A DNA stretch of 63,436 nucleotides, counting the filler, from Basidiobolus ranarum (lineage: Eukaryota): the NCBI GenBank assembly GCA_040143965.1. It is 46 parts of 46 records of this genome, joined end to end, with 100 filler letters (N's around TTAATTAATTAA, not from the genome) between each part and the next. Parts side by side here need not be neighbours in the genome. Positions count along the whole stretch, not along the records: positions 30,451 to 31,731 come from JASJQH010012581.1; 45 more parts are not named here. One strand, 5' to 3'. Shown here piece by piece: positions 1 through 63,436 of this stretch. The translations under genes were made by a program, and so were the position numbers. The notes under the pieces are model-generated. The model made no database searches. It was not told the origin of the DNA and saw only the letters and a list, made by a program, of their open reading frames with translations. Position 1 is the stretch's first letter. The number at the start of each line of letters is the position of its first letter.

Positions 1-276
1 ATAGAAAACAATTTCAAAATTGGGATGAAGTATTATCCGCTCCCTTTTTGTGGAAATATGGTTTTTTTTAAGGCAACAATTGCAGAAGACGAAAGTCACA
101 TCCTCATTTCACCGGACACACTAAAACCTTATATTACTGGAACCATTGAGACTCACGAAATCCCCTGTAAGCACCTTGATATGCATAAGCCGACCCCTGT
201 TGCTGAAATTGGCCGTATTTTGGCCAGGAAATTGGAAGGTACAGCTTTGTCACAGTCAATAAGAGCGCGTCTTTAA
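1..276 (+). CDS. C-terminus of an NRPS thioesterase domain (5' partial), bacterial-like
   Basis: Frame is open from base 1 (IENNFKIGMKYY...). MVFFKAT...KPYITGTIETHEIPCKHLDMHKP...AEIGRILARKL matches the terminal catalytic-His region of type I NRPS TE domains. Confidence 0.75.
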   Translation: MENNFKIGMKYYPLPFCGNMVFFKATIAEDESHILISPDTLKPYITGTIETHEIPCKHLDMHKPTPVAEIGRILARKLEGTALSQSIRARL

Positions 277-1027
277 CTAGCTTCCAGATAATATAGAATC
301 ACATATACTCAATATATACTCGCATTTCTTAAAACTCTCACCAAATATCCGAGGATAGACTATTTCTGTGAGAAATGGAAATGAATTCTCTTGACTGTTA
401 TTAATCCATGAAACAAATAAATAAAGCTAATAGGACCTATAGTTTAATATGTAAGAATGAATACTGTCTTTCTGCAGCATCTCAAAAGTTTAATGATCTT
501 TTCTTAGGGTTTTCTATCATAAGTCTAGTATCTTTGTATCAACAGAACGCTAACAAACACTCTTTCTACCATAATATCAAATCAGCACTGTTCTCCAACC
601 ACATATCCGGATTTGCTCTCCAGGCATCTTCTCCTAAGCAGTTTTGAGACTCATTTGATTTTCTCTTTGGGGTAACCAAGTTCCAGACCCTATGGATTCT
701 AGTAGATGCTAACTATAGAATTGATAGCTAAGTGAGCCAGCTAAACAAAGAATAAGACTATGTCTACTAAAGTGTCCAACAAATTGGTTCCGGCGACTTG
801 GGTTGTTTGGGAGCCTGGATAGGACAAACAGCGAATAATGGAGGAACAATCTCTTCTATATATTGTAATGCAGTCTTGAGTTCATTGCTGTAGTAGCTTA
901 TACCACGAATAATAATACTATCTTTAGTTCATCCAACAACCTTCAGGGCCTCATTAGCCAGTTTGGTTGTATCCCCTGTATTGTGTTTTTGAGTTACCTA
1001 TAAAGCCAGAAGTGACATTTAACTTTT

Positions 1028-1169
1028 ACTTCATATCATATCGGCATATCCAATGCTGTCTTTGACTTCATATCATATCGGCATATCCAATGCTGTCTTT
1101 GACTTCATATCATATCGGCATATCCAATGCTGTCTTTGACTTCATATCATATCGGCATATCCAATGCTG
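1028..1169. repeat. Perfect tandem repeat, 37-bp unit x ~3.8
   Basis: ACTTCATATCATATCGGCATATCCAATGCTGTCTTTG starts at 1028, 1065, 1102 and (partial) 1139, with no spacers. Confidence 0.97.
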
Positions 1170-1287
1170 GCCTATCTCACAGTTACTCAGAATCCAATTG
1201 ATGAGGAGGAAACGTATATCACTATAGTAGAAATAACCCTAAGAAATACTAAGCAACATGATGAACTTTATTATGTTGAACACTACT

Positions 1288-1387
1288 NNNNNNNNNNNNN
1301 NNNNNNNNNNNNNNNNNNNNNNNNNNNNNNNTTAATTAATTAANNNNNNNNNNNNNNNNNNNNNNNNNNNNNNNNNNNNNNNNNNNN
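1288..1387. other. Artificial contig linker N44-TTAATTAATTAA-N44 (first of 45 identical copies, one every ~1.38 kb)
   Basis: The same 100-bp spacer, with stops in all six frames, lies between every contig. Contig lengths fall monotonically from 1287 to 1276 bp. Confidence 0.99.
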
Positions 1388-2674
1388 GTTCTGCTCAATC
1401 CAGCCTGGTAGTACACCATCTGGCGCAATCTGTCAAATACCATGGTTGGGTCCTATAACACTCAATTGGACACTATAAGGAACAATATGGCACTATCCCA
1501 CCACAATTGGATACAATGATTTGATTGGAGATATTGTGCCAGCCTGTACCAAGTTACCTGATTTAGTATTGCTGAATTATGATTTTGGGGAACTGACAAA
1601 GTAAGTTCATCCCCTAGTTTGTAACTTACAAATTACTGAATGTGTAACATTAAACAATTTGTACTGTAACTTACCCAATTGAATATATAACCAAGACATT
1701 CACATGTTTTTAGGCCAATCATTTGTCTCTCATTAACGCAGTATCCTGATTTTCAATTGGGCACAACAGCTCTGGCATTACAAAACACCAGTATTTTTGG
1801 CACACTGTGACAAATTACAGCACTCAATGATGCATTGATCTGCAGTATGATAGTAGTGATCAGCATTGCTTGATTCATCATTTTTAGATTAGCACATTAT
1901 TTATTCAATCTTGTAAGCTTCTAATTGGGTGAAAATGTGAACAGATTGAGCCATATCAAGCCAATATGGCTGCGCAAGCTTTTTATTGACAGACATTTTT
2001 CATTTGATTGTTGTGAAATTGCTTGTTTTAATAGGCTATCATTGATTTTTTGGATATATGATGATTTCATGCTATCAGTGTTTCATAAACACATAGGTGA
2101 TTGTGATCTAACTAAAGTGATTCATGCTATATTTAACTGTGATCCATATCAGTTTTGCATGATGTGCTAAACAGTAAAGATAGGATAATGTAAGTATTAA
2201 CAAGAGTATTCAGCAGTTGCCTAGGTTTGAAGCAGTACATGCTGATTTGCTTCTGTTACATTTGTTGTCTCCTTGATATCTGCATGGAAGGAACTTTGCT
2301 TGAATCTCTGCGCTGAGTTGGTTGGTTCAATCCTGCTGAAGTTCCTCTACCTCAGCCAGCATGAGTTGTGGCTTGAGGTTGATGTGCTGTGGTATGCATT
2401 GGCTCACCTGGTCTAGTTTGTGGGTTGTTTGTATCTACAGTCTCTTCTTCAGATATGGAGCCTTCACTCAATGGGTCAACCAGCCATTGCTGCTGGTGCA
2501 CAGCTCTATGCATCAGCCTGTAATGTCTCACTTGAGGTTTGTGCTTGAGAGTTATTGCTTCTTCAACCACAGTAAAAGCTTCATCTCTTCCAACTGGCCG
2601 CCATGACCTCTGTTGTATGGCGGAACATGTTGGAGTGAGTTGTCTACCTTGAGGTTTGTGCTTGACAGTTATTG
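1388..2674. mobile_element. Subterminal and probable internal part of the TAG-terminated TIR element
   Basis: 1388-~1573 is the reverse complement of 13856-~14040, which ends in the TIR. The rest is CpG-poor with a decayed minus-strand ORF. Confidence 0.6.
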
Positions 2675-2774
2675 NNNNNNNNNNNNNNNNNNNNNNNNNN
2701 NNNNNNNNNNNNNNNNNNTTAATTAATTAANNNNNNNNNNNNNNNNNNNNNNNNNNNNNNNNNNNNNNNNNNNN

Positions 2775-3734
2775 ATTTTGTTAATATATTTTTAATCAGA
2801 TTAGCATACAATAATACTGAGAATTTCATATAGAGCACCATTTCATCACAGGTGCACTCCATTGGGAACTCCCAAATGTATAGCAATGGCCTATATTCTC
2901 TGAGCATTGTGAAAGATGCAGCAGGGAATGTATTGAATACAGGCATAGATTTAGTCTATCTCCTTTATGTTGAAGTTTATTGTCTTTATCATATATGTTA
3001 TCCCTATCCTTATACACCTAACTATTTCATATATCACATATTAATTAGTCAACATTATTTAGTCAAATCTCACAAAGCTATTCACAACTCCACTTTTCTA
3101 AAGTTCCTCCATACAGCCCATATTTTCCCAATACTTTAAACCTTTAATAAAGTTTTTCATATCCAATTACAAAATCTTTGCATAGTTGCAGTACCTGCCT
3201 GAGATCTGCCAATGTGAGTTGATGATCAATATGCTTTACCAGCAACCTTACAGTGGAAAAATTGAGAGATATCTGAAATTTTGAATAGCACTGACACTTT
3301 GCATATAGCTGACTCTTGTTACCATTCACAATGAGAATAAGCTCTTGGATTTTGGCAAATTTCCATCAAGAATTCAGCCAATATATCCCAACTTACAGTC
3401 AACAAATGTCCTACCACAAGTAGAGGTGCAATTGCTTGAATTGAATACCCCATGGCTAAAACAATAATACAGTGTATCTCCATCTATCTCACCAAGAAGT
3501 CTGTCTTGCAGCTTTCCTAGAAATACATCAGATTATTACAGAAACAAATTAGTCCAGATTATAGAGGTACTTACTCTGTGTCCATGGATTGAGCTTTGTT
3601 GCTATTATTGTGCTCAAACAATGTGAAAACTCATGAGCACATTGAACAGAGCCCTTTGTTGGAAGGTTAATATACTCTGGAGTCTCCTTAACCCATTGCA
3701 TTACATCCATTGCTGATTTTGCTGATACATTATT
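2775..3734 (-). mobile_element. CACTA/En-Spm-like transposase, decayed C-terminal half
   Basis: Homologous to the transposase copies in other contigs (GNKSQLFAKCQCYSKFQ; VKETPEYINLPTKGS), with stops and deletions. Confidence 0.85.
2968..3133 (+). repeat. Internally deleted solo LTR of copia family 1 with 5-bp target-site duplication CTTTA
   Basis: TGTTGAAGTTTATTG...CCCAATA matches both ends of the 378-bp LTR. CTTTA flanks it at 2963-2967 and 3134-3138. Confidence 0.9.
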
Positions 3735-4060
3735 CCCTAACAAAAATAAAATCAATTTGATCCGGATTGGATCCACCCTTGAAATAGCAAAACCATCAGA
3801 CAACTGTCACAATATTGTTGGCTTGCATTCTGCCAGGTATTTTGATGGTGTGATGGTGGTTTCTTGATGGTATCTTAACAGTATTCATACACATTAAAAT
3901 ATTGATCCTCAAATTTGGCATGCGTTATTCAATATCCAAGAATTTTTGCAAAAATATAATTTTCAAATGGCAAATTACTGGGTTTACTGCTGTAGGAATT
4001 CAAATTAATATGCATGCCTTTATTAAGATATTTTAGGCTTTGTATTCCAGCCATAATGAG
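3735..4060. mobile_element. CACTA-like element terminus A inserted into another copy's transposase
   Basis: Starts CCCTAACAAAAATAAAATC; the same terminus is seen at 7220, 13601, 19895, 25654, 26788, 33812 and 35086. Confidence 0.85.
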
Positions 4061-4160
4061 NNNNNNNNNNNNNNNNNNNNNNNNNNNNNNNNNNNNNNNN
4101 NNNNTTAATTAATTAANNNNNNNNNNNNNNNNNNNNNNNNNNNNNNNNNNNNNNNNNNNN

Positions 4161-5446
4161 CACCACAAAGGTTGCAATGGTCTAGCTCCAATACCACGGT
4201 CGACTAAACGGGCTCTTTGTTCGTGAATACGGGGGAAAACATCACCAGTCTTGCGGTAAGTGCCATCCTCAAGCTTGATGTCGGACCACAAAACTTCAGC
4301 AACAGCGGCACCACGAGGCCACAAGGTACGATCAATGTTGACTTTATCAATTTGTTCGGCCCAAGCTGGAGCCTCACCACCAATGACAAGCTTGGCTTCT
4401 TCAGCTGTCATGTTGGCTGTGATGTCGTAGTTGTAGGCCTTTTGCCAGCTCTTGGTTGGATCGCACCATGATTCGCCTTCGTTGTCACTAATCCATCCAC
4501 CATGACCGCAATCGAGATACCATCTTTCGTAGCTGGAAGAAATCACACGATGGCCAGCACGAGCAACCTTCACGGCATCCTCAGCACCGAGCCAGACTTG
4601 GACGGCAACATCCTTCTTCATGGTGATGTTATGGCTGGTAAGGGCCTCTTGCCATGTGATTGGAGTCTTGTTGTTGTCACGTACCCAGTCGTGGGACTTG
4701 ATGACGAACTCAGAGAAGATGTCTTCCATGGTCTTGTTGTGCTTCTCAAGGTACTCGGGGTAGCCAGGGGTGACTTCCCAACACTTGAAGTTGACTTCAT
4801 CACCACCAATGTGGACAAAGTCATCATCAAACCATTGAGTAACCTCCTTAAGGAAGTTCTGGATAACCTCATCAGTCTTGGGGTTGATGATGTCCAATTG
4901 ACCACTGGTAGGTTCAGCAGCATATACATCCCAATCAGGTTGCATGTTCATGCAAGTAACGATATCGGGCATAGCCAAACCCCAGGTGTAAGCATGTCCT
5001 GGAATATCGAATTCAGGAATAACACGGATACCACGATCTTTAGCATAGCGAACGACTTCACGAACGTCATCCTCTTCATAGATCCACTTCTGGGTGTAGG
5101 CTCCCTTGATGGCGAGTTCAGGGTAGGTCTTGGTCATCAAAGGGAAACTGTGTTGATCAATGATGTGCCAGTGGAGTACGTTCAACTTGTTGTAGGACAT
5201 ACCGTCTAAGGTACGCTTGATATCCTTAATGGAGAGGAAGTTACGAGAGGTATCAATCATGAGACCACGATGAGGGAAGGCAGGCTTGTCAGCGATCTTG
5301 ACAGGAGCCATTGGGATGCGGTGTTCATTGACATCACTGCTCCAGTGGATGAGCTGAGAGAATGACTCGAGACCACGAAGAGCACCATAGACAGTTTCGG
5401 CATTGATTACAGCCTCAGAACCATCAGCGGGTACGTCAAGGGTGTA
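4161..5446 (-). CDS. GH20 beta-N-acetylhexosaminidase (both ends partial, no intron in this part)
   Basis: Frame is open across the whole contig (YTLDVP...TVYGALRGLESFSQL...). Motifs HRGLMIDTSRNF, LHWHI.DQHSFP, PEFDIPGH, catalytic HIGGDE, GGEAPAWAE, WPRGAAVAEVLWS. Confidence 0.97.
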
Positions 5447-5546
5447 NNNNNNNNNNNNNNNNNNNNNNNNNNNNNNNNNNNNNNNNNNNNTTAATTAATT
5501 AANNNNNNNNNNNNNNNNNNNNNNNNNNNNNNNNNNNNNNNNNNNN

Positions 5547-5985
5547 AAGAGGCTAGAAGGCAGGAGAGTACTTGGGTGTAGACTACAAGACAAGACAAGA
5601 CAGGACAGGGAAGATACTTTGGCAAGAATCTTTATTGATAACTGGCATTGATCAGACCGAGGTCTGAGCAAGGAATACATGGGGCTTATATAGATATTGC
5701 AAGGTGAAACATAATATACTGAATAGGGAATATACTGTGCCAAGTTCAAGAGTTGGGGTGTTGGGGACTACAAGGACCAATATAAAGAGGGATGATGTAA
5801 GAATGATGTAAGGATGATCAGGTGACCTTCCATGGAAGGTCTTGTTGGAAATACCCTATATGTAGGATGACATGATTGGTTAGGTTTCATGGAATGTTCC
5901 AAAGAACATGATTTACATATAAGGTAATCTGGATGAACTGATACCAGATTGCCAAGAAGGGATGGCGTAGCAGATATGATGTCTT
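5547..5985 (-). repeat. Partial LTR of family B (full copy at 50112-50644)
   Basis: Collinear with ~50152-50580. The minus strand has TATATAAG followed by AATAAA. Confidence 0.85.
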
Positions 5986-5989
5986 AAAC

Positions 5990-6831
5990 TAATCTTATTG
6001 GAGCTGGAAAACATAGCTTTGGCAAGTACAAAGGTTATAGAAGAAGGAAACCAGATTTATGCTATGTTTATAACAAACCTAGACACCAGATAAAAGATTA
6101 CAAATAAAGAAATTATAACAAAAGTGTGAAGTCAGAACAAGCAAATCAGGTTTCAACCCATGAGGAAGTTTTATTTATTTCTACTCTATCAGTGAACTCT
6201 GAAGAAGACTGTAGGTTGTGGTATATTGATTCTGGGGCCTCTCAATATTTTTCTAATCAAAAAAACTAGTTTAAGACACTCAAAACTGACATAAACAAGA
6301 AGGCTTATATGGGTGATCACCAGCCACTAGAAGCTCTGAGTGTGGGAGAATTTGAAGTGGATCTTGGGGACATCTCTGGCAACATGTGTTTGACACTGAA
6401 AATGTGCTATATGTGCCTGGGATAGCAAAAAATTTGTTATCAGTGAGCAAAGCTACATCTGAGGGATATAGCTTTAATTTTGATCAATATGGCTGTACAA
6501 TCAGGGATCAAAAAGAGAGTTATGTAGCTTCTGAAGCTAAGCAAAGTAACTTGTATAAACTTCATTATATTCGGCCAATATATGAACAAGTTAATACTGC
6601 CACAGCTGAAGAGATAGACTGCAAAATCTGGTGTAGGAGATTGGGTCATCTAGGAGCTGAAAATATGAGAAATTTAATCAAAAACAAGATGGTTTTGGGA
6701 CTAAATTTCGTAATTCCACTGGATCTGGAGCTATGTGAAGGTTGCCTATATGGTAGGCAACACAGACAGCCATTTGTGGGCTCTGGAATGAGCAAAATTG
6801 ATCAAAAATTGGGCCTGATACACTCAGATCT
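5990..6831 (+). mobile_element. Ty1/copia gag-pol remnant (zinc knuckle, protease, GAG-pre-integrase)
   Basis: WYIDSGASQ protease motif; NVLYVPGIAKNLLSVS; W.RRLGHLG...CEGCLYGRQHR...LIHSD. Contains stops and a frameshift. Confidence 0.93.
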
Positions 6832-6931
6832 NNNNNNNNNNNNNNNNNNNNNNNNNNNNNNNNNNNNNNNNNNNNTTAATTAATTAANNNNNNNNNNNNN
6901 NNNNNNNNNNNNNNNNNNNNNNNNNNNNNNN

Positions 6932-7066
6932 TATTCTACATGTTAGTTTGTTTACATCTTGACAAAACTATAAATGTCAACTTTCTACTCAATAAATCAA
7001 TAAGTGAAAACCACCAATTCCTCTAATTCTCCAAACCACTTCAACAGGCTCCCAAATACTTTAACA
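6932..7066 (+). repeat. 3' part of copia family 2 LTR
   Basis: Near-identical to 18121-18256, ending ...CCCAAATACTTTAACA. Confidence 0.8.
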
Positions 7067-7680
7067 TGAATACTGCTAAGATACCATCAAGAAACCACCA
7101 TCACATCATCAAAATTCCTGGCAGAATGCAAGCCAACAATATTGTGACGGTTCTCTGATGGTTTTGCTATTTTGGAGGGTGGATCCAATCTGGATCAAAT
7201 CAATTTTATTTTTGTTAGGGTTAATACAGAGTGGCACAATATTGCAGGGTATCCACCAGATAGCTGGAAGAATGTTGATTCAGTATTGTTAATACAATGG
7301 TGGGCTTTGATGGATATATTGATACAAGCTTGTGTTGGGTATGAGCTAAACTTGGGTATGAAGAACTCTATCAAAATATTCAGGAGAATATATCAAAGAG
7401 ACTAGGGATTTCAAAGGTAACAAATTAGCATTCAAGTGGTAATTGTGTAAGATTTGCTTTATGTTTTTTGCACATGTGTTGATCCATAGTTCTCAGAGAT
7501 TGTAGCCAATCATGTGCAACTATTTTGCAAGATCTTGAAATTTCACTCCTGAAACTGAAAAAAGTGATTAAAATTAAATCTAACTTGATGATTTTACAAT
7601 GGTAAATAAACCATCAATTCCAAATGGGTTAAATTTGTGATGGTTTTCCTCCAATAACAATCCTCAAATTTCTATTAGGG
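7067..7680. mobile_element. CACTA-like terminus A (ends 7220) inserted into the ORF2 3' end and terminus B (ends 7680) of another copy
   Basis: ...ATTTTTGTTAGGG at 7220; then NTEWHNIAGYPPDSWKNVDS; then ...AAATTTCTATTAGGG at 7680. Confidence 0.85.
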
Positions 7681-8133
7681 CACATTTTATCATGGATGCC
7701 AAAGACTTCTCAAGCATTCTGTGATACTAGTTCTAGAGTATGGAGTACATCTGCTCCCACTCAACCAGAGAACTATTCCAAACTTGGTAGATTCATCAGC
7801 TACTGCCTCAGGCTATTGATGCCTGACTTGCCTGAGACTCCCTATGATCATGCTCAAAATGGAACATTTGGATTCTTCCCACATCATATCAGAGTAGTGC
7901 TACTGAGGGCTGGATTTTGACTCCAACCAAATGACTGCAGAAATCCATTGGTCAAGAAGTGGCTAGCCACACCATCTTCAATTTCACTATGCTGCTGGAA
8001 GCTGATACAAGATGACCCTCCTGTTCCTGAACTAGCTTTACAACTGCATCAAACAAAACAGCCCAAAGTTGTTGCTATAGACTTCCAGTTGGATCTTTGG
8101 AAGTATTATCTTTCCTCCAAGACTCCTTTTTGA
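7681..8133 (+). pseudogene. Decayed ORF of unknown family (~150 aa, one internal TGA)
   Basis: ORF-track pieces 7696-7920 and 7948-8133 are in the same frame, split by one TGA. The region is CpG-depleted like the TEs. Confidence 0.35.
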
Positions 8134-8316
8134 TCCCCATTATTCCAGGTTTTTGTCCTATTGTCCATTTGATTTGTACTGAATATCTTCCTTTCTGTTT
8201 ACCACCTTTACCCCTTNNNNNNNNNNNNNNNNNNNNNNNNNNNNNNNNNNNNNNNNNNNNTTAATTAATTAANNNNNNNNNNNNNNNNNNNNNNNNNNNN
8301 NNNNNNNNNNNNNNNN

Positions 8317-9105
8317 TTTGGAAGTTTATCCAACACCTGGCACCTCTCAACAAGCCAAAACACTAGCAAATAAAACTCATGGCTCTGCACCCTCAACTGG
8401 TACTTTTCAAAGTGTTAAAACTAGCCCCAAAGTCAAACGCAAGTAAAAAGCCACACAAACACCACAAAGCACCCTCAGTGGTGTCACACTACAAGGATGT
8501 ACAAAAATAGTCAAAGTGTTTGAGGAGTATTTTCAAAAGTACAAAGGGAAAAATGCGGTGCAAACATCCAGAAAGTGGCTTCAGCAGAAGAACATTCAAC
8601 TTGACATACAGTCTGGTGTTGATCATGCAGATATCTGGGAAGAACTTAATACAGAGTGGCAAAATATTGCAGGGTATCCACCAGATAGCTGGAAGAATGT
8701 TGATTCAGCAACGTTAATACAATGGTGGGCTTTGATGGAGATATTAATACAAACTTGTGTTGGGTATGAGCAAAAACGTGGGTAAGAAGATCTCTATAAA
8801 AATATCCAGGAGAATATATCAAAGAGACTAGGGATTTTAAAGGTGACAAATTAGCATTCAAGTAGTAATTGTGTAAAATTTGAGTTACATTTTTGGCACA
8901 TGTGTTGATCCGTAGTTCTCTGAGATTGTAGCCAATCATGTGCAACTATTTTGCAAGATCTTGAAAATTCACTCCTGAAACTGAAAAATTTATCAAAATC
9001 AAATCTAACTTGATGATTTTATGATGGTAAGTAAACAGTTAATCCCAAATGGATTAAAATTGTGATGGTTTTCCTACAATAACAATTCTTAAATTTCTGT
9101 CAGGG
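8317..9105 (+). mobile_element. CACTA-like element ORF2 3' part running into terminus B
   Basis: ...FEEYFQKYKGKNAVQTSRKWL...IAGYPPDSWKNVDSATLIQWWAL..., then AAATTTCTGTCAGGG ending at 9105. Confidence 0.85.
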
Positions 9106-9601
9106 CTTTGTACTTGCCACTGCTATGTTTTCTAGCTCCAAAAAGAGCCACTTCCCCAGATTCTTTCTCCAAGTTCTTACTTCCAAGGTGTTGATCAATG
9201 AGCCTAGCTGCCACAAACTCCAAAGACAACTTGTCAGAAATTGCTTCCAAAGCTGTGACCAAGTTTGAATACTGCTCTGGTAGACTACATAGGAGAGTCA
9301 TAATGACATCTTCTTCCTGTAAAGTTACACCAATATTTTCCAGTTTTTTTGCCAAAGATCTCACATTTGAAATATAATTAACCATGCTTTCAGACTTTTT
9401 CATCTGTATAGTGAAGGACTTTTGTCTGAGAAAGAGTCTATTAGCAAGACTCTTTGCTTCATAGCACTCTTCCAATATAGTCCAAGCTTGATGGGAAGTC
9501 TTTGCATATTGAATATTTACAAGTTGTGAATCCTTCAAACTTAGACAAAAGACTGTAAAGGCCTTCTTGTCTCTTTTCTTGTAAACTTCCAATAAAGAAG
9601 G
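9106..9601 (-). mobile_element. Ty1/copia gag (UBN2-type) fragment
   Basis: RDKKA...SQLVNIQYAKTSHQAWTILEECYE...LLCSLPEQYSNLVTALE; interrupted by the CACTA end. Confidence 0.9.
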
Positions 9602-9701
9602 NNNNNNNNNNNNNNNNNNNNNNNNNNNNNNNNNNNNNNNNNNNNTTAATTAATTAANNNNNNNNNNNNNNNNNNNNNNNNNNNNNNNNNNNNNNNNNNN
9701 N

Positions 9702-9824
9702 ATCAAATGCCTCGGTGGACCAGACTACCAAATCTGTGGTAATGGTGGAGCCCCAGCCTTCCGTATGAAATGCTCACCAGGTACTAACTGTCATATAGTT
9801 GATGGTCAAGCCGGATGCTTCTAA
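9702..9824 (+). CDS. C-terminal Cys-rich chitin-binding-like module of a paralog of the neighbouring LPMO-like gene (5' partial)
   Basis: Translates as IKCLGGPDYQICGNGGAPAFRMKCSPGTNCHIVDGQAGCF*, collinear with IQCIDGPIYQVCGHGGMTPFRMSCAAGTTCHIKSGQVFCL*. Absent from the ORF track. Confidence 0.85.
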   Translation: MKCLGGPDYQICGNGGAPAFRMKCSPGTNCHIVDGQAGCF

Positions 9825-10335
9825 AATATCTAGGAGTAATATGTCCAATATTTGTACTGCTGATGGGCTGATTTATGTAGATTGCATGTCTCGTCTTTTT
9901 TTTGAGACTCTCTTGCTCAACTTTCATTTTGCCAATAGATTTATCGTGCAGTTAGAAGTAAATATTATCATTGTAACAGATTGATGATTTACTAGAAGAT
10001 ATTTTTTATTTTTTTGTGCTCTTGTCATACTGAAAAGCATCAGTAGCTTCTATAATAAAGTGTTCAATACGAGTGTTTCGCTCAGAACTGAAGCATGCAA
10101 TATATTTTAAGTAGATTGAATTCAAACCTCTCTAATTTGCTGGTAGAAAAGAGAAAGAAAGGTTAAATCTTTGATGAGAGTTAGGCAGATGAGCCAAATT
10201 CGATGATATTAACTTGAACAATCAAAAAATTAATGCTATGTTTAGTATTCTTGTTATATGCCATGCGATGAAATAAATGAGATGAATAAGCGACTTTGAG
10301 CATTCTGTTATCAAGATAGATCAAACCATGCCCGT

Positions 10336-10986
10336 CTACAAGCAGAAAACTTGGCCACTTTTTATATGACATGTTGTCCCTGCTGCACATGACATACGAA
10401 ACGGTGTCATCCCACCATGTCCACATACTTGATAAATAGGGCCATCAATGCATTGTATCTTACACTCAGAAGCTGGATTGCCCTCTATTTGTTTAGAAGT
10501 ATCTTCTTGCTTGTCAGCTTCGGAGTTATCCACAGTATCATAATCCGTTTCGTTAGTATTTGTTGATTTGTCTTCGATAGGATCGGTGTGATCAGGCTCA
10601 CTTTGTGGTAAATTGGTATCCTCACTAGCGGCACAAGAGGTAATATACGGCCTCTTTTGAAAATAATCGTCGTAGCTATCTTCACTACTAGTAAACTCAG
10701 GGATAGTCGGAAATCCAGGAAGGTTAGCTACGAAATTCTTTGGCCCACTAATACAATGTCCAGTGCCACCTTCAATGGTAATGTCTGCACAATTCATGTA
10801 ATACTCGCGGTTACCAGTTTTGTTGATCCAAGTCCAACCTAAAATAGCTTTGCCATTGGGGACAGTATTAGGAACAGGTACATCGTATTCAAGACTGCTG
10901 GTCATACAATCCACTCTCACTGTTTTCATTACGACAAATGTTTTTCGTCGATCAATAGAGAGTGAGAATTGAAAGTGGCCAGCGTT
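10336..10986 (-). CDS. AA11-like lytic polysaccharide monooxygenase with acidic linker and 4-Cys C-terminal module (5' partial)
   Basis: Frame is open to the contig end (NAGHFQFSLSIDRRKTFVVMKT...). Motif GKAILGWTWINKTGNREYYMNCADI, then ANLPGFP. Confidence 0.8.
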   Translation of the reverse strand, partial: NAGHFQFSLSIDRRKTFVVMKTVRVDCMTSSLEYDVPVPNTVPNGKAILGWTWINKTGNREYYMNCADITIEGGTGHCISGPKNFVANLPGFPTIPEFTSSEDSYDDYFQKRPYITSCAASEDTNLPQSEPDHTDPIEDKSTNTNETDYDTVDNSEADKQEDTSKQIEGNPASECKIQCIDGPIYQVCGHGGMTPFRMSCAAGTTCHIKSGQVFCL

Positions 10987-11086
10987 NNNNNNNNNNNNNN
11001 NNNNNNNNNNNNNNNNNNNNNNNNNNNNNNTTAATTAATTAANNNNNNNNNNNNNNNNNNNNNNNNNNNNNNNNNNNNNNNNNNNN

Positions 11087-12371
11087 CTAGAGATCACAAA
11101 TTGCATTCTGAGCATTCAAACTTGGCCAAAACTGGTGAAATAAGTTGTCAAACATGGCATAGAAGATTAGGCCATATTGGGGAACAAAAACTGACCCAAA
11201 TGATCTGAAATTAGCTTGTTTCAGGCTTGGAAATTGGAAATATCACTAAATTGGATCTTTGTGAAGGTTGCATATATGGAAAACATCACAGACAGCCGTT
11301 TTCAAGCTCTGGAGCAATCAAATCCAGTCAGAATTTTTCCCTGATTCATTCTGACCTATGTGGGCCCATGAAAAATGTCTCACTGGGTGGGAAAAGGTAC
11401 TTTATGACCTTTATTGATGACAAAACAAGATATACTTGGGTATTCTTTCTCAAATCAAAATCTGAAGCCTTAGCTACGTTCAAGCACTACAAAGCAATGG
11501 TAAAGAAAGAATCAACAAAAAATATAAGGGTCCTATGGAGTGATAATGGTGGAGAATACTGCTCTAAAGACTTTACTAGTTTTTGCTCTAAACATGGAAT
11601 TAAGCAACAAACTACTGTACCTTATACTCCACAGCAAAATGGAGTTGCAGAACGTGCTAATAGGACCATAGTGGAGATGGCAAGATCAATGTTACATGAT
11701 CAAAAGTTGGATTACCAATATTGGGCTGAATCTGTCTCCACTGCAGTATATATCAAAAACAGATGCCCAACAAGATTGCTACAAAATTCTACTCCATTTG
11801 AAGCCCTATATGGATCAAAACCAAGTGTGGATCATCTCAGGATCTTTGGTTGCACAGCATATTGCCTAATTCCAGCTCAAAAACGCTCAAAATTGGAACC
11901 CAAAAGCAGAAAATGCATATTTCTTGGTTACTGTGATGGATCCAAGGCCTACAGACTGTTTGATACCAAAAATCAGAAGTTAATTAAGTGCAGAGATGTG
12001 ATTTTTGATGAAAAAGCAAATTTTTCACCTCAAATCACAGTTCTTGATCCAGAAAACACAATCAGCACTATTCAGGAAGTGTCTGACAAAATTCCAGCTC
12101 TATCTGAGCCCAATTCAACCAAAATTTCAGTCCCAATTACATCAAAGGATGATGCAGGACCCAGAAGATCATCCAGAAGGAGAAATAAGCCAGGAAACTG
12201 GTGGAACACTTCCAATGATGATGTATATGCTCATACAGCATTCTGTGATGAGCCTCAGACACTAGATCAAGCTTTGGAGTGTCCAGAAACAAAATTATGG
12301 GAAAAAGCAATGTCAGATTAGATTTCTTCACTTCAGGACAATAAAACATGCGTTTAAAGTCCTCTTCCATC
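11087..12371 (+). mobile_element. Ty1/copia GAG-pre-integrase plus integrase core, largely intact
   Basis: WHRRLGH, CEGC, LIHSDLCGP, FIDDKTRYTW, SDNGGEY, YTPQQNGVAERANRTIVE, CIFLGY, RDVIFDE. Confidence 0.97.
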
Positions 12372-12471
12372 NNNNNNNNNNNNNNNNNNNNNNNNNNNNN
12401 NNNNNNNNNNNNNNNTTAATTAATTAANNNNNNNNNNNNNNNNNNNNNNNNNNNNNNNNNNNNNNNNNNNN

Positions 12472-12637
12472 GTGTAATAATGTCCAAAAGTACTTTTCTT
12501 AAATATACCACATGAGTAAAATAAACTGTTTCCAAAACGGTAAATAACATTGTGCCGGATAGTGCCCAATCATGCCAATTTGCACTGGCACACTTTTTAG
12601 CTGGCCTGATCTGGCACAATAAAATGGAACAAGTCTA
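12472..12637 (-). mobile_element. TAG-terminated TIR element, end 1
   Basis: Ends in AATGGAACAAGTCTA (12623-12637); reverse complement of the copies starting at 16442 and 27386. Confidence 0.8.
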
Positions 12638-13648
12638 ACAAAACTTAAGTGTCTAAGTCACAAGTCCAAATCAAGTCCAATACAATTCCAAATCCCCTGA
12701 ACATCTTTATCAATGATGCTGCATTAAATCATTTACAAGATGTGTTCCTTTTTAGAAATAGTGCAAGTGAAGAGATTACAATCCCCCAATTACAGTGTAA
12801 TTCAATAGTTGAGCAAAGTTCAACAAAAACACTGTTAAGACCATCACTTTCAAATATACCTACTTTTCCAATTATTATTCATTCATGGGTAAAACCTATT
12901 CAGTCACTATACTGGACATGACAAGCAATAATACCACTGAATTGCAAATAATGCAACATTTTGAAGAAACTAGACATCAGCAAGAGGGTTGCTTAACAAT
13001 TTAACAAGACCTTGAAATGCTTGACTTGGGCTGCAGCAATATGCTGCTGGCTGAGTCCCTGATTTTACCATCAAGAGCCTGGTTGGATTTTAACATGATC
13101 ACTGATAGCAATGTACCAAATAACCAGTCTAATATCAGACTTGGTGTTAGCTGTGAGTCTAACATTATATTGCTGAAGGGGATCAGCTGGAGCCAGAGGT
13201 TCCCATTAGGCACTATGCACTTACTATTCAACAAAATTACAATACTACTTACTCAGCAATATAGTGGAAAATAAAGTATGAATGAAGCATTTGAGATAGG
13301 ATCAAAATTTGAGTCAATTAACAAAATGCTTGAAATATCAAGATATCATGATGTTTTACCATGACTCCCATCAATATACACTCATCTAGGCATTTTTTTC
13401 ATTCAAATGCAAAGACTGGAAGTATTAGATTTGTATATATTCAAGTGGAAACTTGAAAAGATTTCTGCTTGATGAGCATTGGCAACACTGGGAGTTGATT
13501 GTGGATATTGTTGATATATTTTTATGGCATCAACTTACATTGGCTGATCTAGGCAGATACAGCAAATGTGCTAAGAAGTCGCCATCAGTCCTTCACAATC
13601 CCCTAACAAAAATAAATTGATTTGATCTGGATTGGATACATGCTCCAA
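12638..13648 (+). mobile_element. CACTA-like ORF2 fragment, transposase fragment and terminus A (13601)
   Basis: SASEEITIPQL (ORF2); LLKGISWSQRFPLGTMHLLF (transposase); CCCTAACAAAAATAAA. Confidence 0.8.
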
Positions 13649-13755
13649 TGTTGAAGTTTATTCTCTTTAGCATATACTTTATCCCTATCTTTATACACCT
13701 AACTATTTCATATATCACATATTAGTTAGTCAACATTATTTAGTCAAATATCACT
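13649..13755 (+). repeat. 5' part of copia family 1 LTR
   Basis: TGTTGAAGTTTATT start, as in the other copies. Confidence 0.85.
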
Positions 13756-13855
13756 NNNNNNNNNNNNNNNNNNNNNNNNNNNNNNNNNNNNNNNNNNNNT
13801 TAATTAATTAANNNNNNNNNNNNNNNNNNNNNNNNNNNNNNNNNNNNNNNNNNNN

Positions 13856-14069
13856 CAATACTAAATCGGGTAACTTGGTATGGGCTGGCACGATATCTCC
13901 AAAAAAATCATCGTGTCCGATTGTGGTGGGATAGTGCCATATTGTTCCTTATAGTGTCCAATCATGTGTTATAGGACCCAGCCATGGTAATTGACAGATT
14001 GCGCCAGATGGTGTACTAGCAGGCTGGATCAAGCAGCACGATCTGACCTGGTCCAATGGAACAAGTCTA
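13856..14069 (+). mobile_element. TAG-terminated TIR element, end 2
   Basis: Ends in the same 15-mer AATGGAACAAGTCTA (14055-14069) but has a different subterminal sequence from end 1. Confidence 0.8.
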
Positions 14070-14610
14070 ATATTCTTCAACATTATTTAAGCACTTTTGC
14101 AAAGTTCATAGAATTAAGCTAGAAACTACTGCCCCCTATTCACCTCAACAAATTGAAGTTGCTGAAAGAGCTAACAAGACTATAATAGAAATGGCAAGAT
14201 CTATGATAAATGTGCAAAATTTATCTCATAACTTTTGGGTGGAATCTGTTGCTACGGCTTTATATCTGAAGAATAGGAGCTTTACTAGTAGTATGTCTAA
14301 CTCTACACCATATCAAGCTTGGTTTGGAGTCAAACCAGATGTAAAACATTGGAGGATCTTTGGATGCATTGCTTATGTCAAAGTTATGACCAAAAATTGG
14401 TCTAAATTTGATCCAAAAAGTAAGAAATGCATATTTCTGGGTTATTGTACTCAAACTAAGGCCTACAGACTCTATGATTCCAATATTTCCCAGTTAATCA
14501 AGTCAGGGATGTTTTGTTTAATGAAAATGAAAATGAAAATTTTCACACAAAATGACCTCGGATGATGACAAAAATCAATTTTCTCCTGATCCAATCATTC
14601 AAATTGATTC
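14070..14610 (+). mobile_element. Ty1/copia integrase fragment
   Basis: YSPQQ..VAERANKTIIEMARSM...IFGCIAY...KCIFLGY. Confidence 0.92.
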
Positions 14611-15139
14611 TGTTGGATAACTAATCTTTATGCAACATCATAGTTGACATTAGTTATGATACATATATCAGTAACAGAAAGCAACATATCTTTAGCCCCT
14701 ATATTCTAAATAGGAATATCTCTATATCTATTTAACAAGTATGTCTTATTACCCCCACTTAGCTATTATATCTTATTACACAAACTCCTGAATATCTCAA
14801 ATAATTGATTTACTTTTCTACTATATAAGTCACCATACACTCCTAAGAATAAAGTAACTAAAGCACACTATCATAAGTTGCTTCTAATACTCAAAGTCTA
14901 CCCCCATTATGTCAAGATCCTCCAACATGGTAGCAGTGAGTGAATCAGAGTCTTCTTCCCAAAAGGAGATTGCTAAAATTCCAACTTTCAATGGGGAAGA
15001 TTTCCATCAATGGATATTCAAGATGCAACTTGTGCTTGAAGGGAAACATGTCTGGGAAGTAGATTAACCAGATGAAGAAGAAGAAACTTCTGAAGAAGAA
15101 AGTACAGATTCTGACACTGAAAGAAAGAAGCCAACATGT
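14611..15139 (+). mobile_element. Copia family 3: 5' LTR (14611-14927), tRNA-iMet-type PBS (14928 on) and gag start
   Basis: TGTTGGA...TCCAACA terminal inverted repeat with TATATAA and AATAAA inside; then TGGTAGCAG; then IPTFNGEDFHQWIFKMQLVLEGKHVWEV. Confidence 0.9.
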
Positions 15140-15239
15140 NNNNNNNNNNNNNNNNNNNNNNNNNNNNNNNNNNNNNNNNNNNNTTAATTAATTAANNNNN
15201 NNNNNNNNNNNNNNNNNNNNNNNNNNNNNNNNNNNNNNN

Positions 15240-15350
15240 TAGCAGAAAGAAAGGTAATGGGTTCAATGCAAAGAAGGTTAGGACCAAATAAAGTAGGTTT
15301 ATTTGGGATATTACAACCTTTAGCGGATGGTTTAAAATTATTCCTAAAAG
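15240..15350 (+). pseudogene. nad1: Mitochondrial nad1 fragment (probable NUMT)
   Basis: Translates as [36 protein letters not shown], the conserved ND1 N-terminal loop, with TTA-rich codons. Joins directly to transposase sequence. Confidence 0.92.
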
Positions 15351-16441
15351 GGTGACTATTGATTGCTTCTTGGAGCCTTTTATTGCAGAATTTGAATGGT
15401 TATCTAATGGGGTTCAGATGGGTGAATGTTTTTTTAAGGCCTATATTGTTGTATGAATTGGTCAAACTCCTGCTATCAGTAAACTTGGAGGTTTTTGTGG
15501 GCACAATTCAATATCTTGCTGTAGATTTTGTTAAATCAATGGAGTTAACTCTATCAGGCATATGCAATATTACTATCCAAATACAACACTAAACTCCCGG
15601 ATTTTACTATCAAAAGCCTGGTCAGATTTCAAAATGCTCACCGTATCAATTCTCCAAATAGTTGGCCTGACATCAAACTTGGTTTTAGTCATAAGCCTAA
15701 GATTATAGTGCTCAAGGGGATCAGCTGGAGCCAGAGCTTCCAATTAGGCACTATGCACTAACTATTCATCAACATTCTAATGCCACTTACTCAGCTATAC
15801 AGTGGAAAATTTAATATGAGTGGGCCTTTCAAGATAGTATTAAAGTCTGAATTGCTTGGGAAAAGCTTGAAAACATCAAGATACCATTGTATTTTACCAG
15901 GACTCCCATCAATATCCACTCATCTGGGTGTTTACTCAAATGCAAAGACTGGAAGTATTGGATTTGTGTATATTCAAGTGCAATCTAGAGGAGATTTCTG
16001 CCTGATAAGTATTTGCAACAATGGGAGTTGTTTGTGGATATTCTTAATATATTAATATGGAAAAAATACACAATGGCTGATCTCAGGCAGATACAGCAAC
16101 TGTGCAGAGATTTGGTAATTAAATATAAAAAACTTTATTTCAGGTTTAAAGAAGATGGACCAAGCATATGCTGAAGTTGAATATGTTCCCTGCTACATCT
16201 TTCACAACTCTTAGAGATTATAAGCCCTTGCTATACTTTCTGGGAGTACCTAATAATCTGATTGACAATGTATCAGCTAAATCAGTGATGGATGTTATGA
16301 ACTGAGTTATGGAGACTGCAGAGTACATTTACCTTCCAACAAAGGGCTATTTTCAACATGCTCACAGGTTCTTGCTTTGTTTGAGCACAACAACTGCAAC
16401 AATACCCAATCCATGGACACACAGTAAGCACCTCTATAAAT
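15351..16441 (+). mobile_element. CACTA-like transposase, decayed central part
   Basis: FLEPFIAEFEWLSNGVQMG...PAISKLGGFCGH...CRF; frameshifted. Confidence 0.88.
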
Positions 16442-16523
16442 AAGACTTGTTCCATTTTATTGAGCCAGATCAGGCCAGCTAAAAAGTGTGCCAGCACAAA
16501 TTGGCATGATTGGGCACTATCCG
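16442..16523 (+). mobile_element. TAG-terminated TIR element, end 1
   Basis: AGACTTGTTCCATTTTATTGAGCCAGATCAGGCC, as at 27386. Confidence 0.8.
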
Positions 16524-16825
16524 NNNNNNNNNNNNNNNNNNNNNNNNNNNNNNNNNNNNNNNNNNNNTTAATTAATTAANNNNNNNNNNNNNNNNNNNNN
16601 NNNNNNNNNNNNNNNNNNNNNNNAGGGGGACAAAACTATTTTATATATTTTATAGGATTATTTATTTATATATATAGGTGTACCATTTTTTTTCCTATAA
16701 AAATATAAGTTTTTTCCTTCCCTATTTCCCATTTAACCATTTTTTCATTTTATTAAATATTTCCAATTCAAACCAATCGTTCCCATTTCTTCACCAGTTT
16801 CTGTCTGTTTTGCTATTTAATTGGG

Positions 16826-16861
16826 TGTGAGAGGTTGCGGGTTCAATTCCTGCTGGATCCC
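16826..16861 (+). pseudogene. tRNA-derived 3' half (T-arm; tRNA-Ala-like), decayed
   Basis: GAGAGGTTGCGGGTTCAATTCCTGCTGGATCC: T-stem GCGGG/CCTGC with a B-box-like loop. No D-arm or 5' acceptor strand found. Confidence 0.4.
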
Positions 16862-17118
16862 AATCTATTTTTTGACTTTTGGTGAAATAGTCTGATTTCT
16901 AACATAAACTCTGTATCTTATCACCAAGCAACAGTGTGTCTTCATATAGATCATATGTGTGGTGAATACAGTCAGTGATTTCATTTCCATAAAGAAGAGG
17001 TTTGGTTCTTACTAATATTTGCCATTCATGTGTATATAAATTCAATGGAAAGCAGATGTTCTATTTATTAGTTATTGCAGACATGATTTGTGTGAAAGCA
17101 TAAGTAAAAATACAAAGT

Positions 17119-17495
17119 TAATGGGAAAATATGGGCTGTTTGGAGGAACTTTAGAAAAGTGGAGTTGTGAATAGCTTTGTGAGATAATTATTTATTGTCC
17201 AGAAATAAACATATATACATTTTGGTAGAAATACAAAAAACTATCACTGGGGTTGTGTTCAGAGCATCTGTGGGAGTAAAATGAGCTATCTTTGGGGCAA
17301 TTTGGACAAGTGTGAAATTTCCAATATGGAATTGCTAATTCCCACATTATTCACATGTATATATAATATATGTTTCAATCTTCAGTTAAGGGATATTTGA
17401 CCAAGTAATGTTAACTAACTTTTATGTGTTATATGAAATAGTCTGGTGTATAAAGTGAGAGATAACAGATATGATAAAGACAATAAACTTCTACA
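17119..17495 (-). repeat. Copia family 1 LTR, full length
   Basis: Collinear with 54379-54756. Confidence 0.9.
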
Positions 17496-17907
17496 ATTCC
17501 AGAGCCCACAAATGGCTGTCTGTGTTGCCTACCGTATAGGCAACCTTCACATAACTCCAGATCTAGTGGATTTACAAAACGTAGTCCCAAAACCATCTTG
17601 TTTTTGATTAACTTTCTCATATTTTCAGCTCCTAGATGACCCAATCTCCTATGCCAGATTTTCCAGTCTATCTCTTCAGCTGTGGCAGTATTAACTTGTT
17701 CATCTATTAACCTAATATAATGAAGCTTATACAAGTTATTTTGCTTAGCTCCAGAAGCTATGTAATTCCCTTTTTGCTCCCTGATTGAGCAGCTATTTTG
17801 ATCAAAATTAAAGCTATATCTCTCAGATGTAGCTTTACTCACTAATAACAAGCTTTTTGCTATCCCAGGCATGTATAGCACATTCTTCAGAGTCAAATAC
17901 ATGTCCC
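17496..17907 (-). mobile_element. Copia GAG-pre-integrase fragment cut by the LTR insertion
   Basis: WHRRLGHLGAEN...CEGCLYGRQHRQPF; same family as 5990-6831 and 23540-24822. Confidence 0.92.
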
Positions 17908-18007
17908 NNNNNNNNNNNNNNNNNNNNNNNNNNNNNNNNNNNNNNNNNNNNTTAATTAATTAANNNNNNNNNNNNNNNNNNNNNNNNNNNNNNNNNNNNN
18001 NNNNNNN

Positions 18008-18256
18008 GAATTTACTTAGAATATTTTTACCAACTTAGAAGTTCTCAGATATATAGATTTTTCAAACTTGTGCTAGAAGCCCCAAACTTTGCACACATGT
18101 TCCTGGGACCTTCCTTAAAATATTCTACACGTTAGTTTGTTTACATCTTGACAAAACTATAAATGTCAACTTTCTACTCAATAAATCAATAAGTGAAAAC
18201 CACCAATTCCTCTAATTCTCCAAACCACTTCCAACAGGCTCCCAAATACTTTAACA
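18008..18256 (+). repeat. Copia family 2 LTR, 3' part
   Basis: Overlaps 37703-37826 and 6932-7066. Confidence 0.82.
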
Positions 18257-19290
18257 TTCTCCACTATAGAGCTGAGTAAGTAATATTGGAATGTTATTGA
18301 ATAGCAAGAACATAATACCTAATGCAAAGTTCTGGCTCCAGCTGATCCCTTTAGCAATATAATCTTAGGCTTATGGCTAATACCAAGTTTGATGTTAGAC
18401 TGACTATTTAGTGAATTGATATCAGCAATCATTTTCAAATCTGACTGAGCTCTTGATGGTAAAATCTTGAAGTTTTGTTTTGTATTTAGATAGTAGTAAT
18501 GCATATACCTGATAGAGTTGACTCCATTGATTCCAACAAATCTAGAGCAAGATAGTGCAATGTGCCGGCAAAAACCTCAAAGTTTGCTGATGGCAGGAGT
18601 GTCACCAACATGTAAAATGATATTAGCTTTAATAAAATATTCACCCTTCTGAGCCCCATTGGATAATTGTTGCAATTCTGCAATCAAAGGCTCCAAGAAG
18701 CTATCTATAAGTACTGGTCATTTAGATCCAGATACAATTGATAGTATCAAAATGTTATGACTTTTATACCATTCAGAAGGAGGATGATTTAAGTTAATTC
18801 AAATTATTGGCCAGCAAGCCTTTCCAACAGTAAATTTGTTTAGCAAGAAACCATCCAGAGCCAATGCAAATACATGATCATATGTGTCCTCAAAGAAACG
18901 TTGACTTTTCAGATTTTGGTAGTGATATCCATCAAGTATATTGGTAATATAATCAGCTTTATAGTGAGTACTTTGGAATTGGATCAATGACCTATATTTA
19001 GGTGATTTCATCAAAACTTTAAGATAGGAAATCAATGGTATGTATGCCAAATATGAACAATATTCACCTGATTCAGTGATTGCCCATTGTGTGCAAACAG
19101 GACATGACTTCAGGTTTTTAGATCACCGGTGAAAGCCAAACAACCATTTGGACATGAAGGCAGTTTAATTACAGAAGGATTATAAGTCATATGATTGACA
19201 AGTGTTTTCCACTTGTTCCAGGTCTGTGGCAAGCAACAGTTGCCAATCAACTGTGGTAAAAGAGTAAGAAAACCAATAAACACCTGGTTG
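18257..19290 (-). mobile_element. CACTA-like transposase, decayed N-terminal and catalytic region
   Basis: CPNGCLAFTGDLKNLKSCPVC...FALALDGF...ACWPII. Confidence 0.9.
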
Positions 19291-19390
19291 NNNNNNNNNN
19301 NNNNNNNNNNNNNNNNNNNNNNNNNNNNNNNNNNTTAATTAATTAANNNNNNNNNNNNNNNNNNNNNNNNNNNNNNNNNNNNNNNNNNNN

Positions 19391-20673
19391 GGTAACAAGA
19401 GTCAGCTATTTGCCAAGTGTCAGTGCTATTCAAAATTTCAGATGTTTAGCAATTTTTCCATCATTAGTTTGCTGGTAAAGCATATTGATGTTGTTGAGTT
19501 ATGTCTAATCAGTCAAATATGTGCAAATGTAGAGACTAAACACAACAAGATTCTAGTATTTTTTGATTTTCATTATGGATGGAATACAAAGCCTAAAATA
19601 TCTAAATAAAAGCGTGCATATAAATTCAAATTCCTACAGCTGTAAACCCAGTAACTTGCCATTTGAAAATTATATTATTGCAAAAATTGCTGGTTATTGA
19701 ATAATGCATGCCAAATTTGAGGATCAATATTTTAACATATATGAATACTGTTAAGATACCATCAAGAAACCACCGTCACATTATCAAAATCCCTGGCAGA
19801 ATGCAAGCCAACAATATTGTGATGGTTCTCTGATGGTCTGGCTATTTTGGAGGGTGGATCCGATCCGGTTCAAATCAATTTTATTTTTGTTAGGGACAAT
19901 GCAAAAACACATGAGCACATTGAAAGAGCCCTTTGTTGGCAGGTTTATATACTCTGGAGTCTCCTTAACCCATTGCATTACATTCATCACTGATGTTTCT
20001 GATACATTGTTATTCAGAGTAGCATATGGTAATACTCACAATTTTGCATGGAGCAACATTTCACTGCAGGTGCACTCTATTGGGAACTCCCTGAATGTAT
20101 ATTAGGCTCTACTGTCCCACTTACCAAATTCTCACACCATTACAAAGATCTGCAATTCCAGAGTCACACATACTAGCAACAAAGCTGAATCTCACCATGG
20201 AACTGGGTACACCAGTTGGAAGAGTGCTAAATTTGGAAGTCTGTACCACACCTGGCACCTCTCAACAAGGCAAAACACCAGCAAATAAAACTCATGGCTC
20301 TTCAACCTCAACTGGTACTTTTCAAAGTGTTGAAATTAGTCCCAAAGGTAAAGGCAAGTAAAAAGCCGCACAAACACTGCACCCTAACAGAAATTTGAGG
20401 ATTGTTATTGTAGGAAAAGCGTCACAATTTTAATCCATTTGTGATTGACCGTTTACTTACCGTCATAAAATTGTCTAGTTAGGTTTGATTTTAATCAATT
20501 TTTTCAGTTTCAGGAGTGAAATTTCAAGATCTCGCAAAATAGTTGCAAATGATTGGCTAAAGTCTCAGAGAACTATGGATCAACACATGTGCAAAAAACG
20601 TAACTCAAATTTTACACAATTACCACTAGAACGCTAATTTGTCACCTTTGAAATCCCTAGTCTCTTTGATATA
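19391..20673. mobile_element. Mosaic of CACTA-like copies: transposase 3' end and terminus A (to 19895), transposase (-) joined to ORF2 (+), terminus B (from 20382)
   Basis: Both termini and both ORFs are recognised by similarity to other contigs. Confidence 0.85.
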
Positions 20674-21200
20674 NNNNNNNNNNNNNNNNNNNNNNNNNNN
20701 NNNNNNNNNNNNNNNNNTTAATTAATTAANNNNNNNNNNNNNNNNNNNNNNNNNNNNNNNNNNNNNNNNNNNNATTCTATTACTCAAAAAAACCCGTTAT
20801 GAGTATATGCAACTTCTTCGATAAAAGTCTCTACTTATAGCCAATATACATTCATGCGCATGTAATGGGTAAATTAGGTGACGTTAATCTCAGGTCCACC
20901 TTAGCATAGTACGCGCCTCACATTGCGGGATTCACGATGGTCTCTTTGGATTGACAGTCACTCAATATGATTCGATGCATTTCACATAAATTAATGTGGA
21001 GTAATGACTGCCAATCACTTCATTCGCTTCTTTTACTCAGTAGAAATGATTACTTTTATTTACAGAAATATGATTAAGAACGAAGCATGATATTAATAAC
21101 TAAATAAAAGGATGTTATCTGTTCTCGACAACAACGTTCTAATAATCAACGATGATATGCTGCGAGATTGGTTGATACGAATGTTCGCTACGTATAAAAT

Positions 21201-22041
21201 CTATTGGTTGACCAAATGCTTTTGAATGATTTCCCAAATCATTCGTCGCCGAATGTACTTCATATGCTTTTGATTGAAATCAAACGGTTCATTACGGCTG
21301 ATATACTCGGCAAACATACATGTGAAGACTCCACAGTCAAACCCATTCTGTTGGCTGGGGATGTTCTTCGGAGCATAGTCTATCCAATCCGACAGATCAA
21401 ATGGTTGTCCTAGTTTATCCAAGGATTCTTCTTCAAGATAGTGGCGAAGAAGCTAATGTACAAACACCGATGAGTACTCTATTGATAAATCCCCCGTACT
21501 ATTCTGAAAATACCTGGAAGCATTGTGGATTATTCCCATGCATTGAGTCATAATACTCTATTCTCTTCTGCACAAAGTTGATGATTGCACAAACCCAGTG
21601 CATTCCAAGGTGAACAGGAATGATAATGTAATCTTTCTTGAAAATATTGAACTGTTATGTAGATCTGATTAGTCATTGATGATTAGAGATACAAAAGCAT
21701 ACTCATATATATGTCTATTACCTTACGGCTCCAACGACGGATCTGTTGATATCCTTTGTCACGAAGTGTAGAGTAGAAGAAAGTGTTGAACACATGTATC
21801 TCGGGGTACGACGATTGAGATTGTTTGGCCCTTTCCATAATCAAGTTTCCATAGAAATTCATGATCTTATAATGGTGGAAATAAGAAAGATTAGTACAGA
21901 TTGGGGGGAGTAGGCTAATAAAAGGATTACTTCATCATTTAGCCATTTTCCATCTTTTAGGGTTTGGATATCAGATTTGCTCAAGGTAACATTAAAGCCT
22001 TCAACAATATCTTCAGATCCAGGTCCAAGTTCCCATTCAAT
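21201..22041 (-). CDS. ULP1: Ulp1/SENP SUMO protease (peptidase C48), 5' partial; exons 22041-21931, 21865-21722, 21651-21514, 21452-21201
   Basis: Three GT-AG introns (60-70 nt) restore WLNDE|IMNFY...FNTFFY...IPVHLGMHW...YYDSM...QQNGFDCGVF, giving the His-Asp-Cys triad. Confidence 0.93.
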
Positions 22042-22156
22042 CTAAAACATCGCAAGNNNNNNNNNNNNNNNNNNNNNNNNNNNNNNNNNNNNNNNNNNNN
22101 TTAATTAATTAANNNNNNNNNNNNNNNNNNNNNNNNNNNNNNNNNNNNNNNNNNNN

Positions 22157-23439
22157 CAAGCAATTTCGGGTCTTTGTGTAGGCTTAATGGTCCGACACAT
22201 ATTCTGCTCTGCTAGGTTGTCATGGTGACATTCATATGTATGGTGTGGGATTGATTGAAATCCCATATGAGAATGGATGGAGGGAGCAGCATGTTGCTGT
22301 AGCTCAAGTACAGCATTCTGAAGGTCTTGTTTCTTTGTTGTGTGACTCCCTAACTGTTGACTAGTTGCTTCTGAACACTGGATTAATTTGATGTTGTGGC
22401 ATTATTGCTTGTCATGGCCTGTATAGCAACTTCATAGTTTTTGCTTATGATTGCATACAAATCATTACAATGTTCTGCTTATGATTCCCTTGCTGTAATA
22501 ATTTTATCCAAATTTTCTACAGAGGCTTGTTCAATAGTGGGCAAAGTAGCCATTTTTCCTTGCCACAGACCTGGTACAAGTGGAAAACACTTGTCAATCA
22601 TATGACTAATAATCCTTCAGTAATTAAACTACCTTCATGTCCAAACAATTGTTTGGCTTTCACTGGTGATCTGAAAAACCTGAAGTCATGTCCTGTTTGC
22701 ACACAATTGGCAATCACTGAATCAGGTAAATATTGTTCATATTCAGCTTACATAACATTGATTTCCTGTCTTAAAGTTTTGATGAAATCACCCATATATG
22801 TATCTTTGATCCAATACCAAAATACTCACCATAAAGCTGATGGTATTACCAATAAATTTAATGGATATCACTACCAGAATCTTAAAAGTTAAAGTTTTTT
22901 GAAAACATATATGATCACGCATTTGCATTGGCTCTGAACGGTTTCTCACTAAACAAATATACCATTGGAAAGGCTTTCTGCCCAATAATTTTCATGAACA
23001 TAAATCTTCCTCCTTGTGAATGGTATAAGCATGGTAATATTCTGATACTAACCATAATAACTGGACCTAAATCGTCAGTGCTTTTAGATAGCTTCTTGGA
23101 GCTTCTTATTGTGGGATTTGAACGGTTATCTAATGGGGTTCAGATGGGTGGATATTTTATTAAAGCTAATATCATTTTATGTATTGGTGACACTCATGGC
23201 ATTAGTAAGCTTGGAGGTTTTTGCTGTCACCACACTCTATCTTGCTGTAGATTTTGTCCAATCAATGGAGTTTACTCTAACAGGCATACACATTACTACT
23301 ATCCAAATACAACACTAAACTTCATGATTTTACCGTCAAGAGCCCGGTCAGATTTCAACATGATCACTGATATCAATTCACCAAATAGTCAGTCTAACAT
23401 CAAACTTGGTATTAGCCATAAGCCTAAGATAATATTGCT
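22157..23439. mobile_element. CACTA-like: ORF2 on minus (to ~22557) joined to the transposase catalytic domain on plus
   Basis: NINLPP..WYKHGNILILTIITGPKS..LDSFLE..GDT.GISKLGGF..H...CCRFCPING is the Transposase_21/tnp2 pattern. Confidence 0.9.
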
Positions 23440-23539
23440 NNNNNNNNNNNNNNNNNNNNNNNNNNNNNNNNNNNNNNNNNNNNTTAATTAATTAANNNNN
23501 NNNNNNNNNNNNNNNNNNNNNNNNNNNNNNNNNNNNNNN

Positions 23540-24822
23540 ACATTTCTGGCTTTTTTGGTATAATTTTGATCTCTTCTGGTCTGGAATCATTGCATATGTG
23601 GTACTTCCAAAAACTCTGATATTAGCCACATCAGGTTTACTTCCAAACCAAGCTTGATAAGGTGTCATAGTCAATAGAGACCTAGCAGGACATATATTCC
23701 TAATATATACTGCAGTTGCAACCAATTCAGCCCAGAACTGTTTTGGTAAATCTTGATCATGAAGCATTCATCTTGCCTTTTCCATTTTTGATACATTTGC
23801 ACATTCTGCTACTCCATGCTGCTGTGGAGAATATGGTTCTGTAGTCTGCTGCTTTATCCTGTGTGTTGAGCAGACACTAAATAAGAGTTATGAGGTTTAC
23901 TCCTCTCCATTATCAGTACAGATAATCTTAATCTTTAGACCTGTTTCAGTCTCCAGCATTGCTTCACACTTCTTGATGGTATCAAAGGCTTCATCCTTAC
24001 TAGCCTGAAAGTACATCCAAGTATGCTTTGTCTTATCATCAATAAAGGTCATAAAATACTTTTTCCACCTAAGGATTTTATCTGCATTAGGCCACACAGA
24101 TCTAAGTGTATCCAGCCCAATTTTTGATCAATTTTGCTGACTCCAGAGCCCACAAACAGCTGTCTTTGTTGCCTACCATATAGGCAACCTTCACATAGCT
24201 CCAGATCTGGTGGAATTACAAAACATAGTCCCAAAACCATCTTGTTTTGGATTACATTTCTCATTTTTTCAGCTCCTAGATGACCCAATCTTTTATGCCA
24301 GATTTTCTAGTCTATCTCTTTATCTGTGGCAGTATTAACTTGTTCATATATTGGCCTAATATAATGAAGCTGATACAAGCTATTTTGTTTAGCTCCAGAT
24401 GCTATGTAATTCCCTTTTTGATCCATGTTTGTACAGCCATTTTGATCAAAATTAAAGCTACATCCCTCAGATGTAGCTTTACTCACTGATAACAAATTTT
24501 TTGCTATCCCAGGCACATTAAGCACATTTTTCAGTGTCAAATACATGTCCCCAGAGATGCCCCCAAGAATCACTTCACTTTCTCCCACTCCTAGAGCTTC
24601 TAGTGGCTGGTCATCTCCCATATAAACCTTCTTATTTATGTCAGTTTTGAGTGTCTTAAACCGGTTTTTTGGATTAGAGAAATGTTGAGAGGCTCCAGAA
24701 TCAATATATCACAACCTACAGTCTGGTTCAGAGGTCACTGATAGGGCAGAAATGAATAAAACTTCCTCTTTGGCTGAAATCAAATCTGCTTGTTCTGACT
24801 TCTCACTTTTGTTGTAATTTCT
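23540..24822 (-). mobile_element. Ty1/copia protease-integrase remnant
   Basis: [40 protein letters not shown]; frameshifted. Confidence 0.95.
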
Positions 24823-24922
24823 NNNNNNNNNNNNNNNNNNNNNNNNNNNNNNNNNNNNNNNNNNNNTTAATTAATTAANNNNNNNNNNNNNNNNNNNNNN
24901 NNNNNNNNNNNNNNNNNNNNNN

Positions 24923-26204
24923 ATATTGCAGGGTATCTGCCAGATAGCTGGAATAATATTGATTCAGCAATGTTAATACAATGGTGGGCTTTGATATAGA
25001 TATTGATGCAAGCTTGTGTTGGATATGAGCTAAACCTTGGGTATGAAGAACTCTATAAAATTACTCTAGAGAACATATGAAAGAAACTGGGGATTTTGAA
25101 GGTGACAAGTTAGTGTTCAAGTGGAAACAGTGTAAAAATTGAGTAACATTTTTTGCACATGTGTTGATCCATAGTTCTCTGAGATTTAGCCAATCATGTG
25201 CAACTATTCTATGATATCTTGAAATTTCACTTGTGAAACTGAAAAAAGGATTAAAATTAAATCTAACTTGACAATTTGAAGGTGGTAGTATATGATCAAT
25301 CCAAAATGGATTATAATTGAGACAGTGTTCCTACAATAACAATCCTCAAATTTCTGTTAGAGGATACTGCTAATATAATCTTTTGGCATCAACTCACATT
25401 GGCAGATCTCAGGCAGATACAGTAACTGCACATTGATTTTACAATTGGATATGAAAAACTTTATTACAGATTGAAAGAAGATAGACTGAATCTATGCCAG
25501 TATTCAATATATTTCCTGCTGCATGTTTCACATGATTAGAGATTATAGTCCCTTGCTGTACATTCCAGGAGTTCCCAATGGAGCACACCTGCAGTGAAAT
25601 GATGCACCATGTAAAACTGTCAGTATTATCATATGCTGATCTGATTAATAATGCCCTGACAAAAATAAATTTGATTTGATCTGGATTGGAACAACCCTTC
25701 AGGATTGCAAAGCCATCAGAGAACCATCATAATGTTGTTGGCTTACATTCTGCCAGGTATTTGGATGGTGTAATGGTGGCTTCTCAATGGTATTTTGATG
25801 GTATTAATACCTGTTAATATATTGATCCTCCTATTTGGCATGTGTTATTTAATTTCCAGGAACTTTTTCAAAAATATAATTTTTGAATGGGAAATTACTG
25901 GGTTTACTGCTCTAGAAATTGAAATAAATATACATGCCTTTATTTAGATATTTTTGGCTATGTATTCCAGCCATAATGAGAAACAAAAAATACCAGAATC
26001 TTGTTGTGTTTAGTCTCTACATTTGCACATACTTGACTGATCAGACATAACTCAACAACACCAATATATTTTCCCAATCAATTCAAACTTTGATCTTATC
26101 TTGAATGGCTCATTCATATTGAATTTTCCACTATATAGCTGAGTAAGTAGTATTGGAATGTTGTTGAATAGTAAGTGCATTGTGGCTAATGGAAAGCTCT
26201 GGCT
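24923..26204. mobile_element. Mosaic of CACTA-like copies (terminus B ends 25362, terminus A starts 25654)
   Basis: The termini face outward around a transposase piece of a third copy. Confidence 0.85.
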
Positions 26205-26304
26205 NNNNNNNNNNNNNNNNNNNNNNNNNNNNNNNNNNNNNNNNNNNNTTAATTAATTAANNNNNNNNNNNNNNNNNNNNNNNNNNNNNNNNNNNNNNNN
26301 NNNN

Positions 26305-26788
26305 ATTTGCCAAGTGTCAATGCCATTCAAAACTTCAGATTTTAGCAATTTTCCCACTGTTAGTTTGCTGGTAAAGCATATTGATGTTGTTGAGATATGT
26401 CTGATTGGTCAAGTATATACATATGCAGAGACTAAACACAACAAGATTCTTTTTTTTTTTGATTCTCATTATGACTGGAATACAAAACCAAAAATATCTA
26501 AATAAAGGCATGGATATTAAATCAAAATCCTACAACAGTAAACATAGCAATTGGCCACTAAAGATCAATGTTTTTGCAAAAATTGCCCAAAATTAATAAG
26601 GAATGAAAAATGTGAGGATTAATATTTTAACATTTACAAATACCATCAAAATACTATCAAAAAACCACCATCACACCATCAAAGTCCCTGGCAGTGTGCA
26701 AGCCACCAATATGGTGATGGTTCTCTGATGGCTTTGCAATTTAGAAGGGAGGATCAAATCTGAATCAAATTGATTTTTTTTGTTAGGG
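26305..26788 (+). mobile_element. CACTA-like transposase 3' end and terminus A
   Basis: TKHNKILFFFDSHYDWNTKPKISK*, then ...TTTTGTTAGGG. Confidence 0.85.
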
Positions 26789-27385
26789 ATTTGGGTGCTG
26801 TAATCCAGGTGACAACCTTTATGACACTCATGTCTGCTGCTCATCAAGAAGAAATAGCCTTCAATATCATTTCTTCATCTCACCACCCTGTCATCCTTGG
26901 TGTATCATGGCTCATACAGTACCACCAAGTAATCAACTGGATGAAGAAAACTCTCACATTCAAACAAGCTCCATCTCCTAGTCCATATTTGCCAATCTAC
27001 AAAGTATCCAACTTGTTATCTGCCCATATCCTCAAAACATCTATAAAGCCAATATACATTGACAATGTTGCTGAAGAGCAAAACCAACAAAACCTATGGT
27101 TCATCAGCTCCCACCCAAATACTTAGCCTTTGCTGATGTCTTTGACAAAAAGAAATCCAATATACTCCCAGCTCACCCCCATATTATTGCCCAATAGATA
27201 TACAAGAAGGAAACCAACCACCATTTGGGCTTATGTATGGGACTACTCAGCCAGAGCTCAACATTCTGAAAAAGTATATTGCAGAAAATCTGCAGAAAGG
27301 ATTTATCCAGCATTCAAAGTCTCCAGCAGACTCTCCAATCTTATTTGTCAGCAAAAAGGATGGATCTCTCCACCTCTGTGATGAT
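26789..27385 (+). mobile_element. Ty3/gypsy (Tf2-like) protease end and RT start, decayed
   Basis: HPVILGVSWL..Y.Q.INW; FADVFDKKKS; YIAENLQKGFI..SKSPA.SPILFVSKKDGSLHLC. Confidence 0.9.
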
Positions 27386-27586
27386 TAGACTTGTTTCATT
27401 TTATTGAGCCAGATCAGGCCAGCTAAAAAGTGTGCCAGCACAAATTGGCATGATTGGGCACTATCCGGCATGACCTTATTTACCATTTTGGAAACAGTTT
27501 ATTTTACTTATGTGGTATGTTTAAGAAAAGTACTTTTAGACATTATTGCACATTCAAAAGATAATGAAAGCTTTATTCATAGTGTC
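27386..27586 (+). mobile_element. TAG-terminated TIR element end 1 inserted into gypsy RT
   Basis: TAGACTTGTTTCATTTTATTGAGCC interrupts the RT frame. Confidence 0.82.
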
Positions 27587-27686
27587 NNNNNNNNNNNNNN
27601 NNNNNNNNNNNNNNNNNNNNNNNNNNNNNNTTAATTAATTAANNNNNNNNNNNNNNNNNNNNNNNNNNNNNNNNNNNNNNNNNNNN

Positions 27687-27988
27687 ATGTGTGTAAGCTA
27701 CAAAAATCACTTTATGGACTTAAACAATCACCCAGGGCCTGGTACGCTAAGATAGATACATAATTGGAATCACCTGATTTTGCAAAGAGTATGGCAGATT
27801 TTGGGATCTACTTTACAACAGATAAGGACAGTAAGGTGATACTTGCCTTATATGTAGATGATCTGATTAAAGCTACCAATAGTGATGAAGCTCTCAAGAA
27901 CACCAAAAAAGATCTATCAGTCCAATTCAAGATGACCAATTTAGGTGAACTGATGTATTTTTTGGGCCTGCAGAGCCATACAGATATT
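27687..27988 (+). mobile_element. Copia reverse transcriptase fragment
   Basis: VCKLQKSLYGLKQSPRAWY...LYVDDL...LGELMYFLGL. Confidence 0.95.
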
Positions 27989-28968
27989 TTTTGGGAAAAT
28001 ATGGGCTGTTTAGAGGAACTTGAGAAAAGTGGAGTTGTGAATAGCTTTGTGAGATAACTATTTATTGTCCAGAAATAAAGCATTTATACATTTTGGTGTA
28101 CATAGAGGAAACTAACACTGTGGTTGTGTTCAGAATATCTGCGGGAGTAAAATGAGCTATCTTTGGGGCAATTTGGACAAGTTTGAAATTTCCAATATGG
28201 AATTGCTAATTCTCACATTATTCACATATATATATAATATATGTTTTGATTTTCAGCCAAGTGATATTTGACTAAGTGATGTTAACTAACTTATATATGA
28301 TATATGAAATAGTTAGGTGTATAAAGATAGAGATAACAAATATGATAAAGACAATAAACTTCAACACTACCACTCAACTGAATATTCATATATCTGAATC
28401 CTAACTTAAATCATATTTCTTCAAATTTAGGCCTGGGTAATGGTTTGGTAAGGATGTCAGCTATCATGTCCTCAGTTGGACAGTACTCCAGTTGGACATG
28501 CTTATTCTCAATAGCTTCCTTTGATTATCCTAAAAAATTATGGTGGGTGTACTTTGAATAATGCCCAAGTCTTTGAACAGCTTCCTTAACCACATAGCTT
28601 CCATTATTGTAGGTGATGCTGCCATTTATTCTGCTTCAGTTGTTGAAAGTGCTACAGTGGGTTGCTTCTTGCTATTCCAAGATATGGCTGCTTCACTATA
28701 GAGAAAGGTATATCCAGTGATAGGTCTTCTGTCCTCAATATCACATCCCCAATCTGCATCACTAAACCCCATTAGATCCTTATTCTCATAAGAATATGTG
28801 TATCTTAATCCCAGATCAATTGTCCCCTTCAAATATCTGAAAATCCGCTTAACTGCTGCATAATGTTCAGATCCTGCATTTTGCACATGTTGGCTGACTA
28901 CTCCTTCTGCAAAATAGATATCTGGTTGGGATCCAGTCATAGCATAGATCACACTACATATCATAGAC
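27989..28968 (-). mobile_element. Copia family 1 3' end: RT/RNase H, PPT and 3' LTR (27989-28366)
   Basis: GFSDADW...ISWNSKKQPTVALSTTEAE...DMIADILTK, followed by the 378-bp LTR. Confidence 0.95.
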
Positions 28969-29068
28969 NNNNNNNNNNNNNNNNNNNNNNNNNNNNNNNN
29001 NNNNNNNNNNNNTTAATTAATTAANNNNNNNNNNNNNNNNNNNNNNNNNNNNNNNNNNNNNNNNNNNN

Positions 29069-29800
29069 AGAACCAAGGTCAACATCTAGCAGCAAGTCCT
29101 CAAAGTTTTCTGGACTTACTGGTTATTGATATCTTGAGTTGAAAGTTGACATTTATAGTTTTTCAGGATATAAACAATCTAACAAGTAGAATGTGTTGGG
29201 GTAGGTCCAAGGTATATGGGTGCAAAGTTTAGGGCTTCTAGCACAAGTTCGAAAATCTCTCTATATTATCCTGGTGAACTATAAGACAATTAAGCACTAA
29301 GCCATATATGACTATATAGATGTGTAGGCAGTGCTAATTTCAACACTCTCACTCAATTAAACATTAACATAAACTAAGCTAAATAAAGGTCTAAATTTCT
29401 CAAATATTTGTCTGGCTAACAATTTGGTTAATATATCAGCAATCATGTCTTCTGTAGAGCTATCAGTTAAGTCAATAATCTTATTCTTTATAGTCTCTAT
29501 AATTGATTAATGTCTAATATCTATATGTTTGCTTTTATTATGAGACAAGGGATTTTAGCTAATACAATATGACTTTGTATATCTTGAAATATTGCAGTTG
29601 GTGATTTTCAGGCATAACCTAACTCTGTGAAGAGTTTTCTTACCCATATTGCTTCTTCTCTTGATTCACAGGCAGGCATGTACTGTGCATCTGTTGTTGA
29701 ACATACTACAGTAGGTTATTTCTTTAAATATCAGCAAAAAGCTCCATCACAGCAAAGAAATAAGTATGCTGTTGTAGATCACCTGTCTTCTAAATAGACT
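29069..29800 (-). mobile_element. Copia family 2 RNase H remnant, PPT and LTR (LTR starts at 29345)
   Basis: EDMIADILTK; purine tract followed by TGTTGAAATTAGC. Confidence 0.85.
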
Positions 29801-29809
29801 TTCAGATCA

Positions 29810-30350
29810 AAGTATTTGCGGATTGTTTTCATAGGAAAACCACCACTATTTTAATCTGTTTTGGATTCACCATTTACTTACCATCATAAAATTAGCTAGT
29901 TAGATTTAATATTAATTAATTTTTTCAGTTTCAGGAGTGAAATTTCAAGATCTTGCAAAATAGTTGCACATGATTGGCAGTAATCTCAGAGGACTATGGA
30001 TCAACCCATGTGCAAAAAACGTAACCCAAATTTTACACATATACCACTTGAACACTGATTTGCCACCTTCAAAATTCCCAGTTTCTTTGATATATTCTCC
30101 TGAACATTTTTATGGAGTTCTTCATACCTAAGGTTTAACTCATTTCCAACATGTATTTGTATTAATTTCTCAACTAATAACTTCATCAATGCCCACCTTT
30201 GTATTAATGCTGCTGAATTAACATTCTTCCGGCTATCTGGCAGATACCCTGCCCTAACAAAAATTTGAGGATTGTTCTTGATGATACAAGTCAATATACT
30301 ATACCATACCCTTTGACTTGTTCACATACCCTTCGTCCATATTATAATAC
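29810..30350. mobile_element. CACTA-like terminus B region with ORF2 (-), and a second terminus B at 30252
   Basis: Homologous to 8660-9105 in reverse; CCCTAACAAAAATTTGAGG at 30252. Confidence 0.82.
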
Positions 30351-30450
30351 NNNNNNNNNNNNNNNNNNNNNNNNNNNNNNNNNNNNNNNNNNNNTTAATT
30401 AATTAANNNNNNNNNNNNNNNNNNNNNNNNNNNNNNNNNNNNNNNNNNNN

Positions 30451-31731
30451 GGGGAAATTTACACTCGGGGTGAACAACTTAAAGTTAAAAATCAGACCAT
30501 CAAAGAGTGTATTAACAGGAACATAGTTCTTGCTCGAATTAAGCGCACGAATGTTACCTGGAATAAATATAGTGGTGCAAACGTTTTAACTCCCGAAAGA
30601 GGTATGTATAACCAATGTTGCGTTTTAGATTTCCAATCTTTATATCCTTCTATCTTAGTTGCGCATAACATTTGTCCTTCTGTCTATGTTAATAGTAACT
30701 TGGCTACTACAAACGTTTATACTATAGATATGGGCACTTCTAAACATAAGTTTCTCCAATCGCCTATTGGCATTCTTTCTGGTCTCGTCAAAAATTTAAT
30801 GGACAAGCGTAAAGAGGTTAAACTCAGGATGAAAAATTTGGATGAGAAAGATATTTATACAAAAATTATTTTGGATCGTAGGCAGAACGCTCTTAAGATT
30901 TGTGCCAATAGTGTTTATGGCATTATGGGATTTGAAAAAAATAATTATTTTGGGCATCTGGGATGCGCAGAATCTATTACTAAGATGGGTAGAACTTATT
31001 TAGATCAAATCGTAAATTATATATCTAATAATTATCCTGCCAGAGTTATTTACGGGGATACAGATTCTTGTATGGTTATTCCCACAACAGTTATCTCCAC
31101 ACCAGATCATATTCAAATGTGTCATAAAATATGTGAAGATGTTACACGCATGCTTCCTTCACCGATGGCTCTTAACTTTGATGAACATTACGATAAAATT
31201 ATTCTGATGTCTAAAAAGAGGTATATTATGTATAAAGACCGAACAATCAAATACAAAGGTGTTATGAATGCTCGACGAGGATATTGCCAATTTGCAAAAA
31301 ATCTTTACAGCAATACTGTCAGTGATATGATGAATGATGTTCCCAAAGACAAGATTATTTCCAATGTTAATAAACTTCTTACGGATCTTTTGAGGAATAA
31401 CGTTCCTGCTGAACTTTTAAGTATGACTAAGTCTGTTAAGAATTTGGATGAGTATAAAGTCGAACCTCCTCAAGTTCTTATGGCTAAAAGGTTAATTGCC
31501 AATGGTATAGAAGTAATTCCTGGTACCAGATTGGAATATGTTTTTACGACGAATGGTGAGAAGCAGGGTGAGCGAATGTATATGCCTGAAGAATTGGCAA
31601 GAATGGATGACTTAGAAGTGGATCCACTTTATTACATGGAGCATCAGATTATGTCACAGATAGATGATCTTTTGGGAATATTAGGTGAGGAAAATTATGT
31701 TAAACAGATAGTTAAATCTATGAGAAAGGCT
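30451..31731 (+). CDS. polB: Family B DNA polymerase, catalytic domain, large-dsDNA-virus-like (both ends partial)
   Basis: Whole contig is one 427-codon frame: TRGEQLKV, YSGANVL.P..GMY, DFQSLYPSI, RQNALKICANSVYG, YGDTDS, KKRY, KG, YYMEHQI. No introns. Confidence 0.95.
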
Positions 31732-31831
31732 NNNNNNNNNNNNNNNNNNNNNNNNNNNNNNNNNNNNNNNNNNNNTTAATTAATTAANNNNNNNNNNNNN
31801 NNNNNNNNNNNNNNNNNNNNNNNNNNNNNNN

Positions 31832-33112
31832 AGTTGCTTCCAGCCACTGTATTAATTGGAATATTGCAGCATTATTGCTTGTCATGGCCTGTATAGCAAC
31901 TTTGTAGTTTTTACTTATGATTGCATACAAGTCATTATGGTGTTCTGCCTGTGCTTCCCTTGTTTTACTAATTCTGTCCAGATTTTCTACAGAGGGTTGC
32001 TCAATAGTGGGCAAAGTAGCCATTTTGGAAGTTGATGGTCTTGATGGTGTTTTGGTTGAACTTTGCTCAATTATTGACTTACTATGTAATTGGGGGGTTA
32101 CAATCTCTTCACTTGCACTATTGCTGGAAAGGAAAATATCTAGAAAATTGATTAATGCTTCATCATTACTTGAGTTAGTTTCTGGCATGTTAATGCCTTC
32201 CAAAGTGGATAGTGGGTTGCTGGACTGCTCATCAATCAAGTGCTCTGTTCTTGCTGGTTTTTTTCCTTTTGTGCCTGCAGGTTTTGACTTGGAAGCCAAT
32301 TTTGACTTGGATTTTGAATGCTTTTTGAATGGTATTGAAATTTTCAGATGGTAAACTTGGTGTAAAGAAATTGCTTAGAAACAGCTTACAATAAACCAAA
32401 ATTTCCATCCATTACAAGAATATCTTGTAAATCCCCTGATGACTCATCCGTGACACCATCTCAGAATCAGCTGATGATATTGATGGGCTATACCTAATGT
32501 ACCACCCTTACATAGGAGGTGTTTTTTTTTCTGCAATATCCATCTCATGCCACCACACAAATGTTTAAAGAAGCCCTGCTATTATTGACACAAATTCTTG
32601 AGCTGTGAAAGCTGGAGGCTTCATGGAAAAAATAATCACAAGCACAGTCACTGTACAAAGCTACAAGCTGCACAAAGCCTGGTGTATAACAACAGTAATA
32701 AGTGCACTCAATTGACTTTAGTTTTGCCCATTAAATTTTGATGAAATCATCCAAATATAGGTCATTTATCCAATACCAAAGTACACACTGTAAAGCTGAT
32801 GATATTACTGATATACTTGTTATATATCACTACCGAATCTGAAAAGTCACGGTTTCTTTGAGAACATGTATGATCATGTGTTTGCATTGGTTCTTGATGG
32901 TTTCTCACTAAACAAATTTACTGTTGAAAAGGCTTGCTGGCCAAAAATTTCAATCAACTTAAATCTTCCTCCTTCTGAATGGTACAAGAGTGATAATATT
33001 TTGGTACTATCCATCATATGTGAACCTAAATCACCAGTGCTTATAGATAGCTTCTTGGAGCCTTTGATTGCACAATTTGAATGGTTATCTAATGGGGTTC
33101 AGATGTGTGAAT
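31832..33112. mobile_element. CACTA-like centre: ORF2 N-terminus (-), intergenic region, transposase (+)
   Basis: ORF2 ...LASKSKPAGTKGKK reads left from ~32335; transposase FALVLDGFSL...NLNLPPSEWYK reads right from ~32735. Confidence 0.88.
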
Positions 33113-33212
33113 NNNNNNNNNNNNNNNNNNNNNNNNNNNNNNNNNNNNNNNNNNNNTTAATTAATTAANNNNNNNNNNNNNNNNNNNNNNNNNNNNNNNN
33201 NNNNNNNNNNNN

Positions 33213-33812
33213 TGTGTTAGGACATTTGTTGACTGCAAGGTGGGGATATATTGGCTGAATTCTTTATGGAAATTTGCCAAAATCCAAGGGCTTATTCTTA
33301 TTTTGAACGGTAACAAGAGTCAGCTATTTGCCAAGTGTCAGTGCTATTCAAAATTTCAGATGTTTAGCAACTTTTCCACCATAAGTTTGCTGGTAAAGCA
33401 TATTGATGTTATTGAGTTATGTCTAATCAGTCAAATATGTGCATATGTAGAGACTAAACACAATAAGATTCTTGTATTTTTTGATTCTCATTATAGCTGG
33501 AATACAAAGCCTAAAATATCTAAATAAAGGCATGCATATTAATTTGAATTCCTACAGCAGCAAACCCAGTAATTTGCCATTCGAAAATTATATTTTTGCA
33601 AAAATTGCAGGATATTGAATAATGATGCCAAATTTGAGGATCAATATTTTAACATGTATGAATACCGTTAAGATACTGTCCAGAAACCACCATCACAGCA
33701 TCAAGATCCCTAGCAGAATGCAAGCCAACAATATTGTGATGGTTTTCTGACAGTTTTGCTATTTTGCAGGGTTGATCTGATCCAGATCAAATCAATTTTA
33801 CTTTTGTTAGGG
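33213..33812 (+). mobile_element. CACTA-like transposase 3' end and terminus A
   Basis: ORF 33240-33527, then TTTTGTTAGGG ending at 33812. Confidence 0.87.
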
Positions 33813-34249
33813 ATATGTGATAGTAGTGGTTTCTGTCATGCTCTAAAGGTTAGAACAAAGGGCTCATAACCTATTGGGAAAATATGGGCTGTTTGGAGGA
33901 ACTTTTGAAAAGTGGAGTTGTGAATAGCTTTGTGAAATAATTATTTCTTGTCCAGAAACAAAGTATTTATACAATTTGGTGGAAATACAGAAAGCTAACA
34001 CTGGGGTTGTATTCAGAACATTTGTAGTAGTAAAATGAGCTATCTTTGGGGCAATTTGGATGAGTTTGAAATTTCCAATATGCAATTGCTAATTCTCACA
34101 TTGTTCACTTATATATATAATTTATGTTCCTATTTTCAGTTAAGTGACATTTGACTAAGGAATGTTAACTAACTTATATGTGATATATGAGATAGTTGGG
34201 TGTATAAAGATAGAGATAACAAATAGGATAAAGACAATAAACTTCAACA
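33813..34249 (-). mobile_element. Copia family 1 5' LTR (34249-33872) with PBS GGTTATGAGCCC
   Basis: 378-bp LTR followed by the GGTTATG..CCC PBS typical of elements primed by half-tRNA-iMet. Confidence 0.9.
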
Positions 34250-34493
34250 ACATTCCAATACTACTTGAGCAGCTATATAGTGGAAAATTCAATATGAATG
34301 AGACATTTGAGATAGGATCCAAGTTTGAATTGATTGGGAAAATGCTTGAAAACATCAAGGAATCATCATATTTTACCAGGACTCCCATCAATATCTGCTC
34401 ATCTTGGTGTTTATTCAAATGCAAAGACTGGAAGTATTGAAATGATATATATTCAAGTGGAATCTTGAAAAGATTTCTACCTGATAAGTATTG
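34250..34493 (+). mobile_element. CACTA-like transposase fragment (insertion target of the LTR)
   Basis: NIPILLEQLYSGKFNMNE, as at 15780. Confidence 0.8.
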
Positions 34494-34593
34494 NNNNNNN
34501 NNNNNNNNNNNNNNNNNNNNNNNNNNNNNNNNNNNNNTTAATTAATTAANNNNNNNNNNNNNNNNNNNNNNNNNNNNNNNNNNNNNNNNNNNN

Positions 34594-35874
34594 GATCCAA
34601 TACCATATTACTCATCATAAAGCTGATGGTATTACCAATATACTTGATGGATATCACTTCCAGAATCTGAAAAGTCAAGGTTTCTTTGAGAACATGTATG
34701 ATCATGCATTGGCATTGGCTCTGGATGGTTTCTCACTAAACAAATATACAATTGGAAAGGCTTGCTGCCAACAATTTTAATCAACTTAAATCTTCCTCCT
34801 TCTGAATGGTACAAGAGTCATAATATTTTGATACCATCCATCATATCTGGACCTAAATCACCAGTGCTTATAGATAGCTTCTTGGCGGCTTTGCTTTCCA
34901 AATTTGAATGGTCATCTAATGCTGTTCAGATGGGTGAATATGTTATTAGAGCTAATATCATTATATATATAGGTGACACTCCTGCCATCAGTAAACTTGG
35001 AGCTTTTTGTGGGCACATTATACTATCTTTCTATAGATTTTGTCAATTCAATGGAGTTTACTCTAACAGGCGTCTGCATTACTACCCCTAACAAAAATAA
35101 AATCGATATGATCCAGATTGGATCCACCCTCCAAAAGAGCAAAACCATCAGAGAACCAACACAATATTGGTAGCTTGCATTCTGCCAGGGATTTTTGATG
35201 GTGTGATGGCGGTTTCTTGACGGTATTTTGCTGGTATTTGACAGTATTCATACATGTTAAATTATTGATCCTCAAATTTGGCATGCGTTATTCAATATCT
35301 GGCAATTTTTGCAAAAATTTAATTTTTGAATGGCAAATTACTGGGTTTACTGCTGTAGGAATTCAAATCAATATGCATGCCTTCATTTAGATATTTTAGG
35401 CCTTGTATTCCAGCCATAATGAGAATCAAAAAATAAAAGAATCTTGTTGTGTTTAGTCTTTACATATGCACATACTTGACTGATTAGACATAACACAACA
35501 ACATTAATATGCTGTACCAGTAAACTAATGCTGGAAACATTGCTAAACATCTGTAATCTTGAATAGCACTGACACTTGGCAAGGAGCTGACTCATGTTAC
35601 CATTCTCAATGAGCAGAAGCTCTTGGATTTTGGCAAATTTCCGTAAAAACCAGCCAATGTATCCCCAACTTGCAGTCAACAAATGTCCTGCCACAAGTAG
35701 ATGTGTCATTGCTGGAATAGATTACCCCATGGCTAAACAATAATACTGTGTATCTTGATCTATCTCACCAAGAAGTCTGTCTTGCAGCTTTCCTAAATAT
35801 ACCATCAGATTATCACACAAGCAAATTAGTCTTATTATAGAGGTACTTACTCTGTGTCGATGGATTGGGCTTTG
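34594..35874. mobile_element. CACTA-like transposase (+) interrupted at 35086 by terminus A and the transposase 3' end (-) of another copy
   Basis: NLNLPPSEWYK...GDTPAISKLG; CCCTAACAAAAATAAAATCG. Confidence 0.88.
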
Positions 35875-36029
35875 NNNNNNNNNNNNNNNNNNNNNNNNNN
35901 NNNNNNNNNNNNNNNNNNTTAATTAATTAANNNNNNNNNNNNNNNNNNNNNNNNNNNNNNNNNNNNNNNNNNNNTAAGACTGTGGGTTGTCATAACTCCC
36001 AAGCCCCCCACACTCAAACAAATAACAAG

Positions 36030-36401
36030 CAAACCACCACCACTCCCAGTGTTGTACAAGTCGAAACACATGTTTACCATCCTCAAAATGAATTATATGA
36101 ATTCTGCAAGAAGAATGGTATTCACATCACTGCCTACAGCCCACTCGGTTCTGGCTGTGAACCCAAGCTAATGGATGATCCTGTCATCAAAGAGATCGCA
36201 AAGAAAACCAACCATGCCGAAGCTCAAGTATTACTCAGTTGGTTGTTAACTAGGGATATTTCTGTCATTCCCAAATCGGTTACTGAAAGCCGTATCCAGT
36301 CAAACTTTGATCTTTTCGAACTATCTAAAGAAGATACTGAAAAGATCAATAACATACAAACAAGAAAACGTATCGTTGATCCTGAATGGATGAAGTGGTA
36401 A
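36030..36401 (+). CDS. Aldo-keto reductase, C-terminal part (start uncertain)
   Basis: PSVVQVETHVYHPQ...GIHITAYSPLGS...AQVLLSW...VIPKSVTESRIQSN. Confidence 0.93.
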   Translation, partial: QTTTTPSVVQVETHVYHPQNELYEFCKKNGIHITAYSPLGSGCEPKLMDDPVIKEIAKKTNHAEAQVLLSWLLTRDISVIPKSVTESRIQSNFDLFELSKEDTEKINNIQTRKRIVDPEWMKW

Positions 36402-37025
36402 ATCTATTTACTGTACAGCGGAATTATTTGAATAAACGTGTGCATTTCATGTATACACATGGGTCGTTGTAATTTATCTCCGGGGCGTAATTTCGTAATT
36501 CGTGTGTGAAATATGACATTGTTGAAGCGTGACGTTGTGGTAAACATAGAGTAGTCATCAGTCAAATTTGTACCATGAGCCGTCAAACATGTAAGCATAT
36601 ATTATTGTAGATGGTTATTATTATATTATCAATGAGCATGACTTCACCACCATCATCATGCAATGTTTCATGTTAATAATTCGCTGATAGCCGAGCAACG
36701 AACTGGTATTCACATTAAGTGTGACACCGTTTACCACTTAGACAACTTAAGCGGTACAATATAATATTTAGTCATTTGATTTAAAAAACCGTTTATTTTT
36801 GGTCGACTGGGATAAAATCACTGCGAAAGAAAAATAAAATACAAATACATTATAAAAGAACAAGCAAATTCGGTAACTCGAACATTTAGGATAGCGAGAA
36901 ATTTGCTGGCTTAATGAATACTGAATTCAACTAAAATAGATCAAGCGATCGTAGTAATGCAGACAAATCCTTTCCTGCTGAAAGTTAGCAGTTTACCTAA
37001 TATATAATACAATTACAAAGGCCTC

Positions 37026-37254
37026 TTAGGGTGGCCATAAGGAACGATTGTTCAAAGAAGGAGAGGAACTCCAATCTTTGTGCAATTCCTTCACGTTGGG
37101 TTCAAGCAATTCATGAGAAAGCTTGATTAAGGTCGGGATGTCTATGACTTGTTTATCACATTTGGAAATCTTTTGGTGCCAAAGGTTGACAATGCTGACC
37201 TTGAGGCCAAAGCTGAAAATCCATAAGAGGATCCACATAGTTGCTGTAGCATTG
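37026..37254 (-). CDS. Possible C-terminus of an unknown protein, convergent with the AKR gene
   Basis: Frame is open from the contig edge with a hydrophobic segment; CpG retained; no motif recognised. Confidence 0.35.
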
Positions 37255-37354
37255 NNNNNNNNNNNNNNNNNNNNNNNNNNNNNNNNNNNNNNNNNNNNTT
37301 AATTAATTAANNNNNNNNNNNNNNNNNNNNNNNNNNNNNNNNNNNNNNNNNNNN

Positions 37355-37826
37355 CATAATCAAAGCAACCATATATATATTAGACATCACTTCATCAGAG
37401 AGACTATAGAGAATAAGTTTATTGACTTAACTTATTGTTCTACAGAAGACATGATTGCTGATATATTAACCAAACCATTAGCTAGACAGAAAATTGAGAA
37501 ATCTAGACCTTTATTAGTATTAATTTATATGACTATTTAGTTGAGGGAGAGTGTTGAAATTAGCATTGCCTAAGTGCCTATATAGTCATATATAGCTTAG
37601 TACTGTTGAAATTAGCTTTGCCTAAACACCTATATGATCATATATGGCTTAATACTAAGTTGTCTTAAAATTCCCCAAGATATTATCCATTATTCTCAAT
37701 TAGAATTTACTTAGAATATTGTTACCAACTTAGAAGTTCTCAGATATATGGATATTTCAAACTTGTGCTAGAAGACCCAAACTGTGCACACATGTTCCTG
37801 GGACCTTCCTTAAGACATTCTACATG
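37355..37826 (+). mobile_element. Copia family 2 RNase H end, PPT and LTR (37552) with a second LTR start at 37604
   Basis: HFIRE...EDMIADILTKPL; GAGGGAGAG; TGTTGAAATTAGC occurs twice. Confidence 0.88.
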
Positions 37827-38634
37827 ATCAGGTTCATCTGAGCCAATTGAGGAAAACTATAGACTAGGCATTACTCAGAAGGCTCTTGACTTATTTCATG
37901 TGGCATATCCCAGGTTTTAGCACAAATGGCAAATGGGCTAGTATAGACCTATTCATGAAATGTTGAAAAATGTAGGCAATTGTTAGCTTGGATAAGAAAG
38001 AAAACAAGCTAACAATGTAGTCTAGGAGCAGGATATCAGTAGGCCCAAGCAAAAAGCATAGGAACCAATGATTGTTGGCTCTACTGTCCCCACAAATACC
38101 TGTATTTCTTGAGTCAGATATACCTGCAAATACAATGTCAGAAAGGCTTGATTTCACTATCAAACCAAGAACACCAGTCTCTTACAGAAAATTGAGGATT
38201 GTTATTGTGGGAAAACTGTCACAATTTTAATCCATTTAGGATTGACCATCTGCTTTCCATCAAAAAATCATCAAGTTAGATTTGATTTCAATCAATTTTT
38301 TCAGTTTCAGGAGTGAAATTTCAAGATCTTGCAAAATAGTTGCACATGATTGGCTACAATTTCAGAGAACTATGGATCAACACATGTGCAAAAAATGTAA
38401 CTCAAATTTTACACATTTACCACTTGAATGCTAATCTGTCATCTTTGAAATTCCTAGTTTCTTTGATATATTCTCTTGAATATTTTTATAGAGTTCTTCA
38501 TACCCAAGGCTTAGCTCATATCCAACACAAGTTTGCATCAATATCTCCATCAAATCCCACCATTGTATTAATGTCGCTGAATCAACATTCTTGCAGCAAG
38601 CTGATGGATACCCTGCAATATTGCACCACTCAGT
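37827..38634. mobile_element. CACTA-like ORF2 fragment (+), then terminus B (~38179) and ORF2 (-)
   Basis: Similar to 46650-46910 and to the reverse of 8650-9105. Confidence 0.8.
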
Positions 38635-38734
38635 NNNNNNNNNNNNNNNNNNNNNNNNNNNNNNNNNNNNNNNNNNNNTTAATTAATTAANNNNNNNNNN
38701 NNNNNNNNNNNNNNNNNNNNNNNNNNNNNNNNNN

Positions 38735-40014
38735 TATGATGTTTCAACACTATTGCCCAAGCCAAGTTGATGATTGTTGCCAAGGTGATATTGTGTTTAG
38801 CCGTAAATTCTGTGAAATCAACATGAATCTGCGCTGTAATGACATTATCTGCCTTCGCTTTCTGAGATAGAATTTCAGGCTTTGATATGCAGGTCTTTGT
38901 GACGCCATCAAGAATATTAGACCAGTAAGCAATTGATTCAGCTCTGCTAAGTTTCACGTTGTAGCTGATGAACTGAGAGTAGGATGGCTTCGGGTGAATC
39001 ACTTGTCCTTGATAAGCTGTCGCCAGATCATTGAACAATAGGTCCATTGACCACCCATCATACAATGCGTGATGAATGGTCCATATGAAATGGGATATTC
39101 CGTTTACACCTTGAAGCACAGTAAATCTCGTGAGTAATTTTCCAGCTTCAATTCCGCGATTCCGATCGGCCTCTAATACCTCCTGAAGTGCTTGATCAAC
39201 TACTTGGCCATTAGCAACATTGACCTCCTGCCAGTCAATACTCTCTTTTCCCAGAACTACTTGAAGCCCATTCAGATGCGAATGGCCAGAGTTAGCGAAC
39301 ACAATTGTGGTACGAAGAATAGGATTAGCCTCAACAACGGACACCCAGGCGGCCTTAAGTCGGACAATATCCAGGCTATTACTACATGAATAAACTTGCT
39401 GTGTCAAATAATCTGACTTTTCTCTCAGACCGATAGCAAACAAGGCTTCTTGTAGTGGTGCGCATGGGTACACGTCTTCAATATTTGTGGAAGAAATAAT
39501 ACTTTTCTGGATTTCTCTGTACAATAACGTTTCTACCTCGTCTTGACTAAGTCGAAGTAGCGAATAGCGCTCAATCTCTTCTATATCTGATTGTACATCC
39601 TCTGTAGTACTGAATTGTTTTGCTAGCTCTGCAATAGTGGGAAAATCAAATACCTGTTGGACAGTAATATTATAGCCATCTTCGCGAGCAGCAGCCACTA
39701 ACTTGATCGCCACAATAGAATCTCCACCCACACTGAAAAATGAATCGGTTCTTCCTATAAATTCCGGTGCTAGTCCCAAGACTGATACCCATAGACTTAG
39801 CCATGCTTTTTCAGTATCTGAGAAATGTGAGAGACTGCGATCGCCGCCACGCTTTCCGAATCTGTACAGATCATCCATACCCATATTCTCCACCAATTTA
39901 AGTAGCGACTTGCGATCAGTCTTACCACTGACATTAGTTGGCATCCGAGTTAGTGGAATGAACGCACTCGGCATCATATATGGCGGTAATCGTGATGAAA
40001 TATGGCCACGAATT
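38735..40014 (-). CDS. NRPS internal fragment: end of A domain, T domain, C domain (fungal type; both ends partial)
   Basis: LPPYMMPS, SGKTDRK (A10), FFSVGGDSI (phosphopantetheine Ser), IEDVYPCAPLQE, HHALYDGWS. One open frame. Confidence 0.96.
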
Positions 40015-40114
40015 NNNNNNNNNNNNNNNNNNNNNNNNNNNNNNNNNNNNNNNNNNNNTTAATTAATTAANNNNNNNNNNNNNNNNNNNNNNNNNNNNNN
40101 NNNNNNNNNNNNNN

Positions 40115-40222
40115 GACATAGTAAGAGGCGGCTTGCTTAGCATTGCCAACCCAGAAGGTAACATGGTCGAAGCCACGGTAGGTGGTAGGTTGTTGAGCGC
40201 CTTTGAATTCGTAGGAGGTCAT
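40115..40222 (-). CDS. HPD: 4-hydroxyphenylpyruvate dioxygenase, N-terminus, copy 1 (3' partial)
   Basis: MTSYEFKGAQQPTTYRGFDHVTFWVGNAKQAASYYV; TATA-like box ~45 nt upstream. Confidence 0.92.
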
Positions 40223-41293
40223 TGTTGAATGAGTATGAGTTGTCAGCAATTGGAATCGGATTGTATATTTATAATAACTTCCTGGAATAAATGTTCACAC
40301 GAACTTGAGACATTCTGGTCATTTTGAATTTGTATTTTCCAATCATATTGATTGTACCACAACACTGATTCAATCTCACCATTAGCCAGTTTGAAAATTG
40401 ATCTTCGTATCTCATTCGCTTGATCGATTTCGGATATAATGGAATTTTAGTATAGAAACCTCCACATCATTTCTGCCAAATATGTGGGGCACAAGCAAGG
40501 TACCCTTTTTACTTCAAACTTTCTCACTCAGCAAAGAGTGATTATTTTTCTCACATTGGCAGAGTAACGTACAGAATAACGTCATCTGATCCTTCCATAA
40601 TTACTTCCATAGTTTGTACAAGGAATTACCAATGACACTACAGACCCTAACATAAATCGGCATTCCATCGCTTCCGATTTTCCAATTAAGTAAGAGACAT
40701 AGATATGCCACGCTCAAGGGCAAACAGTTTCTATCCGATTAGATTGACATAACGATAGCGAGAAGAGTGCCAAACGAGTAGGATGATGTGTACTCTCATC
40801 GAACATCAAGCGTCTTGAATGACTTTCTTTACACCTGCTCCTAGTGAGGTAAAGAAAGCTGGTAATGTTACTTAGGGTTCGACCAACATTGTTTTTGACG
40901 AGAAACCATGTAAATTGGCTGGTATTTTTTTCAAACTCCACATTTGAGTGGGGCCCAAAAAAATATCCCTATTAAAGCGGTGTTTTCCCACACCTTGAAC
41001 GCAATGAAAAGTCCGCTGATTGGACATTGAATAAATCCATGGGTGGTCTCATGATCATGGTTGTGATTAGTCTAAAAGAAAAGTTGGTAGAATTAGCTGT
41101 CTCACGAGGGAAACAAATTAGATGAATAAGATGATGATGTAGGAACTATATTCGGGCCTCAATTTTAAAGGGCATAGGCGGGTAATTTAATATAGGATCA
41201 GTATAAATGCTTCAATCGTTGGAGAGCACCAGGAAACTATAAAAAAGGATGGTGTTGAAACTTCAACAATTATAATTCTAAATCTGCAATCTA

Positions 41294-41394
41294 ATGACTT
41301 CCTACGAATTCAAAGGCGCTCAACAACCTACCACCTACCGTGGCTTCGACCATGTTACCTTCTGGGTTGGCAATGCTAAGCAAGCCGCCTCTTA
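41294..41394 (+). CDS. HPD: 4-hydroxyphenylpyruvate dioxygenase, N-terminus, copy 2 (3' partial)
   Basis: Same peptide as copy 1, with one synonymous difference in 101 nt; TATAAAA at ~41238. Confidence 0.92.
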
Positions 41395-41494
41395 NNNNNN
41401 NNNNNNNNNNNNNNNNNNNNNNNNNNNNNNNNNNNNNNTTAATTAATTAANNNNNNNNNNNNNNNNNNNNNNNNNNNNNNNNNNNNNNNNNNNN

Positions 41495-42773
41495 CTCTTT
41501 GTTATTGGCAAACATTAGTCCACCCATAACATTTACTATAGAGGAAGCAGCTTTGATTGTTGAGGAGTGGAGAGTTCAATCCAATCTTAGCAACCAGGTG
41601 TATATTGGTTTTCTTACACTTTTACCACACTTGATTGGCAACTGTTGCTTGCCACAGACTAGTAACAGAAATTTAAGGATTGTGATTGTAGGAAAACTGT
41701 CACCATTTTAGTCCATTTGGGATTGACTGTTTACTTACCATCATAAGATTGTCAAGTTAGATTTTATTTTAATCAATTTTTTCATTTTCAGGAGTGATAT
41801 TTCCAGATCTTGCAAAATAGTTGTGCATGATTGCTACAATCTCAGATAACTATCAATCAGCACATGTGTAAAAAACATGACTCAAATTTTACACAATTAC
41901 CACTTGAATGCTAATTTGTTACCTTCAAAATCCCTAGTCTCTTTGATGTATTCTCCTGAATTTTTTATAGAGTTCTTCATACCCAGTGTTTAGCTCATAC
42001 CTAACACAAGTTTGTATCAATATCTCCATCAAAGCCCACCATTGTATTAATGTTGCTGAATCAACATGCTTTCAGCTATCTGGCAAATACCCTGCAATAT
42101 TGTGCCACTCTGTAGTAAGTTCTTCCCAGATATCTACACAGTCAACACCATACTGAATGTAGAGTTGAATGTTCTTTTTCTGAGCCACTTTCTGCATACT
42201 TGCGCTTCATTTTTCCCTTAATACTTGTGAAAATACTCCTCAAGCACTTTGACTATTTTTGTATGTCCTTGTAGTGTGACACTACTGAGGGTGCTTTGTG
42301 GTGTTTTTGCAGCTTTTTGCTTGCCTTTAACTTTGGGGCTAATTTCAACACTTTGAAGAGTACTAGTTGAGGTTGAAGAGCCATGAGTTTTACATGCTGG
42401 TGTTTTGGCTTGTTGAGAGGTGCTAGCTGTTAGATAAACTTTCAAATTTAGCACTCTTCCAATTGGTGTAACTGGTTCCATGGTGAAATTAAGCTTTTTT
42501 GCCAGTATATCTGACTCTGGAAATGCAGATCTTTGTAATGGTGTGAAGAATTTGGTAAGTGGGACAGTAGGGCCTAAACTCACTGGCTCCTTTGCTTTTC
42601 CCTTGGATTTACTAACTTCCTGCTCCTTGAGCACTTATTTAGCTGCTTTTCTTTCTTTTCCAAGTCAATAATTGCTTACATTTTTGAGATGTTTCATGAG
42701 TAGGCCTATACTAGCACAATTGCCATTTGCTTGCAAAACACCAGGACAAGCCACATGAAATAAGTTAAGATCC
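41495..42773. mobile_element. CACTA-like transposase N-terminus (+), then terminus B (~41660) and the ORF2 3' part (-)
   Basis: EEWRVQSNLSNQV.IGFLTLLP; ORF 42218-42634 and its continuation. Confidence 0.87.
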
Positions 42774-43401
42774 NNNNNNNNNNNNNNNNNNNNNNNNNNN
42801 NNNNNNNNNNNNNNNNNTTAATTAATTAANNNNNNNNNNNNNNNNNNNNNNNNNNNNNNNNNNNNNNNNNNNNTACGAAAGAATTTATGCTGAATAGATG
42901 TTGATTTAATGGTTTATTCCCTATTTTGGAAGGGGTCATCCTCATCGATATAATGGTATTGCAGTATGTAACAGATGAAAAGTCAAGAGAAAAAAATTAC
43001 TTCCGTCTCATGGTCAAGCTCACCGAAATTTTAGTATAACAAATGAAGTGGCAATATTTCAAAGAAAAGCATACAGTTCTCTGTTGACACAGAAAGGTTA
43101 ATGCAGAAGCTGACAAAATCCAAAGAGCGGCTGTACAAATCAGAGGAAGACGGAGGAATAAATAACTTAGCAAATCTGACACGCTCACTGGCTCTATAAT
43201 GATCAACATGGTAGAGTTCAGAAAGCGAGATAGAGATACCATGTAGCTACTAGTGACTTAGACCCATAAGATGTGGTGGAAATCGTGATTTAATCTAAGA
43301 CACGTAGCGAACACCAGGTTCGAGAACACTTTGAATATAGAATATGGACTATCTAGAATAAAGACAAGAGATAACGAAATTGTCGTGCTTTGCTGCAAAA
43401 A

Positions 43402-44100
43402 TTAGTTACAGGTGGTTAGCCCAGCTTTTGGTAAATCCTCAACGAGTGAGTTTAGACCACCCGACTGAATAAACAAAGGTGAAGGTGAGGAAGATGTATT
43501 GCACATCATCTTCGCTAAGTCTAAATCAAGATTGAAATCCAACTTCTCATTTTCTCCGTTGTCTTCCTCCTCGCTAGCATAATCATAAAGGTCATAAATA
43601 GACATGCGATACATGTCCTCTTGAGTCTTACTTGTAAGGAACTGAAGCAGAGACTCGGCATCATGAGAAAGAGATAACTCACAGTCGGGCAGAAGCTCAT
43701 TCTCTGGAGCCGCACTAAGATTTCCAATGGTATCTACCTCTGGGCGCTGTTGACGAGACTACTCATTGAGTGTAGCTAAAGTGAGCGCGCTGACTTGATC
43801 TTTGGCAGAAGCCATTCCAGCAGGCGGGGGGTTCAGAATTTCTCGAGCGAGCTGTGTTCCAGCAGACATCTTTAGAGAGATGGAATCATTGCTCTTCACC
43901 CTTGAAGGCTTTTGATGGCGTGAACTAGGATCCTTGATTCTTTCGGCGAAAGAGAGTTCCTTAGCAGGATTCTCAATGGCAAAAGCTTGAACGTTGGAGC
44001 TAGCCATGATAAGAGCTCCTAGGGGAATTCAAAAAGACTCGGCAAAAGGATCAGATGGTGGCAGATCAAAAGCATCATATTAGTAGCTTCGGCAACTAAG
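43402..44100 (-). pseudogene. Disrupted ORF of unknown family
   Basis: ORFs 43759-44007 and 43402-43614 are one frame split by a single TAG, with another in-frame TGA upstream. Acidic, low-complexity product. Confidence 0.45.
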
Positions 44101-44252
44101 CTTGCGATTTGACGCAATCTGTTCATCTGGAGAGTAAAATCAACAGATGGAGNNNNNNNNNNNNNNNNNNNNNNNNNNNNNNNNNNNNNNNNNNNNTTAA
44201 TTAATTAANNNNNNNNNNNNNNNNNNNNNNNNNNNNNNNNNNNNNNNNNNNN

Positions 44253-45531
44253 ATTCTATGACTGTAAAAGTGAAGATAACTATGAAAGAATCTGTACTGC
44301 AATCTTCAATAGTCAAGCCTAGTTGAGTTGCAATAGGAATCTTTATTATCTTACTATGATACATGGTAGAGTATCTAGTTAAGGAAAGGATAAAGAATAT
44401 GGTGTAGTTTTGGATGGTGCTAAGGCTAGAAAATTTTTCCATAGGGGGAAGGGTTGCTTATATAAAGAAACAGCTTAGAATAAATGCTGTGAATTGGTGG
44501 CTTAGCATCAAGGTGCTAATAAGATTACTAATAAAGCAGCTGTGGCTTTGGAACTTTGAACACAGTAGCATGAAATACTGTCGCAGCTCTGTGCAAAATT
44601 TGAAGAGAATCCACTAGCTGGTTCAAAAGTAAGCACTAATATTGTGAGCATCTTGAGATCCTGAATTCCTGTGTTCTGAATATATGCTAGTGTTGATTTT
44701 TGTGTTGGCAATTTTGAAATAGTTGTAGCTCCACCAATATTTGATCAAATCTTATGATTTTTGCATGGTTGCAAAGCTCTAATTACGGAGTTTTGGATTG
44801 CAGCTTGAATTGTTGTAAAAAGAAAAGTATTGATGTGACTATGAGCGATTGAATATTCTTGTTCTTTTTCTTGATCTGTAAAATATCATAAGATAGCAAT
44901 AGATAATATTCTTCCTGCTTATTATGTGCAAGATATGATTGGAATATTTCCAGCACTACAATGTGATAAGGCATCAGGCTTTCCTTGCGGGCTATCTGGT
45001 CAATATGTAATCACAGAATCAAAACTGGCAAGAAATAATGACCATCTTGCTTGACAATGGTTGAGAACTTTGGTTGTACTAAAATACTGAAGATTCTTGT
45101 GATCACAATAAACTGTGATTTTGTGAATTGCTCCATCCAAGTATTGTTGCCATTGTTCAAATGCAGCAATAATTGCTAAAAGTTTCTTATCATAGATGTC
45201 ATAGTTGATTTCTGTGGCAGAGAACTTTCTTGAATAAGAGGCAACAGGGTGCAGTAAGTTGTCATCATCAAACTATTATAATACTGCTCCTACAGCAAAG
45301 TCAGGTGCATCTATTTTACCAATAAATGGCTTGTCTAGCTTGGGATGTGCCAGGATTGGTGCTGAGGTAGAAGCACTCTTTACAGTTACAGATGCTTGTT
45401 GGCAAGATGGATTCCAGTCAAATGGCAGTTCTTTCCTTGTAAGGCTTGTTAATGGAGCGGATATTTTGGAGTAGTTCTTGATGAATCATTGGTAAAAGTT
45501 TGCAAATGCAAGTAAAGATTGGACATACTTC
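44253..45531 (-). mobile_element. Ty3/gypsy RT-connection and RNase H, decayed
   Basis: FANFY..FIKNYSKISAPLT.LT; D..DFAVGAVL; HPVASYSRKF...EINYDIYDK.LLAII; DHKNLQYF; QARW; PDALS. Confidence 0.93.
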
Positions 45532-45631
45532 NNNNNNNNNNNNNNNNNNNNNNNNNNNNNNNNNNNNNNNNNNNNTTAATTAATTAANNNNNNNNNNNNN
45601 NNNNNNNNNNNNNNNNNNNNNNNNNNNNNNN

Positions 45632-46910
45632 TGGTATTTTAGGTATAGCCCATCATTATTATAAGCTGATTCTGAGACCTTGTCACAGATGAGTCATCAG
45701 GGAATTTACAAGATATTTCTGGTAATGGATGACAATTTTGATTGATTATAAGCTGTTTCTAAGCAATTTCATTACACCAAGTTTACCATATGAAAATTTC
45801 AGTGCCATTCAAAAAGCATTCAAAATCTAAGTCAAAATTGGCTTCCAAGCCAAAGCCTGCTGGCATGAAAGAAAAAAAGTAAGCAAGAACAGAGGACTTA
45901 ATTGATGAGCAATCTAGTGATCAACTATCCACTTGGGATGGCATTAACATGCCAGAAACTAACTCAGGTAATGATGAAGCATTAATCAATTTACCAGATG
46001 TGTTCCTTTTCAGCAATAGTGCAAGTAAAGAGATTGTAATCCCCAACTATGTAGTAAAGCAATAGTTGAGCAAAGTTCAACCAAAACACTTTCAAGACCA
46101 TCAACTTCCACAATGGCTACTTTGCCCACTATTCAACACCCCTCTGTAGAAAATTTAGATAGATTTATTACAACAAGGGAATTGCAGGCAGAACACCATA
46201 ATGATTTGTAACCAATCATAAGTAAAAACTATGAAGTTGCTATACAGGCCATGACAAGCAATAATGCTGCAATATTGCAATTAATGCAGTGTTAAGAAGC
46301 AACTAGTCAAAATTTAAAGAGTCACTCAACAACAATACAAGACCTTCAGAAAGCTGTACTTGAGCTACAGCAACATGATGCTCCCTCCATCCATTCTCAT
46401 ATGAGATTTCAATCCATCCCACACCATACATATGAACATCACCATGATAATCTAGCAGAGCAGAATATGTGTTAGACCATTAAGCCTACACAACAAACCA
46501 AAATTGCATGGGCACATGAAAGTAGAAATCTCATAGGAAAACCAGCAAACCAAAATACTCTGAATGCCAGAGCTGCAGTCACTTGTCTGATGATGAGTGT
46601 TTTAACATTTTGAAAACTGTGCAGAATCCTGCCTGAAATCACCTGGATTTGAGCCAATTGTGGAAAAACCAAAAACCTGGCACTACTCTGAAGGTTCTTG
46701 ACTTATTTTGTGTGGCTTATCTTGGGTTTTTGCAAGCAAATGGCAATTGGGCTAGTATAGGCCTATTCATGAAACATCTAAAAAATGTATGCAATTATTG
46801 ACTTGGAAAAGAAAGAAAAGCAGCTAAAGAAGTACTGAAGGAGCAGGAAGTTAGCAAACCCAAGGGAAAAGCAAAGGAGCCAGTGAGTTTAGGCTCTACT
46901 GTCCCACTTA
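45632..46910 (+). mobile_element. CACTA-like element upstream region and ORF2 5' part, decayed
   Basis: Collinear with the reverse of 31832-32500, 22157-22557 and 42560-42773. Confidence 0.85.
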
Positions 46911-47010
46911 NNNNNNNNNNNNNNNNNNNNNNNNNNNNNNNNNNNNNNNNNNNNTTAATTAATTAANNNNNNNNNNNNNNNNNNNNNNNNNNNNNNNNNN
47001 NNNNNNNNNN

Positions 47011-48288
47011 TGGTTTTTGGTTCTTCCACATTTGGCTTAAATCCAGGTGATATCAGGCAAGATTCCACAAAGTTTCCAAAATGTTAAATCACCCATCATC
47101 AGAGCAAGTGATGGCAGTGCTGACATTTAGAGTTTTTTGGTTTGCCAGTTTTCCTATGAGATCTCTACTTTCATGTGCCCAAGCAATTTGGGGTTGTTGT
47201 GTAGGCTTAATGGTCCAACACATATTCTGCTCCACTAGATTGTCATAGTGACATTCATATATATAGTGTGGGATTGATTGAAGTCCCTTATGAGAATGGA
47301 TGGAGGGAGCAGCATGTTGCTATAGCTCAAGTACAGCATTCTGAAGGTCTTTTATCATTGTTGAGTGACTCTCTAACTGTTGACTAGTTGCTTCCAAACA
47401 CTGCATTAATTGCAATATTGTGGCATTATTGCTTGTCATGGCCTGTATAGTAACTTTGTAGTGTATATTTATGATAGCATATGAATCATTATGTATTCTG
47501 CCTGTGATTCCCTTATTGAAATAATTCAATCCAAATTTCCTATGGAAGGTTGTTCAATAGTGGGCAAAGTAGCCATTTTGGAAGTTGATGGTGTTTTGGT
47601 TGAACCTTACTCAACTATTGATTTACTATGTAATTGGGGGGATTTCAATCTCTTCACTTGCACTATTACTGGAAAGGAACTCATCTGGTAAGTTCATTAG
47701 ATTTTGTTATGGACTCATTGTTATTAGCAAACAATAATCCACTCATAACACTTACTGTAAAGGAGGCAGCTTTGATTATTGAGGAGTGGAGAGTTCAATC
47801 CAATCTTAGCAACCAAGTGTTTATTGGTTTTCTTACACTTTTACCACAGTTGATTGGCAACTGTTGCTTACCACAGACCTGGTTCAAGTGGAGAACACTT
47901 GTCAATTGTATGACTTATAATCCTTCAGTAATTATACTACCTTCATGTCCAAATGGTTATTTGGCTTTCACCGGTGATCTGAAGAACCTGAAGTCATGTA
48001 CTGTTTACACACAATTGGCAATCACTGAATCAGGTAAATATTGCTCATATTTGGCTTATATATTGTTGATTCCCTATCTTAAAGTTTTGATGAAATCACC
48101 CAAATATAGATTATTGATCCAATACCAATATACTCACTCTAAAGCTGATGATATTACCAATATACTTGATGGATATCACTATCAGAATCTGGAAAGTCAA
48201 GGTTTCTTTGAGAACACATATGATCATGCATTTGCATTGGCTCTGGATGGTTTCTCACTAAACAAATATACTATTGGAAAGGCTTGCT
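47011..48288. mobile_element. CACTA-like: ORF2 (-) joined at ~47690 to the transposase N-terminus (+)
   Basis: ORF 47634-48288 carries LPSCPNG.LAFTG...FALALDGFSLNK. Confidence 0.88.
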
Positions 48289-48388
48289 NNNNNNNNNNNN
48301 NNNNNNNNNNNNNNNNNNNNNNNNNNNNNNNNTTAATTAATTAANNNNNNNNNNNNNNNNNNNNNNNNNNNNNNNNNNNNNNNNNNNN

Positions 48389-49666
48389 CTTGGTGTCTCC
48401 CTGGATGTGGCCCACTAAACCAATTGATATTTCCTTCCAAATCTGTCGAAGCCTGGAACTTGACACAGTGGGCTTAGTACTTGCCAGTATAGAATAGCCT
48501 TTGGTTGTTTTGGGCCTGTTAATTCTGACTGGAAATATGTCAAGAATACTTCTGATATGAACTCTATTGGAAAATACTCCAGGAAATACAAGGAAATTTG
48601 AGTCTCTAAATCTTTTGTTGCAGGCACCTTCAACATCATTCATCACTGAAGCTAGATAATTCTCACTTACTCAAAGCCTAGTATGGAAGCTTCTCCCACT
48701 TTTGCTACAATTGATAAAGCACTGAAATCTGATTGGACAAAAGTTTTTGTGGTAACAAAACAAATCAACTAGCTGCTTTCTGGTAGGTATTGGAGTATAT
48801 GAGCCACAGTATTTCTCAAATATTGCTTCTAGGGAGGTGATAGGAAAGCCAGTAGTTGCTAATGGATTAATGAGGAATGACCATTTAAAGTAGATGGAGA
48901 CCTGGATATCAAACTTGTATTGATCTGGCACAATACTGACCAATCTGGCATGTGCAAGTTATTAATCTAAGAATTTCAATTATTATGGTAAAATTTGCTA
49001 TATTCTGTATAATAAAACTTCCGATTGCACTTATTATCCTAATTACTTCAATTATGTGTAATTGCATGGTAATTATATAATAAACTGCATCAGCAAAGTA
49101 AATCATAGTTTGATCTGAATCAATTTATTTAGCACACATATTGAAACAGCTCAAAGCAGAATTCATTGTGCTTGATCATGCTATAGGAAATTAACTTTGA
49201 CATTGTAACCAATAATATAAAAGGATCCCTAATTCTGATTGAAACAAATAAAGTCTAACATCATAGATATATATGATAGTTGTGTATTGTGTCAAAACAG
49301 ATTCTTCCTGATTCACAACCTACTTTGGTAAAGGAAACCACCACTTCAAAAATTTCATGCACGCAGTCAAATGAAGGTGGGGTGGCGCAAAGCAGTGCAT
49401 CCCTAATGATTTTACAGATGCTCAGGTATCCACTATGAATTCTTGCTTGGATATATGGGAGTTATTGATAATCTTGACAGAAGCTGGGGAAGAGGGCATT
49501 AGACAAAAGTGGAAGCAACTTTTGACTATGCTTTGGAGAGAATACTATATCTTGATGCCTTCAGAAGTCTGTAAGAAAATATACAATAAGACTCATGAGA
49601 ATAGAAAACGTGAATTGAGAAATAGGAATTTCAATTTTGAGTCTACAAAGACACAACTCCAATTGT
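48389..49666 (+). repeat. Unclassified CpG-decayed repeat with a relic ORF
   Basis: ~49290-49660 aligns with the reverse of ~60200-60570 (DFTDAQ.STM.SC...IRQKWKQLLT.LWRE...CKK.YNKTH). Confidence 0.6.
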
Positions 49667-50098
49667 NNNNNNNNNNNNNNNNNNNNNNNNNNNNNNNNNN
49701 NNNNNNNNNNTTAATTAATTAANNNNNNNNNNNNNNNNNNNNNNNNNNNNNNNNNNNNNNNNNNNNATTGAAACCACAAGTTTCTCTAGGAATGATAATA
49801 ACAATGCAATGTCCAACTTTCTGTTGAAGAAATGATTGATGCCTTGACAAAAGAATATGCTGGTATCAATGTTCTTTGATCTTGATCAAGTACTAAAGCT
49901 TCTTTGATTAAAAACAACTGTAAACCCAACAAGTAGTGGCTTGAGAAGGATGCACTGAGAGCAATTATCCAGAGGTGGAAGGTACCTTTGCCTTAGTAGG
50001 GAAGCTTGGGATAGATAGGTAATAAGAGGGAAGCCAACCTTGGGGGTTTCAAGGTGGGAGAACAGGACATGGAGAGAGGACTACAGGCACATGTAAGT

Positions 50099-50109
50099 AG
50101 TCTGATCAA
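50099..50109 (-). promoter_or_regulatory. Putative self-priming primer-binding site TTGATCAGACT
   Basis: Lies 2 nt downstream of the LTR, lacks the TGG of a tRNA PBS, and is complementary to the predicted transcript 5' end inside the LTR. Confidence 0.6.
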
Positions 50110-50111
50110 AC

Positions 50112-50644
50112 TGTTACAATAAGTAACTGGACAAGGACTGGAAGCAACAACAAGAGGCTAGAAGGCAGGAGAGTACTTGGGTGTAGACCACAAGGCAAGA
50201 CAAGACAAGACTGGACAGGTAAGATACTTTGGCCAGAGTCTTTATTGATAACTGGCATTGAGCAGACTGAGGTCTGATCAAGGAAAACAGGGAGCTTATA
50301 ATAATTGTTGGGTGAAACATAATATACTGAATAGGGAATATACTATGGCAAGTTCAAGTGTAGGGGTGTTGGGGACTACAAGGACCAATACAAAGAGGTA
50401 TGATGTAAGGATGATCAGGTTACCTTCCATGAAGGGTCTTGGTGGAAATATACTATGTGTGGGATAACATGATTGGTTAGGTTTCATGGAATGTTCCAAA
50501 GAACATAACTTCCATACAAGGTAATCTGGGCATGCTAGCATAGGATTGCCAAGTAAGGATGGTACAGCAGATGTGATGTCATAATCTAATAATAGGAAAG
50601 TTCCATTTGCAGTGAAGAGGTATGCTAAGATTGGAATCATGACA
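50112..50644 (-). repeat. Full LTR of family B (533 bp, TGTCA...TAACA)
   Basis: TG...CA ends, AATAAA inside, second copy at 5547-5985. Confidence 0.88.
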
Positions 50645-50646
50645 TG

Positions 50647-51044
50647 TCTTATTAGAAATTCAAGAATTGTTACTGTAGGAAAACTGTCACAAGTTTAATC
50701 CCTTTTGGATTGACTGTTTACTTATCATCATAAAATTGTCAAGTTAGATTTGATTTTAATCAATTTTCTCAGTTTCAGGAGTGAAATTTTAAGATCTTGC
50801 AAAATAGTTGTACATAATTGGCTACAATCTCAGAGAGCAATGGATCAACACATGTGCAAAAAACATAACTGAAATTTAACACATTTACCACTTGAACACT
50901 AATTTGTCACCTTTGAGATACCTAGTTTCTTTGATCCCTAACAGAAATTTGAGGATTGTTATCGTAGGAAAACCGTCACAATTTTAATCCATTTGGGATT
51001 GACCGTTTACTTACCGTCATAAAATCGTCAAGTTAGATTTGATT
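50647..51044. mobile_element. Old CACTA-like terminus B with a younger terminus B nested at 50936
   Basis: CCCTAACAGAAATTTGAGG at 50936 retains five CpGs that are TG/CA in the older copy. Confidence 0.88.
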
Positions 51045-51144
51045 NNNNNNNNNNNNNNNNNNNNNNNNNNNNNNNNNNNNNNNNNNNNTTAATTAATTAA
51101 NNNNNNNNNNNNNNNNNNNNNNNNNNNNNNNNNNNNNNNNNNNN

Positions 51145-51388
51145 CTTACCTTATATGTAGATGCTGTGATTATAGCTACCAATAACAATGAAGCTCTCAG
51201 GAACACCAAAAGAGATCTATCAGTCAAATTCAAGATGTCCAATTAGGTGAACTTGTATATTTTTTGAGCCTGCCGATTCATATAGATTTATTAAGCAAAT
51301 CTATTACTCTAATATGACACCTGAAAGCCCTGAGTTCCCTTATCCATCTATAGTAGGTAGTTTGATCTATGCTATGACTGGAACCTGG
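51145..51388 (+). mobile_element. Copia RT fragment with internal deletion
   Basis: LYVD..I.ATN...DLSVKFKM; FPYPSIVGSLIYAMTGT. Confidence 0.85.
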
Positions 51389-52422
51389 TGTAGTTGTTTT
51401 AGGGTGTAAGCAGTGACTATAAGCAGCAACTATAACTGCAATATCCTAAGGGTTTTTTGAAGTGTCCAGAGTGGGCAATAACCATGGTTGAATAACTCTG
51501 AGATGTACTGTAATATGGGTCTGTCTCTTGCCTCTTGGGTCTTTATGAAAGGGAATTAAGCCTCTAAATAAGTCTAAGGAGTGATAAACCGCAATGCAAT
51601 GTCCAGCTTTCTGTTAAATAATATGCTGATGCCTGACAAAAGAATATACTGGCTTCAACATCCTTTGAGAATGATCAGATAAAGTGGGTATATCCAATCA
51701 AAAACCACTGTAAACTCAGCCAGCAGGGTCTTGAACAAGGATGCACTAGTAGTGATTTATCCAAGGACATGAAAAGTTCCTTGCCTATGCAGACAAAGCT
51801 AGAGAAAAAAATATAAGGTATCAAATATATAACACTTACCTGTCAGTACTTCCTTTGAGCTGTTCAAGTCCTTTCTAGTCACATAGTAGCCTGTAAGTGT
51901 CTCTAGTAGTCTCTCTTGAGCTTTCTCTTCAAAGGTCTCAATAGTGGTGATGAAAATAAGGGGTGATCACAAGTAGTGATTGCTAGTTGAAAACCAGGGT
52001 GATTTTTATTTGACAAGATGTGGCTCCTATTTATACTGTTCTGAAGGTAGATATGTTTACAAATAAGAATTTCTGGAAAGTTCCAAAGATTTCTATTAGT
52101 GGAGATCTGTGTTAGGATATCATCATAAATCATAAGATTGGTAATCCATGGAACACTCCAGAAGATTGTAGAATAATCCTGTAAGTCATGGAATGTTCAG
52201 GCAAAATCAAGTTTTGATTGGTCAAAACTCAATCAATCATCAAATATTCCAAGAATCTTGTGGAATGTTACAGAAAATTGTAACATTTTCCAGAAAATAA
52301 CAGGGCTAATGTGGGTTAATACTGATAAATCTGAAATAATAGGGGATAATACTAATGGTGGGATACAATTGGCTAGAAAATATGTGTAAGTCAAATATGA
52401 ATAATAAAATAGAAATTTTGCA
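51389..52422 (-). repeat. Long LTR-like repeat, family C (other end at 59665; ~1.1 kb reconstructed)
   Basis: Sharp TGTAGT boundary at 51389; ~52237-52422 overlaps 59409-59592, which runs to ACTACA at 59665; TATAAATA on the minus strand at ~52030. Confidence 0.6.
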
Positions 52423-52944
52423 NNNNNNNNNNNNNNNNNNNNNNNNNNNNNNNNNNNNNNNNNNNNTTAATTAATTAANNNNNNNNNNNNNNNNNNNNNN
52501 NNNNNNNNNNNNNNNNNNNNNNTATATGTACCCAGTGTAACAATAGAGCTCTTGAGCCCGCATATCATGAACAATGTTGAAATGACTCCTTGGACGGGTG
52601 GTACTACTCTCTCTGATGCTGGTTAGGCTTGAACCTACGATGACTGGGGGCAGAACAACAAAGCGTTTTTAGGCATCAGTCTCAGGAAACCTATAATTGT
52701 GCTCAGGTGAGCTAGAAGAATTTAACTATCTAAATACACATTCCAGCCACTCAAATGGTATTGTGATCCCGAACCAGTCTTAGTGATATATATTAAAAAT
52801 ATCCGAACAACCACTCTTGTTGCTTTCCTATCACCCGCCACGATTCACATGCAACCTTAATACATCCAAATGAAGTTCCAATACATATATGTTGAGTCAA
52901 GAAAGCTTGTTTATTAGTTGAACAATAATGACCAATAATAATCT

Positions 52945-53799
52945 CTACTTCGAGGGAGCAAATCCAATCTGTTTCTTTCCAAAGTCGAAGACAGAATAGT
53001 ATTTACGCAAAAAGGGCTCTCCTAAGATAATCACGGGCCTATCATAATCAACGGCGCGAAATCCGGAGATGCAGAGTCCATCTCCACGAATAATATAGTC
53101 ATTCGATACGAGTGGGAAGTTTATCCCATTAAAACTGAAATTGATTGTAGGGAGTTGTTTATCACATTGAACAATGAACTTCCCATCATCAGTATACTGT
53201 GCTCCCAAAGAAGCATGCAGTTCGATGGCGTCCTTGGTAGGGAGGTTTATCAACGTAGTTCCAGTATCGACAGCGGCTGTGCTGACAGAGAGGGGAATCT
53301 TCTTGTCTCCTATTGTGATTGCGTCCACTTTGATTTCCCAGAATTCTTGCCGTACTACTGGGGTGTACTTGATTGTTCCAGTAAAATGACTGTCGTCTAC
53401 TCCACCTATGGCAAGCTCACCTCCTAATGGATATTTTCCTAACCAAAAGGAAAATACAGGTTCGCTTATGGATTTGTCATTGGCAATGTTGTAGAACAAC
53501 GGTGGTTGCTCCGTCTTGCTTAACCCTTGAAATCCAAGTCCGAGCATTCCATCTGCTGCAATATACTCAAAGCCGTCATCTTCAGCTGTCGCTTGACCAA
53601 AACCCTGTTTCGAGATTCGTAGACCCCCAATATTCACCACATCTTCGGAGATAGTACCATTTACCAAATATTCGGCATATTGAGTGGTGAAGTTCCTACC
53701 GATATTCTTGTGAGTGTTCGATAAAGATGGATCGTAACGATTTTGGTTCAGACAAGCAACTCCATGGCTAGAAACGGATGGATTCCATAGTTCGTCACT
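52945..53799 (-). CDS. Pepsin-like (A1) aspartic protease (5' partial)
   Basis: Frame is open to the contig edge (SDELWNPS...). DGMLGLGF, FSFWL, AAVDTGTT, ILGEPFLRKYYSVFD...IGFA. Confidence 0.96.
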   Translation of the reverse strand, partial: SDELWNPSVSSHGVACLNQNRYDPSLSNTHKNIGRNFTTQYAEYLVNGTISEDVVNIGGLRISKQGFGQATAEDDGFEYIAADGMLGLGFQGLSKTEQPPLFYNIANDKSISEPVFSFWLGKYPLGGELAIGGVDDSHFTGTIKYTPVVRQEFWEIKVDAITIGDKKIPLSVSTAAVDTGTTLINLPTKDAIELHASLGAQYTDDGKFIVQCDKQLPTINFSFNGINFPLVSNDYIIRGDGLCISGFRAVDYDRPVIILGEPFLRKYYSVFDFGKKQIGFAPSK

Positions 53800-53900
53800 T
53801 NNNNNNNNNNNNNNNNNNNNNNNNNNNNNNNNNNNNNNNNNNNNTTAATTAATTAANNNNNNNNNNNNNNNNNNNNNNNNNNNNNNNNNNNNNNNNNNNN

Positions 53901-55178
53901 GGTTTAGTGATGCAGATTGGGGATGTGATATTGAGGACAGAAGATCTATCACTGGATATACCTTTCTCTATAGTAAAGCAGCCATATCTTGGAATAGCAA
54001 GAAACAACCCACCATAGCACTTTCAACAACTGAAGCAGAGTACATGGCAGCATCACATACAACAAAGGAGGCTATGTGGTTAAGGAAACTGTTCAAAGAC
54101 TTGGGCATTATTCAAAGTTCACCCACCATAATTTTCAAGGATAATCAAAGTTGTATTTCTTTAGCTAAAAATCCCAAATTTCATGCTAGAAGTAAGCACA
54201 TTGATATTCAAAATCACTTTGTTAGGGAAGCTATTGAGAATAAGCACATCCAACTACAGTACTATCCAACTGAGGACATGATTGCTGACATTCTTACCAA
54301 ACCATTACCCAAGCCTAAATTTGAAGAATTAAGATTTAAGTTAGGGTTAAGATATATGAATATTTAGTTGAGTAGGAGTTTTGAAGTTTATTGTCTTTAT
54401 CATATTTATTATCTCTATCTTTATACACCTAACTATTCCATATATCACATATAAGTTAGTTAACATTACTTAGTCAAATAGCACTTAGCTGAAAATCAGA
54501 ACATATATTATATATATATGTGAATAATATGAGAATTAGCATTTCCATATTGGAAATTTCAAACTTGTCCAAATTGCCCCAAAGATAGCTCATTCTACTC
54601 CCACAGATGTTCTGAACACAACCCCAGTGTTAGTTTGCTGTATTTCCACCAAAAAGTATAAATGCTTTATTTCTGGACAATAAACAATTATCTCACAAAG
54701 CTATTCACAACTCCACTTTTCTTAAGTTCCTCCAAACAGCCCATATTTTCCCATTAGGTTATGCACCCTGTGTTGTAACCTTTACAGCTTGACAGAAACC
54801 ACTACTACCACTTTTATTAACTCAAGTGTTGAAAAGCTTGATGGAAAATATTACAATTTCTGGAAGTTCAAGATGCAAATCATGCTGGAAGACTGAGAGC
54901 TTTGGGATGTAGTCTCTGGAGATGAAAAGAAACCTTCTGACCCTTCTTTATTGGAAGCCCACAAGAACAGAGACAAGAAGGCTTTAATGTCATTTATCAA
55001 AGTTTGAAGGATTCACAAGTTGTGAATATTCAATATGCAAAGACTTCCCATCAAGCTTGGATTATATTGGAAGAATGTTATGAAGCAAAGAGTCTAGCTA
55101 AAAGACTCTTTCTCAGACAAAAATTCAGCAATATAATGATGGAAAAGTCTGAAAGCATGGTTACTCATATTGCAAATG
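53901..55178 (+). mobile_element. Copia family 1 junction: RNase H (to 54367), PPT, single LTR (54379-54756), PBS, gag
   Basis: SDADW...ALSTTEAEY...KHIDI..HFVRE...ADILTKPL*; LTR; GGTTATGCACCC; EKLDGKYYNFWKFKM. Confidence 0.95.
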
Positions 55179-56728
55179 NNNNNNNNNNNNNNNNNNNNNN
55201 NNNNNNNNNNNNNNNNNNNNNNTTAATTAATTAANNNNNNNNNNNNNNNNNNNNNNNNNNNNNNNNNNNNNNNNNNNNAATTGAGCGCACATTTTTCTAT
55301 CGCCTATGCTGCAGAAACTCAGGAGTGTTCTTTCACAGCTGATATTCAAAACCTGCTCTGTCGGTAATACAACTACAAAAAGCACACCATTATCTTCCTT
55401 GATGCGCAATCCGATGCCCCAAATGATATTGGGACGTTGGTTAGCGACAATGGCTACTACCTTATCTCCGACTTTACTACTATCTAATCCCAATAATTGA
55501 CCATCTGAGTAATTGATGAACCAGCAATTCGTAACTACTTCAAGTTCATATATAGTGTAACTTCAATCCAGGAGAGCTCACCAAACTTAAACCTATACAC
55601 AATTAGTATTACTGATGTGCTTGAATGAACAATGATATCCAAAACATTGTGGTTGTTAAGCTCACAATACTGACAAAGTATAGAACATTCCTGTATGCTC
55701 CGGAAAACATCCCATGGCAAATCTATAGGTTGCTACGTTTTGGTGAAAATTGCAATGTATGCACATTTGCTATGGCCAGTCATGTGAAGTACTAAAGATT
55801 CCTCAACTATTGCGTTTGACACAGTGACCAGTTGATTAGATGAGACTTGTGATCAGAGTATACCGCTAAGTGATAGTGTGGGCTAAACAGATACCACAAA
55901 AGGTATTGCAAGCGGATTTAATCGTCATCTTACCTTATAATCGCTGTTAGTTCGATTCAGCAAATGTTAATTGTATAAATTGACTTAATTTGAGCCATCA
56001 TATCCTAGGAAAATGCCTTTCAAATTCGTCAAGGGATCTGGTTTCACTATTAATAATGTAAGATTACATTTGAGCTTGGAGTAAGCTTTGATCTCCGTTA
56101 TATATATATCGCTAGTTTGTTTGAGAGATATGCAATAGTTGTGCTATACTCACTTGTCGAATCCATTCTTGGCTAGAGTCAATCCTATCCAGTTTCATGG
56201 TTAAAGATAGCTGTAGGAATGTTACAATCTATTCATAGACCTAAAACAGTGTTCGACTGTTTTGGCAAATGATGGCTTTTCATTTAAATTGAATCTACTT
56301 ATGAAGTTTGAAATACCTGTTTGATAGCCTAGACATATGGAAGAAAAAAACATCTGATTAATGCACACAGTATCACCTGGGCGATATCCGACAAGCCCAA
56401 TGGCTCTAGTTATCAAAATATGTTGATCGTCGATTGCGAATATTGCCTTGAAACTAGTATTTTCGTATTCTGGTGAGAAAAAATACCCACATAGTGTCAC
56501 AGAATAGATGTATCTGCTAGTCATAGGAGATACTTACTCAAAAGGGTATATGATCNNNNNNNNNNNNNNNNNNNNNNNNNNNNNNNNNNNNNNNNNNNNT
56601 TAATTAATTAANNNNNNNNNNNNNNNNNNNNNNNNNNNNNNNNNNNNNNNNNNNNTAACCACATATTGATAAGAATAAATATTTCCCAACCAAAAGTGCC
56701 TTATCATGGATTTTGAATGGTTGTACAG

Positions 56729-57568
56729 TGCTCACGATGCAACAAAGCCTAGTTCAAGTAAGTATTATATGGGCCTAGTGGATAAACTCAACACTCTGTG
56801 TGCTGGTTTAGATGTAGTTGTTTGCATTGAAAAACCCGAGAAATCTGGATATGTCGCCACAGATCTTGATAAGATGAGCTCTCAAGATTTAGTCACTGCA
56901 GTTACATCATTAGGGATCAAAGTTGATGCGGGTATTTGTGCTAAAAGTGATAAGAAGCCTTCTGTGACCATAGATATGGTGCTAGTCAACCTGGAAAGAA
57001 AGGGAATACAGATCCTAAATCAGGTTCGTATCCGGACAAGAGCTCAACTAGCCCGAATCAACCTGGAAAGGATAGTAGTGGAAGTAGTACCTATCTCAGT
57101 ACAAATCCAGGCAATAAAGGTAGTTCAATGGGTCATCAAAGTCCATCTGGCGGTGGAATTAGTGACAAGCATGTTGCTCCTGCCAAAAACAGTAGTCCAA
57201 ATAGTTATGAAAGTCCAAACAAGCATGGTGATTCTGGTGTCATTCCCGACAGTGGCAACAAAGGTAGCAAGGATAATGATAGCTACAAAAGTGCGGCTAC
57301 AGGCGGTGATACTGGAGGCTCTGGAAAATCAAGTAGCAACACTGGGGACTACACTAAAGGAAGCAAACCAGCATCTCAACCTTTGTGTAATGATATCTGC
57401 AACAGTCTAAGTCTTCTTGGAGTTAAGGTTGACGTTAGCATATGTCTCAGTAAGAAAAATACAGGGCCTACAGCACCAGTATTGTCAGTTAATCCGGGAT
57501 GTCCTACTCTAATTACCAATGCTAAGCTACTAGGTATTGCTCATGTTGATGTGTCTCTGTGTCACTAA
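56729..57568 (+). CDS. Ser/Gly-rich protein with four short hydrophobic Cys-containing repeats; one frameshift near 56964 (5' partial)
   Basis: Repeats LCAGLDVVVC, SLGIKVDAGIC, LLGVKVDVSIC and LLGIAHVDVSLC. The frame of ORF 57128 extends back to ~56966. Confidence 0.65.
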
Positions 57569-58032
57569 GTAAAAGTTATGGAGGTTGTTTTGCAGGTCAA
57601 AAAAATCACTATCTGCATGAGATTGAGGTTTAGGTACTAAAAGAAAAAATGAGAGACTCGAGTAATAGCTGATGTACTTTGAATATTTGAAGCAATTTGT
57701 ATGTAATAAATAGGTCTTTATGACTGTAATTGAACGTAGTGTGAATATCGGGTGGATGAGTGGGCATTTGCAATTAGAATGCACTTACTCTTTTATATAT
57801 GTGAGTATACTTGTGGAGATAATAAAACGAAACAAATTTTGGTTTCAAAAATCTCAGTTTTCTTAACACATTGAGGATTGTGTGTCTGATATTCGATGCT
57901 TTATTGCTTATTTAGAATGACTTTAGCTCCCCNNNNNNNNNNNNNNNNNNNNNNNNNNNNNNNNNNNNNNNNNNNNTTAATTAATTAANNNNNNNNNNNN
58001 NNNNNNNNNNNNNNNNNNNNNNNNNNNNNNNN

Positions 58033-58721
58033 GGAACCAAGTATCAAGTTTGGAAAATTAAAATGAAAAAGCTGCTGCAAGAAAAAGGACTTTGGGACAC
58101 TGTTGTAGGAGAAGAAAACAATGCAAAACTATCTGAAACCAAAATTTACTCCTAGTTAAAACAGAACAAAGTGCCTTTAACTCAATTTGTGTTAATGTTA
58201 AAGATAAATTGCTAATTTAATGTTCAAGGGCTAAAACTGACAAGAAGGTATGGAATGCCTTAAAAGACACCTACCAAATAAGTTCTGCTGCCAACAAGAT
58301 GTTTCCAAGAAGACAATTCTTTAACTTAAAGATGAAGCCAGGAGAAGAAATTAAATGCTAATTAATAGGGTCACTATTTTAGTGGATGAAATGTAATTCA
58401 TTGGAATACTTACCACTAATCAAGATATCATAATTACAGTCCTGAATGCCTGCCACATGAGTTTCACAGCCTAGTAATGGCTCTAGAATTAAGAACTGAA
58501 ATTTTGACCTTAGATTATGTATACAGTAGACTTCTGGATGAATATTTAAGAAAATCAGGATCCAACCAAAAGAATGAAGAAAATGCTGTAATAGGCTATG
58601 GGAAACCTTCCTACAAAGGTCAAAAGCACTTTAAGAAGAAAAGTAACACATTCTGAGATTACTGTAAAAAAACTGGCCATATAAGTAAAGATTGCTTTTA
58701 AAGAATTGCTAAAGAAGAAAA
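58033..58721 (+). mobile_element. Copia gag remnant (another family) with zinc knuckle
   Basis: YQVWKIKMKKLLQEKGLWDTV; YCKKTGHISKDC. Confidence 0.88.
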
Positions 58722-59308
58722 CCCTAACAGAAATTTGAGGATTATTATTGTAGGAAAACAATCACAATTCTAATCCATTAGGGGTTGACTGTTACTTACT
58801 GTCATAATATTGTCAAGTTGGATTTGATTTTGATCAATTTTTTCAGTTTCAGGAGTGAAATTTCAAGATCTTGCAAAATAGTAGCATATGATTGGCTACA
58901 ATCTCAGAGAACTATGGATCAACACATGTGCAAAAAATGTAACTCATATTTTACACAATTATTACTTGAATGCTAATTTGTCACCTTTGAAATCCTTAGT
59001 CTTGGAGAGCTGTGAGTTTTATTTGCTGGTATTTTGGCTTGTTGAGAGGTGCCAGGTGCTGGATAAACTTCCAAATTTAACACTCTTCCAACTGGTGTAC
59101 CTGGCTCCATGGTGAAATTAAGCTTTTTTGCCAGTATATCTGACTCTGGAAATGCAGATCTTTGTAATGGTGTGAAGAGTTTGGTAGGTGGGACAGTAGA
59201 GCCTAAACTCACTGGCTCCTTTGCTTTTCCCTTGGGTTTACTAACTTCCTGCTTCTTCAGTACTTCTTTAGCTGCTTTTCTTTCTTTTCCAAGTCAATAA
59301 TTGCATAC
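58722..59308. mobile_element. CACTA-like terminus B and internally deleted ORF2 (-)
   Basis: CCCTAACAGAAATTTGAGG; LQRSAFPESDILAKKLNFTMEPGTPVGRVLNLEV. Confidence 0.88.
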
Positions 59309-59408
59309 NNNNNNNNNNNNNNNNNNNNNNNNNNNNNNNNNNNNNNNNNNNNTTAATTAATTAANNNNNNNNNNNNNNNNNNNNNNNNNNNNNNNNNNNN
59401 NNNNNNNN

Positions 59409-59665
59409 ATCATCAAATATTCCAAGAATCTTGTGGAATATTCCGGAAGATTGTAGAATTTTCCAGAAAATAATAGGGCAAATGTGGGTTAATACTGATA
59501 AATTTGAAGTAGTAGGGGATAATTCTAATAGTGTGATATGATTGGCTAGAAAATACAGGTAAGTCAAATAAGGATAATAAAATAGAAATTGTGTAATAGT
59601 AATGATATGAGCTTGGAGTGTAAATGAGTCAATCTGCCAGTGGGTAGCAATGCTGCCCTACTACA
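59409..59665 (-). repeat. 5' end of LTR-like family C
   Basis: Overlaps 52237-52422; terminal TGTAGT on the minus strand. Confidence 0.6.
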
Positions 59666-60684
59666 TTGCTGGTTGATGTGATAGAATCAGGTAAATCACA
59701 TTCTATGATGCATGGGAATGCAAGCTGTCCTCTTTCTGTTTCTTTATTAGCTGCTTGCTCTTTATCAAATTGTCAGAAACATTACAGACTCTTCCAAGCT
59801 GACATTGCTGTCAATGTGTAACACTAACTGATTAACCAATGTGTGGGCTCTGGCCCTTGTTGGAGATGTGTCTCAACTCTAGTGGTCAGTGTGTAGATTC
59901 TTCTAGTGAAGTAGATATCTTGTCAGGAGTCTCTTCAATTTGGAGTGAACCAGTATGTCTTTACAATGGTCTAGGCTGCCCCAATTTGCCTTTGGGAATA
60001 ACTTCTGATTTATTAAATTGTCTTACATTTCTCTTTACACCTCTGTTGATTCTTCTTGCCAAAGTGTCCTGAGATGTTGTTTTGAACTCTGTACTCTCCA
60101 TCAACAGTTGCTGCAAAGTCCCATTGTGTACAACATCTTTTGTCTCTAAGGTTGAGGCTGCAATGGCTACTTACATTCCATGCAAGCAAAACATGATTGG
60201 AATTGTGGCTTTGCAGACTCAACATCAAGATTCCTATTTCTTAATTCATGCTTTCTATCCTGATGAGTCTTATTGTATCTTTTCTTGCAGACTTTTGATG
60301 GCATGAAGAGATACTATTCTCTCCAAAGCAGAGTCAAAAGTTGCTTCCACTTTTGTCTAATGTCCTCTTCCCCTGCTTCTGTCACTTTATCATTAACTCC
60401 CATTTATCAAAGCAAGAACTCATAGTGGAACGCTGGGCATCTGTAAAATCATTAGGCATGTGCTGCTCTGCACCACCCACACCGTCATTTGACTGTGTGC
60501 ACAAATTTTGGAAGTTGAAGTCTCCTGTACCAAAGTAGGTTGGGAATCAGGATGAATCTGTTCTGACATGATACTGTAAGTTGCATTCACTCCCTTGCCA
60601 CTTACTAATGTGATTTTCGTATTAGGAGCTGTTAAGGATCGGAAGTACTTTCCAATAGTACTAGCTGAGAACCAGATTTTATGA
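59666..60684 (-). repeat. Second copy of the unclassified repeat with relic ORF
   Basis: Homologous to 49290-49660. Confidence 0.6.
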
Positions 60685-60785
60685 NNNNNNNNNNNNNNNN
60701 NNNNNNNNNNNNNNNNNNNNNNNNNNNNTTAATTAATTAANNNNNNNNNNNNNNNNNNNNNNNNNNNNNNNNNNNNNNNNNNNNA

Positions 60786-61094
60786 GTTGGAGCTTCCACC
60801 ATCACTGATGGTGCAGCCAGTTTCAGTAACTACGGCAAGTGTGTCAAGCTCTCAGCACCTGGTCAAGACATCACCTCTGCTTGGATTGGAGGAACATCAG
60901 CCACCAAGAAGATCTCTGGTACCAGTATGGCCAGTCCCCATGTTGCTGGTGTTGCTGCTTTGTACCTATCCCAAGGAGGCTTGAACACTCCAGCTGAGGT
61001 ATACTCCGCACTTGTTTCCAAGGCCACCAAGGATGTAATCACTGGATTGAAGGGTACCACAGCCAACCTTTTGGTGTTCAACTCGAACCAATAA
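60786..61094 (+). CDS. Subtilisin (S8, proteinase K-like), C-terminus (5' partial)
   Basis: VGAST...FSNYGKCV...APGQDITSAW...SGTSMASPHVAGVAA...NLLVFNSNQ*. This frame is missing from the ORF track. Confidence 0.97.
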   Translation, partial: VGASTITDGAASFSNYGKCVKLSAPGQDITSAWIGGTSATKKISGTSMASPHVAGVAALYLSQGGLNTPAEVYSALVSKATKDVITGLKGTTANLLVFNSNQ

Positions 61095-61888
61095 TTGGGT
61101 TTATCCTGATCTACTCTTTATTACAATCATGTTTCACGAAATAAAATTACCCATTCAAACAATTCCTCTAATTTTGAATGATATGTGATTAAAGGAAAAT
61201 ATTGAAACGACACCATACCAGTATACCTCATTTAGTGATACCCAATGCACGGATTAGTCAAATATTGGTTTATCCCATATTAATTACCATATCAAAGTAT
61301 TATTTTTGTACCTCGAAGGTTTTTTACCATAACTCAAGTCACATGATGGATTCAATAACTAATTGATAAAAGTTGAGATTAGCGAGATATTAAGTTCACA
61401 TATGTAATCTGACGGAGAGGCGCTGACGCCTAAGAAATCAATATGTTGCTTTCCTAAGTAATAAGTGAGGTAATAATTAGTTAGAGAGTACGTATTGTGA
61501 GCCCTTCCCACTAATATTAAACCTGAGAAGTGAGTTACCAGCAGACTAATACAACTGAGTCGAATTTTAATATTCATTGTTATAATATAAACAAAATAAA
61601 GATCACGAAATTCTCTCACTGTTTCTCATCATTTTATAAGAGTTAATAAATGGCAGAAGATCGACCGGGATTCCGGTATCGAGTCACTAGATTTAAACTC
61701 GAGATGAGTTGCTGAGAGAACAACTAAGAACTAGAATAGTAATAGGTACAGCCGAAAGCCGGATACTGTGAGAGAACATGTGAGATTAGGAAGGATGATT
61801 CAATTCCTGCGATCCTGCAAGGAATATAAATCAAGTTGAATGCACTAGTAGAAAGTCATCAGTTCTATCTCATTGTCTTACATTCACC

Positions 61889-62060
61889 ATGGTAAACATC
61901 CGTTGCTTCGCCTTAGGTTCTCTAGTTGCTATCGTTTTAGCTGTATCCGTTACTGATGCCCAGATTGTGGATGTTTCTAACCGCTATATCGTAAAAATTA
62001 AGGAGGGAGCTGATTCTAACAAAGGTAGTAGCAAGTTTGACTCATCTTATTCAATATGGG
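61889..62060 (+). CDS. Probable second subtilisin: signal peptide and start of I9 propeptide (3' partial)
   Basis: MVNIRCFALGSLVAIVLAVSVTDA-QIVDVSNRYIVKIKEG; TATAAAT at ~61825. Confidence 0.7.
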
Positions 62061-62160
62061 NNNNNNNNNNNNNNNNNNNNNNNNNNNNNNNNNNNNNNNN
62101 NNNNTTAATTAATTAANNNNNNNNNNNNNNNNNNNNNNNNNNNNNNNNNNNNNNNNNNNN

Positions 62161-62597
62161 TGGAAAATCCAATATGATTAAGCCATTCAAGATAGGATCA
62201 AAGTGTGAATCAATTGGGAAAAAGCTTAAAAAACATCAAGATAGCTTTGTATTTTACCAGGACTCCCATCAATATCCACTCATCTAGGTGTTTATTCAAA
62301 TGCAAAGACTAGAAGTATTGGATTTGTATACTTTCAAGTAGAATCTTGAAAAGATTTCTGCCTGACAAGTATTGGCAGCATTGGGATTTGTTTGTGGATA
62401 TTGTTAGTATATTCTTATGGCATCAACACACATTGGCAAATTTCAGGCTGATACAGCAACTGTGCAAAGATTTTGTAATTGGGTATGAAAAACTTTATTA
62501 CTGGTTTTAAGAAGATGGACTGAATCTATGCCCATATTCAGTATATTCCCTGCTGTATCTTTCACAACACTTCAAGGTTATAGGCCCTTACTGTATA
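62161..62597 (+). mobile_element. CACTA-like transposase fragment
   Basis: Collinear with 15805-16245. Confidence 0.85.
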
Positions 62598-63436
62598 TTG
62601 GGGAGCCTTTTGGAAGTGGTTTTGGTAATTATAGATATTGGTGGGTTTGGCTTATTGATTTATTGAGTTGAAAGTTGACAATGATAGTTTTGTCAAGATG
62701 TCAGCAAACTAGTACCTAGAATGTGTAAAGGAAGGTCTCAGGAACATGGGTGCAAAGTTTGGGGCTTCTAGCACAAGTTTGGAAAAATCTATATTTCTGA
62801 GAACTTCCAAGTTAGCAAAAATATTCTGAGTATATTCCAACTAAGATTAATCAATAATATCTTGGTGAGTTACAGAATAACTAAGTACTAAGCTATATAT
62901 CACTATATAGGTGCTTAAGCAATTCCAGTTACAACACTCTTCCTCATCTAAATAGTCATGTAATCTAATCCTAAGGAAGGTCAAAAGTTCTCAAATTTCT
63001 GTCTAACTAATGGTTTGATTAACATATCAGTAATCATGTCTTCTATAGAACAATAAGTAAAGTCTATAAGCTTATTCTCTATAGTCTCTAATGAAGTGAT
63101 GTCTAATATCTACATGTTTGCTTTTATGATGAAATGTGGGATTTTTTGCCTATTTGATACAACTTTGATTATCTTGAAATATTATAGTTGGTGAATTTGA
63201 GAATAACCTATATCTGTTAAGAGTTTTTGTAACCATGGCAGCCATGTATTCTGCTTCTGTTGTTTAAAGTGCTATGATAGGTTGTTTCTTTGAATTTTAA
63301 GAAATAGCTCCATTACAGCAACAAAATAAGTATCCTCATGTTGATCTCCTATCTTCAATATCTCTTCCCAATTTGCATCTGAATATCACATGAGATCAAA
63401 GTTTGCTCCAGAATATGTGCATTTTAAGCACCAATC
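62598..63436 (-). mobile_element. Copia family 2 RNase H remnant, PPT and LTR (LTR starts at 62936)
   Basis: SDANW.RDIEDRRST...TTEAEYMAA...HHKSKHVDIRHHFIRD. Confidence 0.9.

Follow-up and report, generated by a model that had tools for sequence, protein, structure and literature searches.

To our knowledge, the fundsalphaviruses are represented by genome fossils only, and we know of no dsDNA virus that has been isolated from a non-zoosporic fungus. The lineage was defined by Gong, Zhang & Han in 2020 (Virus Evol 6:veaa008; PMC7017919), who screened 1006 fungal genomes with PolB, the family B DNA polymerase; its hosts comprise 14 species of early-diverging fungi, including Basidiobolus meristosporus, B. 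heterosporus, Bifiguratus adelaidae, and two Mortierella. Fundsalphaviruses were placed adjacent to Pithovirus sibericum, and they share a set of neighboring genes: D5, a D6/D11-like SNF2 helicase, a SAM methyltransferase, RPB2, RPB5, and RPB1 present as N- and C-terminal genes (PMC7017919). These genes sit on long fungal contigs, some of them with stops, and NCLDV-like sequences from moss fall inside the clade (PMC7017919).

Later work fits the picture of giant-virus sequences in fungi and consists of a region in Rhizophagus (PMC10640383), the Mycodnaviridae (PMC13533422), and a giant-virus catalogue (PMC13524828). The Rhizophagus irregularis region spans 1.5 Mb, has a low transposable element (TE) load and a GC content unlike that of its host, and is read by its authors as a recent insertion (PMC10640383). 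A member of Mycodnaviridae would be expected to have a PolB and other markers that group with lineage IM_02/MY_02. At least five fungus-associated PolB clades are described, and the endogenous elements published by other authors are stated to be distinct and distant from Mycodnaviridae (PMC13533422).

The window analyzed here is a stretch of 63,436 nucleotides from an assembly of Basidiobolus ranarum. It is no continuous locus: N runs and TTAATTAATTAA spacers link its 46 contigs, each of ~1.28 kb. The assembly is fungal and is a Basidiobolus; its GH20 hexosaminidase contig shares 88% identity with B. meristosporus. The whole of one 1,281-nt contig (positions 30451..31731, + strand) encodes the C-terminal polymerase part (palm, fingers, and thumb) of a family B DNA polymerase, P0001, in a frame that is open past both ends. 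We are highly confident that this contig is a fragment of a fundsalphavirus-type NCLDV PolB and no cellular polymerase. Our fuller reading, that the fragment belongs to a fundsalphavirus-lineage, Nucleocytoviricota-like element present in Basidiobolus most likely as a young integrated copy, we consider probable.

The initial annotation described the contig as a single 427-codon frame, and this is borne out by the translation. Frame 1 of the + strand runs through 427 codons with 0 in-frame stops, compared with a mean of 33.5 and a minimum of 16 expected by composition (2000 mononucleotide shuffles), and the other five frames of the contig contain 12 to 53 stops each. The same annotation called the frame intronless. 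The frame is indeed open throughout, but two contigs carrying host genes are likewise single end-to-end frames (428 and 426 aa), and the lack of introns does not set the polymerase apart from the host. The contig covers only part of the gene. Aligned with P0002, a relative of 768 aa, it spans residues 341 to 766, corresponding to the C-terminal ~55%; P0002 stops 2 residues past the end of the alignment, and the contig ends before its own stop codon. What is missing comprises the start and stop codons and ~340 residues at the N terminus, among them the 3'-5' exonuclease domain with its motifs. The gene model deposited for this contig (P0242, 304 aa) is shorter still, beginning at internal Met94 and running off-frame after residue 390; the deposited protein is labelled Basidiobolus ranarum.

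P0001 is a PolB polymerase domain. It matches PF00136 (DNA_pol_B) with an E value of 3.1e-79 and 267 bits (cut-off, 23) over residues 3 to 408, corresponding to profile positions 6 to 450 of 453. The best solved structure is the Thermococcus PolB (chain residues 382 to 749, E 1.5e-51), matched across the palm-thumb region, followed by human Pol delta (3e-40), Pol alpha (1e-35), and Pol zeta (2e-33). Motif A, DFQSLYPS (residues 60 to 67; 30628..30651, + strand), contains the first of the catalytic aspartates and is invariant from D60 to S67 in 30 clade sequences; its archaeal PolB counterpart is DFRSLYPS. Motif B, KICANSVYG (residues 149 to 157; 30895..30921, + strand; archaeal counterpart KILANSVYG), has K149, C151, A152, N153, S154, Y156, and G157 invariant in the 30-sequence alignment. 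Motif C, YGDTDS (residues 201 to 206; 31051..31068, + strand), is invariant in the 30 clade sequences from Y201 to S206, as are K255, K256, R257, and Y258 of the KKRY motif (residues 255 to 258; 31213..31224, + strand), which reads KKKY in archaeal PolB. The motif strings quoted in the initial annotation for A, B, and C all occur in the translated frame, as do the divergent strings YKGVMNARRG and YYMEHQIMSQ; the first motif, given there as RGQQIKV, actually reads RGEQLKV. Its statement that all PolB motifs are intact holds for A, B, C, and KKRY, but the exonuclease half, the start, and the stop lie off the contig. Because the exonuclease half is missing, we make no claim of an intact polymerase.

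These residues suggest how the enzyme would work. In the virus, PolB would copy the viral dsDNA genome, with motif A (D60) and motif C (D203 and D205) predicted to hold the two catalytic metals, the fingers helix of motif B (K149, N153, and Y156) predicted to position the incoming dNTP, and KKRY together with the thumb predicted to hold the primer-template. Judging from gene neighbors in relatives, its partners would include a primase-helicase of the D5 type together with an RNA polymerase and a capping enzyme encoded by the virus itself. Full-length relatives bear PF03104, the N-terminal/exonuclease domain. Many relatives also carry an intein near motif C, and the Basidiobolus copy has none; in relatives with PF14890, only ~48% of the query is covered per segment, and the match at one metagenomic locus (L112) is interrupted at query residues ~196 to 214.

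We searched for relatives among longer proteins and among proteins of similar length. The longer-protein search returned 1398 matches at an E value of ≤0.001. The best 120 of the 1398 are PolBs of ~750 to 1200 aa with 41 to 56% identity, the longer ones containing inteins, and they derive mostly from metagenomes and read-archive assemblies, with one from Mortierella sp. GBA30 and two from a single EukProt record. These EukProt matches may be the counterpart of the moss NCLDV-like sequences mentioned above. The similar-length search gave 82 matches, and named Pol zeta proteins appear among them only at 25 to 29% identity. Named relatives from fungal assemblies are those of Bifiguratus adelaidae (48%), Spizellomyces sp. 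(48%), Mortierella sp. (46%), Clydaea vesicula (44%), Podila clonocystis (42%), and Rhizopus arrhizus (39%). Identity to the query did not exceed 56% among the best 120 of the 1398 longer proteins or among the 82 similar-length matches, and neither search returned a B. meristosporus protein. As a lead only, the two nearest clusters in the ESM Atlas are mostly viral, with Nucleocytoviricota as the commonest phylum.

Contigs from JGI/ENA metagenomes yielded 12 loci (L102 to L113) at 43 to 49% identity, after which identity drops to ≤32%. In IMG/VR, scanning with the single sequence gave no relatives; an alignment-based scan of the same collection confirmed 566 of 599 candidates, the best 80 of the 566 being ≤32% identical on their best segment. 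Among GTDB prokaryote genomes, 21 of 37 candidates were confirmed; the best full-length matches, mostly from DPANN archaea, are at 24 to 30%, with one short segment at 34%. An archaeal contaminant was rejected on this basis, the best full-length GTDB matches being only 24 to 30% identical.

To place P0001 among these proteins, we used an alignment of 71 rows trimmed to the span of the query. Besides P0001 itself, the rows comprise 8 eukaryote-assembly proteins, 36 intein-free metagenomic members of the clade that were picked from the hit lists, 11 IMG/VR PolBs, 9 archaeal PolBs, and 6 cellular zeta-type PolBs. The maximum-likelihood tree was computed with IQ-TREE under LG+G4, with no mixture model, from 69 rows and 528 columns, the very long IMG/VR rows L012 and L014 having been left out. 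The query lies inside a 45-row clade (UFBoot/SH-aLRT, 100/100) that includes the Bifiguratus, Mortierella sp., Podila, Clydaea, Spizellomyces, and Rhizopus proteins; members of the query's clade are PolBs of ~700 to 860 aa, 42 to 56% identical. Within it, the query groups with P0002 and P0003 at 100/99, and this trio adjoins (93/85) a group made up of Bifiguratus, Podila, and Mortierella. Cellular zeta-type PolBs (100/100) and archaeal PolBs (100/99) form separate branches, and the 45-row clade is joined to giant-virus contigs from IMG/VR at 86/95. A quick tree of all 71 rows agrees with the IQ-TREE result.

We considered whether P0001 could instead be cellular, namely a diverged fungal paralogue of Pol delta or zeta. 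Delta-type enzymes do share the PolB motifs with P0001, and the automatic JGI names of its relatives include "DNA polymerase delta subunit 1". However, P0001 is 24 to 27% identical to the six cellular zeta-type rows as against 42 to 56% to the clade with viral context, the zeta-type rows branch apart with full support (100/100), and yeast and human Pol delta structures score 139 to 142 bits as against 523 for P0002. The C-terminal CysA/CysB zinc-finger domain PF14260 may point the same way: Pol zeta matches have it, and the clade relatives lack it in their precomputed Pfam annotation. The neighbors of the relatives are viral replication and transcription genes. Nesting inside the Pol delta or zeta clades, which the initial annotation had named as the outcome that would overturn a viral assignment, was not seen, and both cellular enzymes were rejected, zeta by the tree with its six zeta-type rows and delta by structure bit scores only. 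A cellular paralogue thus has, in our estimation, a probability close to nil. At the level of sequence, both membership in the clade and a non-cellular origin of P0001 are established.

The gene neighborhood of the relatives supports the same assignment. The contig carries the PolB fragment alone, and the accompanying gene module is known from the 12 metagenomic loci, for which we ran Pfam scans on 104 flanking ORFs within ≤10 kb per side. The flanks are dense and intronless, with genes on both strands and a GC content of 0.25 to 0.46, and the metagenomic relatives form uninterrupted gene arrays on contigs of up to 92.7 kb. Primase-helicases with D5_N and DUF5906 lie near PolB at L103, L104, L107, L112, and one more locus. 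Subunits of RNA polymerase recur as well, with Rpb1 fragments at L103, L104, L107, L108, L112, and more, Rpb2 at L104, L111, and one more, and Rpb5 near PolB in 5 cases among the 104 ORFs. A fusion of mRNA capping enzyme and N7-methyltransferase is present at L107 and L112, DEAD/SNF2-type helicases at L106, L107, L111, and L112, and UDG, XPG, and DNA ligase elsewhere in the flanking ORFs of the 12 loci. The NCLDV capsid (PF04451) and A32 (PF04665) were found in none of the 104 flanking ORFs, an absence that is weak evidence because the flanks extend ≤10 kb per side. When all ORFs of ≥70 aa from the 12 loci were compared by tblastn with the 46 contigs of the window, only the PolB contig matched. 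Separately, we observed proteins with HET domains in the flanks of L106 and L108.

Together, these features match the fundsalphaviruses. The host genus Basidiobolus is shared, and Bifiguratus and Mortierella members stand in the PolB clade of the query (the same species or genera, not the accessions of the paper itself). The module of the metagenomic relatives, composed of D5, an SNF2/D6-D11 helicase, a methyltransferase/capping enzyme, RPB2, RPB5, and a split RPB1, is that of the published lineage. The present copy differs from the described ones in coming from a species, B. ranarum, outside the list of 14, in being ≤56% identical to any match, and in showing no stop or frameshift in the part seen. 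The initial annotation proposed a Nucleocytoviricota-type large-DNA-virus PolB, which the 100/100 clade and the viral gene module in relatives support. Its further suggestion of an undescribed DNA mycovirus lineage is not supported, since both the clade and the module match the fundsalphaviruses, a lineage already reported from Basidiobolus (PMC7017919). The contig is thus one more representative of that lineage, in a genus already counted among its hosts. In the literature searched, which took in the main text of Gong et al., we found no report of this element in B. ranarum.

Other described systems are more remote. For Pithovirus and other Pimascovirales, the proposed link is the adjacency to Pithovirus described in PMC7017919; in our tree, the clade of the query joins giant-virus contigs from IMG/VR (86/95), to which identity is only 28 to 32%. 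Mycodnaviridae/Mycodnavirales are likewise fungus-associated Nucleocytoviricota, known as active infections and as endogenous copies (PMC13533422 and PMC13524828). Mycodnaviridae possess a capsid gene and are found chiefly in zoosporic fungi (PMC13533422). The best IMG/VR matches of the query are ≤32% identical. The "fundsbetavirus" region and PolB copies of R. irregularis are a further case of giant-virus PolB among early-diverging fungi; the lineage there, however, is related to Asfarviridae and is integrated in a chromosome-level assembly (PMC10640383), whereas ours is a 1.3-kb fragment. Finally, archaeal PolB3 (Thermococcus/Pyrococcus) and Pol delta share the fold and catalytic motifs of the query, but sequence identity is low and the query stands apart from the archaeal PolBs in the tree. 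The compact, ~800-aa architecture of the clade is closer to archaeal PolB than to the 1100-aa Pol delta with its zinc-finger tail.

We then considered what the contig reveals about the age and state of the element. Its CpG content, estimated as about 30 by hand in the initial annotation, is measured as 29, with an observed/expected (o/e) ratio of 0.77 at a GC content of 0.345. Across the window, 33 of the 46 contigs have a CpG o/e of ≤0.26 (0 to 11 CpGs), and those with recognizable coding content are copia/integrase-like. Another 12 contigs have a CpG o/e of 0.38 to 0.85; the scanned ones are ordinary host genes, encoding the GH20 hexosaminidase, NRPS condensation/PP-binding domains, an aspartyl protease, a subtilase, an aldo-keto reductase, and a Ulp1 peptidase. 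The retention of CpG relative to TE contigs, to which attention had been drawn, is thus real in that the 33 CpG-poor contigs are largely TE-like, but it is shared with these 12 others.

The coding sequence itself is also free of visible decay. Of the single substitutions possible in the frame, 4.76% would create a stop; ignoring indels, the frame would stay open with a probability of 0.30 after 2% neutral divergence, 0.047 after 5%, and 0.002 after 10%. At columns with ≥90% conservation in the other 29 sequences of the clade alignment, the query deviates at 11 of 121, comparable to P0002 (9 of 122), P0003 (10 of 122), and P0062 (13 of 128), intact relatives on similarly isolated branches. The open frame, this degree of conservation, and the host-level CpG content together argue that the sequence has hardly, if at all, been subject to silencing and neutral decay as an insert, pointing to a young or unmethylated copy. 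GC3 is 0.30 in the PolB and 0.33 to 0.53 in four host genes.

The same facts could also arise if the host had domesticated a viral PolB and selection for a host function kept its frame open, for the open frame, host-gene-like CpG content, and retained conserved residues are what such a gene would display. Yet an orthologue above 56% identity was found neither in the B. meristosporus proteome nor elsewhere, recency is the simpler account of these facts, and we know of no case in which a replicative viral PolB was co-opted in the absence of its partners. We regard domestication as highly improbable, and the copy probably does nothing for its host. Under the preferred reading, the contig would belong to a young endogenous viral element that is undecayed and, in contrast to the host transposons, not methylated, with its recency resting on the sequence features above.

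Whether the element is integrated bears on a second alternative, in which P0001 comes from an extant virus or an episomal virus-like element of the lineage, replicating or latent in the sequenced culture. An open frame, a normal CpG content, and a GC3 this low are as much to be expected of a latent or replicating element as of a young insertion. Conservation equal to that of intact relatives, GC3 below that of the four host genes measured, and the dense intronless arrays of relatives, which on contigs of up to 92.7 kb look like live genomes rather than fossils, all suit an extant virus. Active replication, however, usually yields long, high-coverage contigs, and here the contig is 1.28 kb; single-copy host genes also lie on 1.28-kb contigs with frames running off both ends. 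Because host genes are equally fragmented, the size of the PolB contig appears to be a product of host-level coverage, unlike that of an abundant virus, which is a weak hint. The lineage also lacks any isolated virus, and its published members sit on fungal contigs and in some cases carry stops (PMC7017919). Myers et al. describe non-zoosporic fungi as being without an NCLDV capsid gene except for Dimargaris (PMC13533422). The initial annotation had offered a young or unmethylated endogenous element and a co-sequenced virus as its two readings, and both are still in play. We consider an unintegrated, extant element doubtful, if worth keeping in view.

A more specific version of this alternative is that the PolB belongs to a fundsalphavirus-type dsDNA element that is extant, either replicating to this day or lying latent in the non-zoosporic, walled Basidiobolus, and that the lineage may do without a classical capsid or use an unconventional, Pithovirus-like one. 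Persistence without a classical capsid is conceivable because no capsid or A32 gene occurs in the 104 flanking ORFs and because of the report by Myers et al. (PMC13533422). We offer this idea tentatively and think it rather unlikely.

The contig, at 1,281 bp, carries no host flank, junction, or adjoining transposon, and this shortness leaves room for a third alternative, namely that it derives from a virus or endogenous element of another organism in the sample. The nearest relatives, P0002 and P0003, come from read-archive assemblies and the clade is common in metagenomes, as a contaminant would predict. Against this, the clade recurs in assemblies of early-diverging fungi, including two other Basidiobolus species, and the GC content of 0.345 falls within the 0.326 to 0.49 of the contigs of this assembly in the window. 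We judge contamination improbable. By analogy with the two Basidiobolus species of Gong et al., the copy is most likely integrated in the fungal genome, and we lean toward a copy that is both integrated and young.

By itself, the finding adds one more host species to the published list, which is real but largely expected. An uninterrupted, unmethylated-looking PolB fragment in a culturable Basidiobolus is nonetheless a modest lead, as it provides a target of PCR size with which integration, expression, or an episomal state of the element could be probed. It suggests that the association of this lineage with Basidiobolus is recent or ongoing.

The CpG observed/expected ratio (o/e) is sharply bimodal over the 46 contigs of the window. 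A low-CpG group, many of whose members are copia- or integrase-like, comprises 33 contigs with o/e of at most 0.26, while the remaining 13 span 0.38 to 0.85 and, where scanned, carry host genes and the family B DNA polymerase (PolB). This bimodality suggests that CpG decay in this Basidiobolus genome is driven by methylation and restricted to repeats. The highest ratio among the 46 contigs, 0.85, belongs to the one at 20774-22056, which bears an Ulp1/C48 peptidase exon on the minus strand (ORF 21204-21452; PF02902, E = 1.1e-16) that may belong to a host gene or be part of a mobile element. An intermediate value of 0.38 was found for the contig at 56656-57932, on whose plus strand an open frame of 243 amino acids overlaps another of 204. 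Neither frame had a match in a Pfam scan, and the contig matched none of the viral neighbor genes from the 12 metagenomic loci (L102-L113) that encode related PolBs.

The deposited protein model for the PolB contig, P0242 (window 30730-31620), spans 297 of the 427 codons of the open frame. This model is truncated: it begins at the internal Met94 and therefore lacks motif A (DFQSLYPS, residues 60 to 67), and it departs from the frame past residue 390. Near motif C (YGDTDS, residues 201 to 206), many PolBs of the same giant-virus-type clade contain an intein (PF14890), including the relatives P0028, P0031, P0032, and P0049. The intein breaks the alignment of such relatives to the Basidiobolus protein at approximately residues 196 to 214, as in the interrupted match to the intein-bearing PolB at L112:8558-12055. 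The window's PolB copy has no intein.

In the flanks of the 12 related loci, a replication and transcription module is retained, consisting of D5, Rpb1, Rpb2, Rpb5, capping enzyme, helicases, UDG, XPG, and ligase. Neither the NCLDV major capsid protein (PF04451) nor the A32 ATPase (PF04665) was detected among the 104 flanking ORFs scanned, which cover up to 10 kb on each side of PolB in contigs that reach 92.7 kb. Two of these loci, on separate virus-like metagenomic contigs, encode a heterokaryon incompatibility (HET) domain protein (PF06985) a few kilobases from PolB: L106:6218-7825 on the plus strand (E = 3.4e-16) and L108:13751-14629 on the minus strand (E = 1.8e-15). Because the HET domain is typically fungal, its presence near PolB in both loci hints that the uncultured relatives of the window's PolB are likewise hosted by fungi.
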